From NCBI GenBank assembly GCA_050949225.1, contig JBMNFI010000002.1:125003-189002 (forward strand): a stretch of 64,000 nt of DNA, in the 5' to 3' direction. The DNA comes from Bacillota bacterium (GTDB taxonomy: Bacteria; Bacillota; Dehalobacteriia; UBA4068). Shown one piece after another: positions 1 through 64,000 of this stretch. The translations under genes and the position numbers were made by a program. A model generated the notes under the pieces. It ran no database searches, had not been told where the DNA came from, and worked only from the letters and a program-made list of their open reading frames with translations. Position 1 is the stretch's first letter. Every line of letters begins with the position of its first letter.

Positions 1-975
1 TTCTATGCGGTCTTGTTGGAAATGCCGCACGAGAAAGCCTTTTTGTTTCAGTTGTTGGTACAGTTTTTTACCGTTTATGTGGGGGTGTTTAATGAACAAA
101 AAATTAGCTTGTGAATCCGTCATGTCAAAACCGATTTCTTTTAAAGATTTTTTGGCTTGTTCACGGCTTTCAATAACCTTTTGATTGCATGTCGTAAAAT
201 ATTCTTGATCTTGTAGTGCTGCAATGCTGGCCGCTTGTGTCATACTGCTGACATTATAAGGATTAAAGGAATATTTAATTTTGTTTAAATCCTCAATTAT
301 AGATTCGGAAGTCAGAGCATAGCCGCAGCGAGCACCGGCGAGAGAGCGTGATTTTGATAAAGTAGAACTGATTAAAAGGTTATCATATTTTGCCAATAAG
401 CTTACGCAGCTTTGTCCGCTGAATTCACTGTAAGCTTCATCAATAAAAACCAGATGGTCGGGATTATGTTTTAGGATGGTTTCGATTTTTTCAAGTGTCA
501 GCGACAGTCCCGTTGGAGCATTGGGATTAGGCAAAAAGATGGTAGCATTATTATTCAGATAATTATCTACATCGATGGAAAAATCCTCTTTTAGCGGAAT
601 TTCCAGGCTGGGGACGCCAAAAAGCTGTGAGTAAACCTTAAAAAAACCATAGCTGATATCAGGATACTGGGCAGGAGTATCTTGGTCACAAAAAGCCATG
701 AAACAAAAGGCCATCACCTCATCGGAGCCGTTAGCCGTAAAAACCTGCTGTTTTTTAAGACCATAATGTTTGGCTAAGGCCATTGTTAGCTCAGAGGCTT
801 GTGAATCCGGATATAGCTGCAGTGACTCGATCTCCCCCAGAACGGCCGGCATAACTTGTGGTGAAGGGGGATAAGGGTTTTCGTTGGTATTAAGCTTAAT
901 TTCTTTGTCTGTAGGCTGTGGTCCCGGATTGTATGGCTCGAGAGCAGAAAGACGTTTGCTAAAAAACTTACTCAT
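1..975 (-). CDS. hisC: Histidinol-phosphate aminotransferase (3' end runs off window)
   Basis: Not in ORF track. Reverse strand from ATG 975 reads MSKFFSKRLSALEPYNPGPQPTDKEIKLNTNENPYPPSP, with NGSDE, NPNAPTG and DEAY motifs further on; start overlaps hisD stop. Confidence 0.93.
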   Translation of the reverse strand, partial: MSKFFSKRLSALEPYNPGPQPTDKEIKLNTNENPYPPSPQVMPAVLGEIESLQLYPDSQASELTMALAKHYGLKKQQVFTANGSDEVMAFCFMAFCDQDTPAQYPDISYGFFKVYSQLFGVPSLEIPLKEDFSIDVDNYLNNNATIFLPNPNAPTGLSLTLEKIETILKHNPDHLVFIDEAYSEFSGQSCVSLLAKYDNLLISSTLSKSRSLAGARCGYALTSESIIEDLNKIKYSFNPYNVSSMTQAASIAALQDQEYFTTCNQKVIESREQAKKSLKEIGFDMTDSQANFLFIKHPHINGKKLYQQLKQKGFLVRHFQQDRIE

Positions 976-2270
976 TTTTCATCCTCCTCAAAACGAATAG
1001 ATATTGATCTGGCATGTGCAGGAAGACCCTCTTGATGGGCAAAATCGATAAGGCGATCTTTTACCTTTGATAGGGCTGCCTTGCTGTAATAAATAAAAGA
1101 AGATTTTTTTACAAAATCATCCACCGAAAGCGGCGAAGAAAAACGCGCTGTCCCATTGGTAGGGAGGGTGTGGTTTGGCCCCGCAAAATAGTCACCTAAG
1201 GCCTCCGGAGTGTTTTTACCGAGGAAAATAGATCCGGCATGGTAAATCTGCTCTAATACGCTGAAGGGATCATCTAAGCAAATCTCCAAGTGCTCCGGAG
1301 CAATAAGATTGCTTATTTTAATAGCCTCGTCGAGATTATTTGTAATAACAATACTGCTGTTATTAGTAATTGCCTGGTCGGCTATTTTTTGGCGAGTTGA
1401 TTGCTGCAGTTGTTTTTCTAACTCTTGTGAGACTGTTTGTGCCAGTTCTTGGCTGGTGGTTATCAGGATTGCCGCAGCCAGGGTATCATGTTCGGCTTGT
1501 GAAAGCATGTCGGCCGCTACATAGGCCGGGTTGCAGCTTGCATCAGCCAGAATTAATATTTCGCTGGGGCCGGCAATCATGTCAATGGCTACTGAACCGA
1601 AAACTTTTCTTTTAGCGGTGGTTACGTAAATATTGCCCGGACCGACAATCTTATCAACCTTTGGTATACTCTCTGTTCCGTATGCTAAAGCGGCGATGGC
1701 ATGGGCTCCTCCCATTTTGAAAATCCTACCTATGCCGGCGATTTTGGCCGCCGTAAGGATAGAGGAGGGAATTTCCCCGTTGGGAGAAGGAGGTGTGACC
1801 ATTATTATTTCTTTAACACCGGCTATTCTCGCCGGCAGGGCATTCATTAATACCGAAGAGGGGTAGCTGGCCGTCCCTCCGGGAACATAAATACCGACCC
1901 TCTCTAAAGGAGTGTATTTTTGCCCTAAAGTGATACCTTTTTGATCATCGAGAAGAAAATCGCTGTGCAGCTGTTTTTTGTGGAATTTTTTGATATTAGC
2001 TGCCGCAATCTCCAATGTTTCTCTAAAATAGGGGTCACAATTTATATAGGCCGCTTCTATTTCTTGAAAAGGAACCTCTAAAGCTGTTAAGTCAACTTGG
2101 TCAAATTTTTTTATATAGGCAAAAAGAGCCTGATCACCATCTTTTTTAACTGCGGCGATGATTTCTTCTACGATGGTTTCCACTTGGGTATAATCGGGAG
2201 TTTTGCGAGAGCAAATATCTGTTATTTTAAACTGTAAGGGGTTTTGACGAAGATCCCATATTTTAATCAT
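972..2270 (-). CDS. hisD: Histidinol dehydrogenase
   Basis: YVPGG, DKIVGPGN, AGPSE, QAEH, APEHLE, AGPNHTLPT motifs; start moved to ATG 2270 (GGAGG upstream, overlaps hisG stop). Confidence 0.95.
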   Translation of the reverse strand: MIKIWDLRQNPLQFKITDICSRKTPDYTQVETIVEEIIAAVKKDGDQALFAYIKKFDQVDLTALEVPFQEIEAAYINCDPYFRETLEIAAANIKKFHKKQLHSDFLLDDQKGITLGQKYTPLERVGIYVPGGTASYPSSVLMNALPARIAGVKEIIMVTPPSPNGEIPSSILTAAKIAGIGRIFKMGGAHAIAALAYGTESIPKVDKIVGPGNIYVTTAKRKVFGSVAIDMIAGPSEILILADASCNPAYVAADMLSQAEHDTLAAAILITTSQELAQTVSQELEKQLQQSTRQKIADQAITNNSSIVITNNLDEAIKISNLIAPEHLEICLDDPFSVLEQIYHAGSIFLGKNTPEALGDYFAGPNHTLPTNGTARFSSPLSVDDFVKKSSFIYYSKAALSKVKDRLIDFAHQEGLPAHARSISIRFEEDEK

Positions 2271-2889
2271 CAACAATAACCTCCGTAAGTTTATCCATAA
2301 TATCTTTAATTTGCTCATTTTTAAATTTGAAGCTGGATTTATTAGCAATTAGACGAGCGCTGATATCTGTAATTTTGCGATATTCTTTAAGATTATTTTC
2401 TCTGGCGGTATTGCCTGATTCCACTAAATCAACGATAACATCAGAAAGACCTAAGATCGGCGCCAGCTCGATCGAACCATGAAGTTTAATGATCTCAATT
2501 TCTCTATTTAATGAAGCATAGTAGTTTCTGGTAACATTAACAAAAGAAGTGGCGACTCGCAAAGTGCGATCCGTATCTTCAAAATAATCATTGGGAGCCA
2601 GCACCTCCATGCGACATTTACCAATTTTTAAATCAAGAAGCTCGTAGATATCGGCTTCTTTTTCCAGAAGGATATCTTTGCCGACCACGCCAATATCCGC
2701 GGCCCCATGTTCTACATAGATAGCAACATCTGAAGGTTTGACCAAAAAGTAACGCACGTTGTTTTCAGGGTTTTCCACAATCAGCTTGCGATTATCTTCA
2801 TAAATGGCTTCACAATCATAGCCTATGCGGGCAAAAAGCTGGTATACTTTATCGCCCAAGCGTCCTTTGGGTAAAGCAATGTTAAGCAT
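2263..2889 (-). CDS. hisG: ATP phosphoribosyltransferase, short form
   Basis: IALPKGRL, GSIELAP, DVIVDLVESG; 208 aa short form next to hisZ. Confidence 0.95.
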   Translation of the reverse strand: MLNIALPKGRLGDKVYQLFARIGYDCEAIYEDNRKLIVENPENNVRYFLVKPSDVAIYVEHGAADIGVVGKDILLEKEADIYELLDLKIGKCRMEVLAPNDYFEDTDRTLRVATSFVNVTRNYYASLNREIEIIKLHGSIELAPILGLSDVIVDLVESGNTARENNLKEYRKITDISARLIANKSSFKFKNEQIKDIMDKLTEVIVDD

Positions 2890-4009
2890 GATCTGTCACC
2901 TCCGTCATTTTGCCATCCCGATACCTGTATAATTTTTTATAGCGCAGTTCGGCAGGGATAAATTTTTCCGTTCTTACGGATTGTCCCCCTTCGATCATCT
3001 TAAGAATAGCACAGGACATTTTTCCAAAATCGGTGTCCTGATCATACAGTACCAAGGAATCAATATCATAGTCGGGGGTTTCTTTACAGTATTGTTCTAA
3101 CATATTAAGATAGATGGCAAAGCCAATGGCACCAATATCTTTACCAAATTTTTTCATGAGATTATCATATCTTCCCCCCGTTAGCACGGCATGGGGAATT
3201 TTTTCCACATAACCTTGGAAAATTATACCACTATAATAGTCAATGTCGTTGATGATGGAAAAATCCAACTGCAAATTCTGAGAAAACTTACTAAAAGAAA
3301 TGGCCTTATATAGTTCCTCTAATTCTGTAAGAGCCTCCTGCATTTGATCGTTGATCACGATTTCTTGTGCGGCTTGTAAAGTTTTTTCAAAATCGCCATA
3401 CAGAGAACAAATAGCTATTAGTTTTTCTTGATAAAATTGTGAAACCCCTAGTTTTTGAGTGATTTCTCGTAGCTCGTGAGCATTTTTACTGCTGATGCAA
3501 TTCATCAGAGCGGTTTTGCTTTGTGCTTCGACCTGCAAACTGTTGATCAAAGAGCTGACAAATCCCATATGCGAAATATCAAGAATAAAGTGATCATTAA
3601 TTTTACAAAGGCTTTTGATAGCCAGTCGGATAACCTCAATAATGGTATATAAGTCAACATCACCGAGGTATTCCAAGCCCATTTGATTGATTTCTTTATA
3701 TTCGTTGTTGCGTCTGGATAAACGATAGACATTTTCCAAATAATATAACTTTTGACTATTTAGCTTATCAGCATTGGTATTTTTGACAATAGATAAAGTT
3801 ACATCAGGCTTTAAAGCCAGCAAGCGACCATTTACATCTGTAAAAGTGATAATATTTTCGCTGGTTAGAAAACTTTTATTTTCGGCGTAAAGATCATATG
3901 ACTCGAATTTGCTCATCCGGTATTTTTTATAGCCCAGTTGTTCAAAGAGCTTACGCAGGCTTAAAGTAATTTTTTCCTCTTTTTTAAGGGTGTCTAAAAA
4001 AAGCTCCAT
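2882..4009 (-). CDS. hisZ: ATP phosphoribosyltransferase regulatory subunit
   Basis: HisRS-like motifs ALKPDVT, QMGLE, YYSGIIF, GGRYD; start set at ATG 4009 after AAAGGAG. Confidence 0.9.
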   Translation of the reverse strand: MELFLDTLKKEEKITLSLRKLFEQLGYKKYRMSKFESYDLYAENKSFLTSENIITFTDVNGRLLALKPDVTLSIVKNTNADKLNSQKLYYLENVYRLSRRNNEYKEINQMGLEYLGDVDLYTIIEVIRLAIKSLCKINDHFILDISHMGFVSSLINSLQVEAQSKTALMNCISSKNAHELREITQKLGVSQFYQEKLIAICSLYGDFEKTLQAAQEIVINDQMQEALTELEELYKAISFSKFSQNLQLDFSIINDIDYYSGIIFQGYVEKIPHAVLTGGRYDNLMKKFGKDIGAIGFAIYLNMLEQYCKETPDYDIDSLVLYDQDTDFGKMSCAILKMIEGGQSVRTEKFIPAELRYKKLYRYRDGKMTEVTDHA

Positions 4010-4050
4010 TTTTAGGCTCCTTTCTTTATCTAAAATGAACTTGCAATTTA

Positions 4051-4096
4051 GTATATAATACTTTATCGCATTAGTCAAGTAAATCGATAAAGTATT
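4051..4096 (-). promoter_or_regulatory. sigmaA promoter of his operon overlapped by a 12-bp inverted repeat (putative HisR operator)
   Basis: Minus strand TTGACT-N17-TATACT; AATACTTTATCG (4057-4068) / CGATAAAGTATT (4085-4096) contains the TACTTTA/TAAAGTA half-sites associated with Firmicute HisR sites. Confidence 0.6.
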
Positions 4097-4389
4097 TTAG
4101 TAGCCCTTACCTGTGGTGTGGTACCATCAACAACGGCTAAGGAAAGCGCAGGTATCATGACCCCGTCTAAGGAGTCGCAATCGGACGAACATTGCCAAAA
4201 TTCCACGTCATATCCACGATCTAATATTGCTTGACCAATTTTACGGATCAAGGTTGATTTTCCTACACCCGGTCCGCCTTTTAAGATAAAGATTCGCTCT
4301 AATCCTTGCAAAACCTCTTGATAGAATGAGTGAAATCCTTGAGGAGTGTTACTCCCCGGAAAAATATAACGAGCCTTGCCTTGACGCAT
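4075..4389 (-). pseudogene. 3'-truncated PRK06851-family P-loop ATPase
   Basis: FPGSNTPQGFHSFY, ILKGGPGVGKST, CSSDCDSLDG, AVVDGTTP match the family N-terminus; similarity ends after about 92 aa and the frame runs into the his promoter. Confidence 0.75.
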
Positions 4390-4573
4390 GCTTAACACTT
4401 CCTTTAGATATAGTCCTTTCTTAATCTTATTCTTTGCCCGGTACTTAGTGCCTGACCGAGAAAAACTTTCTGAGTCAGGCAATATTTAGCGATTTTCAGC
4501 ATAGCTATAGAAATAGACAATAAAGATCCTTTTAATTAATATTTTAGTTATGCTTTAGTAAGGAGGGATTGCG

Positions 4574-5800
4574 ATGGTAGAAACCTTTTTTTACCTTAGC
4601 CGCACCTTGTTTTTGCCCAAAGGTTCACCGCCTATTTTAAATATTGAAGATTTAAGAATTGAGGTCAGAAATCATAAAATAGTGGCTGAACAGGAGCAGC
4701 TTTTTTGTGCCGGTGAGGTTGATATTCTTTTGGATTACACTTCGCATGATAAAAAACATCTTTCCGAAGGGAAGCCTTGGCAGGTTTTGATATCAGTGCC
4801 GTTTGAGGTGGATTCCGCAGGTCACAGTAGCTGCCCGCCGCTTTGCGATTTAGAAATTGTTGACGTCGAATGGTTTGTAGTTGCGGCAAATGCCCTGGAA
4901 TTAAATTTACAACTGAGGTTGGTGCCACCGCCGGAAGAGCAACCTTGCCCCGGACAACTTGAATGGGAAATGAGACAGAAAAAAGTAATGAAAGAGGAGT
5001 TGGAAGAAAACATGAAGGAGACTGTAAACGGGATGCATGGTGATAATCTAAAGGAAAAGGAGACAGGGCAGATGCCAAAGAGCTCAAAATCAGTGGATAA
5101 GGCCTGGCAGATTGATAGTGATAAAGAGGAGACAATGGAAATAGTTCAAAAAGCAACGGTCGAGGAAGTAGCAGCTGAAAAAGCAGTAGTTGAAGAGACA
5201 ATAATCGAAAAAACAGTTGACAAAAAAGCAGCAGCTGAAGAGGTAATAGCTGAGGAACAAGTAGCAGAAAAAGTGGCAGCTGAAGAGATGGCAACCAAGG
5301 AGATAGTAGCAGAAGAGGTAGTAGCAGAAGAGGTTGGGGCTAAGGAGATAGAAATTAAAGAAGTAATGGCTGAAGAAGTAATGGCTGAAGAAATAGTAGC
5401 CGAAGAAATGGCGGCGGTAAAGACGGTAGCTATTGTCAGTGAGATGCCGGATGATGTCTCTTTAGCTGAGCAGGTACTTTCCGAACAAGCGGTAGAAAAT
5501 GAACAGAAAGGGATAATGACAGCAACCTCATCAGAAGAAAAGACTTTGTCTGTTGACAGTAAAAAAATCGAGGAAGTTATCTCTGAGGCTGCATCTAAGG
5601 CAGAGGCAGACAGCTGTTTATCTGAGGTTCAGCAACAGGATAAGGGCAACTTTTGTTTACGTTTTTATCGTGTGCAGCCCGGAGAGGAAGGGATCACCAT
5701 TGCTTTACGTTTTGGGGTTTCTCCGGAGGATTTGGCTGCTAAAAACAAGATAAATTTGCAGGACATCCAGTCCGGTATGATGTTAAGTATTCCTTCTTGA
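4574..5800 (+). CDS. SpoVID/SipL-like spore coat morphogenetic protein with acidic repeat linker and C-terminal LysM
   Basis: N-terminal beta-rich domain, Glu/Ala/Val-rich linker, C-terminal LysM-like FYRVQPGE..IALRFGVS.EDLAAKN...G.MLSIP. Confidence 0.6.
   Translation: MVETFFYLSRTLFLPKGSPPILNIEDLRIEVRNHKIVAEQEQLFCAGEVDILLDYTSHDKKHLSEGKPWQVLISVPFEVDSAGHSSCPPLCDLEIVDVEWFVVAANALELNLQLRLVPPPEEQPCPGQLEWEMRQKKVMKEELEENMKETVNGMHGDNLKEKETGQMPKSSKSVDKAWQIDSDKEETMEIVQKATVEEVAAEKAVVEETIIEKTVDKKAAAEEVIAEEQVAEKVAAEEMATKEIVAEEVVAEEVGAKEIEIKEVMAEEVMAEEIVAEEMAAVKTVAIVSEMPDDVSLAEQVLSEQAVENEQKGIMTATSSEEKTLSVDSKKIEEVISEAASKAEADSCLSEVQQQDKGNFCLRFYRVQPGEEGITIALRFGVSPEDLAAKNKINLQDIQSGMMLSIPS
5160..5415 (+). repeat. 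Degenerate 15-bp coding tandem repeat (EEVxA pentapeptide)
   Basis: e.g. gaagtaatggctgaa x2 then gaaatagtagccgaa; translates EEVMA/EEIVA/EEVVA. Confidence 0.75.
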
Positions 5801-5834
5801 TGTGCACAAATAAGGACTGTAATTCAATAGAAAT

Positions 5835-5856
5835 GAGGACTTCGGTCCTCTTTTTT
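5835..5856 (+). terminator. Rho-independent terminator
   Basis: GAGGAC-TTCG-GTCCTC followed by T6. Confidence 0.85.
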
Positions 5857-5908
5857 ATGTATTTTTTCTCATCCGGATGGGTAAATTAAGCAAAAGCCTA
5901 ACGAGGAG

Positions 5909-6352
5909 TTGATATTTGTGTTACCATTTATTTTTGCGGCTATCGCAGGTGTTTTAATGGCTATCCAAGGTTCAATGAATGGCGCGCTTGGTCGTATAGT
6001 GGGGACTTTAGAGGGGACTTTTCTTGTACATGCTATAGGTTTAGGGGCGGTAGCAGTTCTGCTTTTTTTAATTGGTCTTGGTAAAGGTGATCTCGGGAAA
6101 CTCCCGGAAATACCCTGGTATCTTTATCTGGGAGGGATTATTAATGTAGCTATTATTTTCTGGGTGATGTTTTCCATTGATAAGATTGGGGCCGGAAATG
6201 CTACCACGGCTATTATTGCCGGCCAGTTGACGATGGCGATGATTGTTGATGCCTGTGGTTTGTTTGGCTTGCCTCAGCATGGTATGACTTGGTTGCGTGG
6301 GTTGGGTTTGGCGATGATGGTAATTGCCGGCAAATTGATGTTAGTTAAATAG
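5909..6352 (+). CDS. DMT/YdcZ (DUF606) family membrane transporter
   Basis: AGVLMAIQGSMNG, PWYLYLGG, GQL..AM.VD..G.FG signature; about 5 TM segments. Confidence 0.85.
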   Translation: MIFVLPFIFAAIAGVLMAIQGSMNGALGRIVGTLEGTFLVHAIGLGAVAVLLFLIGLGKGDLGKLPEIPWYLYLGGIINVAIIFWVMFSIDKIGAGNATTAIIAGQLTMAMIVDACGLFGLPQHGMTWLRGLGLAMMVIAGKLMLVK

Positions 6353-6421
6353 ATTTTTAAAAATAAAACAGCGATAAAGGACTTATTTGTAATCCCTTTT
6401 GCATAAATCTCTAAAATGGTC

Positions 6422-6450
6422 TTGACAAATTTGTCAGCTTTTGGGATAAT
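6422..6450 (+). promoter_or_regulatory. sigmaA promoter of tRNA-Met
   Basis: TTGACA-N17-GATAAT, 16 bp upstream of the tRNA. Confidence 0.75.
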
Positions 6451-6466
6451 CGATAGGTAGGTCTTT

Positions 6467-6542
6467 GGCGGTGTAGCTCAGCGGTCAGAGCACTCGGCTC
6501 ATACCCGGGGTGTCGCTGGTTCAATTCCAGCCACCGCTACCA
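6467..6542 (+). tRNA. tRNA-Met (CAT), elongator-type
   Basis: Cloverleaf GGCGGTG.../CACCGCT-ACCA, anticodon arm CTCGG-CT CAT AC-CCGGG; lacks the initiator C1:A72 pair and GGG:CCC stem. Confidence 0.93.
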
Positions 6543-6583
6543 AAACCTTTCGGCTAGCGAATCTAGTTTGCCGAGGGTTTTTT
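6543..6583 (+). terminator. Rho-independent terminator after tRNA-Met
   Basis: AAACCTTTCGGC...GCCGAGGGTTTTTT. Confidence 0.7.
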
Positions 6584-6676
6584 GTTTTACTTCATCATTT
6601 GCCCATGAGCGACGATCTTTGTCATGGTGATGAGGTTATTTTTAAGATTGTGATGGAGGATCCGCTAATAACAACG

Positions 6677-6705
6677 TTGACAATATAAGCTTTTTATAGT
6701 AATAT
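6677..6705 (+). promoter_or_regulatory. sigmaA promoter upstream of FmdE leader
   Basis: TTGACA-N17-TAATAT. Confidence 0.6.
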
Positions 6706-6790
6706 AAAAGATGTATTTTTGGAGAATACAGATACAACATTCATGAAGAATGTAGTTTCACTAAATTTTACTAAATGAACTGTGTCGCAG

Positions 6791-6830
6791 ATGACGCTCT
6801 TTCACCGAAGTGGAAAAGTGTCGTTTTTTT
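6791..6830 (+). terminator. Terminator within FmdE leader (attenuator or sRNA end)
   Basis: ATGACGCTCTTTCAC-CGAA-GTGGAAAAGTGTCGT plus T-run, 175 bp before the FmdE ATG. Confidence 0.75.
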
Positions 6831-7004
6831 GTTTTAAAATTGATTTTGTTCCTGTTTTTCCATCAAGTTTTTTATTATTTGATATGAAAAACGCCGGAAA
6901 AGTTATTGTGACGAAATTTAAGGTATGATCTCTTGTATTCGAGCCTTACTTAAGGAAAGAGGGGATCAAAAAAATCATAGTATTATTTAAAGGGGGAAAA
7001 AGCG

Positions 7005-7538
7005 ATGAATGAACAGCTTTGGCAAGAATGTATTGATTTTCATGGACATGAGTGTATAGGTTTAGCAATAGGTTTTAGAGCGGCTTTATATGCCAAGGAA
7101 GAATTTTGCGCTAATGAAAGAAGTGAGGATGAGGAATTAGTTTGTGTTACCGAAAACGATGCTTGCGGCGTTGATGCAATACAGTTGATAACTGGTTGTA
7201 CCTTTGGTAAAGGCAACTTGATTTATCGTCCTACGGGTAAAAATGCCTTCTCTTTTTTTAATCGAGAAAACGGTAAGAAAATTAGAATTATCATGAAACA
7301 TGGCAGAATGGACGGAGAAGATCGAGAGGCTGCACAAAATTTTATACTCGATGCTCCCTTTGAGGAATTGTTTACTACGAGCGAGCCAGCATTTGCCCTA
7401 CCGGAACGTGCACGTATTTTTGTCTCCCGCGTGTGTGAGGAGTGTGGTGAGAGTGCTCCGGAACATAAAATGAGATTTCAGCAGGGGAAAATAGTTTGTT
7501 TAGATTGTTTTAAGGCATATAATAGGGGTTGGGAATGA
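7005..7538 (+). CDS. FmdE family metal-binding protein with C-terminal zinc finger
   Basis: FHGHECIGLAIG, END.CGVDAIQ..TGCT.GKGNL, C-terminal CEECGE...CLDC. Confidence 0.92.
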   Translation: MNEQLWQECIDFHGHECIGLAIGFRAALYAKEEFCANERSEDEELVCVTENDACGVDAIQLITGCTFGKGNLIYRPTGKNAFSFFNRENGKKIRIIMKHGRMDGEDREAAQNFILDAPFEELFTTSEPAFALPERARIFVSRVCEECGESAPEHKMRFQQGKIVCLDCFKAYNRGWE

Positions 7539-8626
7539 GCGAAGGTAAGCGGAAACTGGTTTTACAGGCCAATGGTATAAGTGCCTATCATGGACATATC
7601 AAAAGAAAAATGGTTACGATTGTCCTGTTGATTATTGCTACGGCGGGTTTAATGGTGCTGTCCCTTAATGCTGGAGCAGCAGACTTAACGTTTAGTCAAT
7701 TGATCCAGATTTTATTAGGGCAAGGTGATGCACGTTCATCATTGGTGGTGTGGAATATTCGCCTGCCTAGAGTGCTGGCCGCTCTTATTGCAGGCGCAGG
7801 GTTAAGTGTTGCCGGGTGCGTCATGCAAAATATTCTAAAAAACCCTCTGGCCTCACCTTCAACCTTGGGTATTTCAAGTGCGGCCGCTTTTGGTGCAAAT
7901 GTGGCTATTATTGTTTTAGGTGCCGGCACAATCCTACACACCGCCGGTGATGCGGTAGCAATTAGTAATCCTTACCTTGTGACAATATGCGCTTTTTTGA
8001 GCGCACTTGCGGCGACTTTGATTATTATGGGACTTTCCGGACTGAGAGGTTTTTCTCCTTATTCTGTCGTTTTGGCTGGGGTTGCTCTTGGCGCAGTGTT
8101 TACCGCCGGCACTACCGTCATTCAATATTTTGGACCGGACATTAAGGTTGCAGCGGCGGTTTTTTGGACATTCGGTGACTTGGGCCGAGCATCATGGTAT
8201 GAAGTGGGTATTATGAGTATTATCGTGGTGTCTGCCATAGTTTATTTTTACTTTAAAAGATGGGATTATAATGCACTGGCCAGTGGAGAAGAAACGGCCA
8301 AAAGCCTTGGCGTGAACACAAAGCCTACAAGATTTGTCGGTTTGTTGGTATCATCTCTTATTACAGCAGTAGCGGTCTCCTTTTTGGGTATGATTGGTTT
8401 TATCGGTTTATTAGGTCCTCATATGATGAGGAGGATTTTGGGGGAAGATCACCGCTTTTTAATCCCCGCTTCTGCTTTAGCCGGCGCTATTGTTTTATTG
8501 GCAGCAGATATTGTCGCTCGTAGCATTATCTCTCCAATTGTTCTGCCGGTGGGCGCAATCACCTCTCTTTTAGGTGGTCCGATGTTTTTATATCTACTAT
8601 TTCGTGAAAGGAATGTTAGCCTATGA
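7535..8626 (+). CDS. FecCD/BtuC-type ABC permease
   Basis: IRLPR, Q..LKNPLASP, A.SLG, G.IGFIGL..PH; ATGA overlap with FmdE. Confidence 0.92.
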   Translation: MSEGKRKLVLQANGISAYHGHIKRKMVTIVLLIIATAGLMVLSLNAGAADLTFSQLIQILLGQGDARSSLVVWNIRLPRVLAALIAGAGLSVAGCVMQNILKNPLASPSTLGISSAAAFGANVAIIVLGAGTILHTAGDAVAISNPYLVTICAFLSALAATLIIMGLSGLRGFSPYSVVLAGVALGAVFTAGTTVIQYFGPDIKVAAAVFWTFGDLGRASWYEVGIMSIIVVSAIVYFYFKRWDYNALASGEETAKSLGVNTKPTRFVGLLVSSLITAVAVSFLGMIGFIGLLGPHMMRRILGEDHRFLIPASALAGAIVLLAADIVARSIISPIVLPVGAITSLLGGPMFLYLLFRERNVSL

Positions 8627-9399
8627 ATTTCTGTGCAAAGGAGATCACCTATGGATATTCCTCCACTCGTGTACTTAATGGGATTTCTTTTTCTGTTGAA
8701 AAGGGCGAATGTACGGCAATTTTAGGAATAAATGGTGTAGGAAAATCTACCTTGCTAAAATGCTTAAACAATATATTAAAGCCGCATTCCGGCAAGGTTT
8801 TTATCGATGGTGAGTGTACCGATAAAATAGAACGAAATAAGCTGGCTACGAAAATTGGTTATGTGGCGCAAAGTAATCAGTTTCCGGACATCTCTGTTTT
8901 TGATGCCGTTTTACTGGGACGTAAGCCATATATTAAATGGGATGTTACAAAAAAGGATATTGAGATTGTGCAGAACATTTTAGAAAAACTGGGATTAACA
9001 TCATTTGCTTTGCGTTCAGTCAACGCTATGAGCGGTGGTGAAAGGCAAAAGGTCACGATTGCCAGAGCCTTGGCGCAACAGCCGGATATTCTGTTGTTTG
9101 ATGAACCTACAAGCAATCTTGATCTAAAAAATCAGCTAGGGGTAGTTCAGTTGATCCGTGAAATTATTAAAAAGCATAATATATCTGCCATTGTAACAAT
9201 GCATGATTTGAATTTGGCCTTACGATTTGCGGATAAGTTTATCTTGATGGATCAGGGTCGGGTCTTTGCTTGTGGAGATCGTAATGTGATTAATGAAAAA
9301 AATATTCATCAAGTTTACGGAGTAGAGGTTACGGTTCAAAAATATGATGAACAATTTATGGTAATACCAAAGCAAAAACAAGGAGGGAAAGAAGCATGA
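8623..9399 (+). CDS. ABC ATPase (iron-complex/cobalamin class)
   Basis: GINGVGKST, SGGERQ, DEPTSNLD, HDLNLA. Confidence 0.93.
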   Translation: MNFCAKEITYGYSSTRVLNGISFSVEKGECTAILGINGVGKSTLLKCLNNILKPHSGKVFIDGECTDKIERNKLATKIGYVAQSNQFPDISVFDAVLLGRKPYIKWDVTKKDIEIVQNILEKLGLTSFALRSVNAMSGGERQKVTIARALAQQPDILLFDEPTSNLDLKNQLGVVQLIREIIKKHNISAIVTMHDLNLALRFADKFILMDQGRVFACGDRNVINEKNIHQVYGVEVTVQKYDEQFMVIPKQKQGGKEA

Positions 9400-10544
9400 A
9401 AAAAAGCATGAAAAATAAAATAGCCCCGGTTTTTTTATGTCTGGTGATATTGATTATCTTTTCACTTACAGCCTGTTCAGGCATAGAAAAACAGACCGAA
9501 AAAGCTGTGACGGATAAGGCCACAGGTGATACCTTTATGGTTACTGATATGTTGGGTCGGCAGGTTGAAATCCCTGTAAATGCTTCAAGTTATGTAAGCA
9601 TTGGCCCCGGTAGTTTACGTCTTTATTGCTATGTTGCAGATACTTCTCAGCTTGCAGGAGTAGAGGCGATAGAGGTAACAGGTGATACTTCGGGTAGACC
9701 TTATGTCCATGTGCAGCCGGATTTGCAAAAACTGCCCCTTATCGGTTCGGGTGGTCCGGATAACACACCGGATGCTGAGGCTTTGCTGATGGCTAAGCCT
9801 GATGTTATTTTTACGATGTATGTAGATGATGCTTACGGTGTCGATAAATTGCAGCAAAAGATTAACATTCCGGTGGTGGCATTAAGCTATGGCGAGGCGG
9901 CTGTTTTTGATCCTGCCATTGATCAATCTATTGAACTAATAGGAAAAGTGACAAAAAATGAGGAGCGTGCTGCGTCGGTAATTAATTATTTTGCCTCACT
10001 CAAGTCTGATCTGAAAACACGTACAGAAGCAGTGGCTGAGCATGAGAAACCTACTGCTTATGTGGGAGGATTGGGAATGCGCGGCTCACACGGCATTGAA
10101 AGTACAGACGGTGCCTTTCCGTTGTTTGAATGTATTAATGCTAGCAATGTGGTTACTGAGGCAGGGATTAACGCTTATGTGATGCTTGATAAAGAAAAAA
10201 TACTCGAGATGGATCCCGAGTATATCTTTATTGATGGCAGCGGGCTGCCCTTATTGCTTAAAGATTATCAAGCGGATAGTAGTTTTTATCAAGGCTTAAC
10301 TGCCTTTTCTAAGGGAAAAGTCTACATGCACCTTCCTTACAATTACTATCATACCAACCTTGAGGTAGCAATCAGTGATGCTTACTACATGGGAACTATT
10401 CTATATCCGGAATTATTTAAGGATGTTGATATTGAGGAAAAATATCATGAAATTGTTTCAACATTACTTGGTGCTTCTGATTATGAGCAGATGAAACAAG
10501 AATATTATGGAGGGTATCAGCAAATAAATGTTCTCAATAAGTAA
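9396..10544 (+). CDS. ABC substrate-binding lipoprotein (class III, metal complex)
   Basis: Lipobox LTAC; TDMLGRQV, KPDVIF, DKEKI...DP.YI.ID. Confidence 0.88.
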   Translation: MKKSMKNKIAPVFLCLVILIIFSLTACSGIEKQTEKAVTDKATGDTFMVTDMLGRQVEIPVNASSYVSIGPGSLRLYCYVADTSQLAGVEAIEVTGDTSGRPYVHVQPDLQKLPLIGSGGPDNTPDAEALLMAKPDVIFTMYVDDAYGVDKLQQKINIPVVALSYGEAAVFDPAIDQSIELIGKVTKNEERAASVINYFASLKSDLKTRTEAVAEHEKPTAYVGGLGMRGSHGIESTDGAFPLFECINASNVVTEAGINAYVMLDKEKILEMDPEYIFIDGSGLPLLLKDYQADSSFYQGLTAFSKGKVYMHLPYNYYHTNLEVAISDAYYMGTILYPELFKDVDIEEKYHEIVSTLLGASDYEQMKQEYYGGYQQINVLNK

Positions 10545-10741
10545 ACTTATTTGGCAGAAAAATACCGAGAAGGGGATATTATCTTGGTCTGCTATTTGTT
10601 TTGGCAGCAGAGTTCATGCATTTTTTTGCGACACAGCGTTAAGAGAGCGTAGATTAGTAGTTTTTCGTTTCTCCAAAAACAAAACCACTTGACATTATTA
10701 CAGCAAATAAATTATTGAAAGAAACGGGGTTAGATATATAG

Positions 10742-11557
10742 ATGAAGACACAACGGAAAAAAGCGCAGCTGGCCGAATATCTTACAAGTTTGGATAGTAT
10801 TGTTATTGCCTTTTCCGGGGGTGTGGACTCTACCTTTTTGCTTAAAGTTGCCCATGATCTTCTCGGCAGCCGAGTTCTTGCTGTTACTCTGCGTTCTAAC
10901 TTGTTTCCGAAGCGTGAAATTAAAGACGCTGAACTATACTGTAGGCAGGAAGGAATTGCTCATCTTATTTGTGATTTTCAGGAATTAGAGATAACAGGTT
11001 TTGCACAAAACCCGGAAAATCGATGTTATTTATGCAAAAAGAAGCTTTTTTCCATAATATGGGGGATAGCACGAGAAAAAGGCTTTAGACATGTGGCAGA
11101 CGGTTCTAATTTGGATGATGATAAGGACTATCGCCCGGGATTGACTGCTATTGTTGAAAAGGGTGTCAAAAGTCCTCTACTTTATGCAAAGTTAAGTAAA
11201 CAAGAAATCCGCAATCTTTCGAAGGAAATGGGGCTTTTTACATGGGACAAGCCCTCCTTTGCCTGCCTGGCCTCTCGTTTTCCGTATGGAGAAATTATTA
11301 CAACGGAGCGTCTTTTGATGATTGATCGTGCGGAGCAGATATTGCTGGATCTTGGTCTGCGGCAAGTTAGGGTTAGGTATCACGGGGGTTTGGCGCGTAT
11401 CGAAACCGATGAAAAAGGGTTTATTCTTTTTCAGGATAAAGGTTTACGAAAAACAGTCTATGAGCAATTTGAACGGTTAGGCTTTACTTACATATCTTTA
11501 GATTTAATGGGTTACCGTACGGGCAGCATGAATGAAACACTCAAAAGCAAGACGTGA
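10742..11557 (+). CDS. larE: ATP-dependent sulfur transferase LarE (NPN cofactor), three-Cys type
   Basis: PP-loop AFSGGVDS, RCYLCK, DGSN.DD..DYRPG, WDKPSFACLASR, GYRTGSMN. Confidence 0.9.
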   Translation: MKTQRKKAQLAEYLTSLDSIVIAFSGGVDSTFLLKVAHDLLGSRVLAVTLRSNLFPKREIKDAELYCRQEGIAHLICDFQELEITGFAQNPENRCYLCKKKLFSIIWGIAREKGFRHVADGSNLDDDKDYRPGLTAIVEKGVKSPLLYAKLSKQEIRNLSKEMGLFTWDKPSFACLASRFPYGEIITTERLLMIDRAEQILLDLGLRQVRVRYHGGLARIETDEKGFILFQDKGLRKTVYEQFERLGFTYISLDLMGYRTGSMNETLKSKT

Positions 11558-11632
11558 TTAATCAAAGATTACGTAAATCTAGCAGCTTCGGAGTTGCTAA
11601 AAACGACCGTTATCTTAATTTAGGTATGATTG

Positions 11633-11672
11633 AAAAAACAAAACCTCAAAATAGCAAGAGGTTTTGTTTTTT
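11633..11672. terminator. Bidirectional terminator between larE and CoA-disulfide reductase
   Basis: AAAAAACAAAACCTC ... GAGGTTTTGTTTTTT. Confidence 0.75.
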
Positions 11673-11694
11673 TGTATAATATTTTATAATGTAA

Positions 11695-13389
11695 TCATAG
11701 TTTTTCCCGACAGCGGTGAATATAAGCCGCATTAGCGCTTTTATCGCTCATCACGAGATTATAAAGGGTATATCCCCCGGAAAGATTGTGACAAACGAAG
11801 CCATTTTGCATGAGCATTCTGCAGGCAATATAGCTGCGCAGTCCACTTCTGCAGTAAATATATAAGGTTTTTGTCTGATCGATTTCCTTTAGCCGCTCTC
11901 GCAGGCTATCCAAAGGAATGTGCAGGTTGCCGGGTATATAACCCTCGGTATATTCCTCATCTGTACGAACATCAAGCAACAGGGCCTTTTCATCCTTTTG
12001 GATTTTTTCGACATCATGCCAGTGGAATTGTTTAATTTTTCCGGTCATGACATTTTCAATTGCAAATCCCGCCATATTAACCGGGTCTTTGGCTGAGGAA
12101 AACGGTGGTGCATAACAAAGCTCTAGCTCAGCAAGATCGAAGGCAGTCATCCCCATACGAATGGCTGTTGCAAAAAGATCACAGCGCTTGTCTACACCAT
12201 CCGGTCCCACCAGCTGTGCCCCCAAGAGGCGTCCGTTTTTTTGTTCAAAGATAACTTTCATATTAATCATTTCGGAATCCGGATAATACGTGGCATGAGA
12301 GGGTGAAGAAACATAGATTTTATCGTAAGAGAAGTTGGACTTTTTGACATCTCTTTCATTCAATCCTGTTGAGGCAACCGTTAAATCAAAGACCTTGACA
12401 ATACTTGACCCCTGGGAGCCTTTATAGGTGCTGTTCAATCCATAAATATTATCTGCTGCAATGCGGCCCTGTTTATTTGCAGGTCCTGCCAAGGGGATGT
12501 AGGTGGGCTTTTCATTTATAAGATTGGTAACCTCAACCGCATCACCAACAGCATAAATATGCGGGTCTGATGTTTTCATCTGCTTATCGACCAGGATGGC
12601 CCCTCTGCCATTCATGTCTAAACCGGCTTTTTCTGCAAGGGTGCTTTCAGGAGTAATACCTATCGACATTATGACCAGATCAGCCTTTACGCGGTCGCCA
12701 TTATCTAATTCAACGGTCAGTTTTTTTGGTTCAGGATGAAAGGCCTTTACCGCACGTGAAAGCAAAAGTTCAATCCCCTTTTGTCGTAGATATTCATGCA
12801 CATCACAAGCTACTTCATAATCCAGCGGATTGAGGACATGTTCAGAAAGCTCAACAATTGTAACACAAAGACCCGCACGGACAAGGTTTTCTGCCATTTC
12901 AAGACCGATAAATCCCCCGCCAACCACAACGGCCGCTTTGGTCTCATCTTTTCGTACGTGATCATAAATACGATAAGTGTCAGGAATAGTTCGTAAAGTA
13001 AAAATACGTTCATCTTCTATATTGGGTAAATGGGGAAGGATGGGTTTTGCTCCCGGAGATAAAATCAGCTTGTCATAAGTTTCTTCATACTCTTTATCAT
13101 TAATATGATCATAAACTCGTACAACTTTACGCGCTGTTTCGATTTCCATAACCTCATGTCTTGTACGAACATCTACTGCAAAACGCTCTCGAAAACTTTC
13201 CGGCGTTTGCAAAGTTAGCTCCTCTTTATCAGTAATTGTTCCTCCTATATAGTAAGGCAGACCGCAGTTGGCATAAGAAATATGTTCTTCGCGTTCTATC
13301 ATAATGATTTCGCTCTTTTCATCCAATCTGCGTAAACGTGCTGCGGCGGAGGCCCCTCCCGCTACGCCACCTATTATAATCGTTTTCAA
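11695..13389 (-). CDS. CoA-disulfide/persulfide reductase with C-terminal rhodanese domain
   Basis: GGVAGGA, SYANCGLPY, GGGFIGLE, YAVGD, YAPPFS, rhodanese DVR...IYCRSGLRS. Confidence 0.9.
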   Translation of the reverse strand: MKTIIIGGVAGGASAAARLRRLDEKSEIIMIEREEHISYANCGLPYYIGGTITDKEELTLQTPESFRERFAVDVRTRHEVMEIETARKVVRVYDHINDKEYEETYDKLILSPGAKPILPHLPNIEDERIFTLRTIPDTYRIYDHVRKDETKAAVVVGGGFIGLEMAENLVRAGLCVTIVELSEHVLNPLDYEVACDVHEYLRQKGIELLLSRAVKAFHPEPKKLTVELDNGDRVKADLVIMSIGITPESTLAEKAGLDMNGRGAILVDKQMKTSDPHIYAVGDAVEVTNLINEKPTYIPLAGPANKQGRIAADNIYGLNSTYKGSQGSSIVKVFDLTVASTGLNERDVKKSNFSYDKIYVSSPSHATYYPDSEMINMKVIFEQKNGRLLGAQLVGPDGVDKRCDLFATAIRMGMTAFDLAELELCYAPPFSSAKDPVNMAGFAIENVMTGKIKQFHWHDVEKIQKDEKALLLDVRTDEEYTEGYIPGNLHIPLDSLRERLKEIDQTKTLYIYCRSGLRSYIACRMLMQNGFVCHNLSGGYTLYNLVMSDKSANAAYIHRCREKL

Positions 13390-13480
13390 ACATCATTCAC
13401 CCTTTCCTCTTATATGATTTAGTCTTGTCCTCCCTTGCAATATGCAGCCAACAGGATTAATGATTTATTTTGTAACGGAT

Positions 13481-13795
13481 CTATTTTTTCAATAATTGCA
13501 AAAGTTCCTCTTTGCTCTGTACACCGATAGCTGAGGCAGTTTGTTGTCCGTCTTTGAGGACGATTAAGGTTGGAATGCTCATCACGCTAAATTGTGCAGC
13601 CAATTCTCTTTCCTCATCGACATTGACCTTGCCGATTTTTGCTTCGCCGGATAATTCTTTTGCAAGTTCCTCCAGCACCGGTGAGATTTTGCGGCATGGT
13701 CCACACCAAGGTGCCCAAAAATCAATGAGAATGGGTTGCTTGGATGCCAAAGCCTCCTGTTGGAAATTGTCTTTTGTTAATGTGATGATAGTCAT
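13481..13795 (-). CDS. trxA: Thioredoxin
   Basis: WAPWCGPC, SIPTL. Confidence 0.93.
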   Translation of the reverse strand: MTIITLTKDNFQQEALASKQPILIDFWAPWCGPCRKISPVLEELAKELSGEAKIGKVNVDEERELAAQFSVMSIPTLIVLKDGQQTASAIGVQSKEELLQLLKK

Positions 13796-13869
13796 AATTA
13801 TTACCTCCCTGTTTATTTTGGTTATTAATCTATCAACTTAGTGACTAAGTCCTTTAAAAAGAGTACCGT

Positions 13870-14442
13870 TTATTTTATTAATTCAATACCCTTTTGCAGG
13901 CTTTTTGTATTTAAAGCGCCTTGTGCCGCGGCAACAATATTTCCATCTTTATCGATAAATAGTGTGACGGGAATGGAAGTTATGCCATATATATATGCTG
14001 CTTCTTGTTCTGTATCAAAGTAGACGGGAAAGGAAAACCCCTCTTTTTGAATGTATTGTAGTCCTTTTTCTTTGGTTTCGCGTTGTCCATCTACAAGATT
14101 GACCATCATAAAAGTGATGTTTTCTCCTGTCTGTTGGTAAACCTCATTGAATTCGGCCATTTCTGATCGGCATGGAGGACACCAGCTTGCCCAAAAGTTT
14201 AAGACAATAGGTTTGCCAAACATTTCCGAAAGCATGATGTCATTTCCTTCCAGATCGATAACGGTAAAGTCGAGTGCCGGTGTTTTTTCCTCTGTCTGTT
14301 GTTCTGCTTGGGATAAATTATCTTGGTTAAGGGAATTATCCGGCGAGATATTTTTACTGAGCATGTTATAGGCCGCTATCGCCAGTATAATGCCCAAGGC
14401 AAAGATTATTATTAAAATAAATGTTTTAGTTTTATTATTCAT
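13870..14442 (-). CDS. TlpA/ResA-like membrane-anchored thiol-disulfide oxidoreductase
   Basis: N-terminal TM, LNFWASWCPPC, SIP.T.FIDKDG. Confidence 0.9.
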   Translation of the reverse strand: MNNKTKTFILIIIFALGIILAIAAYNMLSKNISPDNSLNQDNLSQAEQQTEEKTPALDFTVIDLEGNDIMLSEMFGKPIVLNFWASWCPPCRSEMAEFNEVYQQTGENITFMMVNLVDGQRETKEKGLQYIQKEGFSFPVYFDTEQEAAYIYGITSIPVTLFIDKDGNIVAAAQGALNTKSLQKGIELIK

Positions 14443-14454
14443 AAAGATTGCTCC

Positions 14455-15120
14455 CTAAAAAGTTAAAAGTCCTAAAAAGTATTTCATATAGCCTGTAACC
14501 ATTAAAATACCAATAATAATCAGCAGACTGCCGGACAAAATGTTGATGATCTTATAGTTTTTCTTTATAAAATCAAAAGTTGTTTTCAATTGGTCTATTA
14601 GCAGCGCACTAACGATAAAAGGAATTCCTAATCCCAGAGAAAAAGCGAAAAGCATAGAAATGCCTTGCAACATAGATCCGCCAAGGGATGCCAGCAATAA
14701 GGCCGATCCTAAAAAGGCACCAACGCAAGGCATCCAGCTGAGAGAGAAAATTACCCCGAACAAGATAGAGGAAAGAAATCCCAGATCTTTTACAGTGTTT
14801 GACTGCTTGCCGATTTTATTGAAGAAGTTCACTCTAAAAACACCAAGAAAGTTTAAACCAAAGAGAATGACGATGGAACCGGTGACAATATTTAAAGCGG
14901 TATTATATTCTTGCAGAAGTTGTCCGAAGATACCCATAAAGGCGCCCATAATAACAAAGATGACGGTAAAACCCAGGGTGAATCCCAAGGCGTTTTTTAA
15001 GGTTTTTTGTTTGTCCGTTTTCCCCGCCGCAAAATATGAGATATAGATGGGCAGCATAGGCAGCAGACAGGGGGATATAAATGTGATAATTCCTTCTAGA
15101 AATAAAAGCAGATGTTGCAC
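14455..15120 (-). CDS. ccdA: CcdA/DsbD-family membrane electron transporter
   Basis: FISPCLLPMLP and W.PCVG motifs, about 6 TM. Confidence 0.9.
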   Translation of the reverse strand: MQHLLLFLEGIITFISPCLLPMLPIYISYFAAGKTDKQKTLKNALGFTLGFTVIFVIMGAFMGIFGQLLQEYNTALNIVTGSIVILFGLNFLGVFRVNFFNKIGKQSNTVKDLGFLSSILFGVIFSLSWMPCVGAFLGSALLLASLGGSMLQGISMLFAFSLGLGIPFIVSALLIDQLKTTFDFIKKNYKIINILSGSLLIIIGILMVTGYMKYFLGLLTF

Positions 15121-15137
15121 CTTAATCCTCCGCTATT

Positions 15138-15431
15138 CTAATTTTCTTCTTTGTTACAATAATATTTTTTTAAGACGGAGATTATTTCCTTTACTCGATG
15201 ATCAGCAATTGCGTAGGTGACATTTTGGCCTGATTTAGATGAATCTAAAATTCCATGAGCCTTTAGAAGTGACAAATGCTGTGACAATGCCGACAGAGTG
15301 ATGTTGGGAATTTTTTCTCCTAATCCGCTGACAGTTTGCGACTCTTTAATGAGCATACATAAAATCAGTAATCGGTTTTCGTTAGCTAGAACTTTTAACA
15401 GCTCAGAGATTTGTTTTACTTCATGTTCCAT
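15138..15431 (-). CDS. ArsR-family regulator, BigR/YgaV/SqrR-like two-Cys type
   Basis: LANENRLLILCML, SALSQHL, C-terminal KYYC. Confidence 0.85.
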   Translation of the reverse strand: MEHEVKQISELLKVLANENRLLILCMLIKESQTVSGLGEKIPNITLSALSQHLSLLKAHGILDSSKSGQNVTYAIADHRVKEIISVLKKYYCNKEEN

Positions 15432-15607
15432 AAAAATATTCCTTTCTATAGTGGCTCATACTAGCAGTCCATATTGAGGTAGCTATTCTATGTTAGCAGT
15501 GATTAATATTATAAACAAAAACTTATGGAGACTTTAAGTTTTATTGGCTTTTTTGTCGTTTCTCAAAAAGAAGATAATAATTTTCAAAGAATCATAGACA
15601 GTTAAAT

Positions 15608-15651
15608 GTTTTAGATATTACTAATATACTTATATTTGAAGTTGTTGTCAA
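15608..15651 (-). promoter_or_regulatory. sigmaA promoter plus putative ArsR operator
   Basis: Minus strand TTGACA-N17-TATATT; imperfect palindrome TTAG-N6-CTAA overlapping -10/+1. Confidence 0.55.
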
Positions 15652-15882
15652 GACCTTTTAGGATTTTTTATAAAAAAACATGTTTTTTGAATTTGCCTCT
15701 ATAGATATAAGAGTATTAAAGAGGACGAATATATGATAAATATAAAATTTTTTGTTATTATTCTGTCGGTAAATAAAAGGGTCTAAAAAAATGCCGTTTG
15801 CGTCTGTCCGCAAACGGCAAAAGCAGTATCTTTAATTAAAAGAATGAGTAACAATCGGGAAAAGGCAAAGTGGTTGTTTTTA

Positions 15883-18312
15883 TTAATTATGAGTTATTGT
15901 GTAAGTATCAACAACCTTTCCCGTAGCATCTTTAGTTGTGATGAGCAACTGTTTGTTATCAATTGAAAGTATGGAATAGACCATCTTATTAGTAACTGTT
16001 TTAGCCAGATAATCATGATTAACAGGGGCATAGAATTTGGGGCCAGAGATGGACATGATTTGAATAATACCTCCATTGTTGCTGATCTGAGCGTTTTTCA
16101 TCGGATATGTGCGGGAATATGAATGTTGGTGTCCGCAAAGGAGTAAATCAACATTTTCTTCTTCCATAATAGGCAGATAATATTCCTGAATAGTAAGAGC
16201 CCTTTGGATATCTTTACCGTCATCTGAAACAGAAAAGATAGGGTGATGGAACATCATGATTTTCCATTCTTGTGCAGCTGCTTGCACCAAGTCCTGTTTT
16301 AACCACTCGGAAAAGAGGGCGGCATTTGCTTCATTCCCCATCAGGTTACTGTCCATGACGATAAAATGGGCATTGCCATAATCAAAGGAATAAAAGTTTT
16401 TCTCGAAATTGTGCGGGCCATTTTGGGGTAAATTGAAAAAATCATAGTTTGTTGTATCATGATTACCTACGGCCACCATTACGGGTAAGGACGCAAAGCT
16501 ATTGTCAGCTGCCTCATAGAACTTTTCCCATTCTACCTTATTATTGTTTTGATTTATTAAATCACCACCGATTAACAAAAAATCAGAATTGGTGGTTGTG
16601 ATTGACGATTCTAAAAGATTACCCCATTGACCATAATCACCGATTTCCGGTATAGCTTGTGTATCACTCATAAATAGGAAGTTAAATTTGTTAAGATCCG
16701 CCTTTGGGGTGGTGAAAGTGAACCAGTTCCCCCAGGCTCCATCTGTCCCTATGCGATAGGCGTATTTGGTGTCAGATAAAAGATCAGACATGACCGCCTG
16801 ATAAACCCGGTAATCCGAGTCATCGGTAGTTACCATTTGTAATGGTGTTTCGCACAGCTGGTCGGCGGGCAACTGGTTTTTAAATGTTTCAGGGATAAAC
16901 TGTACTCGTTGTAGTGTATTTGTGTGCACCATCCGCAGTCGCAGATTCATGTTGCCATCATTTGTAAAGGAAAGAGCAAATTGGTCAGCTGTTTTAGCAG
17001 GATTTACAGCAGGTGTTTTATTGGAAAACAGCATATATTCGATCAAGGTATAAGATATTTTTGCAGCCTCTCCCCTTGTTGTGTAACCCTGGGGAGCAAA
17101 GAGATTGTCTCCTCTTCCCTCCAGGAAACCTGCCTGCTGCATTTTTTGAATAGAAGTGCGAGCGTAATCACTGAATTTGTGTTGATCTTTAAAGGTGCTG
17201 GCTTGTTGTCCTAAAATTATGTCAATATTGACAGCCTCAGTAAAGCGGTCTAGAATGACGGCCATTTGTTCTCTGGAAATTTTTTCATTAGGCTTGAAGC
17301 TTCCATCAGGAAAACCTTTAATAATGTTGTTAGCGGAGGCCCATGCAACATATTTGTAGAACCATTGGTCCTTTTTCACATCAGAAAAGTCTAATCCGAA
17401 TGATTTGTCTAAAGGCAGGTCATCCAAACTCTCACAAAGTATTTTGAGAAATTGTCCACGAGTAACCGAATCCTTGGCACCAAAAATACCATTGCCGTAA
17501 CCGTTGACAATTTTACGTGCTTTTGCAAAAGAGATATATTTTTTTGCCCAGTGATTGTCAATGTCTATAAAAGAGTTAGACATAGGGGTTAAAGTAAAGG
17601 AAGAAAATTGAGAACATAAGGCCTGAAAACTTTGTTGATTTTCAAGATAGGCGGAGGCTTTAAGGGGAATAAATTGTTCCTTCTGATCATAGGTTCCAAT
17701 AACAATATTCTCGATTGCTTCATTATATGCTGCATAGGGGAAGGCGATTTGGACATATCCGCCTAATGTAGAAATCCTCTCATCTCCCGCAAATATTTTT
17801 ATAAAATAGGTGGCTAAAGGGGTATTGGAATTTTGAGGAGTTGTTTGTGCTTTTTTTTCGATGCTAATGCTGTAATCAGTGTTATCGTTCAGTTTTAAAG
17901 TGGCTAGTTGTTCCTTATTTAAGGTGACGCTGCCAATTTGACAGTCAAATGTTACCTTATCTATTTCGGCTTCAATTAATTTTGTCAAGACTTCAGCGGT
18001 AAAAGATAACTCGCCAATGTTGGGACTTTCTCCTCCTTCTAAGACTAAGTGTAAAATTAGTTCACGCTGTCCCTCTCGATGGTTTTTGATATTTGATAAA
18101 ACTCCGGTAAGCTCATTGGCAGAAATTGGAGCAGACAGGGTGTCTTGATCTTGTTCTCCATGACAAATAACCTCAACATAAACAGGGCCGGACTCTGTTT
18201 TAGATGATAAGGTGTTTTTGCTGTCAGCATAACCAACAGTCGTGAAAATCGCCAAAAACATTGTGACAAGTAAAACAGTAGATAAAATTTGTTTAAAAGA
18301 GATGGTCTTCAT
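15883..18312 (-). CDS. Secreted SLH-domain protein with purple acid phosphatase-type metallophosphoesterase
   Basis: Signal peptide; three SLH motifs (TRGQF, SREQM, TRGEA); FN3-like YAYRIG; SDTQ, GGDL, GNHD, GHQHSY. Confidence 0.85.
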   Translation of the reverse strand: MKTISFKQILSTVLLVTMFLAIFTTVGYADSKNTLSSKTESGPVYVEVICHGEQDQDTLSAPISANELTGVLSNIKNHREGQRELILHLVLEGGESPNIGELSFTAEVLTKLIEAEIDKVTFDCQIGSVTLNKEQLATLKLNDNTDYSISIEKKAQTTPQNSNTPLATYFIKIFAGDERISTLGGYVQIAFPYAAYNEAIENIVIGTYDQKEQFIPLKASAYLENQQSFQALCSQFSSFTLTPMSNSFIDIDNHWAKKYISFAKARKIVNGYGNGIFGAKDSVTRGQFLKILCESLDDLPLDKSFGLDFSDVKKDQWFYKYVAWASANNIIKGFPDGSFKPNEKISREQMAVILDRFTEAVNIDIILGQQASTFKDQHKFSDYARTSIQKMQQAGFLEGRGDNLFAPQGYTTRGEAAKISYTLIEYMLFSNKTPAVNPAKTADQFALSFTNDGNMNLRLRMVHTNTLQRVQFIPETFKNQLPADQLCETPLQMVTTDDSDYRVYQAVMSDLLSDTKYAYRIGTDGAWGNWFTFTTPKADLNKFNFLFMSDTQAIPEIGDYGQWGNLLESSITTTNSDFLLIGGDLINQNNNKVEWEKFYEAADNSFASLPVMVAVGNHDTTNYDFFNLPQNGPHNFEKNFYSFDYGNAHFIVMDSNLMGNEANAALFSEWLKQDLVQAAAQEWKIMMFHHPIFSVSDDGKDIQRALTIQEYYLPIMEEENVDLLLCGHQHSYSRTYPMKNAQISNNGGIIQIMSISGPKFYAPVNHDYLAKTVTNKMVYSILSIDNKQLLITTKDATGKVVDTYTITHN

Positions 18313-18459
18313 AATAGATCCTCCTAAAAGCAGCAGAAAGAAACATGTGAATTTATTGTTGATACAGAATAAAATCTTAGAAATAGTATATAATTCATCC
18401 TCTGTTTTGTCAATTTATGGTGCAGGACTGTGGCATAAAGTATTATTTATTTTTAGGTG

Positions 18460-18489
18460 TTGACAAATTGCCCGTTTACGGCATATAAT
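18460..18489 (+). promoter_or_regulatory. sigmaA promoter of TM1266/hydG unit
   Basis: TTGACA-N18-TATAAT. Confidence 0.65.
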
Positions 18490-18618
18490 GTTTGTAGAAT
18501 ACAACTATTCATGTTTTGTGAGCGTTGCTTGCATAATGTGAGAATAAGAATATTAACTGACGAAGAAGTATGATCTGATTCGAAAGGCTTTTAGCTAAGC
18601 ATTCTTGCTTAGGCAGTT

Positions 18619-18648
18619 CCTTTTGGCGATCAGTCAAAAGGTTTTTTT
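18619..18648 (+). terminator. Leader terminator upstream of TM1266/hydG
   Basis: CCTTTTGGC-GATCA-GTCAAAAGG-T7, 30 bp before the ATG. Confidence 0.7.
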
Positions 18649-18678
18649 GTTTTTATGAAAGAGAAAGGGGGCAAGGCA

Positions 18679-18895
18679 ATGAAACGAGCGACCGTTAGCA
18701 GTGCTATATCAAATGAGCCAAATGTTTTCCAAGGGATAGTTAAGTGTCTCTGTTGATGCTAGCGATTTGGCGCTCATTTCTTTGACCGTAGTATCGAAAG
18801 TAGATATTATTAATAGTTTAACAGGAAAGTTGGATGAGTTAAAGAGCGTATCAGTTCAAACAACTGCTGCTCTAAATGGTGTAGATGTAGGATAA
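18679..18895 (+). pseudogene. Frameshifted TM1266-family iron-only hydrogenase system regulator
   Basis: Not in ORF track. Frame 1 MKRATVSSAISNEPNVFQGIVKCLC* (stop 18754-18756); second frame DLALISLTVVSKVDIINSLTGKLDELKSVSVQT resembles the family signature INxLTGKLG..V.VKT; lies directly before hydG. Confidence 0.75.
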
Positions 18896-18968
18896 AAATT
18901 TGATCATGAATAGTTGTGCTGTGTTGAAAATATTACCGAAAATATTATTATTTCAGGAGGAGAGACTA

Positions 18969-20363
18969 ATGAAATACTATGGATATGACAAACCTTTTAT
19001 CGATCATGATTATATTGAAGAGCTGTTGGAAAAAGGCCAACATCCTGATGATCAGGAAATCAGCAGAATTTTGGATAAGGCCGACAGTTTTCAAGGCCTG
19101 ACACATCAGGAAGTAGCGGCTTTACTGTGTACAGATAAAAAAGAACATCTCGAGAGGATTTTCGAGGTGGCGGGCAAAATCAAGCATAGGGTTTATGGGG
19201 ATAGAATTGTGATGTTTGCTCCTTTATATATTAGTGATTATTGCATTAATAAATGTTTATACTGCGGCTTTCGCAGTGATCATGAATATGAGCGGACAAA
19301 ATTATCCCTTGATGAAATACGGGAAGAAGTTCGTCTGTTGGAGGCAATGGGTCATAAACGTTTGGCACTGGAGGCGGGTGAGGATCCTCGGAATTGCCCC
19401 ATTGATTATGTGCTTGATGCCTTGAAAGCTATTTATGAAATTAAATTTGATAATGGGGATATCAGAAGAGCCAATATCAATATAGCAGCCACTACTGTTG
19501 AAGATTATCGTAAATTGCATGAGGCAGGCATCGGCACGTATATTCTCTTTCAGGAAACATATCATCGTCCTACGTATGAAAGAGTACATGTTGCAGGTCC
19601 TAAGAGTGATTACTTTTACCATTTGACAGCCTTTGACCGTGCACAACAGGCTGGCATTGATGATGTGGGTGCCGGGGTACTTTTCGGTTTATATGATTAT
19701 CGCTTTGAAGTTATTGCTATGATGATGCATGGTGAACATTTAGAAAGAGAATATGGAGTTGGTTTTCATACTATTTCCGTGCCACGTATTCGTGAGGCGG
19801 ACGGAGCAGACTTTTCAGTGGCAGAATATATTCCCACTGACGAGGACTTCTTGAAACTGGTAGCAATTTTGCGTTTGGCTGTTCCTTATACAGGAATGAT
19901 TATCTCTACACGTGAGTCTGTGGAAATGCGCAAAAAGCTGATCTCGATTGGCGTATCACAGGTTAGCGGGGGGTCAACTGTTGAAGTTGGCGGCTACAGT
20001 AAAAGGGAAAATAATTCTTCCCAATTTGAGGTTGTAGATTCTCGCCCCAGTTCAGAGATTATTGATTGGTTAATGGATGAGGGGGTCGTGCCGAGTTTTT
20101 GTACGGCTTGCTATCGTAAAGGGCGTACCGGCGATCGTTTTATGCGCTTGGCAAAAACAGGCAACATTAAAAACATTTGCCTGCCAAATGCTTTAATGAC
20201 CTTGGTTGAATATGCAGAGGATTATGGCGATGAAGCATTTAAAGAAAGAACTGATCGTCTGATTAAAAAACAGCTGCCGCAGATAGATAGTGATGCTATG
20301 CGTGAGCAGACAGCGGATTACATTGCTCGCATCAGAGCCGGTGAAAGAGATCTTTATGTTTAG
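18969..20363 (+). CDS. hydG: [FeFe]-hydrogenase H-cluster radical SAM maturase HydG
   Basis: CINKCLYC radical SAM motif, LFQETYH, HTISVPR, C-terminal SFCTACYR...C.PNA auxiliary cluster motif (separates it from ThiH); RBS CAGGAGG. Confidence 0.9.
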   Translation: MKYYGYDKPFIDHDYIEELLEKGQHPDDQEISRILDKADSFQGLTHQEVAALLCTDKKEHLERIFEVAGKIKHRVYGDRIVMFAPLYISDYCINKCLYCGFRSDHEYERTKLSLDEIREEVRLLEAMGHKRLALEAGEDPRNCPIDYVLDALKAIYEIKFDNGDIRRANINIAATTVEDYRKLHEAGIGTYILFQETYHRPTYERVHVAGPKSDYFYHLTAFDRAQQAGIDDVGAGVLFGLYDYRFEVIAMMMHGEHLEREYGVGFHTISVPRIREADGADFSVAEYIPTDEDFLKLVAILRLAVPYTGMIISTRESVEMRKKLISIGVSQVSGGSTVEVGGYSKRENNSSQFEVVDSRPSSEIIDWLMDEGVVPSFCTACYRKGRTGDRFMRLAKTGNIKNICLPNALMTLVEYAEDYGDEAFKERTDRLIKKQLPQIDSDAMREQTADYIARIRAGERDLYV

Positions 20364-20395
20364 ACCTAAAACTTCTTAAATATATATAAACTTAC

Positions 20396-20427
20396 AAAGA
20401 AACGCACGGATTTCCGTGCGTTTCTTT
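20396..20427 (+). terminator. Terminator after hydG
   Basis: AAAGAAACGCACGGA-TT-TCCGTGCGTTTCTTT. Confidence 0.8.
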
Positions 20428-20914
20428 ATAAGTTGGCGAAAACAAGGATGTATTTGCTATGTTTAGCTCGTTATTAATTCCTAATAGAGGGGTGTGTTTT
20501 TACGATAGACTCTACCTATATAGTAGTGTGTCGTCTCTTAATTAAGGATTATAAAGGTACTGATCCCGGTTGGGTAAACTTGCCCCTTGCAAGTATTTTA
20601 TCAAAAGCTTAGAAATTAACAAGAGGTTTTTAATAACGAACCAAAACAATGGGGAATATTTTAACTCTTTGTAATTTAATCTCGACAAAAAAGAGGACAG
20701 TAGAAGATAAAAAGGACATTGCCGCAACAATTATCGATTGCCATTTGACTTTATGCGGTTCGGATTGGCTTGGCAAACAATTATCATATAGATCCCATTG
20801 AATTTTTAGGGCTGCTCTTTTAAAGTGAAGTTATATGCTTTTAGTTATTGCAGCATCCAAGATGATTATCTTAAAAAAAACAGATGATGACAAATAATGA
20901 CAAAATAAAGGATA

Positions 20915-20943
20915 TTGACAAAAGTGCTTAGTCATTATATGAT
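20915..20943 (+). promoter_or_regulatory. sigmaA promoter
   Basis: TTGACA-N17-TATGAT. Confidence 0.7.
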
Positions 20944-20975
20944 TATGAATGAAAAATAAATATGTTATGCTTTTG

Positions 20976-21102
20976 TATTAAAGGGGAGTAGTTTTAATAT
21001 ATCATCAACAATCCCGATTACTTAGTAATCTGGTGATATGTGCCGTTATTCCGGTTACAAGACTTTTAATATAGCCCGGTTGGCTATATTAAAAGTCTTT
21101 TC
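20976..21102 (+). ncRNA. yybP-ykoY (Mn2+-sensing) riboswitch with terminator expression platform
   Basis: AAGGGGAGTAG ... ACAAGACTTT; P1 TATTAAAGG/CTTTTAATA competes with terminator AAGACTTTTAATATAGCC/GGCTATATTAAAAGTCTT (ON switch); precedes a P-type ATPase. Confidence 0.82.
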
Positions 21103-21129
21103 TAATATAATAGTAATAAGGAGTGTAAG

Positions 21130-23769
21130 ATGAAGCAATATTTTAATAAAACAAAAGAAGAAGTTCTTCAGGAATTTAATGTAGACAAGCAGGGCTTATC
21201 CGATAAACAGGTTGCAGAAAATCTTAAACGATACGGACTGAATGCTTTGCAGGAGGAAAAAAAGGCTTCTGTCTTACAGATTTTTATGGGGCAGTTTAAG
21301 GATCTGCTGGTTGTCATTTTAATTGTGGCTGCCATTATCTCTTTTATCTCAAATAGCAGTGAAAGCACAATTGTAATTCTTGCGGTAATTGTTTTAAATG
21401 CCGTACTTGGCACAGTGCAGCACTTTAAAGCGGAAAAATCTTTAGAGAGCCTAAAGGCCCTTTCGTCACCTATCGCAAAAGTGTTTCGTAATAATATTAA
21501 GATGGAAATCCCCAGTAGCGAAATTTTGCCGGGCGATATTATTCTTTTGGAGGCCGGCGATTTAGTGGTTGCCGATGGGCGTATTTTGGAAAACTTCTCC
21601 TTACAGGTTAATGAAAGTTCTTTAACTGGTGAGTCGGAAGGTGTTTATAAAATCGATGAAGCTATCAATCAAGATCAGGTTCCGTTAGGCGATCAAATCA
21701 ATATGGTTTTTTCCGGTTCTTTGGTGACTTATGGTCGAGCGATCGTACTGGTTACGGCTACCGGTATGCAAACAGAGCTGGGGAAAATAGCGGCTTTGAT
21801 GAACGCTACGAAAGAAAAGAAAACACCTCTGCAGATCAGTTTAGACAATTTCAGTAAAAAACTGGCTATCTTAATTATGCTTATCTGCGTGATTGTTTTT
21901 GCTTTGAGCATTTACCGTGAGATGCCGATTATTGATGCTATGATGTTTGCGGTAGCCTTAGCAGTGGCCGCTATACCGGAGGCCCTGGGTTCGATAGTTA
22001 CTATCGTTTTGGCGATGGGAACGCAAAAAATGGCTAAGGAAAATGCTGTTATTAAGGAATTAAAGGCCGTGGAAAGTTTAGGCTCGGTTTCCGTTATTTG
22101 TTCTGATAAAACCGGTACTTTGACACAAAACAAAATGACTGCCCAGAAGGTCTTTGTTGATGGACAGGTCTTAGATGGTGAGGATTTAAAAATTACTGAA
22201 AATCCTGCACACAAATATCTGATAGATGCGGCCGTTTTAGCCAATGATGCTACAGTAGCGGAAGGAAAAGAAATTGGTGATCCAACGGAGCTGGCTTTAG
22301 TTGTGCTGGCACGTAAGCTTAATTTAGATGAAAGCATCTATCGTAACGAATGTTTACGTCATGCCGAATTGGCTTTTGATTCCGAGCGTAAATTAATGAG
22401 CACCCTACATAATGTAGAGGGGAAAACTATGATGTTTACCAAGGGTGCTTTGGATGTCTTATTACAGCGTTCCACACATATTGCCACCTCTAAAGGTAAA
22501 AGACTTCTTACCGAGGCGGACAGGAACTTTATCCTCAACACCAATAAATGGTTGTCAGGACAGGGCTTGAGGGTTTTATCTTTTGCGTATAAAGAGTGTA
22601 ATGGGACTTGTAGCTTGTGTTTAGAGGATGAGAAAGAGTTAGTCTTTTTAGGTTTGATTTCCATGATGGATCCACCGCGGCCGGAATCTGTTCAGGCCGT
22701 TGCTGATGCTAAAATGGCCGGGATCAAAACGATAATGATCACCGGTGATCACAAGATTACCGCAACAGCGATTGCGCAACAAATAGGTATTTTTGATGAA
22801 GGCGATATCGCCATTGAAGGGCGGGAGATAGATGCTCTTTCCAACGCTGAGCTGGATAAAAAACTATCACATATCTCCGTTTATGCGCGCGTCTCTCCGG
22901 AGCATAAAATCCGCATTGTGGAGGCCTGGCAAAGATGCGGCAATATTGTGGCAATGACCGGGGATGGGGTCAATGATGCGCCGGCGCTGAAAAAGGCGGA
23001 TATTGGTGTTGCCATGGGAATCACCGGGACCGAGGTTTCAAAGGATGCTTCAGCGATGATTTTGGCTGATGATAATTTCGCAACGATTGTTAAAGCGGTA
23101 GCTAATGGACGAAACGTTTTTACTTCTATTAAAAATGCTATTCAATTTTTGCTCTCCGGCAACACTTCCGGTATTTTAGTGGTATTATACGCTTCATTGG
23201 CCGCATTACCTGTGCCCTTTGCGGCGGTACATTTATTGTTTATTAATTTGGTGACAGATAGTTTACCTGCGCTTGCTATAGGGATGGAGCCACCTTCAGG
23301 GCATTTGCTTAAACAAAAACCCAGAAATCCTAAACAGGGGATTTTAAACAAGGATTTTTTAAGAAAAATTTTGGTGCAGGGTGCGATCATAGGTTTTTTT
23401 ACTCTCATGGCATATTATATGGGATTGAGGCAAGGTGGAGCGGCTTTGGCAACTACCATGGCTTTTTCAACTTTAACTTTAGCACGCTTGTTTCATGGCT
23501 TTAACTGTCGCAGTGATAAATCCATGCTGCGGTTAGGAATTCGTTCCAACTTGTCTAGTTTATGGGCATTTTTAGCCGGCTTTGTTATTCTGCATGCGGT
23601 TTTATTTGTGCCGATGCTGCAGAAGCTGTTTTTGGTACAACCTCTTAACAATACGCAGCTGTTATTTATCTATTTATTTGCTTTTTGTCCTACTTTGATT
23701 ATTCAGTCTTATAAGGTTGCTAAAGAGGCTTGGGAAGGCAGCAAAAGTTCGTATCCAGCTTCGGGATAA
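21130..23769 (+). CDS. P2-type cation-translocating ATPase (Ca2+/Mn2+ exporter)
   Basis: LTGES, IPEAL, DKTGTLT, KGA, DPPR, TGDGVNDAPALK. Confidence 0.93.
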   Translation: MKQYFNKTKEEVLQEFNVDKQGLSDKQVAENLKRYGLNALQEEKKASVLQIFMGQFKDLLVVILIVAAIISFISNSSESTIVILAVIVLNAVLGTVQHFKAEKSLESLKALSSPIAKVFRNNIKMEIPSSEILPGDIILLEAGDLVVADGRILENFSLQVNESSLTGESEGVYKIDEAINQDQVPLGDQINMVFSGSLVTYGRAIVLVTATGMQTELGKIAALMNATKEKKTPLQISLDNFSKKLAILIMLICVIVFALSIYREMPIIDAMMFAVALAVAAIPEALGSIVTIVLAMGTQKMAKENAVIKELKAVESLGSVSVICSDKTGTLTQNKMTAQKVFVDGQVLDGEDLKITENPAHKYLIDAAVLANDATVAEGKEIGDPTELALVVLARKLNLDESIYRNECLRHAELAFDSERKLMSTLHNVEGKTMMFTKGALDVLLQRSTHIATSKGKRLLTEADRNFILNTNKWLSGQGLRVLSFAYKECNGTCSLCLEDEKELVFLGLISMMDPPRPESVQAVADAKMAGIKTIMITGDHKITATAIAQQIGIFDEGDIAIEGREIDALSNAELDKKLSHISVYARVSPEHKIRIVEAWQRCGNIVAMTGDGVNDAPALKKADIGVAMGITGTEVSKDASAMILADDNFATIVKAVANGRNVFTSIKNAIQFLLSGNTSGILVVLYASLAALPVPFAAVHLLFINLVTDSLPALAIGMEPPSGHLLKQKPRNPKQGILNKDFLRKILVQGAIIGFFTLMAYYMGLRQGGAALATTMAFSTLTLARLFHGFNCRSDKSMLRLGIRSNLSSLWAFLAGFVILHAVLFVPMLQKLFLVQPLNNTQLLFIYLFAFCPTLIIQSYKVAKEAWEGSKSSYPASG

Positions 23770-24107
23770 TGGTAGCACTTTGAATCCTTATAAGGTTTGT
23801 AGATCTTAAACAGTTTACGAAGAGCAAAAAAGCGGAAGTTTTAAATGTTCTTTACATATCAAGTTTCCTTTGCTATAATGATTTACGGCAAATATCGTAA
23901 TAGAAATAGAAATAGTTATCAAGACTTCTATTGCTAATTACTATAGTGGTTAGGAGTTATATTATAAGCATATAAGACAAGCTTTATTAAAAAAATAAAG
24001 CTTGTCTTTAACTTTTTTGCACAGTTTAACATATTTTTTCATAAGTAATATTACAGTACTCTAATGAATAGTTTTAAAGAAAATCCGGAGAAGATGTAGG
24101 TTGAAAA

Positions 24108-24133
24108 ATAATTTCCATTAATAATTTCCATTA
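24108..24133 (+). repeat. 13-bp perfect tandem direct repeat upstream of promoter
   Basis: ATAATTTCCATTA x2, ending 15 bp before the -35 box. Confidence 0.8.
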
Positions 24134-24148
24134 TTAGTTAAATGACTA

Positions 24149-24177
24149 TTGACATTTTTTATTTCGCCGTATATAAT
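24149..24177 (+). promoter_or_regulatory. Consensus sigmaA promoter
   Basis: TTGACA-N17-TATAAT. Confidence 0.8.
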
Positions 24178-24294
24178 CATATTCACATATTACATAATAC
24201 GTATAGCCTAAAATGCAGAAACGTCTTTATTTGTTGATAATATAGCTTTTTAGGTTTTTATATGAGCAAAAATAAATTTATATAATGTTAGGAG

Positions 24295-25068
24295 TTGTTG
24301 ATAATGTTTAAAAACAAATTAAACACCCGCTTGAAAAAAGCAGCAGCCATTGTTCTTTTTACAGCTGTTATTTTTAGCGCATCCGTAGTCTTTGCCTCGG
24401 AAATAGTTCAATGGGGCGGTGAATCTGATGTTGATCGTATCAGACAAAACCTTACCACGCTGGATTTAAAACTTGAGGAAAACCAAAATACCATCGAGAA
24501 CCTGCAAAACCAGCTTTCAAATGGCTCGAACAGTTTAATACAAAAAGAGAATGAGCTTACTGAGCTGCGTAATACTGTCGATTCACTTAATGCACAAATA
24601 GGTGTGCTGGGGAATCAAATTGGTGATCTTAATAACACTATTGCCTATTGGCAAAATCAAGTTACAGACAGAGACAACACTATTAATAGCAAGGATCAGA
24701 TAATTGCTGCAAAGGATCAAGAAATAGCTGCTAAACAGCAAGAAATCAATGATAAGCAGGCACAACTTAATGCTAAAGAAACAGAGCTTAATAACAAACA
24801 AGCAGAGCTTAATGCTAAACAGCAAGAGCTTAATGCCAAGCAAACAGAAGTAAATGACAAAATAGCTGAAATCAATGCTTTAAACGGGCAGCTTACCACA
24901 GCTCAAAATGAAAAAGCTAGCTTGCAAGCCCAAAATCAAGCACTTCAGGAGCAGCTTAATAGTGCCAATACCGCTAAGAGTGATGCTGATCAAAAACTTA
25001 ATAAGGCCAGAAGTGATGTTCATGATCTCGCTGATGAGTCTGATAGTATTGTTGCTAAATACAACTAA
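24295..25068 (+). CDS. Secreted coiled-coil protein of unknown function
   Basis: Signal peptide ending VFA; almost continuous heptads; own promoter and terminator-like hairpin (about 25090-25120). Confidence 0.8.
   Translation: MLIMFKNKLNTRLKKAAAIVLFTAVIFSASVVFASEIVQWGGESDVDRIRQNLTTLDLKLEENQNTIENLQNQLSNGSNSLIQKENELTELRNTVDSLNAQIGVLGNQIGDLNNTIAYWQNQVTDRDNTINSKDQIIAAKDQEIAAKQQEINDKQAQLNAKETELNNKQAELNAKQQELNAKQTEVNDKIAEINALNGQLTTAQNEKASLQAQNQALQEQLNSANTAKSDADQKLNKARSDVHDLADESDSIVAKYN
24685..24873 (+). repeat. About 9 degenerate 21-bp coding repeats (heptad NAKQQEL)
   Basis: aatgctaaagaaacagagctt / aataacaaacaagcagagctt / aatgctaaacagcaagagctt etc. Confidence 0.8.
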
Positions 25069-25812
25069 ACATACTTATAGATGCTTTTTAAGCGCCCTTT
25101 GGAAACGGAGGGCGTTTAACTTTTTTATAAAGCTGCTTTTGGATTATGATAGATTGTATATGCACAGGAGTAAAGTTGCTGTATATAACATTAATCATTA
25201 TTTAGGATAACAGGAATATATCAGGGCATAAAAATTTGTGTAACGTTAGGAGATTTTAACATAGTTAGCCATGCCGTCACCGACAAAAAAATCAAAAATG
25301 AAAAAACAAATAGAGACCTTGAAAAGATAAATGACTCATCGCCGGGAGAGGCAGTCGCTAAAAGCCGGGTCTTTAATGGTGAAGGCAAAGTCTAATGGGC
25401 GTGTACAGTTAAGCATATTAAAAGAGAGATGATAAATGACGTAGACAACCGAGAACAACATGGTCTGATTTTTTCTGTTTTAATTGATGTTTTTATATAA
25501 AAGCTTATTTCTGAAAAGATAATTATTTGCCTAGAAACAATAAAGGTGATTATGAAAATTAAAAAACTTATAGGCGTAAATAAAAGGCTGGCACGTTTAA
25601 TCCGGGTGTTGTTATTTATGATATATTTAAAAGGATAGATAACCATTCAATATCTTTGATAAAATAGGACCTTTTTGTTGAAAATGACGACAAAATATGA
25701 TATCGTTATTTATGATATACATCTGTGAATATCCCCGCTTTTGCAAAAGTGGGGATAATAATATTTCAGATGAGAAAATCACGGTATTTAATCTATTTTT
25801 GGAGGCTATATT

Positions 25813-27414
25813 ATGGAAACAAAATTTATTTTTGTTACAGGAGGGGTGGTTTCCTCTCTAGGGAAAGGAATCACCGCAGCATCTTTAGGACGGCTTTTAA
25901 AATGCCGTGGTTTTAAGGTTGTAAACCAAAAAATAGATCCTTATATAAATGTAGATCCGGGAACTATGAGTCCTTATCAGCATGGCGAGGTTTTTGTTAC
26001 TGATGATGGGGCAGAGACAGATTTGGATTTAGGTCATTATGAACGCTTTATTGATGAAAACCTTAGCCGTGTACATAGCATAACCGCTGGTGCCGTTTAT
26101 TTGGCTGTTATTGATAAAGAAAGACGAGGAGAATATTTGGGACGAACTGTCCAGGTTATACCACATGTAACAACGCAAATTAAAGAATGTGTTTTGGCTG
26201 CTGCCAAAGATAATCCCGATTTTGTGATTAGTGAAATCGGCGGAACTGTGGGCGATATAGAAGGTTTGCCTTTTTTGGAGGCTGCTCGCCAATTGCGCAT
26301 GGAGTTGGGTTCGGAAAGATGCTTGTTTATCCATGTGACTTTGGTACCCTTTTTATCCGCGGCGGGTGAGGCAAAAACAAAGCCCACACAGCATAGCGTT
26401 AAGGAATTACGTGCTATTGGTATTCATCCGGCCATTATTGTTTGTCGGGCTGATCGTCCTTTGACGCAAGAAATGAGAGAGAAGATCTCCTTATTTTGCG
26501 ATGTCGATAAAGATGCCGTGATCGTTAATAATGATGCAAAAACGCTTTATGAAGTGCCTCTTTTATTAGAAAAACAGGGTTTAGATTCTTTGGTCTGTAA
26601 GATTTTACGAGTTGATGCACCTAAGGCCGACTTGTCGCAATGGCGGGCGATGGTTGATATACAAAAATCTGTGACCAAGAAGGTTTCTATCGCATTGGTG
26701 GGAAAATATGTGGAACTCCCTGATGCCTATTTAAGTGTGGCAGAGGCTTTGGCTCATGGTGGGATTGCCAATAAAGTAGCTGTAGATATTCGCTGGATTA
26801 TGGCTGAGACCATAAATTATGATAATGCGGCAGAGATCTTAAAAGATGTTGATGGCATTTTGGTTCCCGGTGGTTTTGGAGAAAGGGGTCTTGAGGGAAA
26901 AATTGCCGCTATTAATTATGCGCGGATTAATAATATTCCTTTTTTCGGGATTTGCCTGGGGATGCAATTGATGGCCATTGAGTTTGCACGCAATGTGCTT
27001 GGTTTTAAAGAGGCTCATTCTACAGAGATTGATAAAAACACTCCATATCCGATTATTGATTTGACGGATGAACAACGTGGTATTAGTGATGTGAGCTCTC
27101 CCATGCGGTTAGGTTTGTATGATTGTCATTTATTACCGGGTACTTTATCGGCCGCCGCTTATGGTGTGAGTGATATTCAGGAGAGACATCGGCATCGTTA
27201 TGAGTTTAATAATAAATATCGAGAGGACGTAGAAAGGGCAGGATTTAAAATTGCCGGTATTAATCGACAATGTGATTTAGTAGAGATTTTGGAACTGCCC
27301 GCTCACCCTTGGTATGTTGGAGTGCAATTTCATCCGGAGTTTAAGTCCAGACCCAATCGGGTGCATCCTTTGTTTGAGGCTTTTATTGCTGCCGCAGAAA
27401 AGGGTGGAAAATAG
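25813..27414 (+). CDS. pyrG: CTP synthase
   Basis: [40 protein letters not shown]. Confidence 0.97.
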
Positions 27415-27516
27415 AAAACAGCCTCTCTTATTGAAAAGAGTGGTTTTTCATCTTGGAAACATTATGGATCTTTGTCTAGTCTACTTTAGACATAGTTGTA
27501 GTTGAGGAGTTTTAGT

Positions 27517-30500
27517 ATGAAAGTAAAGCATTATTTATTAGGAGGAATAATTGTTTTAGTGGTTGTTTTGTTAGCTGCTTTTTTGTTGACGAACGCTAAA
27601 GAAATTCCTTTGGCTTATGCTTCTGAAGCTAAGATGCAGGCCAGCATGAGTGATGCTGCAGGTGTTGACACCATAACAGCCTTTACCCTTAAATTTAAGC
27701 ATGAAATTAGTCCTTCAGCCATTAGACGCTACTTGAGTGTGGAGCCTAAGGTTAAGCTTGCTGTACATAGAGGCTCTGATAAAAATGAAATTCTGGTGGT
27801 TCCCGAGGATGCTTTAGCCGAGGGAGAGGTTTATAAGTTCACCTTAATGGCGGAAAACAACACTGCTTTTAAATGGGCTTTCCAAACCAAAAGCTCGGTT
27901 CAGGTGATGGAAATAAGCCCACTTAACCAAGCCGTTGAAGTTGCAACTGATAGCGATATAAAAGTATCGTTTAACTATGCCGGGCTGCAAGAGGCGGAAA
28001 ATTATTTTATTACCGATCCGCTGGTCAATGGTCGTTTTGAAAAAGAGGATAACATCTTAAAGTTTATTCCCGAAGACCCACTTCATCCACAAACTGTTTA
28101 TACAATTACTATTAAGGCAGGTCTGCCTTTGGCTAATAGTGATCAGGTTCTGGAAAAGGATTACACCTTTTCCTTCCAGACGGGTAAAGAAAAAGAAAAT
28201 CAAGATATAAATTGGAAAATTAGTAGCCCTTCTCAGGCCTTTGCCAGTGAACAGGTGCCGACTTTTGATGTTGAAATTAATGAAAAAGTGGATCGAGAGC
28301 CCTTGTTTTTACCGATAAGAATTTATCAGTTGGCTTCGGCAAAGGACTTTGCTGAGGCTATGCTAAAGAAGGCTTCTGCCTCTCCCTTTTGGGCTAAACA
28401 ATATCAAACCGTTTACGGATTGGAGAAGAATTCTTTGGCAGAAGTGATGAATGTATTTTTACCTGTGAACAAAAACCAAGAGCAAGGGGCTGATTACGTA
28501 AGATTACCACAGACTTTGCCCCCCGGATACTATCTTTTGGCGGTTGAAAAGGATCAAGAGCTGCAAGAGCTTTTGTTCCAAGTTTCCGATATCAACGCTT
28601 ATGCTTTACCGACCCAAAAAGAAGCAGTGTTTTGGCTCCATGACCAAAAGGGTGCTGCCATTAAAGGAGCTGAGGTTTATGAATATCAAGGGACTAATAA
28701 GGGTCTTACTGATCAGGATGGTCTTTTAAGGCTGTCTTTGACATCCGAAAATGAGCAAGACTTGTCGACGGTAAAAGCCAATAGCGGTAATTTAGTTTTT
28801 ATTGTTAAAAAGAATAAACAGTCATTGGTAATCTTTAACGATTGTCATGAACAGCAGGGTAATGATGCAACAAAAGAATTTTGGAGCTATTTATATAATG
28901 ATAAAAATATTTACAAATCAGGTGACAGCATTAATTTTTGGGGTTTTGTCCAGGCAAGATCTGGCTATGAAGATATAGAGCGGATAAGGATCAGCTTATA
29001 TCGCTATGATCAGAAAGAAGCGGCATTGATGTATGAACGGTTTCCCGTGAAGGATAATTCCTTTGGTGGCTCCTTTACCTTGCCAACCTTAACGGCGGGT
29101 AAGTATTATTTACAGGCGAGTTATGGCAATAAAAAGCTGGCGACGGTTGATTTTGAAGTGGCGGATTTTTCTCAGGCAGCGTATCGTTTGAATGTGCAAA
29201 ATAAAAAGGCCCTTTTATTTGCCGAAAAAGAGGCTGTTTACGATATATCTGCTAAATGTTTTGAGGATACTCCTGTGACTGGTTTAAAGGTAGAAGCGAC
29301 CTTGGAAAACGATGGTTTTCAGAAAACACTGCAAACCGATGCTTTTGGTCATGCCCAGCTAATAGTGCCCACAGAGGCTGATTATAAGGACGATGGTCCC
29401 ATGGAGGATTATCCTTTAGTGAGCTCTCAGAAGCTGAATGTGGAAGCGCAGTCACCTGAAGGCAGAAAGATAAACAGCGACGCCTACTTAGAAGTTCTTA
29501 AATGTGCTGTTGCTGTGGATGGCACCGTTGATTTAAGTGACCAGATGATTAAGGTTTCAGCTACTGTTTATCAAACTGTGTTAAATCAGGTTGCCGCTGA
29601 TGGAGACCCGTTCCATAAGGATCAGGATTTTTTCGGCAAAAGGATATCCGGTCAAGAAGTTGTGGCCAGATTTTACCGACAGGATGTTTTGCGTAGACAG
29701 ATAGGACAGGAATATAATTCTGTAACTGGGACAATAGATCCTATCTATGAATATGACTATCAGTATGTATTGTTAAAGGAGAAAAATTTAATCAGTGACA
29801 AAGAGGGACAGGTAAATGCCGAGTTTGATTGTGTCTATGCTGATTCCGACGATATAGGGTCCGGTTGGGAAATTATCTATGAGAACTCTTCTTTTCAAGT
29901 TGACTTGGTAGTGAAGGACCAAAAGAATCGTATTATGAAAAATAAAATGAAGGTATACCCTGAAGATTGGTATAAAAACAATACCTATAATTGTTATTTA
30001 AGCAGTGATAAACAGTACGGGTATGCGGTGGACGAAAATTTTCAAGTTGCCTTTTTACAGGATGATTCCGAGATGTTTGATCGTAAAAAAGCCTATCTTT
30101 TTGTCACGGCACGCGATGGAATAAAAAATGCGATTGTGCAAGATAGCGCCAAATACGATAGTAAGTTTTTAGAACAAGATGTTCCTAATCTGTGGATTAG
30201 GGGTGTTTACTTTGACGGCGCACAATATCATGATGCCGAGCAGATTCCTATCCAGTCAGATTCTAAGCGGGCGGCTTTAAATGTTGAAATTACTACAGAT
30301 CAAAAAAGCTATTATCCCGGGGAAGAGGCTCAGGTAGTAGTTAATGTTAAAAATGCTCAAGGTTATCCTGTGCAGTCAAAATTATTGATTAGCGTGGTGG
30401 ATGAAGCAGCCTTTGCCGATCAGAGGGATGGCGCCGATATTTTACAGAGTTTGTATGGGAAATATGTGAATGCGGGATTCGGCAATTATTTTACCAGTTA

Positions 30501-32445
30501 TGGAACTGTTGGTGAATCTTTGCAGCAAAGCACAGTTAGTGATGATGTGGATGATAAGGTCTCTACAGGCAGGCAGACATGTTCTGAAAATATTTTTTTC
30601 CAACAGGTGAATACTGATAGAAATGGTCAAGGAAAGATTAATTTGACGCTGCCGGAATGTGTTTCCTCTTGGAAAATTACTTGTCTTGCTTTGCTTGATC
30701 AACCGGTTATTAATGCCGGACAAAATGAAAGCACTTTAATTGTGAACCGTTCTTTACATGGTGAAATAATTGCTGGTAGCGGCTACCTAACCAAAGATAA
30801 TCCCACTATCTTTTTGCGTGCGGGAGGCAAAGAAGACGAAGAAGAGGTTATGTTTTCTGTCCGTTTGGAAAACTTGGCGGGGCAGGTGCTGGAGCGGTAC
30901 AATGTTCAGGGTTTTCTTAATCAGCAAACTCCTTTGGAGCTTGGTGAATTAAAAACAGGCACCTATTCCTTGATAGCTGAGGCCTCTACTCTTTCCGGAA
31001 CCAGTAGTTCTTTTATGAAAACATTAGTGGTAGAGGATCAATATCTGGATGCTAATTTATCTGATCAGACGGAATTGGCTAAAAAAATAGATCTTGAGCA
31101 TAGTGATCAGCAGCCTACCCTAGTAATTTTTTCTGCTCAAAACAGAGGTCAACTATTTAGCGACTTGTGGAAGCTTTCCGGTAATGAATCTGGCCGCTTA
31201 GAGATTTTATTAGCCAATCAAATATCTAAGGAGTTTTTATCCGAATATAATGAGCAGCTAGCTGATCTGTTTGATTATTCTCAGCCTGATTTATCAGTCT
31301 ACCAGAACGCTGATGGCGGTATTTCTGCCTTGCCTTTTGGTGAAAGTGATTTGTTTGTGAGTATGCAGGCGGCCTCTCTAAAAAAAGAATATTTTGATAA
31401 TCGAAAACTACAAGGATACTTTCAAAAAATTATCAGTAATTCCTCAGACCGCGGACATAAGTTGCTGGCAGAGGCTGGCTTAGCTGCTTTAGGGCAGCCG
31501 GTACTGCAAAACTTACAAAATTCTCTCAAATTAAAAGATTTGACCAGTGAGGAAATGCTGGCTATTTATTGGGGCTTGATACAGGCTGGAGATGTGCAAG
31601 CGGTGCGGCATAGTTTCCCTGACTATTTAAGTGAAAACTCAAAAAAAGAGCATAACAATTTAGAAATTAAGGGTAGTCTTGATAATGTTGATGCAGGGGA
31701 AAGGCGAGCCGTTTTGGCGATGATGATTGCGGCTTATTGTGGGCAGGAGGAGGATTATTTACTATTGCGTAACTATTTACTGAGTGCCCCCGAACAAATG
31801 ACACCAACTGATTTGGCTATTGCTATTGGCTCCACTGTTTTATTGCCGCAGCTTGCCAGCAATGATTCTTCCTTTACCCATATTGTTGACGGGATGGATA
31901 AAAAAATAAACTTACAAGGGGCAAGGGATTACAATGTATTTTTGACCGCAGCACAGGTTGAAAGTATGTTGTTTAAGGATTTGCAGGGTCGGACATTTGT
32001 AACTTCCCTTTATCAAAAGAGAACCGATGAGGAGGCTTCACAAAAGGCTTCTTTGTCCCGTTCTTATGAAGTATCAGCAATGAATACCGAAGATGCGGCT
32101 ATGAAAATTGGAGTAATGAAGGTTTCTTTATACTATAATCTGCCGGCAGAGTTATCTCCCGGCACGTATACGATTACAGACTATATGCCGTCGGGATTAC
32201 GTTTTTTGACGAGTGAGCAAAAGCTTGTTAATGAGGTTGAGACTTTTACTTCAGTGCGACAAGATGGGCAAAAAGTCTCTTATACCGTTAATAAAGAAAA
32301 GGGTCAGAAGCTGCAAGGGTCGTTTAAGTATTATTGTCAAGCTGTTTCTGGGGGCATGCTTACAGCAGAGGCAGCCGCTTTGAGTTTTGATAAAACAGTT
32401 GAAGTTGTCGCTAAAACAGATCGGGATCAAGTGACTATAGAATAA
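27517..32445 (+). CDS. Alpha-2-macroglobulin-like protein with N-terminal Ig-like domains
   Basis: N-terminal TM/signal, two Big_5-like repeats, MG motifs (DK.IYK.GD.I.F.G; Y.PGE..V.V; SVVDEA; LPE.VSSW.IT), TED-like YQNADGG, I.DY.PSGLR. Confidence 0.8.
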   Translation: MKVKHYLLGGIIVLVVVLLAAFLLTNAKEIPLAYASEAKMQASMSDAAGVDTITAFTLKFKHEISPSAIRRYLSVEPKVKLAVHRGSDKNEILVVPEDALAEGEVYKFTLMAENNTAFKWAFQTKSSVQVMEISPLNQAVEVATDSDIKVSFNYAGLQEAENYFITDPLVNGRFEKEDNILKFIPEDPLHPQTVYTITIKAGLPLANSDQVLEKDYTFSFQTGKEKENQDINWKISSPSQAFASEQVPTFDVEINEKVDREPLFLPIRIYQLASAKDFAEAMLKKASASPFWAKQYQTVYGLEKNSLAEVMNVFLPVNKNQEQGADYVRLPQTLPPGYYLLAVEKDQELQELLFQVSDINAYALPTQKEAVFWLHDQKGAAIKGAEVYEYQGTNKGLTDQDGLLRLSLTSENEQDLSTVKANSGNLVFIVKKNKQSLVIFNDCHEQQGNDATKEFWSYLYNDKNIYKSGDSINFWGFVQARSGYEDIERIRISLYRYDQKEAALMYERFPVKDNSFGGSFTLPTLTAGKYYLQASYGNKKLATVDFEVADFSQAAYRLNVQNKKALLFAEKEAVYDISAKCFEDTPVTGLKVEATLENDGFQKTLQTDAFGHAQLIVPTEADYKDDGPMEDYPLVSSQKLNVEAQSPEGRKINSDAYLEVLKCAVAVDGTVDLSDQMIKVSATVYQTVLNQVAADGDPFHKDQDFFGKRISGQEVVARFYRQDVLRRQIGQEYNSVTGTIDPIYEYDYQYVLLKEKNLISDKEGQVNAEFDCVYADSDDIGSGWEIIYENSSFQVDLVVKDQKNRIMKNKMKVYPEDWYKNNTYNCYLSSDKQYGYAVDENFQVAFLQDDSEMFDRKKAYLFVTARDGIKNAIVQDSAKYDSKFLEQDVPNLWIRGVYFDGAQYHDAEQIPIQSDSKRAALNVEITTDQKSYYPGEEAQVVVNVKNAQGYPVQSKLLISVVDEAAFADQRDGADILQSLYGKYVNAGFGNYFTSYGTVGESLQQSTVSDDVDDKVSTGRQTCSENIFFQQVNTDRNGQGKINLTLPECVSSWKITCLALLDQPVINAGQNESTLIVNRSLHGEIIAGSGYLTKDNPTIFLRAGGKEDEEEVMFSVRLENLAGQVLERYNVQGFLNQQTPLELGELKTGTYSLIAEASTLSGTSSSFMKTLVVEDQYLDANLSDQTELAKKIDLEHSDQQPTLVIFSAQNRGQLFSDLWKLSGNESGRLEILLANQISKEFLSEYNEQLADLFDYSQPDLSVYQNADGGISALPFGESDLFVSMQAASLKKEYFDNRKLQGYFQKIISNSSDRGHKLLAEAGLAALGQPVLQNLQNSLKLKDLTSEEMLAIYWGLIQAGDVQAVRHSFPDYLSENSKKEHNNLEIKGSLDNVDAGERRAVLAMMIAAYCGQEEDYLLLRNYLLSAPEQMTPTDLAIAIGSTVLLPQLASNDSSFTHIVDGMDKKINLQGARDYNVFLTAAQVESMLFKDLQGRTFVTSLYQKRTDEEASQKASLSRSYEVSAMNTEDAAMKIGVMKVSLYYNLPAELSPGTYTITDYMPSGLRFLTSEQKLVNEVETFTSVRQDGQKVSYTVNKEKGQKLQGSFKYYCQAVSGGMLTAEAAALSFDKTVEVVAKTDRDQVTIE

Positions 32446-32490
32446 AAAAACAATGCTTACTGTTTAATTAAGCAGTAAGCATTGTTTTTT
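32445..32490. terminator. Bidirectional terminator
   Basis: AAAAAACAATGCTTACTGTT-TAATT-AAGCAGTAAGCATTGTTTTTT between convergent genes. Confidence 0.85.
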
Positions 32491-33040
32491 AACGATATTC
32501 GTCCAAGCTCTCCAGAGCCGCTATCAATTCATCCATATTGACAAATTCTATGCCTGCAATAATTTTATCGCGCATTTCCGGATAAAGGTTATCAAGATAG
32601 ATATCGGTGATTTCCAAGGGTGGCTGTTCGCTGCCTAAAGGACCTCTGAAGATGGCTATACGTCCTTCAGCTACTGATAAATAACATTTTTCTTCATCCT
32701 GGGGGCAAAATTCGGTGATTTCTCTAAAGACAACGGCCTGTCCGTTTTCTCCCCAAAAAACCTCCCAGCCTTCCGTCTGTAGTTGATTAAAGCTTTTTTC
32801 TGCAAATTCCGGATCGCCTGTTTTGTTTTCTACTACCAGATGTTGGCAGTTATTGTAATAGATTTCCTGTCTTACCGGTGTTTCGGCGGTGATGTATTGA
32901 GATTCATCCTGTTCTACCGGAGCATTAGAGTCTTTTTTCTGATTATTATCGAAAAGATTGACAGCGAGAATAGCAGTGGTGACCGCTATTATTAAGAGTA
33001 AAACAAGTATGGTTTTATTAAAAATAGGCCAAGCTTTCAT
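32489..33040 (-). CDS. BofC C-terminal domain sporulation protein
   Basis: TM anchor; Y..C.H; C-terminal G.IAIF.G...L..T.I.L..L.......GI.F...DEL...LES. Confidence 0.7.
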   Translation of the reverse strand: MKAWPIFNKTILVLLLIIAVTTAILAVNLFDNNQKKDSNAPVEQDESQYITAETPVRQEIYYNNCQHLVVENKTGDPEFAEKSFNQLQTEGWEVFWGENGQAVVFREITEFCPQDEEKCYLSVAEGRIAIFRGPLGSEQPPLEITDIYLDNLYPEMRDKIIAGIEFVNMDELIAALESLDEYR

Positions 33041-33072
33041 GATTTCTCTCCATTTATTATAGACTTTGCTTA

Positions 33073-33104
33073 TATTATTACCCAATTTAGGTTTTTATAT
33101 AAAC
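33073..33104 (-). promoter_or_regulatory. Putative sigmaF/G promoter of bofC-like gene
   Basis: Minus strand GTTTATA...GGTAATAATA resembles the sigmaF -10 GGnAAwAhTA. Confidence 0.4.
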
Positions 33105-33138
33105 ATATTTTATTAAAAGATTGTTTTTGTCTATAATG

Positions 33139-33166
33139 GCAGGAAAAAATAAATTTATAGCGAATA
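33139..33166 (+). promoter_or_regulatory. Putative sigmaH promoter of Liv-type operon
   Basis: GCAGGAAAA-N11-AGCGAATA matches RNAGGAWWW-N11/12-RNNGAAT. Confidence 0.5.
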
Positions 33167-33281
33167 TATCATGAGCATGGTCGTGAGTCTTTTTTTTTGC
33201 CGGAAACGCTTTATCATACTAAAGGATAACCATGTTGGATTTTTTTATTTGAAAGGAAGTAGTAAGGATGGGGAGCTATTT

Positions 33282-34058
33282 ATGACTCTTTTACAGACAA
33301 AAAAACTTTCTATAAACTTTGGGGGTTTATGGGCGGTTAAAGATGTTGATTTTGCTATTGATAGTCATCAAATAGTAGGCTTGATTGGCCCCAATGGCTC
33401 CGGTAAAACCACCTTTTTAAATATTATCAGTGGGCTGTATAAAGCCAGTGGTGGAAAGTTTTATATCAATGATGAGGATGTTACAAATTTTAAACCGCAT
33501 CAGATTTATAAAAAGGGTATTTCCAGGACTTATCAGTCCAGTCGTTTATGCTGGGACTTGAGTGTGGCTGATAATATTTTGGCAGGGCTTTATACTAGAC
33601 AAAAGAGTACTTTTTTTGATGTTTTGTTGAGGCCCAATAAATGCAATGATGAAATATATGAAGGCTTGCAGAAGGCCATGAACATGCTATGTTATTTTAA
33701 TGCTGATTTAGTTGATAAACGTTATGAACTGACTAAAAATATTTCTCATATTGACAGAAGACGGATTGAAATTAGTCGTGCTTTAGTAGGCGATCCACAG
33801 GTGCTTTTGCTTGATGAACCGACAGCCGGCTTAAATAGAGAAGAAACCATGACCATGCTGCATGACATTGGCATGATCAAAGAGCAAAATCCGGCTATTT
33901 CCATTATCATTATCGAGCATGATATGCAGGTGATGAAAGAAGTGGCGCAACGTATCGTCGTTTTTAATGCCGGGCAAAAAATTGCTGAAGGTCCTTATGA
34001 TGAAGTCATCAATGATCAAAGGGTTATTGATGCCTACTTAGGGGGAGCGGCCATATGA
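33282..34058 (+). CDS. livG: Branched-chain amino acid-type ABC ATPase (LivG-like)
   Basis: GPNGSGKTT, LLDEPTAG, IEHDM, VIDAYLG; start set at ATG 33282. Confidence 0.88.
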   Translation: MTLLQTKKLSINFGGLWAVKDVDFAIDSHQIVGLIGPNGSGKTTFLNIISGLYKASGGKFYINDEDVTNFKPHQIYKKGISRTYQSSRLCWDLSVADNILAGLYTRQKSTFFDVLLRPNKCNDEIYEGLQKAMNMLCYFNADLVDKRYELTKNISHIDRRRIEISRALVGDPQVLLLDEPTAGLNREETMTMLHDIGMIKEQNPAISIIIIEHDMQVMKEVAQRIVVFNAGQKIAEGPYDEVINDQRVIDAYLGGAAI

Positions 34059-34765
34059 GTGTAATGCTGAAGATGGAAGGGGTTTATACTCACTATGATC
34101 GCATACCCATGATGATCGATGTTAGTATGCAAATCAAAAAAGGGCAGGTTGTTTGTCTTTTGGGCGCCAATGGTGCCGGAAAAACGACACTTTTAAAAAC
34201 TATTTTAGGAATGGTTGCCGCAGACCGTGGGCGAATTTATTTAGCTGATCGTATTATTAATGATTTGCCCGCACATAAACGTGTAGAAATGGGGATTGCC
34301 ATGGCAGCCGCCTCTTTTGGTAATTTTCCTAAAATGACTATTGAAGCAAACTTAAAAATGGGAGCTTATTATATAAAGGATAAAGATCTTTTGAGACAGC
34401 GCCTTGAGGAAGTTTTTCAGATTTTTCCTGTACTTAAAGAGCGTTTGCAGCAAAAGGCGGGGACTTTATCAGGTGGAGAAAGAACGATGTTGACGATTGC
34501 TTGTGCGATCATTAATAAGCCACAGCTGCTTTTGATGGACGAACCTTCTTTGGGTTTGTCACCTTTGATGGTAGAAGAGGTTTATCGTATTATTGAACAA
34601 CTCAATCAAAAAGAAGGAATGACCATCCTGTTGGCGGAACAAAACATTCAAAGAGCTTTACAGGTTGCTCATTTTGGCTATATATTACAAAAGGGGCAGG
34701 TGACATTTGCCGGTGATAAGCGGGCCTTATTACATAGTGAATATGTGACATCTCCTATTATATAA
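34055..34765 (+). CDS. livF: Branched-chain amino acid-type ABC ATPase (LivF-like)
   Basis: GANGAGKTT, FP.LKER..Q.AGTLSGGE, DEPSLGLSP, EQN. Confidence 0.88.
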   Translation: MSVMLKMEGVYTHYDRIPMMIDVSMQIKKGQVVCLLGANGAGKTTLLKTILGMVAADRGRIYLADRIINDLPAHKRVEMGIAMAAASFGNFPKMTIEANLKMGAYYIKDKDLLRQRLEEVFQIFPVLKERLQQKAGTLSGGERTMLTIACAIINKPQLLLMDEPSLGLSPLMVEEVYRIIEQLNQKEGMTILLAEQNIQRALQVAHFGYILQKGQVTFAGDKRALLHSEYVTSPII

Positions 34766-34826
34766 AGGTTTAAACTATTGCCATAGGTGATAGAATAATA
34801 TATGTATTTTTGAAGGGAGAAAAGAG

Positions 34827-36032
34827 ATGAAAAGATCAAGATTGTTTGCCATTTTGGTGGCGGCAGCGGTAGTTGTAGCTGCTTTTGCTACCGGTTGTAG
34901 TAGTGGAGAGAGTAATACTGCTGAAAAAAAAGAGACTGTAAAACTGGGTTTTATTGGTCCGATTACCGGTGCGGATGCTGCTGAGGGTGCGGCTGCACGG
35001 AACGCTTTTTTAATGGCTGTTGATGCTGCTAATGATTCCGGTGAATATCCTTATAACATCGAAGTTGAGGTTATTGATGATGCTGCAACTGCCAGCACAG
35101 GGGCTGCCGGCGCACAGCAATTGGTAGCAGACCCTGATATTGTGGCTGTTTCCGGGCACTGGAATTCTCCGGTTGCCGAAGCTACTATTCCTATTTTTAA
35201 GCAAGCCAATATTCCCCTTTTGATTTGGGGTGCGATTAAAGATGGTCTTACCAGTGAAGAAAACTATCCTTATATTACCCGTTCAGCACCGACTGCTGCA
35301 CAGGAAAACCAGCCTTTGGCCGAGAAAACCATGGGGCAGGGTGGCTTAGATTATAAAAAATGGTTTATCGTTTCTGATGTTTCTTCTTATGGGGAAGCCA
35401 ACACCATTGAGTTTACCAACAAAATCAAGGAATTTGACGGAGAATTAGTTGGTACTGAAAAAGTACAAACAGGTACCGTTGATTTTCGTTCTGTAATTTC
35501 TAAAATCAAAACTAGTGATGCGGATGCCGTTTATTATGGCGGTGTTGTGACGGAAGCTTCTTTACTAAAAAACCAATTACATGAAGAAGGATTAGACAAT
35601 CTACTTTTTGCCGGAATTTCCGGTGTTTGTTCGGAGGACTTTTTGAAAATCGGCGCGGAGGCTTCTGAAGGGGCATTATCTGTAAAGCCGGGCGTTGATC
35701 CTGCAAAATCCTCTGAGGGTGAAGTTTTCTTGGCGGCCTATGCTGAAAAAGGTTACACTGAACCGGTGGGAGCGTTTACCCCTTATGCTTATGAAGCAGC
35801 AGTTATCCTGCTTAATGCTTTGAAAGAATGTGGCGACACTCCAACCGCTGAGGCGATGGTGAATGCTATTAAGGATAGTAAAACTACCGGTATTATGGGT
35901 ACCACTACCTTTGATGAAATTGGACAAACCGAGAATGTGGCAGCTTATCTTTTGATTGTACAAGATGGTGAGTGGGTACCATATGATGATTCAGAATATG
36001 CTGCAGGCATTCGTACTTTACCGGGTAAATAA
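34827..36032 (+). CDS. Liv-type ABC substrate-binding lipoprotein
   Basis: Lipobox ATGC; KLGFIGPITG, GHWNS, DF.S.ISKIK, G.TTFDE.G. Confidence 0.88.
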   Translation: MKRSRLFAILVAAAVVVAAFATGCSSGESNTAEKKETVKLGFIGPITGADAAEGAAARNAFLMAVDAANDSGEYPYNIEVEVIDDAATASTGAAGAQQLVADPDIVAVSGHWNSPVAEATIPIFKQANIPLLIWGAIKDGLTSEENYPYITRSAPTAAQENQPLAEKTMGQGGLDYKKWFIVSDVSSYGEANTIEFTNKIKEFDGELVGTEKVQTGTVDFRSVISKIKTSDADAVYYGGVVTEASLLKNQLHEEGLDNLLFAGISGVCSEDFLKIGAEASEGALSVKPGVDPAKSSEGEVFLAAYAEKGYTEPVGAFTPYAYEAAVILLNALKECGDTPTAEAMVNAIKDSKTTGIMGTTTFDEIGQTENVAAYLLIVQDGEWVPYDDSEYAAGIRTLPGK

Positions 36033-36132
36033 ATAGTTATTAACTAAATAATTATACCAGGTATAGGATCTTTCTTGTTCTATACCCGGTGTGATTATTA
36101 TCCGGGTGTCATGAAAGAGGTTTAATGTTTCA

Positions 36133-37098
36133 ATGGAACTTTTAAGCGGGCAGATTGTCAACGCTATTTTGTTAGGTTGCACATACACGCTGATTGCGAT
36201 TGGTTTTTCGCTGTTTTTTGGTGTTCTAGACGTAGTAGTTTTTTGTTCGGGAGATATTGCAATCTTCGGTGCTTTTTCCATTATGGGGGCTTATACTATT
36301 GTGCTAAGCTCTCCCCTTTATGGTTTTTTGCCCTTTATTGTGCTTATTTTTATTGTGCTGGCAATATCCGCCCTTCTTTGTGCCTTTTTGGGTTTGATGA
36401 CATATCGGCTGTCGATTAAGCCCTTTGAAAAATCCTCAGCATTAATGCCCCTTTTAAGCACCATTGCTTTGGGTGTAATCATTAGGGAATGCTTAGGTTT
36501 ATTGTTTCATCGGGTTATTAATCCTTTGTCAGAAATGGCCAGTGCCGGGGGTGAGGCTATTCAGGTAGTGGCCGGACGTAATCCCCAGGCTATGCCTAAT
36601 TTAATTGCTCCTGGAGGAACTATTACAGAACGCAATTTAATTATTATTATTGTGACAGTTGCTATTTTGATCGCATTGTTTTTGTTTTTGAATAAGACTA
36701 AATTGGGTCTTTCTATGCAGGCCATTTCGCAAAACAGGGATGCTTCCAGAATGATGGGCATCAATGTTAATAGAGTGGTAATTGCCACTTTTATGATTGG
36801 CGGAGCGCTTTTGTCCATAGGGGGCTTTTTAGTGGGATCTTATAATACGATTGTGCGTTTTGATAATGGTTCTTTATATGGAATCAAAGGTTTTTCCGCG
36901 GCTGTTGTGGGTGGATTGAGTAACATTTATGGAGCGGTTGTTGGCGGCATGCTCCTGGCTTTTGTGGAGGTTTTTGTCTCCGGGTATTTGCCAAATGGGA
37001 CAGCCTATGCCAGCATTGTGGCTTTTGTCGTGGTAGTCTTATTTATCGTCTTTAAACCTGAGGGTGTTTTGGGTAAAAGGATGATTGAGAAGGTTTGA
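36133..37098 (+). CDS. livH: Liv-type ABC permease (LivH-like)
   Basis: Y.LIAIGFSL.FG, TKLG..MQA, KGFSAAVVGG, KPEG.LG. Confidence 0.88.
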   Translation: MELLSGQIVNAILLGCTYTLIAIGFSLFFGVLDVVVFCSGDIAIFGAFSIMGAYTIVLSSPLYGFLPFIVLIFIVLAISALLCAFLGLMTYRLSIKPFEKSSALMPLLSTIALGVIIRECLGLLFHRVINPLSEMASAGGEAIQVVAGRNPQAMPNLIAPGGTITERNLIIIIVTVAILIALFLFLNKTKLGLSMQAISQNRDASRMMGINVNRVVIATFMIGGALLSIGGFLVGSYNTIVRFDNGSLYGIKGFSAAVVGGLSNIYGAVVGGMLLAFVEVFVSGYLPNGTAYASIVAFVVVVLFIVFKPEGVLGKRMIEKV

Positions 37099-37139
37099 AT
37101 AACCAGTATGCTTAGGAAAGAAAGAAGAACAGAAAATTT

Positions 37140-38366
37140 ATGGAAGATGTGACAAAAAAGACCCTGACAATTAAAAAGGAGTTTAAGGATAATCCTCTTT
37201 TGGTAGTAGTATCAAATTTGGTTATCTTTGCCTTGATTTATTTTATTTTAACCTCAGTCTTTCAGATTAGCATGGTGATGCTGGGCGGGGTGATTGCCGC
37301 TCTTTTGCTGATGGAAAGAAAGGGTTATTTGGGCTCTTTATTTGCAGCTTACAATAAGCATAAAAAGGTAGCCTTTCTTTCGGCGCTGATTTTAGCTTTT
37401 CTTTTGCCATTTTCTTTAGCTGATCAAAGATATATCGCCCATATTTGCATTATTGCCTGCTTGTACGGGATGGTTGGCCTGGGGCTTAATTTTCAAATGG
37501 GTTCAACAGATATGGTTAACTTTGCGCCGGCCGCTTTTATGGGTATTGGTGCTTATTCTATGGCAGTTGTAACCACTAAGCTTACTCTTTCCCCTTGGTT
37601 GGGGATGGGAGTGGCGATCATTATGTCTGTTGGCATGGGGCTGGTGATTGGCTTGCCTACTTTGCGAACCAAGAGCTATTATTTATCACTGGTGACGATG
37701 GCCCTGCAATTGACTTTCACGATGCTTTTGTACAATATTCCTTACTTAGGTGGTCCTAATGGTATTAGTGGTATTGCTCCTTTGTCTATTGGCGGATTTT
37801 CCCTCCTTGAAAGTTATACAATTTTTGGAATTAAGCTGGCACCGCAGATACCTTATCTGATTTTATGCATAGGTATTTTAATTCTGTTTGCCTATATTGC
37901 GATGCGTGTTTATATTTCACGGATTGGTTTATCGCTTAATCTTATTTCCCAAGATGAGGTAAGCGCCGGCTGTATGGGTGTCAATCTTTCCCGGCAAAAA
38001 TTACTGGCTTTTATTATTGGCGCAATTTTTTGTGGGGTGGCCGGTGCTTTATATGCCAGTTATATGTCGTATGCCGGACCCGAGGATTTTAATTTCAGCA
38101 AATCGCTGATGTTTATTTGTATGGTGATTTTAGGCGGGATGGATAATGTGATTGGTGTTATTACGGGTGCCTTTATCCTAACTGTGATCATGGAGAAACT
38201 ACGGGTCTTTTCAGATTTCCAGCAATTAGTTTATGGGATTGTTTTAGTAACTATTTTAATCATCAGGCCGGCCGGATTGATTCCTAAAAGGGTGCGTAAC
38301 TATTGCCAGTCTTTTGGACGTAAAATTAGAGGGCCGTCAAAAGAGCAGGAAAAAAAGAAAGACTAA
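37140..38366 (+). CDS. livM: Liv-type ABC permease (LivM-like)
   Basis: GLP.LR.K.YYL.LVT, GGPNG, MVILGG, RP.GL. Confidence 0.88.
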   Translation: MEDVTKKTLTIKKEFKDNPLLVVVSNLVIFALIYFILTSVFQISMVMLGGVIAALLLMERKGYLGSLFAAYNKHKKVAFLSALILAFLLPFSLADQRYIAHICIIACLYGMVGLGLNFQMGSTDMVNFAPAAFMGIGAYSMAVVTTKLTLSPWLGMGVAIIMSVGMGLVIGLPTLRTKSYYLSLVTMALQLTFTMLLYNIPYLGGPNGISGIAPLSIGGFSLLESYTIFGIKLAPQIPYLILCIGILILFAYIAMRVYISRIGLSLNLISQDEVSAGCMGVNLSRQKLLAFIIGAIFCGVAGALYASYMSYAGPEDFNFSKSLMFICMVILGGMDNVIGVITGAFILTVIMEKLRVFSDFQQLVYGIVLVTILIIRPAGLIPKRVRNYCQSFGRKIRGPSKEQEKKKD

Positions 38367-38484
38367 CCTCGAAAGAGCCACTCATTATGAGTGGCTCTTT
38401 GTTTTAGCAGGAAAAACAGCCCTTTTAGAGAAATCTTTAAAAAGGGCTGTTTTGAGGGGAATAAATAGGAGAGGATGTGTTTTG

Positions 38485-39261
38485 ATGTCTTTAACAGAGT
38501 TACAAAAGGAGATTTATGCGCGGAACATTGCCTTATCAGAAGTGGGTGAAAAGGGGCAGGAAAAGCTAACAAAAGCCGCTGTATTAGTAGTTGGTAACGG
38601 TGGATTGGGTTCCTCGGCATTGCTTTATTTGGCGGCAATGGGGATAGGTAGGATTGGCCTTTGCGACGATGATGATATTAGTTATAGTAATTTGAATAGA
38701 CAAGTCTTATATAATAGAGCCGATGTTGGGCTTCAAAAAAACGATGTTGCCAAAAAAAGGTTGCAGGAGCTTAATCCTGATATTAAAATCGATCTTTACA
38801 AAGAATTTTTGACCACAGAAAATGTTGTTGATATTTGTCAAGGGTATGATATTGTGGTCGATTGCCTGGATAATTTGGCTACGCGTATTTTAATAAATGA
38901 TACCTGTTTAAGGCTGAGAATTCCTTTTGTGCATGCGGGGATTTATAAATATCATGGACAGACTTTAACGGTGCTTCCCGGAAAGGGACCATGTTTACGT
39001 TGTCTTTTCTCAGAAGAGGATCTTGAATCATTGCAACGGCAGGAGGATTTAAATCTTTCTTTAGATGGGGTGCCCGGGACTACTCCCGGGGTTTTTGGTT
39101 TGCTGGAGGCTTGTGAGGTTTTTAAATATATAGTGGGATTGCCTGTAAATAATCAGAGTTTATTTTATCTGGATACCTTAAATATGACTTCTCACAATAT
39201 TCAGCTGGAACGCAATCCTCATTGTCTTTGCAATCAGATATTTAAACAGCAGCTCATATGA
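38485..39261 (+). CDS. ThiF/MoeB/HesA family adenylyltransferase
   Basis: GQEKL, VVGNGGLGS, SNLNRQ, DCLDN..TR, PCLRC; start set at ATG 38485. Confidence 0.9.
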   Translation: MSLTELQKEIYARNIALSEVGEKGQEKLTKAAVLVVGNGGLGSSALLYLAAMGIGRIGLCDDDDISYSNLNRQVLYNRADVGLQKNDVAKKRLQELNPDIKIDLYKEFLTTENVVDICQGYDIVVDCLDNLATRILINDTCLRLRIPFVHAGIYKYHGQTLTVLPGKGPCLRCLFSEEDLESLQRQEDLNLSLDGVPGTTPGVFGLLEACEVFKYIVGLPVNNQSLFYLDTLNMTSHNIQLERNPHCLCNQIFKQQLI

Positions 39262-39269
39262 GCTGCTGT

Positions 39270-39833
39270 TTAAATATCCGGCAGATTGTGGATATCCGGC
39301 AGACGTTTTTTCATAAGCTGATTGAATAATGTATAGACTATAAAGGCTATGCCTGTTCCTAATAAAAAGCCTATTATTACATCGGTTGGATAATGCATGG
39401 CTAAGTAGATACGCGAAAAGGCAATAATAGTTGCCATGATATAGGCAATGAGTCCTAGGTTTTTATTAACTTGCCGAACGATGAAGGCGGCGGCAAATGA
39501 TGACACGGCATGACTGGAAGGCAGAGAAAAGCTGTCCAGGGGAGGGATCAGAAGTTTTATTTGAGGATTAGCTATAAAAGGACGATCGCGGGCGATAATA
39601 TTTTTTAAAAGGCCCTCGCTGAAAACTACGGATAAGAGTAGTGAGATTAAAAGCAGCGCGCCGAAGAAGCGATATTGTTTGGAGATAAGCAGGAGAAGCG
39701 CAGCAGCTATCCAAATTAAGCCGCCGCTGCCTAGTCTGCTAAATAAGATCATCAAAAAGTCACCTATAAAAGAGTGCAAATTGGTATTGATAAAATTAAC
39801 TATGAACATGTCCCAGCTTTGAATGATTTCCAT
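39270..39833 (-). CDS. PAP2 family (undecaprenyl-pyrophosphate-type) phosphatase
   Basis: K...AR.RP, S.PS.HA, SRIYL..HYP.DV. Confidence 0.9.
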   Translation of the reverse strand: MEIIQSWDMFIVNFINTNLHSFIGDFLMILFSRLGSGGLIWIAAALLLLISKQYRFFGALLLISLLLSVVFSEGLLKNIIARDRPFIANPQIKLLIPPLDSFSLPSSHAVSSFAAAFIVRQVNKNLGLIAYIMATIIAFSRIYLAMHYPTDVIIGFLLGTGIAFIVYTLFNQLMKKRLPDIHNLPDI

Positions 39834-40064
39834 ATATCTACGATCACCTGAAAAACTTTTTTAATCAGAAAAATTGGTTTGAGCGGAAGGGTTTTATCAA
39901 TCAATAAAAGGGACCGCCTTTAGCGGCGGTGTCCTTTTTGTTTGTTTGCCTGTATATGATCTTTATATAAAAGGTTTGGGCTTTGCAAAAAGACATTTAA
40001 TAAAAAGCAGGTAATACGGCATAGGGTTAGTAAAAAAACAGCTCCGGAATTTTTTCACAGCTTA

Positions 40065-41660
40065 TTAATTATATAAGGATCCGAAGGAGTCAAAAGGATA
40101 GACCCTGAAAAGTGCCTTGCCGCGGATATGGGATTTATCAATCGTGCCTACAGAGCTGTCTCTGCTGTCATGGCTTTCATTCCTGTTGTCCCCGACTACG
40201 AAATAGGAGGAGGAGTCAATAATCATGTTTATTTCACCAAAGGTATTTATGCCATTTAAATAGGGTTCTATCAACTCTTCCCCATTAACATAAATTTTGC
40301 CGTTTTTTATCGATATTTGTTCATTGGGCATGCCCACGATACGCTTGATATAGTATTTATTATTATAATCAGGAGCATCAATAATTACAATGTCGCCCCT
40401 TTGAGGATCCGAGATAAAATAATTTATTTTACCGGTGAAGAGGCGATCTCCATCTTGTAGTGTAGGGGTCATTGAATGTCCCCTGACCAGGGTCATGTCA
40501 ATTACAAAAGTTTTAATAGTAAAAGCAACGGCAAAAGCGATAGCGATTAAAACTATCACAGTGAGGATGGAACGAGCGGTGCTTTTTGGTGGGTGAGCCT
40601 TTCTCAGATCCTCTTCCCGAGCGTACTTAGGGAGATCTGTTGGGGGTTCACTAGTGATTGCTTGAGGTCTGAAGGTGGTCGTTTCCTTTGTTTGCGCGGA
40701 AAAGGGTTTGATCTCTTCTGTAGGAGTTGCCGGCTCATTTTGAGGAGAAAGGTCATTCGTTGGTGGACATTCGATAATAAAATTGCTGGCGCTTACGAGG
40801 GGTTTTTTTTCTGTTACTTTTGAAGGGGTTGGAGTCTGTTGCTCCTTCAGCTGTTCAGTTTTTTGTTCAATCTTTCTTTCTGGTGGGGACATAAAAGGTT
40901 TTTCTTTACCCAGTTCGGAAAGAATTAAGGTAGTTTCTTCTTTAGTACGTAAATTTTGCTGTTGCATGGCAGATAACTTCAGGTTGGCTTCTTGAGCTAA
41001 CTCTCTAGCTGCAGCTAATTCCTTTTGGGCAGCCAAATATTTTTGATTAAGTTGCTCTTTAAGGTGCTTACCCGCCAGATAAGCGGCAGTATCGGCTTTT
41101 TGTTTTTGGTTTATCTGCTCTGCCTTTTGCTGAGAAATATGCGCTATTTCACTGGCTTCTTCGGCGAGCCGATCCGATGCTTGAGCAATGTTTTCCAAGT
41201 TTTCAAACTCTTTTTCAGTGTTTTTAAGGTCCTTGAGTAGTTTTTCAACAGCAGCTTCTGCTTGTGATACGGCTCCGGCTGCTGAATCCCTGGCACTTTT
41301 TTGTGTATTAATTGCCGCATCAGAGGCACGTAAGGCCTGGTTTGCCGCATCAATTTTTGCTTTATGTATACGCTCATCATCAGGAGTAAAATTTTTTTTC
41401 AGGATGCTATCTGCAGCCTTAGCCGCAGTCATCGCCTTTTGTGCAGCAGCAAAAGCATGCTCCGCCTGATTTTCCGCATCCATAGCTAATGATATCAGTT
41501 CCGGAGCACTTTGTTGGTCGGCGGTTTCCTGTGGCCATGGTTTATCATCCGGCATAGTCTGTTGAGGACTGTCAGGAGAATTGACCGATGGTTTATGTTT
41601 GATCCATTCTGGCTTGTTATCATTTCTATTTTGCCAAAAATTGTTGGTCAATTTTATCAT
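40065..41660 (-). CDS. lepB: Signal peptidase I with long N-terminal coiled-coil extension
   Basis: C-terminal TM then GHSMTPTL, RGDIV, YIKRIVG.P, FV.GDNR.ESHDSR; preceded by about 360 aa of Ala/Gln coiled coil and Pro/Thr linker. Confidence 0.85.
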   Translation of the reverse strand: MIKLTNNFWQNRNDNKPEWIKHKPSVNSPDSPQQTMPDDKPWPQETADQQSAPELISLAMDAENQAEHAFAAAQKAMTAAKAADSILKKNFTPDDERIHKAKIDAANQALRASDAAINTQKSARDSAAGAVSQAEAAVEKLLKDLKNTEKEFENLENIAQASDRLAEEASEIAHISQQKAEQINQKQKADTAAYLAGKHLKEQLNQKYLAAQKELAAARELAQEANLKLSAMQQQNLRTKEETTLILSELGKEKPFMSPPERKIEQKTEQLKEQQTPTPSKVTEKKPLVSASNFIIECPPTNDLSPQNEPATPTEEIKPFSAQTKETTTFRPQAITSEPPTDLPKYAREEDLRKAHPPKSTARSILTVIVLIAIAFAVAFTIKTFVIDMTLVRGHSMTPTLQDGDRLFTGKINYFISDPQRGDIVIIDAPDYNNKYYIKRIVGMPNEQISIKNGKIYVNGEELIEPYLNGINTFGEINMIIDSSSYFVVGDNRNESHDSRDSSVGTIDKSHIRGKALFRVYPFDSFGSLYN

Positions 41661-41804
41661 CCTTTCTTTGAGTGGTTCTCTTTTATGCCAATATTATATA
41701 TATTATATCATTATAACATTATATAAACGCTTATAAAAGAAAAATTTTCCAGAGAAGGAATTTTAATTAAAAAGTTAAATATATGTAAGGAAGGGAGGAA
41801 CACA

Positions 41805-42236
41805 ATGAAAGAAGTGGATATTTATACAGACGGAGCTTGTTCTGGCAATCCTGGTGCCGGTGGCTGGGGTTGTGTTCTTTTATATGGTCCTCATCGCAAA
41901 GAGGCCTCTGGTGCGGAGGCTTTAACAACCAATCAAAAAATGGAATTGCGGGCGGCTTTAGAAGGGTTAAAGCTACTTAAAGAGCCTTGTCGTGTTAATT
42001 TATATAGTGACAGCGCCTATCTTATTAATGCCTTTACCAGGGGCTGGATAGAAAAGTGGCAAAACAATGGTTGGCTGAACAGTAAAAAAGATCCTGTAGA
42101 AAACCAGGATTTGTGGAAAGGCTTGATCGAGCAAAGCAGGGTACACCGGATAAACTGGGTCAAGGTCAAGGGTCATGCCGGCAACCCGGAAAATGAACGC
42201 TGTGATCAACTAGCTCGAGAAGCGATCAACAAGTGA
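41805..42236 (+). CDS. rnhA: Ribonuclease HI
   Basis: YTDGACSGNPG.GG, TTNQ.MEL, V.N.DLW, VKGHAG..ENE.CD.LA. Confidence 0.96.
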   Translation: MKEVDIYTDGACSGNPGAGGWGCVLLYGPHRKEASGAEALTTNQKMELRAALEGLKLLKEPCRVNLYSDSAYLINAFTRGWIEKWQNNGWLNSKKDPVENQDLWKGLIEQSRVHRINWVKVKGHAGNPENERCDQLAREAINK

Positions 42237-42287
42237 TAAAATTTTTTCAAAAGAAGCCTTTTATTATTTAACCGCGTAACTACTCGA

Positions 42288-42737
42288 TTACTTAACTACG
42301 AGCACATCAGCTGTGGTATGGTGAATGACTCGTTCTGTGACAGAGCCCATAAAGACTCTTTTAGTCAAGCTGGCAAGGCCGCGGCAACCCATGATTAACA
42401 GGTCATATTCGCCGGAGTCAGCCTCTTTTATAATCTCTTCAGAAGGGAAGCCCACACCGACAATATGTCGTGGTTTGATCTCGGCTGCTGTAAACCTTTC
42501 GGAAACATAATCTAAAAGCATTCGTCCATGTTCTTTTTCACGCTCTGTTAACTCAGTTTGCGTTTCATAGATATTTTTCATAAGAGGACTAGGCATAGCA
42601 GACATGTTATAAATTGGTTCTTGAAAGACAACTGTGATTAAGGTTACTTCTGCGGAAAAGGCTTTGCTCATTTTTACCCCCATATCGGCGGCTTTTAATG
42701 ATTGTTCGGATCCATCAATAGCGATTAATATTTTCAT
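42288..42737 (-). CDS. Universal stress protein
   Basis: KILIAIDGS, DLLIMG.RG, GSV.ERV......VLVVK. Confidence 0.92.
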   Translation of the reverse strand: MKILIAIDGSEQSLKAADMGVKMSKAFSAEVTLITVVFQEPIYNMSAMPSPLMKNIYETQTELTEREKEHGRMLLDYVSERFTAAEIKPRHIVGVGFPSEEIIKEADSGEYDLLIMGCRGLASLTKRVFMGSVTERVIHHTTADVLVVK

Positions 42738-42908
42738 AGGAATGCCTCCTTAACACCATGAATCAAATTGGAAAATTGTTTTATTTTAGTATATCCAGTT
42801 ATGGCGAAAAAGTCAAACAACTATCGATGTTTTTACAATATTTCTTGTTTCGGCAGGGAAAATTATCATTGATCCAGAATGAATTTATAGAATATTTTTA
42901 GAAAACGG

Positions 42909-43559
42909 GTGATTTTTTTGACCAAAGGGTTGTATGAATCATTAGTGGAACAAATTATTGATGGTGATGATGAAGCCGTTGATCAAACAACGGATAATTT
43001 ACTGGCCGAGGGGCAATCACCTATGGCTATTATTAACGATGGTCTTTTAAGGGGTATGACTGAAGTGGGGGAGCTTTTCAAAGAGGGGGAAATGTTTGTG
43101 CCCGAGGTTATGATGGCGGCGCAAACTGTTACTTGTTCTTTGGACAAGTTAAAGGTTTTGATCAAGGAAGAAGATAGGCCGCAAATGGCCAAGGTTGTTA
43201 TTGGCACAGTACAAGGGGATTTACATGATATTGGCAAAAACTTAGTGGTGATGATGATGGAAAACAGTGGTTTTGAAGTCATTGATTTAGGGACCGATGT
43301 TTCTCCGGAGGCTTTTTATCAAGCGGCTAGGCAGCATGATGCTGATATTATAGGTATGTCATCTTTATTAACCACAACAATGCCGGCCATGCGGGAGACA
43401 GTGGACGCCGTTAAGGCCGCAGGTCTGCGTGAGAAGGTGAAAATTATTATCGGTGGTGCGCCGGTGACGGCCGAATATGCCTCTCAGATTGGTGCTGATG
43501 GGTATTCGGAGGATGCCGTGCGAGCGGTAGAGTTGTGTAAGAATTTATTAAATATTTAG
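42909..43559 (+). CDS. Corrinoid (cobalamin-binding) methyltransferase cognate protein
   Basis: FVPEV, GDLHDIGKN (DxHxxG), S.LLTTT, IGGAPV. Confidence 0.92.
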   Translation: MIFLTKGLYESLVEQIIDGDDEAVDQTTDNLLAEGQSPMAIINDGLLRGMTEVGELFKEGEMFVPEVMMAAQTVTCSLDKLKVLIKEEDRPQMAKVVIGTVQGDLHDIGKNLVVMMMENSGFEVIDLGTDVSPEAFYQAARQHDADIIGMSSLLTTTMPAMRETVDAVKAAGLREKVKIIIGGAPVTAEYASQIGADGYSEDAVRAVELCKNLLNI

Positions 43560-43575
43560 GATTTAAGGAGAGAAT

Positions 43576-44376
43576 ATGTTAATAGTTGGAGAATTAATTA
43601 ATACCAGCAGGAAAGCTGTTGAATCGGCCGTGGCAGCAAGTGATGCGGCAGTCATTCAGGAAATTGCCCAGGCTCAGGATAAAAAGGGTGCAGATTATCT
43701 GGATATTAATTGCGGTACCTTTGTTAATGATGAGGCGGCACGTATGCAATGGCTGGTTGAGACGGTGCAAAAGGTTAGCAAAAAACCACTTTGTATTGAC
43801 AGCCCTAGTGCAAGGGTTTTGGAAAAGGGTTTGACAGCAATTACTCATGGTCGCCCCATGATTAACTCCATTACTGCCGAAGAGCGGCGTTTTGCTGAAA
43901 TTCTGCCCTTGGTTTTAAAATATCAGGCTAAAGTGGTGGCCCTTTGTATGGATGATGAGGGTATTCCGACCACGGATAAAAAGCGTTTTGCCATAGCGGA
44001 AAAACTTATCACCGAATTAATGGCAGCCGGTTTAGCAGCAGATGATATTTATTTGGACCCCTTGGTGCAGCCTGTAGCCACCGATGCTCTGGCAGGCAAG
44101 GCGGTTTTAGATACCATTTATGCCATTAAAAAAGGCTATCCACAGGTGCATTGTATCTGCGGTTTGTCCAATATTTCTTTTGGGTTGCCTAATCGAGCAC
44201 TTTTAAATAGAACTTTCATGGTGCAAACAATGACTGCCGGTATGGATGCTTATATTGCTAATCCCACAGATGATCAGTTGATGGGTTTACTTTATGCCGC
44301 CGATACCCTTTTGGGAAATGACGATTTTTGTTTAAAATATCTTAAAGCCCATCGTAAAGGGCTATATGAAAGATAA
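43576..44376 (+). CDS. Methyltetrahydrofolate:corrinoid methyltransferase (AcsE/MT2-type pterin-binding)
   Basis: IVGELIN.SR, LD.N.G, PLCIDS, INSI, Y.DPLV, GLSNISFGLP.R. Confidence 0.88.
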   Translation: MLIVGELINTSRKAVESAVAASDAAVIQEIAQAQDKKGADYLDINCGTFVNDEAARMQWLVETVQKVSKKPLCIDSPSARVLEKGLTAITHGRPMINSITAEERRFAEILPLVLKYQAKVVALCMDDEGIPTTDKKRFAIAEKLITELMAAGLAADDIYLDPLVQPVATDALAGKAVLDTIYAIKKGYPQVHCICGLSNISFGLPNRALLNRTFMVQTMTAGMDAYIANPTDDQLMGLLYAADTLLGNDDFCLKYLKAHRKGLYER

Positions 44377-44431
44377 AAAGAGCATAATTAATGGGGGTAC
44401 GCTTGGCGTACCCCCATTAATTATGCTCTTT
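44377..44431. terminator. 26-bp perfect inverted repeat between convergent genes
   Basis: AAAGAGCATAATTAATGGGGGTACGC-TTG-GCGTACCCCCATTAATTATGCTCTTT. Confidence 0.8.
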
Positions 44432-44492
44432 AGTAGACGTTACAGAGTTTTTATATTGCCTGGATCATAACAAAAAAGAGAGATAAATGTTT

Positions 44493-44780
44493 TTAGATAA
44501 CTCTTGTATAAAGCTCGACGGGGGCTTTTTCCTCCAATAAGTGAGCCATCTGCGGCACAATATCATTAAAATGACTGCTGGAATTATGGGCATCAATAGC
44601 TGCTTGATTTCGCCATATTTCGATAAAAGTTAAGATTTGGGGATTTTGCATATCTTGATATAAACCGTAGGAAATGCAGCCTTCTTCATTCTGGCTGGCT
44701 GCCACTAGGTCGCAGGCTAAGGTTTTAAATTCTTCAATTTTATCTGCTTTGACATAACGTTTGGCAATAATGGTGATCAC
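44493..44780 (-). CDS. Putative quinol monooxygenase (ABM domain)
   Basis: S..EEGCISY.LYQD, FIE.W.....D.H..S.HF. Confidence 0.88.
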   Translation of the reverse strand: MITIIAKRYVKADKIEEFKTLACDLVAASQNEEGCISYGLYQDMQNPQILTFIEIWRNQAAIDAHNSSSHFNDIVPQMAHLLEEKAPVELYTRVI

Positions 44781-44815
44781 AATGATCCCTCCTTATAAGT
44801 ATTTAGAAAAAGTAT

Positions 44816-45910
44816 TTAGATGTTAAATCTGAAATCAATAATGTCACCATCGGCAACAATATAATCCTTGCCCTCCAATCTAAAATGTCCTTGATCCCTT
44901 GTTGCGCTGATGCTGCCAGCGGCTTTTAGCTGTTCAAAGGCAACTGTTTCGGCACGGATAAAACCACGTTCAATATCGGAATGGATTTTGCCGGCGGCCT
45001 TTTTGGCGGGAAGACCTTTTTTAATGGGCCATGCGCGTACCTCGTCACTGCCGGCGGTTAAAAAAGAGATCAGACCCAATTGACTATAAAGAGCCTGAGC
45101 CATGCGACTGATTCCGCTTTCTGTTAACCCCAGTTCGGACAAAAACAGTTCCCTTTCTTCAGCGGGCAGCTGCTGGATTTCCTCCTCAAGCTTGGCACAG
45201 ACGGGTAAAACCTCTATTTCTTGTTCGGCGCACCAAGAGAGAATTTCTTCTTTTTGCGGCCAGTTGGCGGCTGCTGCCTGCTCTTCATCCAAATTAATGA
45301 TGATTAACATAGGCTTGGTGGTTAAAAAGGTGATATGGTTTAGTGCTTCTTGTTCCTCTTCAGTAAATTCCAAACTTTTTAAGGGTTGTTCATTTTCTAA
45401 ATGTTTTTGACATTTTTTAAGCACCTGTTCTTCAGCAGGATGCTCTAATTTTTTCTTATGACCACTGTTAATACGCGCCAAACGCGTTTCAATTAATTGT
45501 AGATCTGCAAACAGCAGCTCACTGTTGATGGTATCAATATCACGCATTATATCGATACTATCCTCCACGTGCACCACCTCATCATTTTTAAAGGCACGCA
45601 CGATATGGGCTAAAGCATCAACGTTAGCAATTGACTGTAAAAACTCATTACCACTGCCCTGACCTTGGCTGGATCCTGCGACAAGTCCCGGTACATCGAT
45701 AATTTTAATTTGGGCAAAGGTCGTTTTTTTAGGTTTAAACATTTCGGTCAGATAATCCAAACGACTATCGGGAACCAGGGCATGAGCCATATTAGTAGTT
45801 GTTTTACCGGAATAAAAGGCACTGGTTTCTATGCCGGCATTGGTTAAAAGATTAAAAAAAGTGGTTTTGCCGACGATTGGCAAACCGATAATACCACATG
45901 AAAGAGCCAT
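44816..45910 (-). CDS. ychF: Redox-regulated ATPase YchF
   Basis: G.P.VGKTT.FN.LT, D..GLV.G.S.G.G.GN.FL, AG.IHSD.ERGFIRAE, EGKDY.V.DGD. Confidence 0.92.
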   Translation of the reverse strand: MALSCGIIGLPIVGKTTFFNLLTNAGIETSAFYSGKTTTNMAHALVPDSRLDYLTEMFKPKKTTFAQIKIIDVPGLVAGSSQGQGSGNEFLQSIANVDALAHIVRAFKNDEVVHVEDSIDIMRDIDTINSELLFADLQLIETRLARINSGHKKKLEHPAEEQVLKKCQKHLENEQPLKSLEFTEEEQEALNHITFLTTKPMLIIINLDEEQAAAANWPQKEEILSWCAEQEIEVLPVCAKLEEEIQQLPAEERELFLSELGLTESGISRMAQALYSQLGLISFLTAGSDEVRAWPIKKGLPAKKAAGKIHSDIERGFIRAETVAFEQLKAAGSISATRDQGHFRLEGKDYIVADGDIIDFRFNI

Positions 45911-46074
45911 AATAATCCTCCATAATCTCTATTCTTTATACATTATACCGAAAAAATAAGTTATCTACAAGGAGATGAGGATAAAAAGTAGTAAACTAGT
46001 TTTTAAGAGATGATGGAAAGAATAAAGGCTATCTGTTATAATATAAATAAATTAATGAGAAAGGGTCGCTATTT

Positions 46075-46830
46075 ATGAAAAAAGAGCAGCTGGCGAATAT
46101 TTTACAACAGGTGGCAGAGGGATTGCTTGCTCCCACTTTGGCCTTTGAGCAGTTGCAGGGATTTGCAGATCAAGGGTTACCGTATGCTAAGTTAGATTAC
46201 CAGCGGGAGCTGCGTCGGGGTTTTCCCGAAGTGGTTTATGCCCAGGGTAAAACGACGGAGCAGGTTCTTGGTATTTTAAAAGCTTTAGCGGAAAAATCAA
46301 AGAGTAATATTTTGGCGACTCGTTGCAGCCGGCAGCTGTGGCAGGAAATTGCAGCGGATTTACCGGAAGCACAATATTATGAAGAGGCGCAGCTAATCTG
46401 CATTGAACAGCAAAAACCTCAAAATGAGGGACTTGTTGCCGTGCTTTGTGCCGGGACATCTGATCTGCAGATAGCCGAGGAGGCCGCCTTAACTGCATAT
46501 TTTATGGGGAATAAAGTACAACGTTTTTATGATGTAGGGGTGGCCGGGATTCATCGTCTTTTGGGGATTTGTGATCAGTTGAAAAAAGCACGGGTTTTGG
46601 TGGTAGTTGCCGGCATGGAAGGAGCTTTACCTAGTGTGGTTGCGGGATTATTGGATAAACCGGTGATTGCCGTACCTACCAGTGTGGGATATGGCGCCAG
46701 CTTTCAAGGTGTGGCTGCCCTTTTGGGTATGCTGAACAGCTGCAGCTCCGGTGTGACTGTCGTCAATATAGATAACGGTTTTGGTGCCGGTTACGCAGCT
46801 TCGCTGATCAATAAGGTTGCCTTAAAATAA
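46075..46830 (+). CDS. larB: NPN cofactor biosynthesis carboxylase/hydrolase LarB
   Basis: R.LR.GFPEV, AGTSD, DVGVAGIHRL, AGMEGALPSV, PTSVGYG, NSC..GV.VVNIDNGFGA. Confidence 0.93.
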   Translation: MKKEQLANILQQVAEGLLAPTLAFEQLQGFADQGLPYAKLDYQRELRRGFPEVVYAQGKTTEQVLGILKALAEKSKSNILATRCSRQLWQEIAADLPEAQYYEEAQLICIEQQKPQNEGLVAVLCAGTSDLQIAEEAALTAYFMGNKVQRFYDVGVAGIHRLLGICDQLKKARVLVVVAGMEGALPSVVAGLLDKPVIAVPTSVGYGASFQGVAALLGMLNSCSSGVTVVNIDNGFGAGYAASLINKVALK

Positions 46831-46984
46831 CTGCCGAGTGTAATGGCAATTTAAGTTTTTACGGTTGCTTTTGCAGCTGCTGTTATAATGATGTTTATCA
46901 TATGTAAAATATTGGCAATATCTATATTTTACGATATAATAAAGTGTAGATATTTTTAAATCTGGATGAGTGAAGGAGTTTACA

Positions 46985-47611
46985 ATGGTCACTGCTGATT
47001 GGGTTCTGTTATGTTTTTGTTTGCTGAGTATCTTGATCGGCTGGAATAAAGGTGCCTTGCGGATTTTGAGCGGAATTGGTTCTTTGTTTATCGCTTGGCA
47101 GGCAGCAAGGGTCTTTGCTTCACTTTTGGCCGGTTGGTTATATGGGCTATTAGGGCTTACTACGGGTTTTGGGGAAACAGGAGCGTGGAATTCTATCTAT
47201 TTATTTTTAGATGGAGCCTCTGTGTTTGAGAAGGTTTTTTATGTAATTGCTTTTATTATTATTTTTGTTATAGTGGTGGCGATTATCAGGGCTGTTGCTA
47301 AGGGTATCAGGGGTATAATGCGTGGCAACGTGTTAGGGGCTATTGACAGTGCTGTAGGAGCCTTTTTTGGCTTGTTTATTCTAGCGGTGATCATTAATTT
47401 ACTGACAACCTTGATTTTACCTTTGGCGGGCGGAACGGAAGGTCATCTTTATGATCTTCAGGTTTTTTTAGCTTCTTCAGAAATTATTTTACCGCTGCTC
47501 TTGGGCATGACGGGATATTTTTTGACTACTGCAACCGGCATTATGGAATCTTTAGGTTTGCCGCAGATTACTGCCGAGGGTGCAGAGATGCCTTTGCTGC
47601 CGCTGGATTAA
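46985..47611 (+). CDS. CvpA (colicin V production) family membrane protein
   Basis: D......L..GW.KG, LG.ID...GA.FG; 4-5 TM; start after AAGGAG. Confidence 0.75.
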   Translation: MVTADWVLLCFCLLSILIGWNKGALRILSGIGSLFIAWQAARVFASLLAGWLYGLLGLTTGFGETGAWNSIYLFLDGASVFEKVFYVIAFIIIFVIVVAIIRAVAKGIRGIMRGNVLGAIDSAVGAFFGLFILAVIINLLTTLILPLAGGTEGHLYDLQVFLASSEIILPLLLGMTGYFLTTATGIMESLGLPQITAEGAEMPLLPLD

Positions 47612-47866
47612 AAACATTACTGTATGATGCGTGCGGCGGGCAGAAAAAATCAACGCTATCACTAATAAATAAGCAAACGAATCAACAGGTTTTTGGTTGG
47701 AAATGGGGACGATCGTTGCATAAACAGATTGCGGCATTTGCTGATTAAATATTTTAACATTTGTAAAAGGCTAACAATCCCTTGATGTAATGGTTTAGGG
47801 ATTTCACCCATCTATGGATCTTTATGGAAGAGAATTATAAATGTTAATCTAAGGGGGGATTTTTCT

Positions 47867-49012
47867 ATGGAAAATGTGCAAATTATTTTAGACTGGATTT
47901 ATAACCACTGGTTATCCTTTTTACAGTATAAATATGCCTGGTTAGTTATAATTGATATTATTGCTGCGATTATATTAATAATTCTTGGTATAAAAATAAT
48001 TAAGGAGCGCAAAAAAAATGTGCCCAATGAAAACCCTTCAAAAATAGCGGCAAAAGTGCCGCAGGCGAGCGTTTTCCGGCATCCTCTGAATGGGCAAGAA
48101 AAAGGCGATATTGTGGAGCCGGTTTTGCCTTTATCTGAAGTTGTTCCTAAAAACAACAACGTAGCTGTTCAAGCTACAGGGGGAGCCTTTAAATTCCCCG
48201 CTCTGGCAAAAAGACTTAAGACGCATAAAGGGATTCTTTCTGAAAAACTGATTGCAGAATGCCAGGCTGCGGGAGCTGACCTTCTGCCTGACATTTTAGC
48301 CATTTATGATCAACTGGATCCGAGAGTTGCGCAGAATATCAGAGACTTATCTATTGAAGAAGGTTGGTTAGTGAAGTACACTAAAGAGCTGTCACATGCG
48401 GATAAAAACAAAGAAACTTTATTGGCATCTTGGAGAATATTCCCTGATTCCCGTGTATTGCCGCAACTGGTAGAGCTTTTAGCTCATAAAGAAGAATCCC
48501 TTCACTTAGATGGGGTATGGCTTTTAAATACCATTAATGACAAGCGCTGTTTGCCATATTTAGTTGCTGCATTATTGCAGCCGCAGAAATACCTTACTGC
48601 TCGGGTGGGGGAAGTCTTTGAAAATTTTGGCATGAGTGCGGCCAATCTTTTAGCTAATCTTTTGCCGGAGGTAAATGATAAAAACAAGCTGATCATTTTA
48701 GAAACCTTATCGCAATTTTCCGGCGGATATCAATTACTGCCACTAGTTGATTGTTTAAATGACAGCAATTGGGAATTACGTATGACAGCAGTGCGAACTC
48801 TGGGCGAAAGTAAATATTATGAAGCAAAAGAGACAGTTTTGCCGCTGACATATGATTCTGTTTGGCAGGTAAGAGCAGCGGCCGCTAAAACTTTGGGCAG
48901 CTTAAGGGTACAGGAGGCTCGTGATCGACTGCGCCAACTGCTGGTGGATGATAATTTTTTGGTAAGGGCCAACGCTAAGGAGGCTTTGGACCGTTTAGAA
49001 TTAGACTATTAA
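47867..49012 (+). CDS. Membrane-anchored HEAT-repeat protein
   Basis: N-terminal TM; repeats L.D..W.VR.AAA..LG. Confidence 0.8.
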   Translation: MENVQIILDWIYNHWLSFLQYKYAWLVIIDIIAAIILIILGIKIIKERKKNVPNENPSKIAAKVPQASVFRHPLNGQEKGDIVEPVLPLSEVVPKNNNVAVQATGGAFKFPALAKRLKTHKGILSEKLIAECQAAGADLLPDILAIYDQLDPRVAQNIRDLSIEEGWLVKYTKELSHADKNKETLLASWRIFPDSRVLPQLVELLAHKEESLHLDGVWLLNTINDKRCLPYLVAALLQPQKYLTARVGEVFENFGMSAANLLANLLPEVNDKNKLIILETLSQFSGGYQLLPLVDCLNDSNWELRMTAVRTLGESKYYEAKETVLPLTYDSVWQVRAAAAKTLGSLRVQEARDRLRQLLVDDNFLVRANAKEALDRLELDY

Positions 49013-49033
49013 TTAGCATAGAGGTGATTCCCT

Positions 49034-49900
49034 ATGGAGGGTACGGAATTAACGATCCCTTTTATTGTAAAATGGTTATCTGAGATAGAGTTTTCGATGA
49101 TTTTTACTAATGTTTTAAAAATAGCAATCGTTATTGCTATTTGCATTATTGCTATTAAACTTGGCAAAAAAATTATTAATAATATTTTTCTTAAAGCTAC
49201 TAATATTAAAAATAGCAAACGAGTAGAAACCCTTTCTTCAGTTTGCGTAAGTGTTTGGCGTTATGTGGTCTACTTTATTACTATTTTAGTTGTGATGAGT
49301 ATCTTAAATATTGATATTATGCCGGTTTTGGCCTCTGCGGGGGTGGCTGGTGTTGCGATTGGTTTTGGAGCCCAGAGCTTGGTTAAAGATGTTATCAGCG
49401 GTTTTTTTATTCTCTTTGAAAATTATTATGAGGTTGGTGACTTTATAGAGACCAGTGGTGTACAGGGTTTTGTTGAAGGGATTGGTCTGCGCTCCACCAA
49501 AATGAAAGATTGGGATGGTAGCGTGCATGTTTTCCCTAATGGACAGGTTGATGTGGTAACCAACTATTCTCAAGGGGACTTAACCGCTTCTCTACGCATT
49601 CCTGTTTCCTATGTAAATGATATTGAGAAGGCTTTAGATATAGTTAAAAAGGTTTGTCAAGATGTCAAGCAGGAATTAATGCAACTTTCACATGGCCCGA
49701 CAGTTTTGGGTGTTGATGAATTAGGGGAAAGGCAGATATTTATCAGAATTAGTTTTGATGCTGCCTTAAAAGATAAATTTGAAATTGAGCGACAACTACG
49801 TCGCAGATGCATAGAGGCGCTGGATGAGGGAGGAATTACTTTGCCATATGCTTTTAAGCAGATTTCTTTCGAGCAAGAACGTTTGGTGGCTAAGCAATAA
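49034..49900 (+). CDS. Small-conductance mechanosensitive channel (MscS family)
   Basis: AG.AG.AIGFGAQ.LVKD.ISG, G.VE.IGLR.T, PNG....TNYS. Confidence 0.92.
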   Translation: MEGTELTIPFIVKWLSEIEFSMIFTNVLKIAIVIAICIIAIKLGKKIINNIFLKATNIKNSKRVETLSSVCVSVWRYVVYFITILVVMSILNIDIMPVLASAGVAGVAIGFGAQSLVKDVISGFFILFENYYEVGDFIETSGVQGFVEGIGLRSTKMKDWDGSVHVFPNGQVDVVTNYSQGDLTASLRIPVSYVNDIEKALDIVKKVCQDVKQELMQLSHGPTVLGVDELGERQIFIRISFDAALKDKFEIERQLRRRCIEALDEGGITLPYAFKQISFEQERLVAKQ

Positions 49901-49920
49901 AAATCAAGGAGTGTTTAGCA

Positions 49921-50127
49921 GTGATTGATCCGGCAAAAATAGAGATTGGTCAAGTGATAAAATTAAAAAAGGCCCACCCTTGCGGCGGTTTTTTATGGCA
50001 AGTCGTTGATCTGGGTATGGATTGTCGGTTAAAATGCCAAACTTGTGGACATGTAGTGCTTTTAAGCCGTCATGATTTAACTAGACGGGTTGTGGCTGTT
50101 TTACCAAAAGACTTGCCTAAAAAATAA
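49921..50127 (+). CDS. DUF951 family protein
   Basis: LKK.HPCG...W....G.D..LKC..CGH.V.L.R. Confidence 0.9.
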   Translation: MIDPAKIEIGQVIKLKKAHPCGGFLWQVVDLGMDCRLKCQTCGHVVLLSRHDLTRRVVAVLPKDLPKK

Positions 50128-50171
50128 AATTGTGATACTATGTATTAGTTGCATCAACTTTTAATGGTGCA

Positions 50172-50216
50172 TCCCTGCTCCGCTAAGCGGAGCCGTTAGT
50201 CCACAGGGAGGAGGTG
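50172..50216 (+). ncRNA. S6:S18 ribosomal protein leader (autoregulatory RNA)
   Basis: TCCCTG-CTCCGCTAAGCGGAG-CCG...CACAGGGAGGAGG hairpin with CCG bulge next to the rpsF RBS; promoter TTGCCT-N17-TACTAT at 50113-50141. Confidence 0.7.
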
Positions 50217-50222
50217 TTTGGT

Positions 50223-50510
50223 TTGCGTAAATATGAAGTGCTTTACATTATGAAGCCTGATCTCTTAGAGGAGAAATATCAGGAGAATATTGAAAAGTAT
50301 AATGCGTTGATCCAAGCCAATGGCGGTGAAATTCTCAATACTGATATTTGGGGAAAACGTCGTCTGGCATATGAGATCGATAAAATACGCGAAGGATATT
50401 ATGTTCTTTTACAAATCCAGTGTGATACTGAACTAACTAAAGAATTAGAACGTCATTTTAGAATATCCGAAGATGTTATTCGCTATTTAGTAACCAGAAT
50501 TGAAGAGTAG
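50223..50510 (+). CDS. rpsF: 30S ribosomal protein S6
   Basis: RKYE, WGKRRLAYEI, EGYY, VIRYL; TTG start. Confidence 0.96.
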   Translation: MRKYEVLYIMKPDLLEEKYQENIEKYNALIQANGGEILNTDIWGKRRLAYEIDKIREGYYVLLQIQCDTELTKELERHFRISEDVIRYLVTRIEE

Positions 50511-50545
50511 TAATCTGTCCTGTAAAGTATTTGAGGAGGGACAAA

Positions 50546-50983
50546 ATGCTTAATAGAATAGTTTTAATCGGCCGTTTAACTAGGGATCCGGAATTACGTT
50601 ACACCCAAAATGGAGTAGCTGTGGCCAGTTTTACACTAGCTGTGGATCGTTCGTTTAAAAGTGCTGATGGACAAAAAGAAACCGACTTTATCAATATTGT
50701 TGCCTGGCGCGGTTTAGGCGAAAATTGCTCTAATTATCTGAGTAAAGGTAAATTAGCTGCTGTTGATGGTCGTTTGCAAATTAGAAGTTATGAAGGTAAA
50801 GATGGCGTGAAACGTATAGCGGCCGAAGTTGTGGCTGATGATGTACGTTTTTTATCACCGAGAGATGGTTCGGCGGCAGCAAAGCCTGCGGCCAATGATC
50901 ATAAAGGCTATGTAAATGACAGCGATCAAACGGATGATTTTGATCCTGAAATGCCGGTCGGTGATGGCGATTTACCTTTTTAA
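50546..50983 (+). CDS. ssb: Single-stranded DNA-binding protein
   Basis: LN...LIGRLTRDPELRYT, C-terminal DLPF. Confidence 0.97.
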   Translation: MLNRIVLIGRLTRDPELRYTQNGVAVASFTLAVDRSFKSADGQKETDFINIVAWRGLGENCSNYLSKGKLAAVDGRLQIRSYEGKDGVKRIAAEVVADDVRFLSPRDGSAAAKPAANDHKGYVNDSDQTDDFDPEMPVGDGDLPF

Positions 50984-51012
50984 AAATCTTGAATAAATAA
51001 GGAGGATCCCCC

Positions 51013-51264
51013 ATGGCTGATCATGAAAGAGGCGAACGTGGCATGCGTAACCGTCGCGGACGGAGACGTGTTTGTAGCTTTTGCGTAGATAAAGTTACAG
51101 AAATAGATTATAAAGATACCGCTAAATTACGTAAATATATTACTGAAAGAGGTAAAATTCTACCTCGTCGTATTTCCGGTAATTGCGCAAAACATCAAAG
51201 ATGTTTGACGACAGCAATCAAAAAGGCTCGAATTGCCGCTTTATTACCTTATACAACCGAATAG
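51013..51264 (+). CDS. rpsR: 30S ribosomal protein S18 (Zn-binding form)
   Basis: [26 protein letters not shown]. Confidence 0.97.
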
Positions 51265-51603
51265 TTATCTGATGAATATAGTTATTAAAAGCAGTTGGAT
51301 CATATCGTCCGACTGTTTTTAACTTTATTATCGGCTAAAAATACCAGTAGGTTTGGTGATAAGGGATCAGTGGGTTAGAATCCTTATTGCCTAGATCACT
51401 GTGCTGAAAGAGGCATTATTTAAAGTAAAGTTGTTTACCCCTAGGCGGTCATTGAATGTGTTGTGTTGGTTAAGTTAGTTTAAGAAGGTGTTTTAGATAA
51501 TATTCCGTCATATTTGTAGGTATTGAGGCAGGAATAGGTATTGAAAGAGCAGAAGATATCTATTTAGCCATATTTTAAAAAATTTGGGATAAGCAGGTTG
51601 TCT

Positions 51604-52608
51604 ATGACAGATTTCGATCAGGAACAATTTAATAAGACGGACCTTCAACAAAAGCCGCATCCGGCACGGATTGCTATGATGGTTGCTTTGGCAGGAATTT
51701 GCGGTTTAACTAGTTTTTTACCGATTATTGGTTGGGTAGCTTCCCTTATTTATGCCATTCCGTTGGCTATTGTAACCTATCGTTATGGTTTGCGTTGGGG
51801 GATTATCGCTCTTTTAGTAGTGACGGTTTTGTTATCCTTGTTTTCAAACCCCCTTTCGGCGGGTTTATTATCTCTTCAAAATGGTGTGATGGGGCTATTT
51901 TTTGGACAAAGTTTCAGACTAAAAATGGGTGCCTTACGTATCCTCATTCGAGGTATTGTGCTGGCGGTGGCTCTATCTTTTGCCACTTTACTGATTTCCG
52001 CCTTAATGGCGGGCTTTACGCCGCTTTTGATGTATGAGACTTATGTCACGGCGATTGAACAAATGTTGGATACTCTTTTCACTGAAAAGACTTATCAGGG
52101 GATGCCTGCCGCTGAGTATAAGGCTGCTTTTTTAGAATTATTTAGTCGTATTTTGCCCAGTCTTTTGGTTATCTACGCTATGCTGATAGCTGCGTTACAG
52201 TATCTGTTTATAGTCTTAATCATGCGCCGCTTGGGGCATCAGGTTCCTAAATTGCCGGCTTTTGCAAACTGGCATCTTAATTGGCAGTTAGTATGGGGTT
52301 TTATTATAGCGGTGATCCTCAATGCTGTAGGGAATCTAAATGAATGGTCGCTGCTTTCTGTGATTACTGCCAACATTATGTATGTATATTACCCCTTGTT
52401 GTTTATTTGCGGATTGGCTTTCTTTTATTGGTTGTCCAAGCAGCTTAAATCTTTAGCATTGATGGTAATTATTGTGATCGCGGCAATTATGTTTTTCAAT
52501 GTTTTTGTTTACGTGTTATTGATAGTTGCGATTGTGGATCCCATTTTTAATTTACGGGAGAAATTTTATAAATTATTTAACAGAGAAAAAGATGGAGGCG
52601 AAAGATAA
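51604..52608 (+). CDS. YybS/DUF2232 family membrane protein
   Basis: Multi-TM, P......RYG.R.G, LP.F..W; conserved position before rplI. Confidence 0.8.
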   Translation: MTDFDQEQFNKTDLQQKPHPARIAMMVALAGICGLTSFLPIIGWVASLIYAIPLAIVTYRYGLRWGIIALLVVTVLLSLFSNPLSAGLLSLQNGVMGLFFGQSFRLKMGALRILIRGIVLAVALSFATLLISALMAGFTPLLMYETYVTAIEQMLDTLFTEKTYQGMPAAEYKAAFLELFSRILPSLLVIYAMLIAALQYLFIVLIMRRLGHQVPKLPAFANWHLNWQLVWGFIIAVILNAVGNLNEWSLLSVITANIMYVYYPLLFICGLAFFYWLSKQLKSLALMVIIVIAAIMFFNVFVYVLLIVAIVDPIFNLREKFYKLFNREKDGGER

Positions 52609-53057
52609 TGAAAGTAATTTTATTAGAGGATATTAAATCTTTAGGTAAAAGAGGGGACGTTAAGGTGGTTTCTGATGGCTATGCCAGAAATTTTTTACTC
52701 CCTAAAAAATTAGTTGTGGAGGCCGATAAATCCACTATGAATATGTTGGAGCACGAAAAAGAAGTGCAGGCTAAAAAAGAGGCTGAGATATTGGCCAAGG
52801 CAAAGGACGTGGCAAACAAGCTTAAAGAGCAGGGTTTTTCTATTAAGGCTAAATGTGGTGAGGGCGGGCGTTTATTTGGTTCCATTACCAATGCCGACGT
52901 TGCTGAAGAATTAGCCAAAAGTGGAATCGAAGTTGATAAAAGAAAGATTGAGATCAGCGAGCCTATTAAGAGCCTGGGTGATTATCAGGTTGTTTTACGT
53001 CTGCATCCTAAAGTGCAAAGTAAGATTATGATTAAGATTGAAGCTGTTGAAAATTAA
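52608..53057 (+). CDS. rplI: 50S ribosomal protein L9
   Basis: MKVILL.D...LGK.G, GYARNFL.P, GRLFGSIT. Confidence 0.97.
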   Translation: MKVILLEDIKSLGKRGDVKVVSDGYARNFLLPKKLVVEADKSTMNMLEHEKEVQAKKEAEILAKAKDVANKLKEQGFSIKAKCGEGGRLFGSITNADVAEELAKSGIEVDKRKIEISEPIKSLGDYQVVLRLHPKVQSKIMIKIEAVEN

Positions 53058-53074
53058 CGGCGGGAGAAAGGATT

Positions 53075-54430
53075 ATGGCAAAACAAGTGTTGCGCGAATT
53101 ACCTCATAATGTTGAGGCGGAGCAGGCCCTTTTAGGAGCCTGTCTGATTGATAAGGAAGCTATCAATAACGCTATGGAATATGTTCGCAGTGATGATTTT
53201 TATCGTGTGGGGCATAGGTCTATTTTTACTTGTTTACAGAAATTGGCTTTGGCGGGTGAACCCTGCGATTTAGTTACGGTGGCCGAAGAGCTTGATAAAC
53301 TGGGTCAGCTGGAGCAGGCCGGTGGTCTGGAATATTTGGTTTCTTTGGCGGATACTGTTCCTGCTGTTGCTTCAGCAGGCTACTATGCCCAGATTGTAGC
53401 GCAAAAAGCTGTGATTAGGGCTTTGATTGCTGCTGCTGCCAAAATTCAGGAGCAAGGATATACTCATGGTTATGAAGCGCAGGAATTGCTGGAAATGGCC
53501 GAAAAATCGATTATGGAGATTGCCGAGAACCGTAATCAGGGCAGCTTCTACCATATTAGTGATATTTCCGGTGAAGTGATGGAGCACATTGCCAGCATAA
53601 AGCAGACAGATGGAGTTATCGGTGTTCCGACCTTTACTGATTTGGATAAAATATTATCCGGATTACAGAAGAGTGACCTGATCATTTTGGCGGCTCGTCC
53701 GGGCATGGGAAAAACATCGATGGCTTTAAATATCGCCCAGCAAGCGGCCGTTACGCATGGGCGCCGGGTGGCGATTTTTAGTTTGGAGATGGCCAGAGAA
53801 CAGTTAGTGCAAAGAATGTTATGTTCCTTGGCCGGAGTTGATTTGGGTAAAGTACGCGCCGGAGCAGCTGCTGTTGATGAGCTAAATCGTCTCTCGGAAA
53901 GTTTGGGACCTTTATCACAATCCGAATTGTATATTGATGATACGGCGGGTATTACGGTGACAGAGATGCGTTCCCGTTGTCGCAAACTTAAACTGGAGAA
54001 AAAGGGTTTGGATCTGATTGTTGTTGACTACTTGCAACTGATGCAGGGGTCAAGCAGAAGAGCCGAAAACAGGCAACAGGAAATTGCCGATATTTCCCGT
54101 TCATTAAAGGCCTTGGCTAAAGAATTGGATGTGCCAATTTTAGCCTTGTCCCAGCTTTCAAGGATGGCGGAACGAGGGAATGAGCCTCCTAACTTAAGCC
54201 ATTTGCGCGAATCGGGGGCTTTGGAGCAGGATGCCGATATTGTGATTTTTATTCACCGCCGGGTCGATGATGAAGCAGCAGAAGCCGATGGTCTGGTTGA
54301 TATTATTGTGGCCAAGCATCGGAATGGTCCAGTAGGCACTGTTAAAATGGTCTTTGTCTCCAAAATAACGGCTTTTAAAAATTATGCTAAAGAATGGATC
54401 GGAGAGCCTCCCCCGGAAATTAGTGATTAA
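53075..54430 (+). CDS. dnaB: Replicative DNA helicase
   Basis: PHN.EAEQA.LG, AARPGMGKT, FSLEM, DYLQL, LRESGALEQDAD, KHRNGP.G; no intein. Confidence 0.97.
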   Translation: MAKQVLRELPHNVEAEQALLGACLIDKEAINNAMEYVRSDDFYRVGHRSIFTCLQKLALAGEPCDLVTVAEELDKLGQLEQAGGLEYLVSLADTVPAVASAGYYAQIVAQKAVIRALIAAAAKIQEQGYTHGYEAQELLEMAEKSIMEIAENRNQGSFYHISDISGEVMEHIASIKQTDGVIGVPTFTDLDKILSGLQKSDLIILAARPGMGKTSMALNIAQQAAVTHGRRVAIFSLEMAREQLVQRMLCSLAGVDLGKVRAGAAAVDELNRLSESLGPLSQSELYIDDTAGITVTEMRSRCRKLKLEKKGLDLIVVDYLQLMQGSSRRAENRQQEIADISRSLKALAKELDVPILALSQLSRMAERGNEPPNLSHLRESGALEQDADIVIFIHRRVDDEAAEADGLVDIIVAKHRNGPVGTVKMVFVSKITAFKNYAKEWIGEPPPEISD

Positions 54431-54431
54431 G

Positions 54432-54521
54432 AGACCTTTCCCCCAAGTGGAGGGTTTTCCTACGGTGAGGGGTTGAATCATGATACAGTCAAAGACCTTT
54501 CCCCCAAGTGGAGGGTTTTCC
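54432..54521 (+). CRISPR. Orphan CRISPR-like mini-array: 2 identical 29-bp repeats, one 32-bp spacer
   Basis: AGACCTTTCCCCCAAGTGGAGGGTTTTCC at 54432-54460 and 54493-54521; 61-bp period; partly palindromic; no cas genes in window. The repeat is certain, the CRISPR origin is inferred. Confidence 0.55.
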
Positions 54522-54630
54522 GGAAAGCCAGATAAATAAATTAAGCGGCTTAGAGGGCTTATCTTCTACACATAGCAGGCGATAAGCCCTCTGGCTTTGC
54601 CCGATTTTCGCATATGCTTGGCTTTGATCA

Positions 54631-54670
54631 TAAAAAAACTGCACCCTTTTAAAAGGGTGCAGTTTTTTTA
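54631..54670. terminator. Bidirectional terminator (dnaB operon / ilvC)
   Basis: 40-bp perfect palindrome TAAAAAAACTGCACCCTTTT-AAAAGGGTGCAGTTTTTTTA. Confidence 0.85.
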
Positions 54671-54677
54671 TCAGGAT

Positions 54678-55697
54678 TTATTTGCCTACTTCAAAGGTTT
54701 TATCATCCTTTTTAAGCCAGGTCATCATGGAACGTAATTTTTTGCCGACTTGTTCAATCTGATGTTCCTCACCTTGTTTTTCCAGTGCCTTAAAGACCGG
54801 GCGTCCGGCTTGATTTTCCAGGAGCCATTCACGGGCGAAAACGCCATCTTGAATTTCCGTTAGAACCTGACGCATTTCTTCTTTAGTCTCTTCTGTGATA
54901 ATTCTTGGACCAGTGACTAAATCACCCCACTCTGCGGTGTCACTGATGGAATAACGCATCATGCTGATGCCTGCTTCATACATAAGGTCAACGATCAATT
55001 TTGTTTCGTGCAAACATTCAAAATAAGCGACCTCCGGCTGATAACCGGCTTCGACCAATGTTTCAAAGCCCGCAGTAATTAGGTGGCTTAGACCACCGCA
55101 CAGCACTACCTGTTCGCCGAAAAGATCCGTTTCAGTTTCTTCTTTAAAAGTAGTTTCGATTACACCGGCACGTGTGGTGCCGATACCTTTGGCATAGGCC
55201 ATTGCCATATCATGAGCATTGCCGGTGGCATCTTGATAAATCGCGATCAAGGCAGGAGTACCTGCACCTTCTGTATAGGTTCTTCTGACTAAGTGTCCGG
55301 GACTTTTAGGTGCAATCATTACCACATCAATATCCTGTGGTGGCATGATTTGGTTGAAATGGATGTTGAAACCGTGAGCGAAACCCAGGACTTTACCGGG
55401 TTTAAGATTGGGCAGGATTTCTTCGCGATAGATTTTGGCGGCTGCCTCATCAGGAACCAGCATTTGAATATAATCGGCGGCGGCCGCTGCTTCGGCAACG
55501 GACATCACTGTCATTCCATCGGCCACGGCTCTTTTGTAACCACCGCCACCTGTTCTTTGTCCTACAACTACATCAAGACCACTGTCACGCAGATTCAGAG
55601 CATGGGCATGACCTTGACTGCCATAGCCTATGATAGCGATTTTCTTATCCTGTAATAAAGAAAGATTCGCATCATTATCATAATAAATTTTTACCAT
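54678..55697 (-). CDS. ilvC: Ketol-acid reductoisomerase
   Basis: [46 protein letters not shown]. Confidence 0.97.
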
Positions 55698-55891
55698 CTT
55701 TAATACCCTCCAGTTTTATTTATTAAATAGTGACAATATTTTATTATAGTAAAATTATGTTATTCCTCTATTTTAGCATGGTTAGCTTGGTTTTGACAAG
55801 TATTTTCTTATTAAGACCATGAGTTTATCTATATTTAAGATAATATTTGTCCACCTTTTAGCATATCTATGATTATATAATTTACTTAAAG

Positions 55892-57364
55892 GTGGATCAT
55901 GATGTGCTTTTAGGAATGGATGAGGTTATTACTTTTATCAGCGATAAGATTGTTTGGAGTCCCCTTTTAGTTATTTTTTGTTTAGCCAGTGGGCTGTTTT
56001 TTTCTATTGCTACAAGATTTTTACAGCTTAGCCAGCTTGTAAATATGATCAAACTATTATTTGATCGTAAAAAAAAAGGAACGGGGATTTCATCTTTTCA
56101 GTCATTTACCATGAGTCTTGCCGGACGAATTGGGATTGGTAATATCTCGGGGACAGCTACTGCTGTTTTTTTTGGTGGCCCGGGAGCGGTTTTTTGGATG
56201 TGGATGATTGCCTTTTTGGGAGCCGCTACTTCATTTATAGAATGCACATTAGCTCAGGTATGGAAGGAGGAAGTTGATGGTCAGTATCGAGGTGGACCGG
56301 CCTATTATATTTCTAAAGGGTTGGGGTGGCGACGTTATGCGACCTTTTTTGCTATTACTTGTGTACTGGCTTGCGGTTTATTGTTGCCGGGAGTACAATC
56401 CGGTACGGTGATTACAGCCATCAATGATGTCAGCGGGGTTAATAAATCGATTTTGGGTTTGATGATCACCATCTTTTTGGGGATTATTATGATCGGCGGG
56501 ATTAAGCGTATTGCCAAGGTGGCAGAGATTCTTGTTCCCTTTATGGCAGTGGGTTATCTATTAGTGCTCTTGCTGGTTCTGATCAAGGAGGCGGTGTATA
56601 TTCCGGAGATGTTTGCGATGATCTTTAGCAGTGCTTTGGGGGTTGATGCTCTTTTTGGCGGTGTTTTAGGGTCAGCGGTTTCCTGGGGAGTTAAAAGGGG
56701 GGCTTACGCTAACGAGGCGGGAATGGGGAATGCGCCGCATGCAGCGGCAGCGGCAGAGGTTTCACATCCGGCAAAACAAGGGTTGATCCAAGCCTTTTCG
56801 GTTTACGTGGATACTTTTATGGTTTGCACCGGTACGGCTTTTGTGATGCTGTTGACCAAATGCTACAATGTGGTAGACGAGCGCACAGGTGCAATGATCG
56901 TTGAATATGTGCCGCATTTGGAAAAGGGAGCGGCTTTTACGCAGGCGGCGGTTGAGCCTTTATTGGCAGGGGGTGCCGGGATTTTTATTGCTGTTGCTTT
57001 AAGTCTTTTTGCTTTTACCTCTTTGCTCTCTTATTATTATCAGGCAGAAACTAATCTTAGTTTTATTTTTAAAGATGATAAAAAGCTAAAACAAGGGATA
57101 ATTTTTTTGCAGATTATTTTTTTGACAACGATTTTCATGTCTTCTTTACGTTCGATGGATACTATTTGGGCAATGGGTGATATTGGGGTGGGGTTGATGG
57201 CTTGGCTGAATATGATTGCCATTTTTAAGCTGCGTAAACAAGCCTTAGCAGTTTGGCACGATTATCGATATCAGCAGCTGGAGGGTGTTGATCCTGTTTT
57301 TATTGCTAAAAAGGTAGGGATTAAAAATGCTGATTTGTGGAATGAAAAAAATAACCTCAAATAG
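55892..57364 (+). CDS. Alanine/glycine:cation symporter (AlsT/AGCS family)
   Basis: G.GNI.G.A.A, GGPGAVFWMW, RGGPAYY, GGIKRIA, NEAGMG; exact start uncertain. Confidence 0.92.
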   Translation: MDHDVLLGMDEVITFISDKIVWSPLLVIFCLASGLFFSIATRFLQLSQLVNMIKLLFDRKKKGTGISSFQSFTMSLAGRIGIGNISGTATAVFFGGPGAVFWMWMIAFLGAATSFIECTLAQVWKEEVDGQYRGGPAYYISKGLGWRRYATFFAITCVLACGLLLPGVQSGTVITAINDVSGVNKSILGLMITIFLGIIMIGGIKRIAKVAEILVPFMAVGYLLVLLLVLIKEAVYIPEMFAMIFSSALGVDALFGGVLGSAVSWGVKRGAYANEAGMGNAPHAAAAAEVSHPAKQGLIQAFSVYVDTFMVCTGTAFVMLLTKCYNVVDERTGAMIVEYVPHLEKGAAFTQAAVEPLLAGGAGIFIAVALSLFAFTSLLSYYYQAETNLSFIFKDDKKLKQGIIFLQIIFLTTIFMSSLRSMDTIWAMGDIGVGLMAWLNMIAIFKLRKQALAVWHDYRYQQLEGVDPVFIAKKVGIKNADLWNEKNNLK

Positions 57365-57496
57365 CTTATTATAAGAATGTACAAAGATAGATTTTAATAG
57401 TATAATAGATAAAATAAAGGAAAAAACAGGTAATATGTAAAAAAGGGGGGCATGCAAAAAAACAGCAATGATTAATACTTAAAGGGGGTTAGGATT

Positions 57497-58723
57497 ATGG
57501 TTTTGTTGCAAGGTTTAAAAAAAGCGGGATTTCTACTAATAATTTTATTGGCTGTTTGTTTGTGGGGAGCCTCTTCTTCAACAGCTTATGCAAATGATGA
57601 TGTTGCAGAAACTGAGAATATGATCGTTGCAGATGAAGAGCAAGGTGGGCTAATCCCCGATGAAGAGCAAGACGAGGTGATTCCTGAAGAAAATCAGGAT
57701 ACGTTGGCCACTGATCAACAGAATGGGAAAACAATCAATAGTCAGGTATCCTCTGCAGAGATAGTGAATAGAACAGCCTTTAACGAGTCGTTTGATAAAA
57801 AAAAGGCTTATGTGAAGTTTACTTGCAATAATAGAATCATAGAAAGAACAATGAACTATCATAGTTCAATGTCGACTTGGATTCCTGTCGCAGAATTTGT
57901 TTCACTGCTCGGCGGTAATGCAAAATGGATGAGCGATCCCGGTGTAATTTTCTTTTCTGTAGGCAATCGCACATTTGCATATTGTGCTAAGGTTAATTAT
58001 CTTTACATAGTGCAGCGGGATGCAAAAGGCTATTTCTGGCAAAAGGTATATTATACACAGCCCATCAAAAAAATTAATGATGTGAATTATTTAAACAGCA
58101 AGATTCTTAAACATCTGGGGATGTCATATAGCTGGCGTGATAGCCAACATAAGCTTGATATTACACTCGATCCTGCGATGCATGGTACAGGATATTTTGC
58201 TCCTACACAAACTAAAGCTTGGGAATTGGTGGGCAGTGATTTAAAAAAGAATATTCCTAAAGCGCCTACCACTGCCCTTTTGGGCTCTTACACTACCTAT
58301 TTTGATGCCGGATTAATTAACCGCACGACTAATATCCGTTTGGCAGCACAGGCTATCAACAATAAAGTAGTAAAGCCGGGTGCAACTTTTTCTTTTAACA
58401 GCACTGTTGGTCCGCGCACTCCGGCCAAAGGATACAAAAAGGCCATTATCTTTCAAAATGGTAAACAGGTGCAAGGCTATGGTGGTGGAGTTTGTCAAGT
58501 ATCGACAACGCTTTTTAATGCTGCAAGATCCGCAAAGTTAACTATTGTGGAAAGGCATTCACACAGTCTGCCCGTTAGTTATGCAACACCCGGTAATGAT
58601 GCGTCTGTATATTACGGCGTTACTGATTTTAGATTTAGAAATAATACGAAGAATGATATTTTGATTAAAACTATTGTAGGGAAAAATTATATAACTATAC
58701 AAATATATAGACGAATTGTATGA
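57497..58723 (+). CDS. Secreted VanW-domain protein
   Basis: Signal peptide, acidic linker, stalk-like domain, R..NI.LAA, FSFN..VGPR, GGGVCQVSTT, ERH.HS, DFRFRNN. Confidence 0.85.
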   Translation: MVLLQGLKKAGFLLIILLAVCLWGASSSTAYANDDVAETENMIVADEEQGGLIPDEEQDEVIPEENQDTLATDQQNGKTINSQVSSAEIVNRTAFNESFDKKKAYVKFTCNNRIIERTMNYHSSMSTWIPVAEFVSLLGGNAKWMSDPGVIFFSVGNRTFAYCAKVNYLYIVQRDAKGYFWQKVYYTQPIKKINDVNYLNSKILKHLGMSYSWRDSQHKLDITLDPAMHGTGYFAPTQTKAWELVGSDLKKNIPKAPTTALLGSYTTYFDAGLINRTTNIRLAAQAINNKVVKPGATFSFNSTVGPRTPAKGYKKAIIFQNGKQVQGYGGGVCQVSTTLFNAARSAKLTIVERHSHSLPVSYATPGNDASVYYGVTDFRFRNNTKNDILIKTIVGKNYITIQIYRRIV

Positions 58724-58738
58724 TAAAAAAATACTGTT

Positions 58739-58768
58739 GACCACCCCGGACAGCTGTCCGGGGTGGTC
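58739..58768. terminator. 30-bp perfect palindrome after VanW gene
   Basis: GACCACCCCGGACAG-CTGTCCGGGGTGGTC; weak U-tract. Confidence 0.55.
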
Positions 58769-58783
58769 GTTGATTGCGTCCAA

Positions 58784-58812
58784 TTGACAAAAAGAAAGGT
58801 TTTTGGTACAAT
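58784..58812 (+). promoter_or_regulatory. sigmaA promoter of purA
   Basis: TTGACA-N17-TACAAT. Confidence 0.7.
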
Positions 58813-58865
58813 AATCGGGTGGTTGCAAAAGTCTTTTTAGCAACCTACGGAAAGAGGTGCTTTTT

Positions 58866-60146
58866 ATGTCTACGGCTGTAATAGTTGGCGCTCAGTGGGG
58901 AGACGAAGGTAAGGGCAAAATAATTGATTTTTTGGCACAAAAGGCAGATATGGTTGTTCGTTCTCAAGGTGGCAATAATGCGGGGCATACAGTTGTTTGC
59001 GGTGATGAAACTTATAAGCTGCATCTGATTCCCTCCGGCATTTTATATGATGATGTTGAATGTATTATCGCAAATGGTGTAGTTGCCGATTTGGCCGTTG
59101 TTTTAAAGGAATTAGATGGGTTAGCCGCACAGGGCATCGGCAGTGATAATCTGCGTATTTCACAGAGGGCGCAAATGATTATGCCATATCATTGTCAAAT
59201 GGATGCATTGCAGGAAACCCTTAAGGGTGATTCTAAAATTGGCACTACCAAAAGGGGCATTGGGCCGGCCTATGTTGATAAAATTGCTCGTACGGGGTTC
59301 CGGCTGATCGATCTTATGGATTGGCCAAGTTTTCTGCAAAAATTGCATAGCAATATAGAAGAGAAGAATCGCATCTTTGAACTTTATGGGCAAGAATTAA
59401 TTGATGAAGAAAAAATTATCGCTGATTTTAAGGTTTATGCTGAGAGAATTAAACCTTATTTAGCTGATACTGCGCCGATTATTAATCAGGCGATTGATGA
59501 TGGTAAGAATGTTTTATTTGAAGGCGCCCAAGGTACTCTTTTAGATATTGATCATGGTACTTATCCCTATGTCACCTCCTCATATCCTACTGCGGGAGGT
59601 GCATGCACAGGCTCCGGGGTTGGTCCGACTAAAATTAAAAGGGTTTTAGGGATTGCTAAATCATATACTACCAGAGTTGGTGATGGACCTTTCCCTACGG
59701 AATTATTTGATGGAATCGGTGAAACTATTCGTCAGCAGGGTTTTGAATTTGGCACCACTACAGGTCGTCCGCGGCGCTGTGGTTGGTTTGATGCGGTGAT
59801 TTCCAGATATAGCATGATGATTAATGGTCTTACGGATCTAATTGTTACCAAGCTTGATGTTTTAGACAGCCTATCAGAGATAAAAATTTGTACGGCTTAT
59901 GAATATCAAGGGAGAATCATTACTGATTTTCCGGCTGATTTGAGTGTTTTATCAGAATGTCAACCTATTTATGAGTCTTTACCGGGTTGGCAAGCACCGA
60001 CTACCGATTGTCGTAGTTTTTCTGAATTGCCGCTGAATGCACAAAAATATTTACAAAGAGTAGCAGAGCTGTCAGGTGTAGAAATTTCTATTGTAGCTGT
60101 TGGTCCCGAGCGAACTCAGACCATTGTTATAAATGAAATATTTTAA
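58866..60146 (+). CDS. purA: Adenylosuccinate synthetase
   Basis: GAQWGDEGKGK, GG.NAGHT, GIGPAY.DK, EGAQG, TTGRPRRCGW. Confidence 0.97.
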   Translation: MSTAVIVGAQWGDEGKGKIIDFLAQKADMVVRSQGGNNAGHTVVCGDETYKLHLIPSGILYDDVECIIANGVVADLAVVLKELDGLAAQGIGSDNLRISQRAQMIMPYHCQMDALQETLKGDSKIGTTKRGIGPAYVDKIARTGFRLIDLMDWPSFLQKLHSNIEEKNRIFELYGQELIDEEKIIADFKVYAERIKPYLADTAPIINQAIDDGKNVLFEGAQGTLLDIDHGTYPYVTSSYPTAGGACTGSGVGPTKIKRVLGIAKSYTTRVGDGPFPTELFDGIGETIRQQGFEFGTTTGRPRRCGWFDAVISRYSMMINGLTDLIVTKLDVLDSLSEIKICTAYEYQGRIITDFPADLSVLSECQPIYESLPGWQAPTTDCRSFSELPLNAQKYLQRVAELSGVEISIVAVGPERTQTIVINEIF

Positions 60147-60247
60147 TTAGTTATATGCAACTAGTTATATACATTAGCTATATACAAAGGATGTTTAAAA
60201 GAAAGCTTGACAAGAAAGAGGAAATATATTATCATATATTCTTGTTT

Positions 60248-60323
60248 GAGGCATTAGCTCAGTTGGTAGAGCACCTGACTTTTAATCAGGGAGTCCGGAG
60301 TTCGAGTCTCCGATGCCTTACCA
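60248..60323 (+). tRNA. tRNA-Lys (TTT)
   Basis: Cloverleaf, arm CCTGA-CT TTT AA-TCAGG, CCA end; promoter TTGACA-N17-TATCAT at 60207-60235. Confidence 0.95.
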
Positions 60324-60326
60324 TCC

Positions 60327-60403
60327 GGCGCGTTGGAGAAGCGGTTTAACTCACCAGCCTTTCACGCTGGCACTCAGGGGTTCGAATCCCCTACGCGTCA
60401 CCA
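60327..60403 (+). tRNA. tRNA-Glu (TTC)
   Basis: Arm CCAGC-CT TTC AC-GCTGG, GGTTCGAATCC, CCA end. Confidence 0.93.
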
Positions 60404-60435
60404 CCCGAGCCGCCATGAGGTGGCTCAAATTTTTT

Positions 60436-60509
60436 GCGGGTGTAGCTCAGTGGTAGAGCGCTGGCTTCCCAAGCCAGACATGCGGGTTCGATTCCCGCCA
60501 CCCGCTCCA
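60436..60509 (+). tRNA. tRNA-Gly (CCC)
   Basis: GCGGGTG/CACCCGC-TCCA, arm CTGGC-TT CCC AA-GCCAG. Confidence 0.95.
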
Positions 60510-61061
60510 AAAGGTTTTTTACTAAAAGGTGCTGTTTTTTTGTATAAAAAGATAAACTTTGGACTTGAGCAAAACGGAAATATTTAGACCGCTGAACACA
60601 GTAAGTCAAATATCCAGAAGGCAGGAATGCCGAGTATTATGTCAAAAAATAAATTAAGAAAAGCTTATAAATGCAAAGATCCTCTTTCTATAGTTTTTTG
60701 TAGGTGTATCGTTGAGCAATGGTGATAAGTATCAAACAGCCCCACTATAGTGGGGCTGTTTTTAGGTTTTTGGAAACAGAAAGGAGGCTGATGAGGAAAA
60801 AGGTATATGATAACTATAAAGGATGAGTTGGGCGAGACTTTTAAGAATTTAATGTGTTTGTTTACTGCAGCTAAGCATTTTTGGATAGCTGAGATAATTT
60901 TTTATGTAAAGACGCTATATTCGCCCATAAAGAGGGAAGGCATCTACTTTCCTATCAATATACAAGATGGTTGCCTCCTGGGGGGATCTTAGGGGTAATT
61001 CCGGCGGGAATTAATCGGCATCGCATGGGCCAGCTTAGCTGATGAGTGGTAACAGGATCAA

Positions 61062-61099
61062 AAAAACCCCTCTTAACGATTTCGTTAAGAGGGGTTTTT
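61062..61099. terminator. Bidirectional terminator
   Basis: AAAAACCCCTCTTAACGA-TT-TCGTTAAGAGGGGTTTTT. Confidence 0.85.
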
Positions 61100-61129
61100 G
61101 CATTACTTAGCTATATATAATTCCTAGTT

Positions 61130-62134
61130 TTACTGTGGCTCTGGAAAGTCAACTGCAACCGCTGCAGTCCAGGTTGCTTCACCAGCATAGCCATTGACGC
61201 TGACATCAACGCAAAGGACTTTACCAACATTATCGCTGGTTACACTGTATGATGCTTCTGTGCCAACGATATTATCTGTTCCTTGATAATACCATTTATA
61301 GTTGGCATTAGGGTTTGGTGGATATGAATAAATTGGTGTTTCTACTCCGTTAAGACGGGTTTCAATGTTCGCATTAAGAACCTGACCGACAACAGGTGCC
61401 GTCACTAATGTTATGCCATCTCCATGTGCATCTACTACACCTACTCCTGTTACATGTGGTGACATTAATTCTTCAAAATAAGCAATAAATCTATCCATTA
61501 CAGCGGCTACTTGAGCTCTGTTTGATAAACCTTTAGGGTCAAAGTTATTTTTGCCAACGCCTTCTACAATTTCAGCATTTTGGGCCCATGCTACAGCTTC
61601 TAAAGCAAATTTTGAAATTTTAGCATTGTCATCAAAAGTTGATGTACCTGTTGGTACAGTAATGCCTTCATACTTAGTAATAAAGTTTATCAAAAACCGA
61701 ACCATTTCTTCTCTGGTCATATTTCTATCAGGTGCGAATTTGTCTCCGCCTACCCCATTTGTAACTTGAGTTTCATAGGCCCATGTTATAGCGGGGCCAT
61801 ACCATTTTGTATAATCAACATCTGTAAAAGCTTCTTGTGCCCCTACTGTTGCGGGGACGACTTGTCCTGCTCCTGCATAATTATAAAGAACTTGCACAGC
61901 CTGTGCGCGAGTGAAGGTATCCTTTGGTCCGAAAAGACCATTAGGATAGCCTACCATAATGCCCTTTTGGGCAACACTTTGGATATTTTCGTAGAACCAT
62001 TGTCCTTCCTTAACATCATCGAATTTTACTTCACCGTTTGCAGTATTTACGGCAAACGCTTGACCAAATGAAAACAAGGTCATGACCATTACTATCACAA
62101 GTGATAGCAATCCTGCTTTTTTAAATCTGTTCAT
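61130..62134 (-). CDS. SLH-domain cell-surface protein
   Basis: Signal peptide (QAFA), three SLH motifs (TRAQA, TREEM, NRAQV), small C-terminal Ig-like domain. Confidence 0.88.
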   Translation of the reverse strand: MNRFKKAGLLSLVIVMVMTLFSFGQAFAVNTANGEVKFDDVKEGQWFYENIQSVAQKGIMVGYPNGLFGPKDTFTRAQAVQVLYNYAGAGQVVPATVGAQEAFTDVDYTKWYGPAITWAYETQVTNGVGGDKFAPDRNMTREEMVRFLINFITKYEGITVPTGTSTFDDNAKISKFALEAVAWAQNAEIVEGVGKNNFDPKGLSNRAQVAAVMDRFIAYFEELMSPHVTGVGVVDAHGDGITLVTAPVVGQVLNANIETRLNGVETPIYSYPPNPNANYKWYYQGTDNIVGTEASYSVTSDNVGKVLCVDVSVNGYAGEATWTAAVAVDFPEPQ

Positions 62135-62585
62135 TTTGCAAAACTTCCTCTCATAAAACATATTTTTTAAAAAAAAGATAAAAACATTATAACATAATAA
62201 CCAAAAAAAGACAATTTAGTAAATAATTAAGAACTCGCAAAAGATTAATGATATGTTCTTTTATCTTTTTTGTTTATATCATGATGGTTATCTGCATGAA
62301 TTGGCAAAAAATTAATATTTATTAAAAAGATTTTTGTTGCATGAAAACCTCTGATATTTTATAAAACGTTTTTTCAGGTTTGTTTATTTATGACTGTAAA
62401 AAGAAGCATGTTTTTTAGTTGTGGAAAAAGGGAAGTCTTTGTTTAATAAAGTTAGCAATTTTTACAACAGTAAAGACCCTTATTCTACAAAAAAGGAAAG
62501 ATAAGCTGTTTTTTATGATAATAAAAAAGACTCGTTCTTGCTGAGTCTTTCTAATAGAATTCGAGATAGGGAAGCTTTTATTTTT

Positions 62586-62680
62586 TGACGATTTGCAATA
62601 AAGACTCTTTAAATTTGTCGTAATTTCATCAATTTTAATCAGTAAGTCCGACAAGATTTTTAAAGATAGTGGTTTATAAT
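62586..62680 (+). promoter_or_regulatory. Putative Spo0A-activated spoIIE promoter
   Basis: 0A-like boxes TGACGAT (62586), TGTCGTA (62616), TCCGACA (62647); CCGACA-N21-TATAAT spacing as in Spo0A-dependent sigmaA promoters. Confidence 0.55.
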
Positions 62681-62741
62681 TTTTATTACAGCAACTTGAC
62701 GGATTTAAAGCTGTGCGGATTTTTGGCGGAGGTGGTTGAAA

Positions 62742-64000
62742 ATGATAGAAAACTCTCAAATTGTTGCGACCAAAAACGGTGAAAAGTTTTGGATGCATGA
62801 GGGAAGGGATGCTGTGCTTAAGGCTGGTCGACTGGGCAGATTTCGGACAGAGGACAAGCTAAGAAGCGGATCGATACGGATTCCCTGGCTTTTGGTCGCT
62901 TGGGCAGCTCTCAGTTTTTTATTGGCAAGGGCAGAGATACTTGGTGGACTTTATCCTTTTATACCGGCTTTTTTAGCGGTGTTGGTTCTCAATTATAATA
63001 AAAAAAGTATTTATGCTTTGATCCCTGCTTTCTTGGGCTTTTTTAGCGTTATGGGTGTAGAGCAGTTATTAATTTATACTGCTATTTCAGCCGTTATTGT
63101 ACTTGCATTAATTTTTTATCCTTTAGATGGGCGTAAACAATGGCTGGTTACTCCTGTAATCGTTTTTATGGTTGTGATGACGGTAAAAGGCTTATTTTTG
63201 GTTTTTAGTGGCTTTGATAGCTATTTATTATGGGTAGTAATTGTCGAAGGTGCTCTGGCTTCCGGGATGACAGTGGTGTTTTTAGTTTTAGCCAGGGCTT
63301 TACGCCGGCTTGATGGCAGTCATCGATTTTCAGCTGATGAGGTAAGTTGCTTTTTTGTTTTAGCAATGGGAATGATTGCGGGGATGGCCAACTGGCAGAT
63401 CGGCGGTTTGGACATGCAGAGTGTTTTTAGCCGTTTTCTTATTATAGTAGTTGCCTATTTGGCAGGGGGTGGTGCCGGTGCGGGGATTGGTGCCATGATT
63501 GGTATTGTGCCTAGTCTTTCTGCTGTTGTTTCTCCTTCTTTAGTTGCTACATATGCCTTTTCCGGTCTTTTGGCGGGTCTTTTCAGTAATTTTGGTCGAG
63601 TGGGTACAGTTTTGGGCTTTTTTGTTGGCAATTTAATTTTGGCTATGTATTTGTTGGATGCAACACAAATTAGTAGTTCTTTGGCCGCCACGGCGGTGGC
63701 CGCGATTATTTTCTTTGTCATTCCTAAGTCTGTTTATAAAGAGTTACGTTTCATTTTTTCATCTGCAGTATTGAAAACAGCTAAGGAGGAAAAAAATGAG
63801 CAATTGATGCGTTTTTCTATGCGTCGCTTGCGTAATGCCAGCTTTGTGTTTAACAATTTAGGAAATACTTTGCATGATATGGTAAAAGAGGAGAAGGGCT
63901 CTGAGAATAAAGATGAAGCCGATGCCCAGATGATTGTGAACCTTCTATCTCGTCAGCTGTGTCAACAGTGTTCGATGTATAAAATTTGTTGGGATTTAGA
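62742..64000 (+). CDS. spoIIE: Stage II sporulation protein E (5' part; runs off window)
   Basis: Not in ORF track. RBS GGAGGTG, ATG 62742; FLLARAEILGGLYPF, GGGAGAG.G...G, YAFSGLLAG, ends in CQQC....CW motif. Confidence 0.9.
   Translation, partial: MIENSQIVATKNGEKFWMHEGRDAVLKAGRLGRFRTEDKLRSGSIRIPWLLVAWAALSFLLARAEILGGLYPFIPAFLAVLVLNYNKKSIYALIPAFLGFFSVMGVEQLLIYTAISAVIVLALIFYPLDGRKQWLVTPVIVFMVVMTVKGLFLVFSGFDSYLLWVVIVEGALASGMTVVFLVLARALRRLDGSHRFSADEVSCFFVLAMGMIAGMANWQIGGLDMQSVFSRFLIIVVAYLAGGGAGAGIGAMIGIVPSLSAVVSPSLVATYAFSGLLAGLFSNFGRVGTVLGFFVGNLILAMYLLDATQISSSLAATAVAAIIFFVIPKSVYKELRFIFSSAVLKTAKEEKNEQLMRFSMRRLRNASFVFNNLGNTLHDMVKEEKGSENKDEADAQMIVNLLSRQLCQQCSMYKICWDL

Follow-up and report, generated by a model that had tools for sequence, protein, structure and literature searches.

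The studied locus lies at the end of a gene series comprising rpsR, a gene for a DUF2232 membrane protein, rplI and dnaB, and consists of two identical 29-nt direct repeats (hereafter the 29-mers) separated by a 32-nt segment (the insert). The window, that is, the whole stretch of 64,000 nt analysed here, corresponds to G000:C2:125003-189002, and the unit starts at G000:C2:179434; the genome (G000) comprises 1,550,943 bases in 2 contigs, with 41-42% G+C and completeness of 98.72%. The dnaB stop codon TAA occupies positions 54428-54430, and the unit begins 1 nt beyond it, in the dnaB 3' UTR, so the preliminary description of two identical 29-bp repeats around a 32-bp spacer, 1 nt past the dnaB stop, agrees with our coordinates exactly. 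Features of the region, along with the CRISPR arrays found elsewhere in the genome, are listed in Table 1.

Table 1. Features of the dnaB-ilvC region (window positions) and CRISPR repeats elsewhere in the genome (positions prefixed with C2).
Feature	Position	Strand	Evidence and context
dnaB, replicative helicase, 451 aa	53075..54430	+	ORF; Pfam DnaB_C 2.2e-96, DnaB 2.5e-32
29-mer copy 1, duplicated target or pseudo-repeat	54432..54460	+	unique in genome except copy 2
32-nt insert ("spacer")	54461..54492	+	segment between 29-mers
29-mer copy 2	54493..54521	+	identical to copy 1
16-bp near-palindrome, centre exactly at the 29-mer 3' boundary (54521/54522)	54514..54529		inverted repeat, 12-nt arms, 92%
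Hairpin, 12-bp stem, 17-nt loop, dnaB 3' UTR, downstream of the unit	54552..54592	+	inverted repeat; seen in fold
Perfect palindrome, A/T runs flanking, likely bidirectional terminator of dnaB and ilvC	54630..54671		inverted repeat, 25-nt arms; 19-pair hairpin in fold
ilvC, ketol-acid reductoisomerase, convergent with dnaB	54678..55697	-	ORF; Pfam KARI_N 3.4e-76, KARI_C 9e-67
Type I-C array, 8 repeats of 33 nt, periods 66-68	C2:213526-214027		whole-genome repeat scan; directly behind full I-C operon
Two further I-C repeats, one spacer	C2:222874-222963		whole-genome repeat scan
Orphan type I-E array, nine 28-nt repeats	C2:283928-284445		whole-genome repeat scan

The repeat search of the window yields the 29-mer pair on the plus strand with 29/29 identical positions and start-to-start spacing of 61 nt. 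The copies are sharply bounded, the neighbouring bases being different on either side (G and A before the copies, T and G after them). With up to three mismatches allowed, the window contains exactly two matches to the 29-mer, and none of 100 dinucleotide shuffles gives any. The unit has the A-B-A structure and amounts to 1.48 periods. It is not a simple tandem duplication, which would produce two or more complete periods, and its insert is new sequence. Nor is the unit an assembly quirk of G000, since a contig from the public sequencing run X8 spans positions 54451-54659 with zero differences from the window.

The preliminary description also placed the unit upstream of the operon terminator, and this position is retained: the perfect palindrome between dnaB and ilvC is likely to be a terminator shared by these two genes, despite being missing from the output of the simple terminator scan.

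Several further details of the unit were considered. Read-through of the dnaB stop would open 33 further codons, which we treat as chance, and a 19-codon ORF on the plus strand (54480-54539) begins within the insert, has GAGGGG 7 nt upstream and crosses copy 2, probably also by chance. Both were rejected as real coding sequence, being missing or altered in the empty allele described below, and no relative has a similar DnaB tail. A G-rich part of the insert is approximately 8/10 like the 3' half of the 29-mer, and this similarity was judged by a hand estimate to be fortuitous.

Distribution of the unit and its alleles

No third copy of the 29-mer is found in the whole genome, on either strand, with up to nine ungapped mismatches. 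The 29-mer thus is not a genome-wide dispersed repeat. Eight short-range repeats (at least 25/28 matches, period 40-100) are present in the whole genome outside CRISPR arrays. The periods of the other seven (42, 48, 57, 60, 78, 81 and 81) are all divisible by 3, as expected for repeats within proteins, and the unit is the sole one with a period that is not. The only other repeat with a period close to 61 is a perfect 30-nt direct repeat with period 60 at G000:C2:517263-517355, presumably an intra-protein one.

The sequences composing the unit are equally rare elsewhere. Searches of genome_contigs, metagenome_contigs and viral_contigs return the 24-nt core of the 29-mer from no further record, and the 29-mer is absent from 60 relatives at up to three mismatches. 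The insert, considered as a spacer that might derive from the host genome, phages or plasmids, has no match above chance: self-matches elsewhere in the genome do not exceed 12 nt, which is the chance level, and blastn against phages and plasmids yields chance-level matches with E of 0.9 or worse. Moreover, it has no exact match in viral_contigs (IMG/VR) or metagenome_contigs (JGI metagenomes) and is found, with up to three mismatches, in 0/72 other genomes of the class. As no protospacer was found in these sets (own genome, the 72 genomes, phages, plasmids, IMG/VR and JGI metagenomes), a foreign origin of the insert is unsupported.

A similar unit is not observed behind dnaB in the relatives either. 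In 26 family loci downstream of dnaB nothing is similar to the intergenic region studied here and no comparable repeat is present. The nearest relatives, with DnaB identity of 73-74%, have an unrelated region downstream of dnaB, and none of the relatives searched could serve as an outgroup carrying the site of the unit. Synteny with the closest relatives (L007, L008) ends right after dnaB (54431-54677), as ilvC is convergent here and a co-directional ORF, resembling a helix-turn-helix regulator by eye, follows dnaB there. The C-terminal tails of DnaB in the family relatives (L007-L032) are proline-rich and highly variable in length, many of them ending with PPF; in three relatives (L010, L015, L016) there is one in-frame TAA within the DnaB match.

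The stretch is present in 22 public runs, all of them DNA metagenomes of bioreactors, manure, digesters and landfill, and contigs from four of these runs (X8, X9, X10 and X12) were compared with the window. Run X9, which comes from another study and another habitat, contains one 974-nt contig (depth 4.6) covering positions 53900-54431 and then 54493-54659; it joins 54431 to 54493, so that exactly 61 nt are skipped, with 29 nt fitting either side. The X9 allele, represented by one contig in one run, hence has a single 29-mer and lacks the insert, and no contig in X9 covers the bin corresponding to the insert (54455-54491). The contig belongs to a separate strain, as it differs from the window at positions 54331 and 54569. 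Since the word of the Logan assembler is 31 nt and the 29-nt repeat is shorter, collapse of the two copies is not expected as an artefact; the 31-mer spanning the joint (G + 29-mer + G) also has no possible source in the filled allele.

The filled form is observed in run X8, and no contig of X10 or X12 reaches the unit. There is, therefore, a filled/empty polymorphism at this site, with the empty allele coming from one low-depth contig. As the sister strain has neither the insert nor one of the repeats, the unit is dispensable.

CRISPR systems of the genome and similarity to type I-E repeats

The genome has one cas operon, of type I-C, with the order Cas3 helicase part, Cas5, Csd1, Cas7, Cas4, Cas1, Cas2, where cas3 appears as two adjacent ORFs. 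The operon starts near C2:205750, and the distance from the unit to the nearest cas gene is approximately 26 kb. The sole Cas1 match in the genome is the I-C one (C2:212076-212948), beyond the end of the window at C2:189002, in agreement with the earlier observation that the window contains no cas gene. In the region G000:C2:213526-222963, the I-C array is followed by minus-strand phage-like genes encoding capsid GP7-like (weak match), scaffold and Mu F-like proteins. The two additional I-C repeats are located approximately 8.8 kb beyond the array, and the phage-like DNA may either split one array or carry its own mini-array.

The type I-E array is an orphan: it is flanked by chromate transporter genes and a fragmented hsdR, and no cas gene is adjacent to it. 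Six of its eight spacers are 33 nt long, one is 35 nt and one 32 nt; the neighbouring spacers 4 and 5 are identical. In the same region (G000:C2:283612-284445) there is a tRNA gene approximately 240 nt upstream of the array, and the type I restriction R subunit downstream of it is split into three ORFs.

Models for Cas6e (PF08798, TIGR01907), Cas7e (PF09344) and Cse1 (PF09481) have zero matches in G000. As a control for the Cas6e model, TIGR01907 detects the gene in the family member G018, the built-in control of the search having matched only Thermus. Similarly, the best E-value in tblastn of the G018 I-E proteins Cas7e, Cas5e, Cas6e, Cas1 and Cas2 against G000 is 0.019. In G018 the genes for these five proteins adjoin 37 related repeats, and another relative, G020, has 43 related I-E repeats. 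Type I-E systems circulate in the family, and G000 retains the orphan array alone. The I-E Cas2 of G018 (L161:3067-3633) bears a C-terminal DnaQ-like exonuclease (RNase_T) domain.

The geometry of the unit is that of type I-E. Its period of 61 (29 + 32) equals the period of the genome's own I-E array (28 + 33), as the preliminary description had supposed when it listed the 61-bp periodicity among type I-E traits, whereas the I-C periods are 66-68. At the sequence level, 21/6000 random genomic 29-mers align with the genome's own I-E repeat, on the same strand, as well as the 29-mer does; for the G018 I-E repeat this number is 4/6000, and for the G020 repeat it is 426/6000, which corresponds to chance. 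The likeness is confined to the plus strand and is weak, with the global alignment score from 4 to 9. In a fixed register, the 29-mer and the I-E repeat agree at 7/9 positions over their final 9 nt, a level reached by 0.1% of genomic 9-mers, and at 1/9 positions over their first 9 nt, where the 29-mer is out of register.

Hence, of the earlier claim of an I-E-like repeat sequence, a weak same-strand likeness to the genome's own and G018 repeats stands, but it does not extend to G020, nor to the 5' end. Judging from these alignments, the likeness is modest and in part post hoc. In their right half, some Bacillota I-E repeats carry AAGTGG..GGTGATCC. The alignment score of the 29-mer with the I-C repeat is at the chance level, indicating that the two are unrelated. 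Thus, comparison with a resident I-E cas locus reduces to comparison with an orphan I-E array whose repeat is weakly similar, the sole cas operon being of type I-C with an unrelated repeat.

The stem noted in both copies of the 29-mer is not exceptional. The minimum free energy of the 29-mer is -7.8 kcal/mol (z -0.16), and 71/200 shuffles fold equally well, compared to -13.1 kcal/mol (z -2.03) and 9/200 shuffles for the I-E repeat of the genome. In an Rfam search of positions 50000-58000 (E up to 1) no family spans the unit, and Rfam also misses the true I-E array of the genome, so that this comparison is uninformative; the only matches near the unit are CRISPR-DR54 on the opposite strand (E 0.57) and SscA (E 1.4). 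A loose degenerate I-E-type pattern matches at least 120 stretches in genome_contigs, and 80/80 of those listed are single matches rather than arrays. Comparison by eye of the 70-nt stretches preceding the unit, the genome's I-E array and the G018 array shows no convincing common motif. Copy 1 is directly preceded by the end of the dnaB reading frame, and an AT-rich non-coding leader is absent, so that the unit is indeed leaderless, as first described.

Origin of the unit

We favour, with moderate confidence, an origin by off-target integration of a spacer: a type I-E Cas1-Cas2, since lost, would have left the unit behind as a scar, that is, as a neo-CRISPR locus, and the unit probably has no function now. 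In an ancestor strain, a type I-E Cas1-Cas2 integrase would have made staggered cuts approximately 28-29 bp apart in a non-CRISPR stretch right behind dnaB, whose loose likeness to an I-E repeat is greatest at the 3' end. The integrase would then have ligated a prespacer of 32-33 nt, and gap repair would have doubled the 29 bp. The I-E cas genes would have been lost later, or may never have been chromosomal, leaving the orphan I-E array. At present, the unit would most likely be transcribed with dnaB and left unprocessed, lengthening the 3' UTR by 61 nt with neutral effect.

The exact 29-bp duplication around an unrelated 32-nt insert, with the period of 61 shared with the genome's own I-E array and differing from the I-C periods of 66-68, points to such an integrase as the maker, and so does the fact that among the short-range repeats outside CRISPR arrays this is the only period not a multiple of 3. 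The resemblance of the 29-mer to the I-E repeats of its own genome and of G018, on the same strand, and the circulation of I-E systems in the family (G018, G020) are consistent with it. There is also a precedent in E. coli, reported by Nivala et al. (2018) according to papers citing that work.

The empty site with a single 29-mer in X9 is in line with an insertion, although recombination between the two 29-mers would also be able to yield the empty allele by deletion, and none of the relatives searched carries the site as an outgroup, which counts against the scar. The match of 7/9 at the 3' end and 1/9 at the 5' end of the 29-mer, together with the palindrome centred at the 3' boundary, suggests that the integrase would recognise one repeat-like end and then measure approximately 28-29 bp to the second cut. 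I-E Cas1-Cas2 prefers sites beside palindromes, and this would suit the palindrome at the 3' junction. The duplication of 29 nt, set against the local I-E repeat of 28 nt, fits if the boundary base matches by chance (approximately 1 in 4) or if the ruler is loose, and not otherwise. Since G000 lacks an I-E Cas1-Cas2, such an enzyme can only be postulated for its lineage; the fruitless protospacer search and the single low-depth contig behind the empty allele also weigh against the scar.

This absence of an integrase of the right type, the empty protospacer search and the modest likeness to I-E repeats, lacking for one of the three family repeats (G020), would all be explained if CRISPR were not involved at all. 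The unit could have arisen by template switching or another insertion or deletion event, or it could be a duplicated cis element of the dnaB 3' UTR, e.g., a weak terminator-like hairpin, with the I-E-like geometry being a coincidence. The simple scan indeed calls copy 1 terminator-like (6 pairs, 3 of them G-C, and a TTTTCC tail), but such a match is at the chance level (1 vs. the shuffle mean of 0.7), and the fold of the 29-mer is ordinary as well (z -0.16). Moreover, the unit falls short of the two complete periods that a tandem duplication gives as a minimum, and the insert copies nothing in the genome; the coincidence would have to cover the period, equal to that of the local I-E array, and the duplication length, within 1 nt of its repeat, in a genome where the periods of the other short-range repeats are divisible by 3. 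To our knowledge, no transposon class makes a 29-bp target duplication, which also counts against a non-CRISPR origin. We therefore consider it unlikely.

The same geometry and the same-strand likeness to the family I-E repeats would be expected if an ordinary I-E array had once been present, or had landed, behind dnaB, with two repeats and one spacer surviving to date, and the last spacer having been removed from the sister strain when the repeats recombined. Such loss would give exactly the X9 allele, and the genome already has one orphan I-E array without cas genes. On the other hand, the copies do not differ at any position, yet both show only weak alignment to the I-E repeats of the family and no longer form the stem (z -0.16 vs. 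-2.03), and independent decay would have made the copies diverge. The 5' end out of register with the I-E repeats (1/9), the dnaB coding sequence in place of a leader, the absence of any degenerate repeat elsewhere in the genome (up to nine mismatches), and the absence of the 24-nt core from all other records of the three contig databases and of the 29-mer from the 60 relatives (up to three mismatches) make a remnant of this kind quite improbable.

The preliminary description had inferred a function: a Cas6-type nuclease supplied in trans would release a crRNA-like or regulatory RNA (of the CreA/CreR kind or a decoy) from the dnaB message, or else the unit would serve as a cleavage signal acting on dnaB mRNA. 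The unit does precede the terminator within the region transcribed with dnaB and has the I-E-like geometry, the genome keeps an I-E array, and, given its completeness of 98.72%, an I-E system could conceivably reside on a mobile replicon or one missing from the assembly. Still, the genome has no Cas6e, Cas7e or Cse1, though the Cas6e model works in the family (G018), the repeat of the resident I-C system, whose cas3 is seen as two ORFs, is unrelated to the 29-mer, and the stem is no better than chance (z -0.16). Nothing in the genome matches the insert even as a partial target (best 12 nt), and the unit is absent from the sister strain X9 and from all relatives searched. Neither processing by Cas6 in trans nor a cleavage signal is thus supported, and we hold a functional RNA of either kind to be very unlikely.

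Comparison with known systems and implications

Off-target integration of spacers by the I-E Cas1-Cas2 of E. coli, which can spawn new arrays, was reported by Nivala, Shipman and Church (2018; Nat Microbiol 3:310; PMC5832444). It was demonstrated with over-produced E. coli Cas1-Cas2, and according to a preprint citing that work the natural evidence was circumstantial only and concerned two other species. Off-target sites of Pyrococcus Cas1-Cas2 in vitro are reported to share features of the repeat.

The unit has much in common with the neo-CRISPR loci of E. coli, as these are described by citing papers: a spacer-sized insert between exact duplicates of repeat-sized non-CRISPR DNA, with I-E dimensions, a site far from any cas gene or leader, and a filled/empty polymorphism. 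Unlike them, it represents a natural event in an uncultured bacterium of bioreactor, manure and digester metagenomes, the matching integrase is gone from the genome, and there is a single insert instead of a growing array. A scar of the neo-CRISPR type is what the unit is best likened to and most likely is.

With canonical I-E arrays, such as the one at C2:283928-284445 or the cas-linked one of G018, the unit shares the period of 61, a repeat of 28-29 nt, a spacer of 32-33 nt, and the TTCCCC block and GGGT..TCC 3' end on the same strand as in the 29-mer. It differs in that its repeat is weakly similar to theirs, has lost the stem-loop and is found in no other record searched, and in having two repeats and no leader.

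CreTA-type crRNA-like RNAs, solitary repeat units and mini-arrays of phages, and RNA anti-CRISPRs are found in or beside cas operons or mobile elements. They keep a repeat recognised by the resident effector or nuclease, and CreTA has a partly matching target. The unit resembles them as a very short array-like element located away from the normal array, with a repeat unlike those of resident arrays, but it lacks a matching cas gene, a recognisable structure of the repeat, a target and any mobile element around it.

One could further suppose that the unit captures, in a natural population, the seeding of a CRISPR locus outside any array, in the transcript of an essential gene, and that it is possibly still in use: an I-E system of a mobile element or of co-resident strains could make a guide from the dnaB 3' UTR or lengthen the unit into a new array. 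We regard this as highly improbable; were it true, the birth of an array would be tied to constitutive transcription from a housekeeping operon.

If the unit is an integration scar, as we favour, it adds a filled/empty pair from the wild, at a defined site and with I-E dimensions, in a genome from which the I-E cas genes are gone. It thereby supports the idea that CRISPR integrases scar genomes and can seed new arrays, and indicates that integration scars can outlive the integrase. Accordingly, two-repeat "mini-arrays" flagged by CRISPR finders near housekeeping genes need not be regulatory RNAs.
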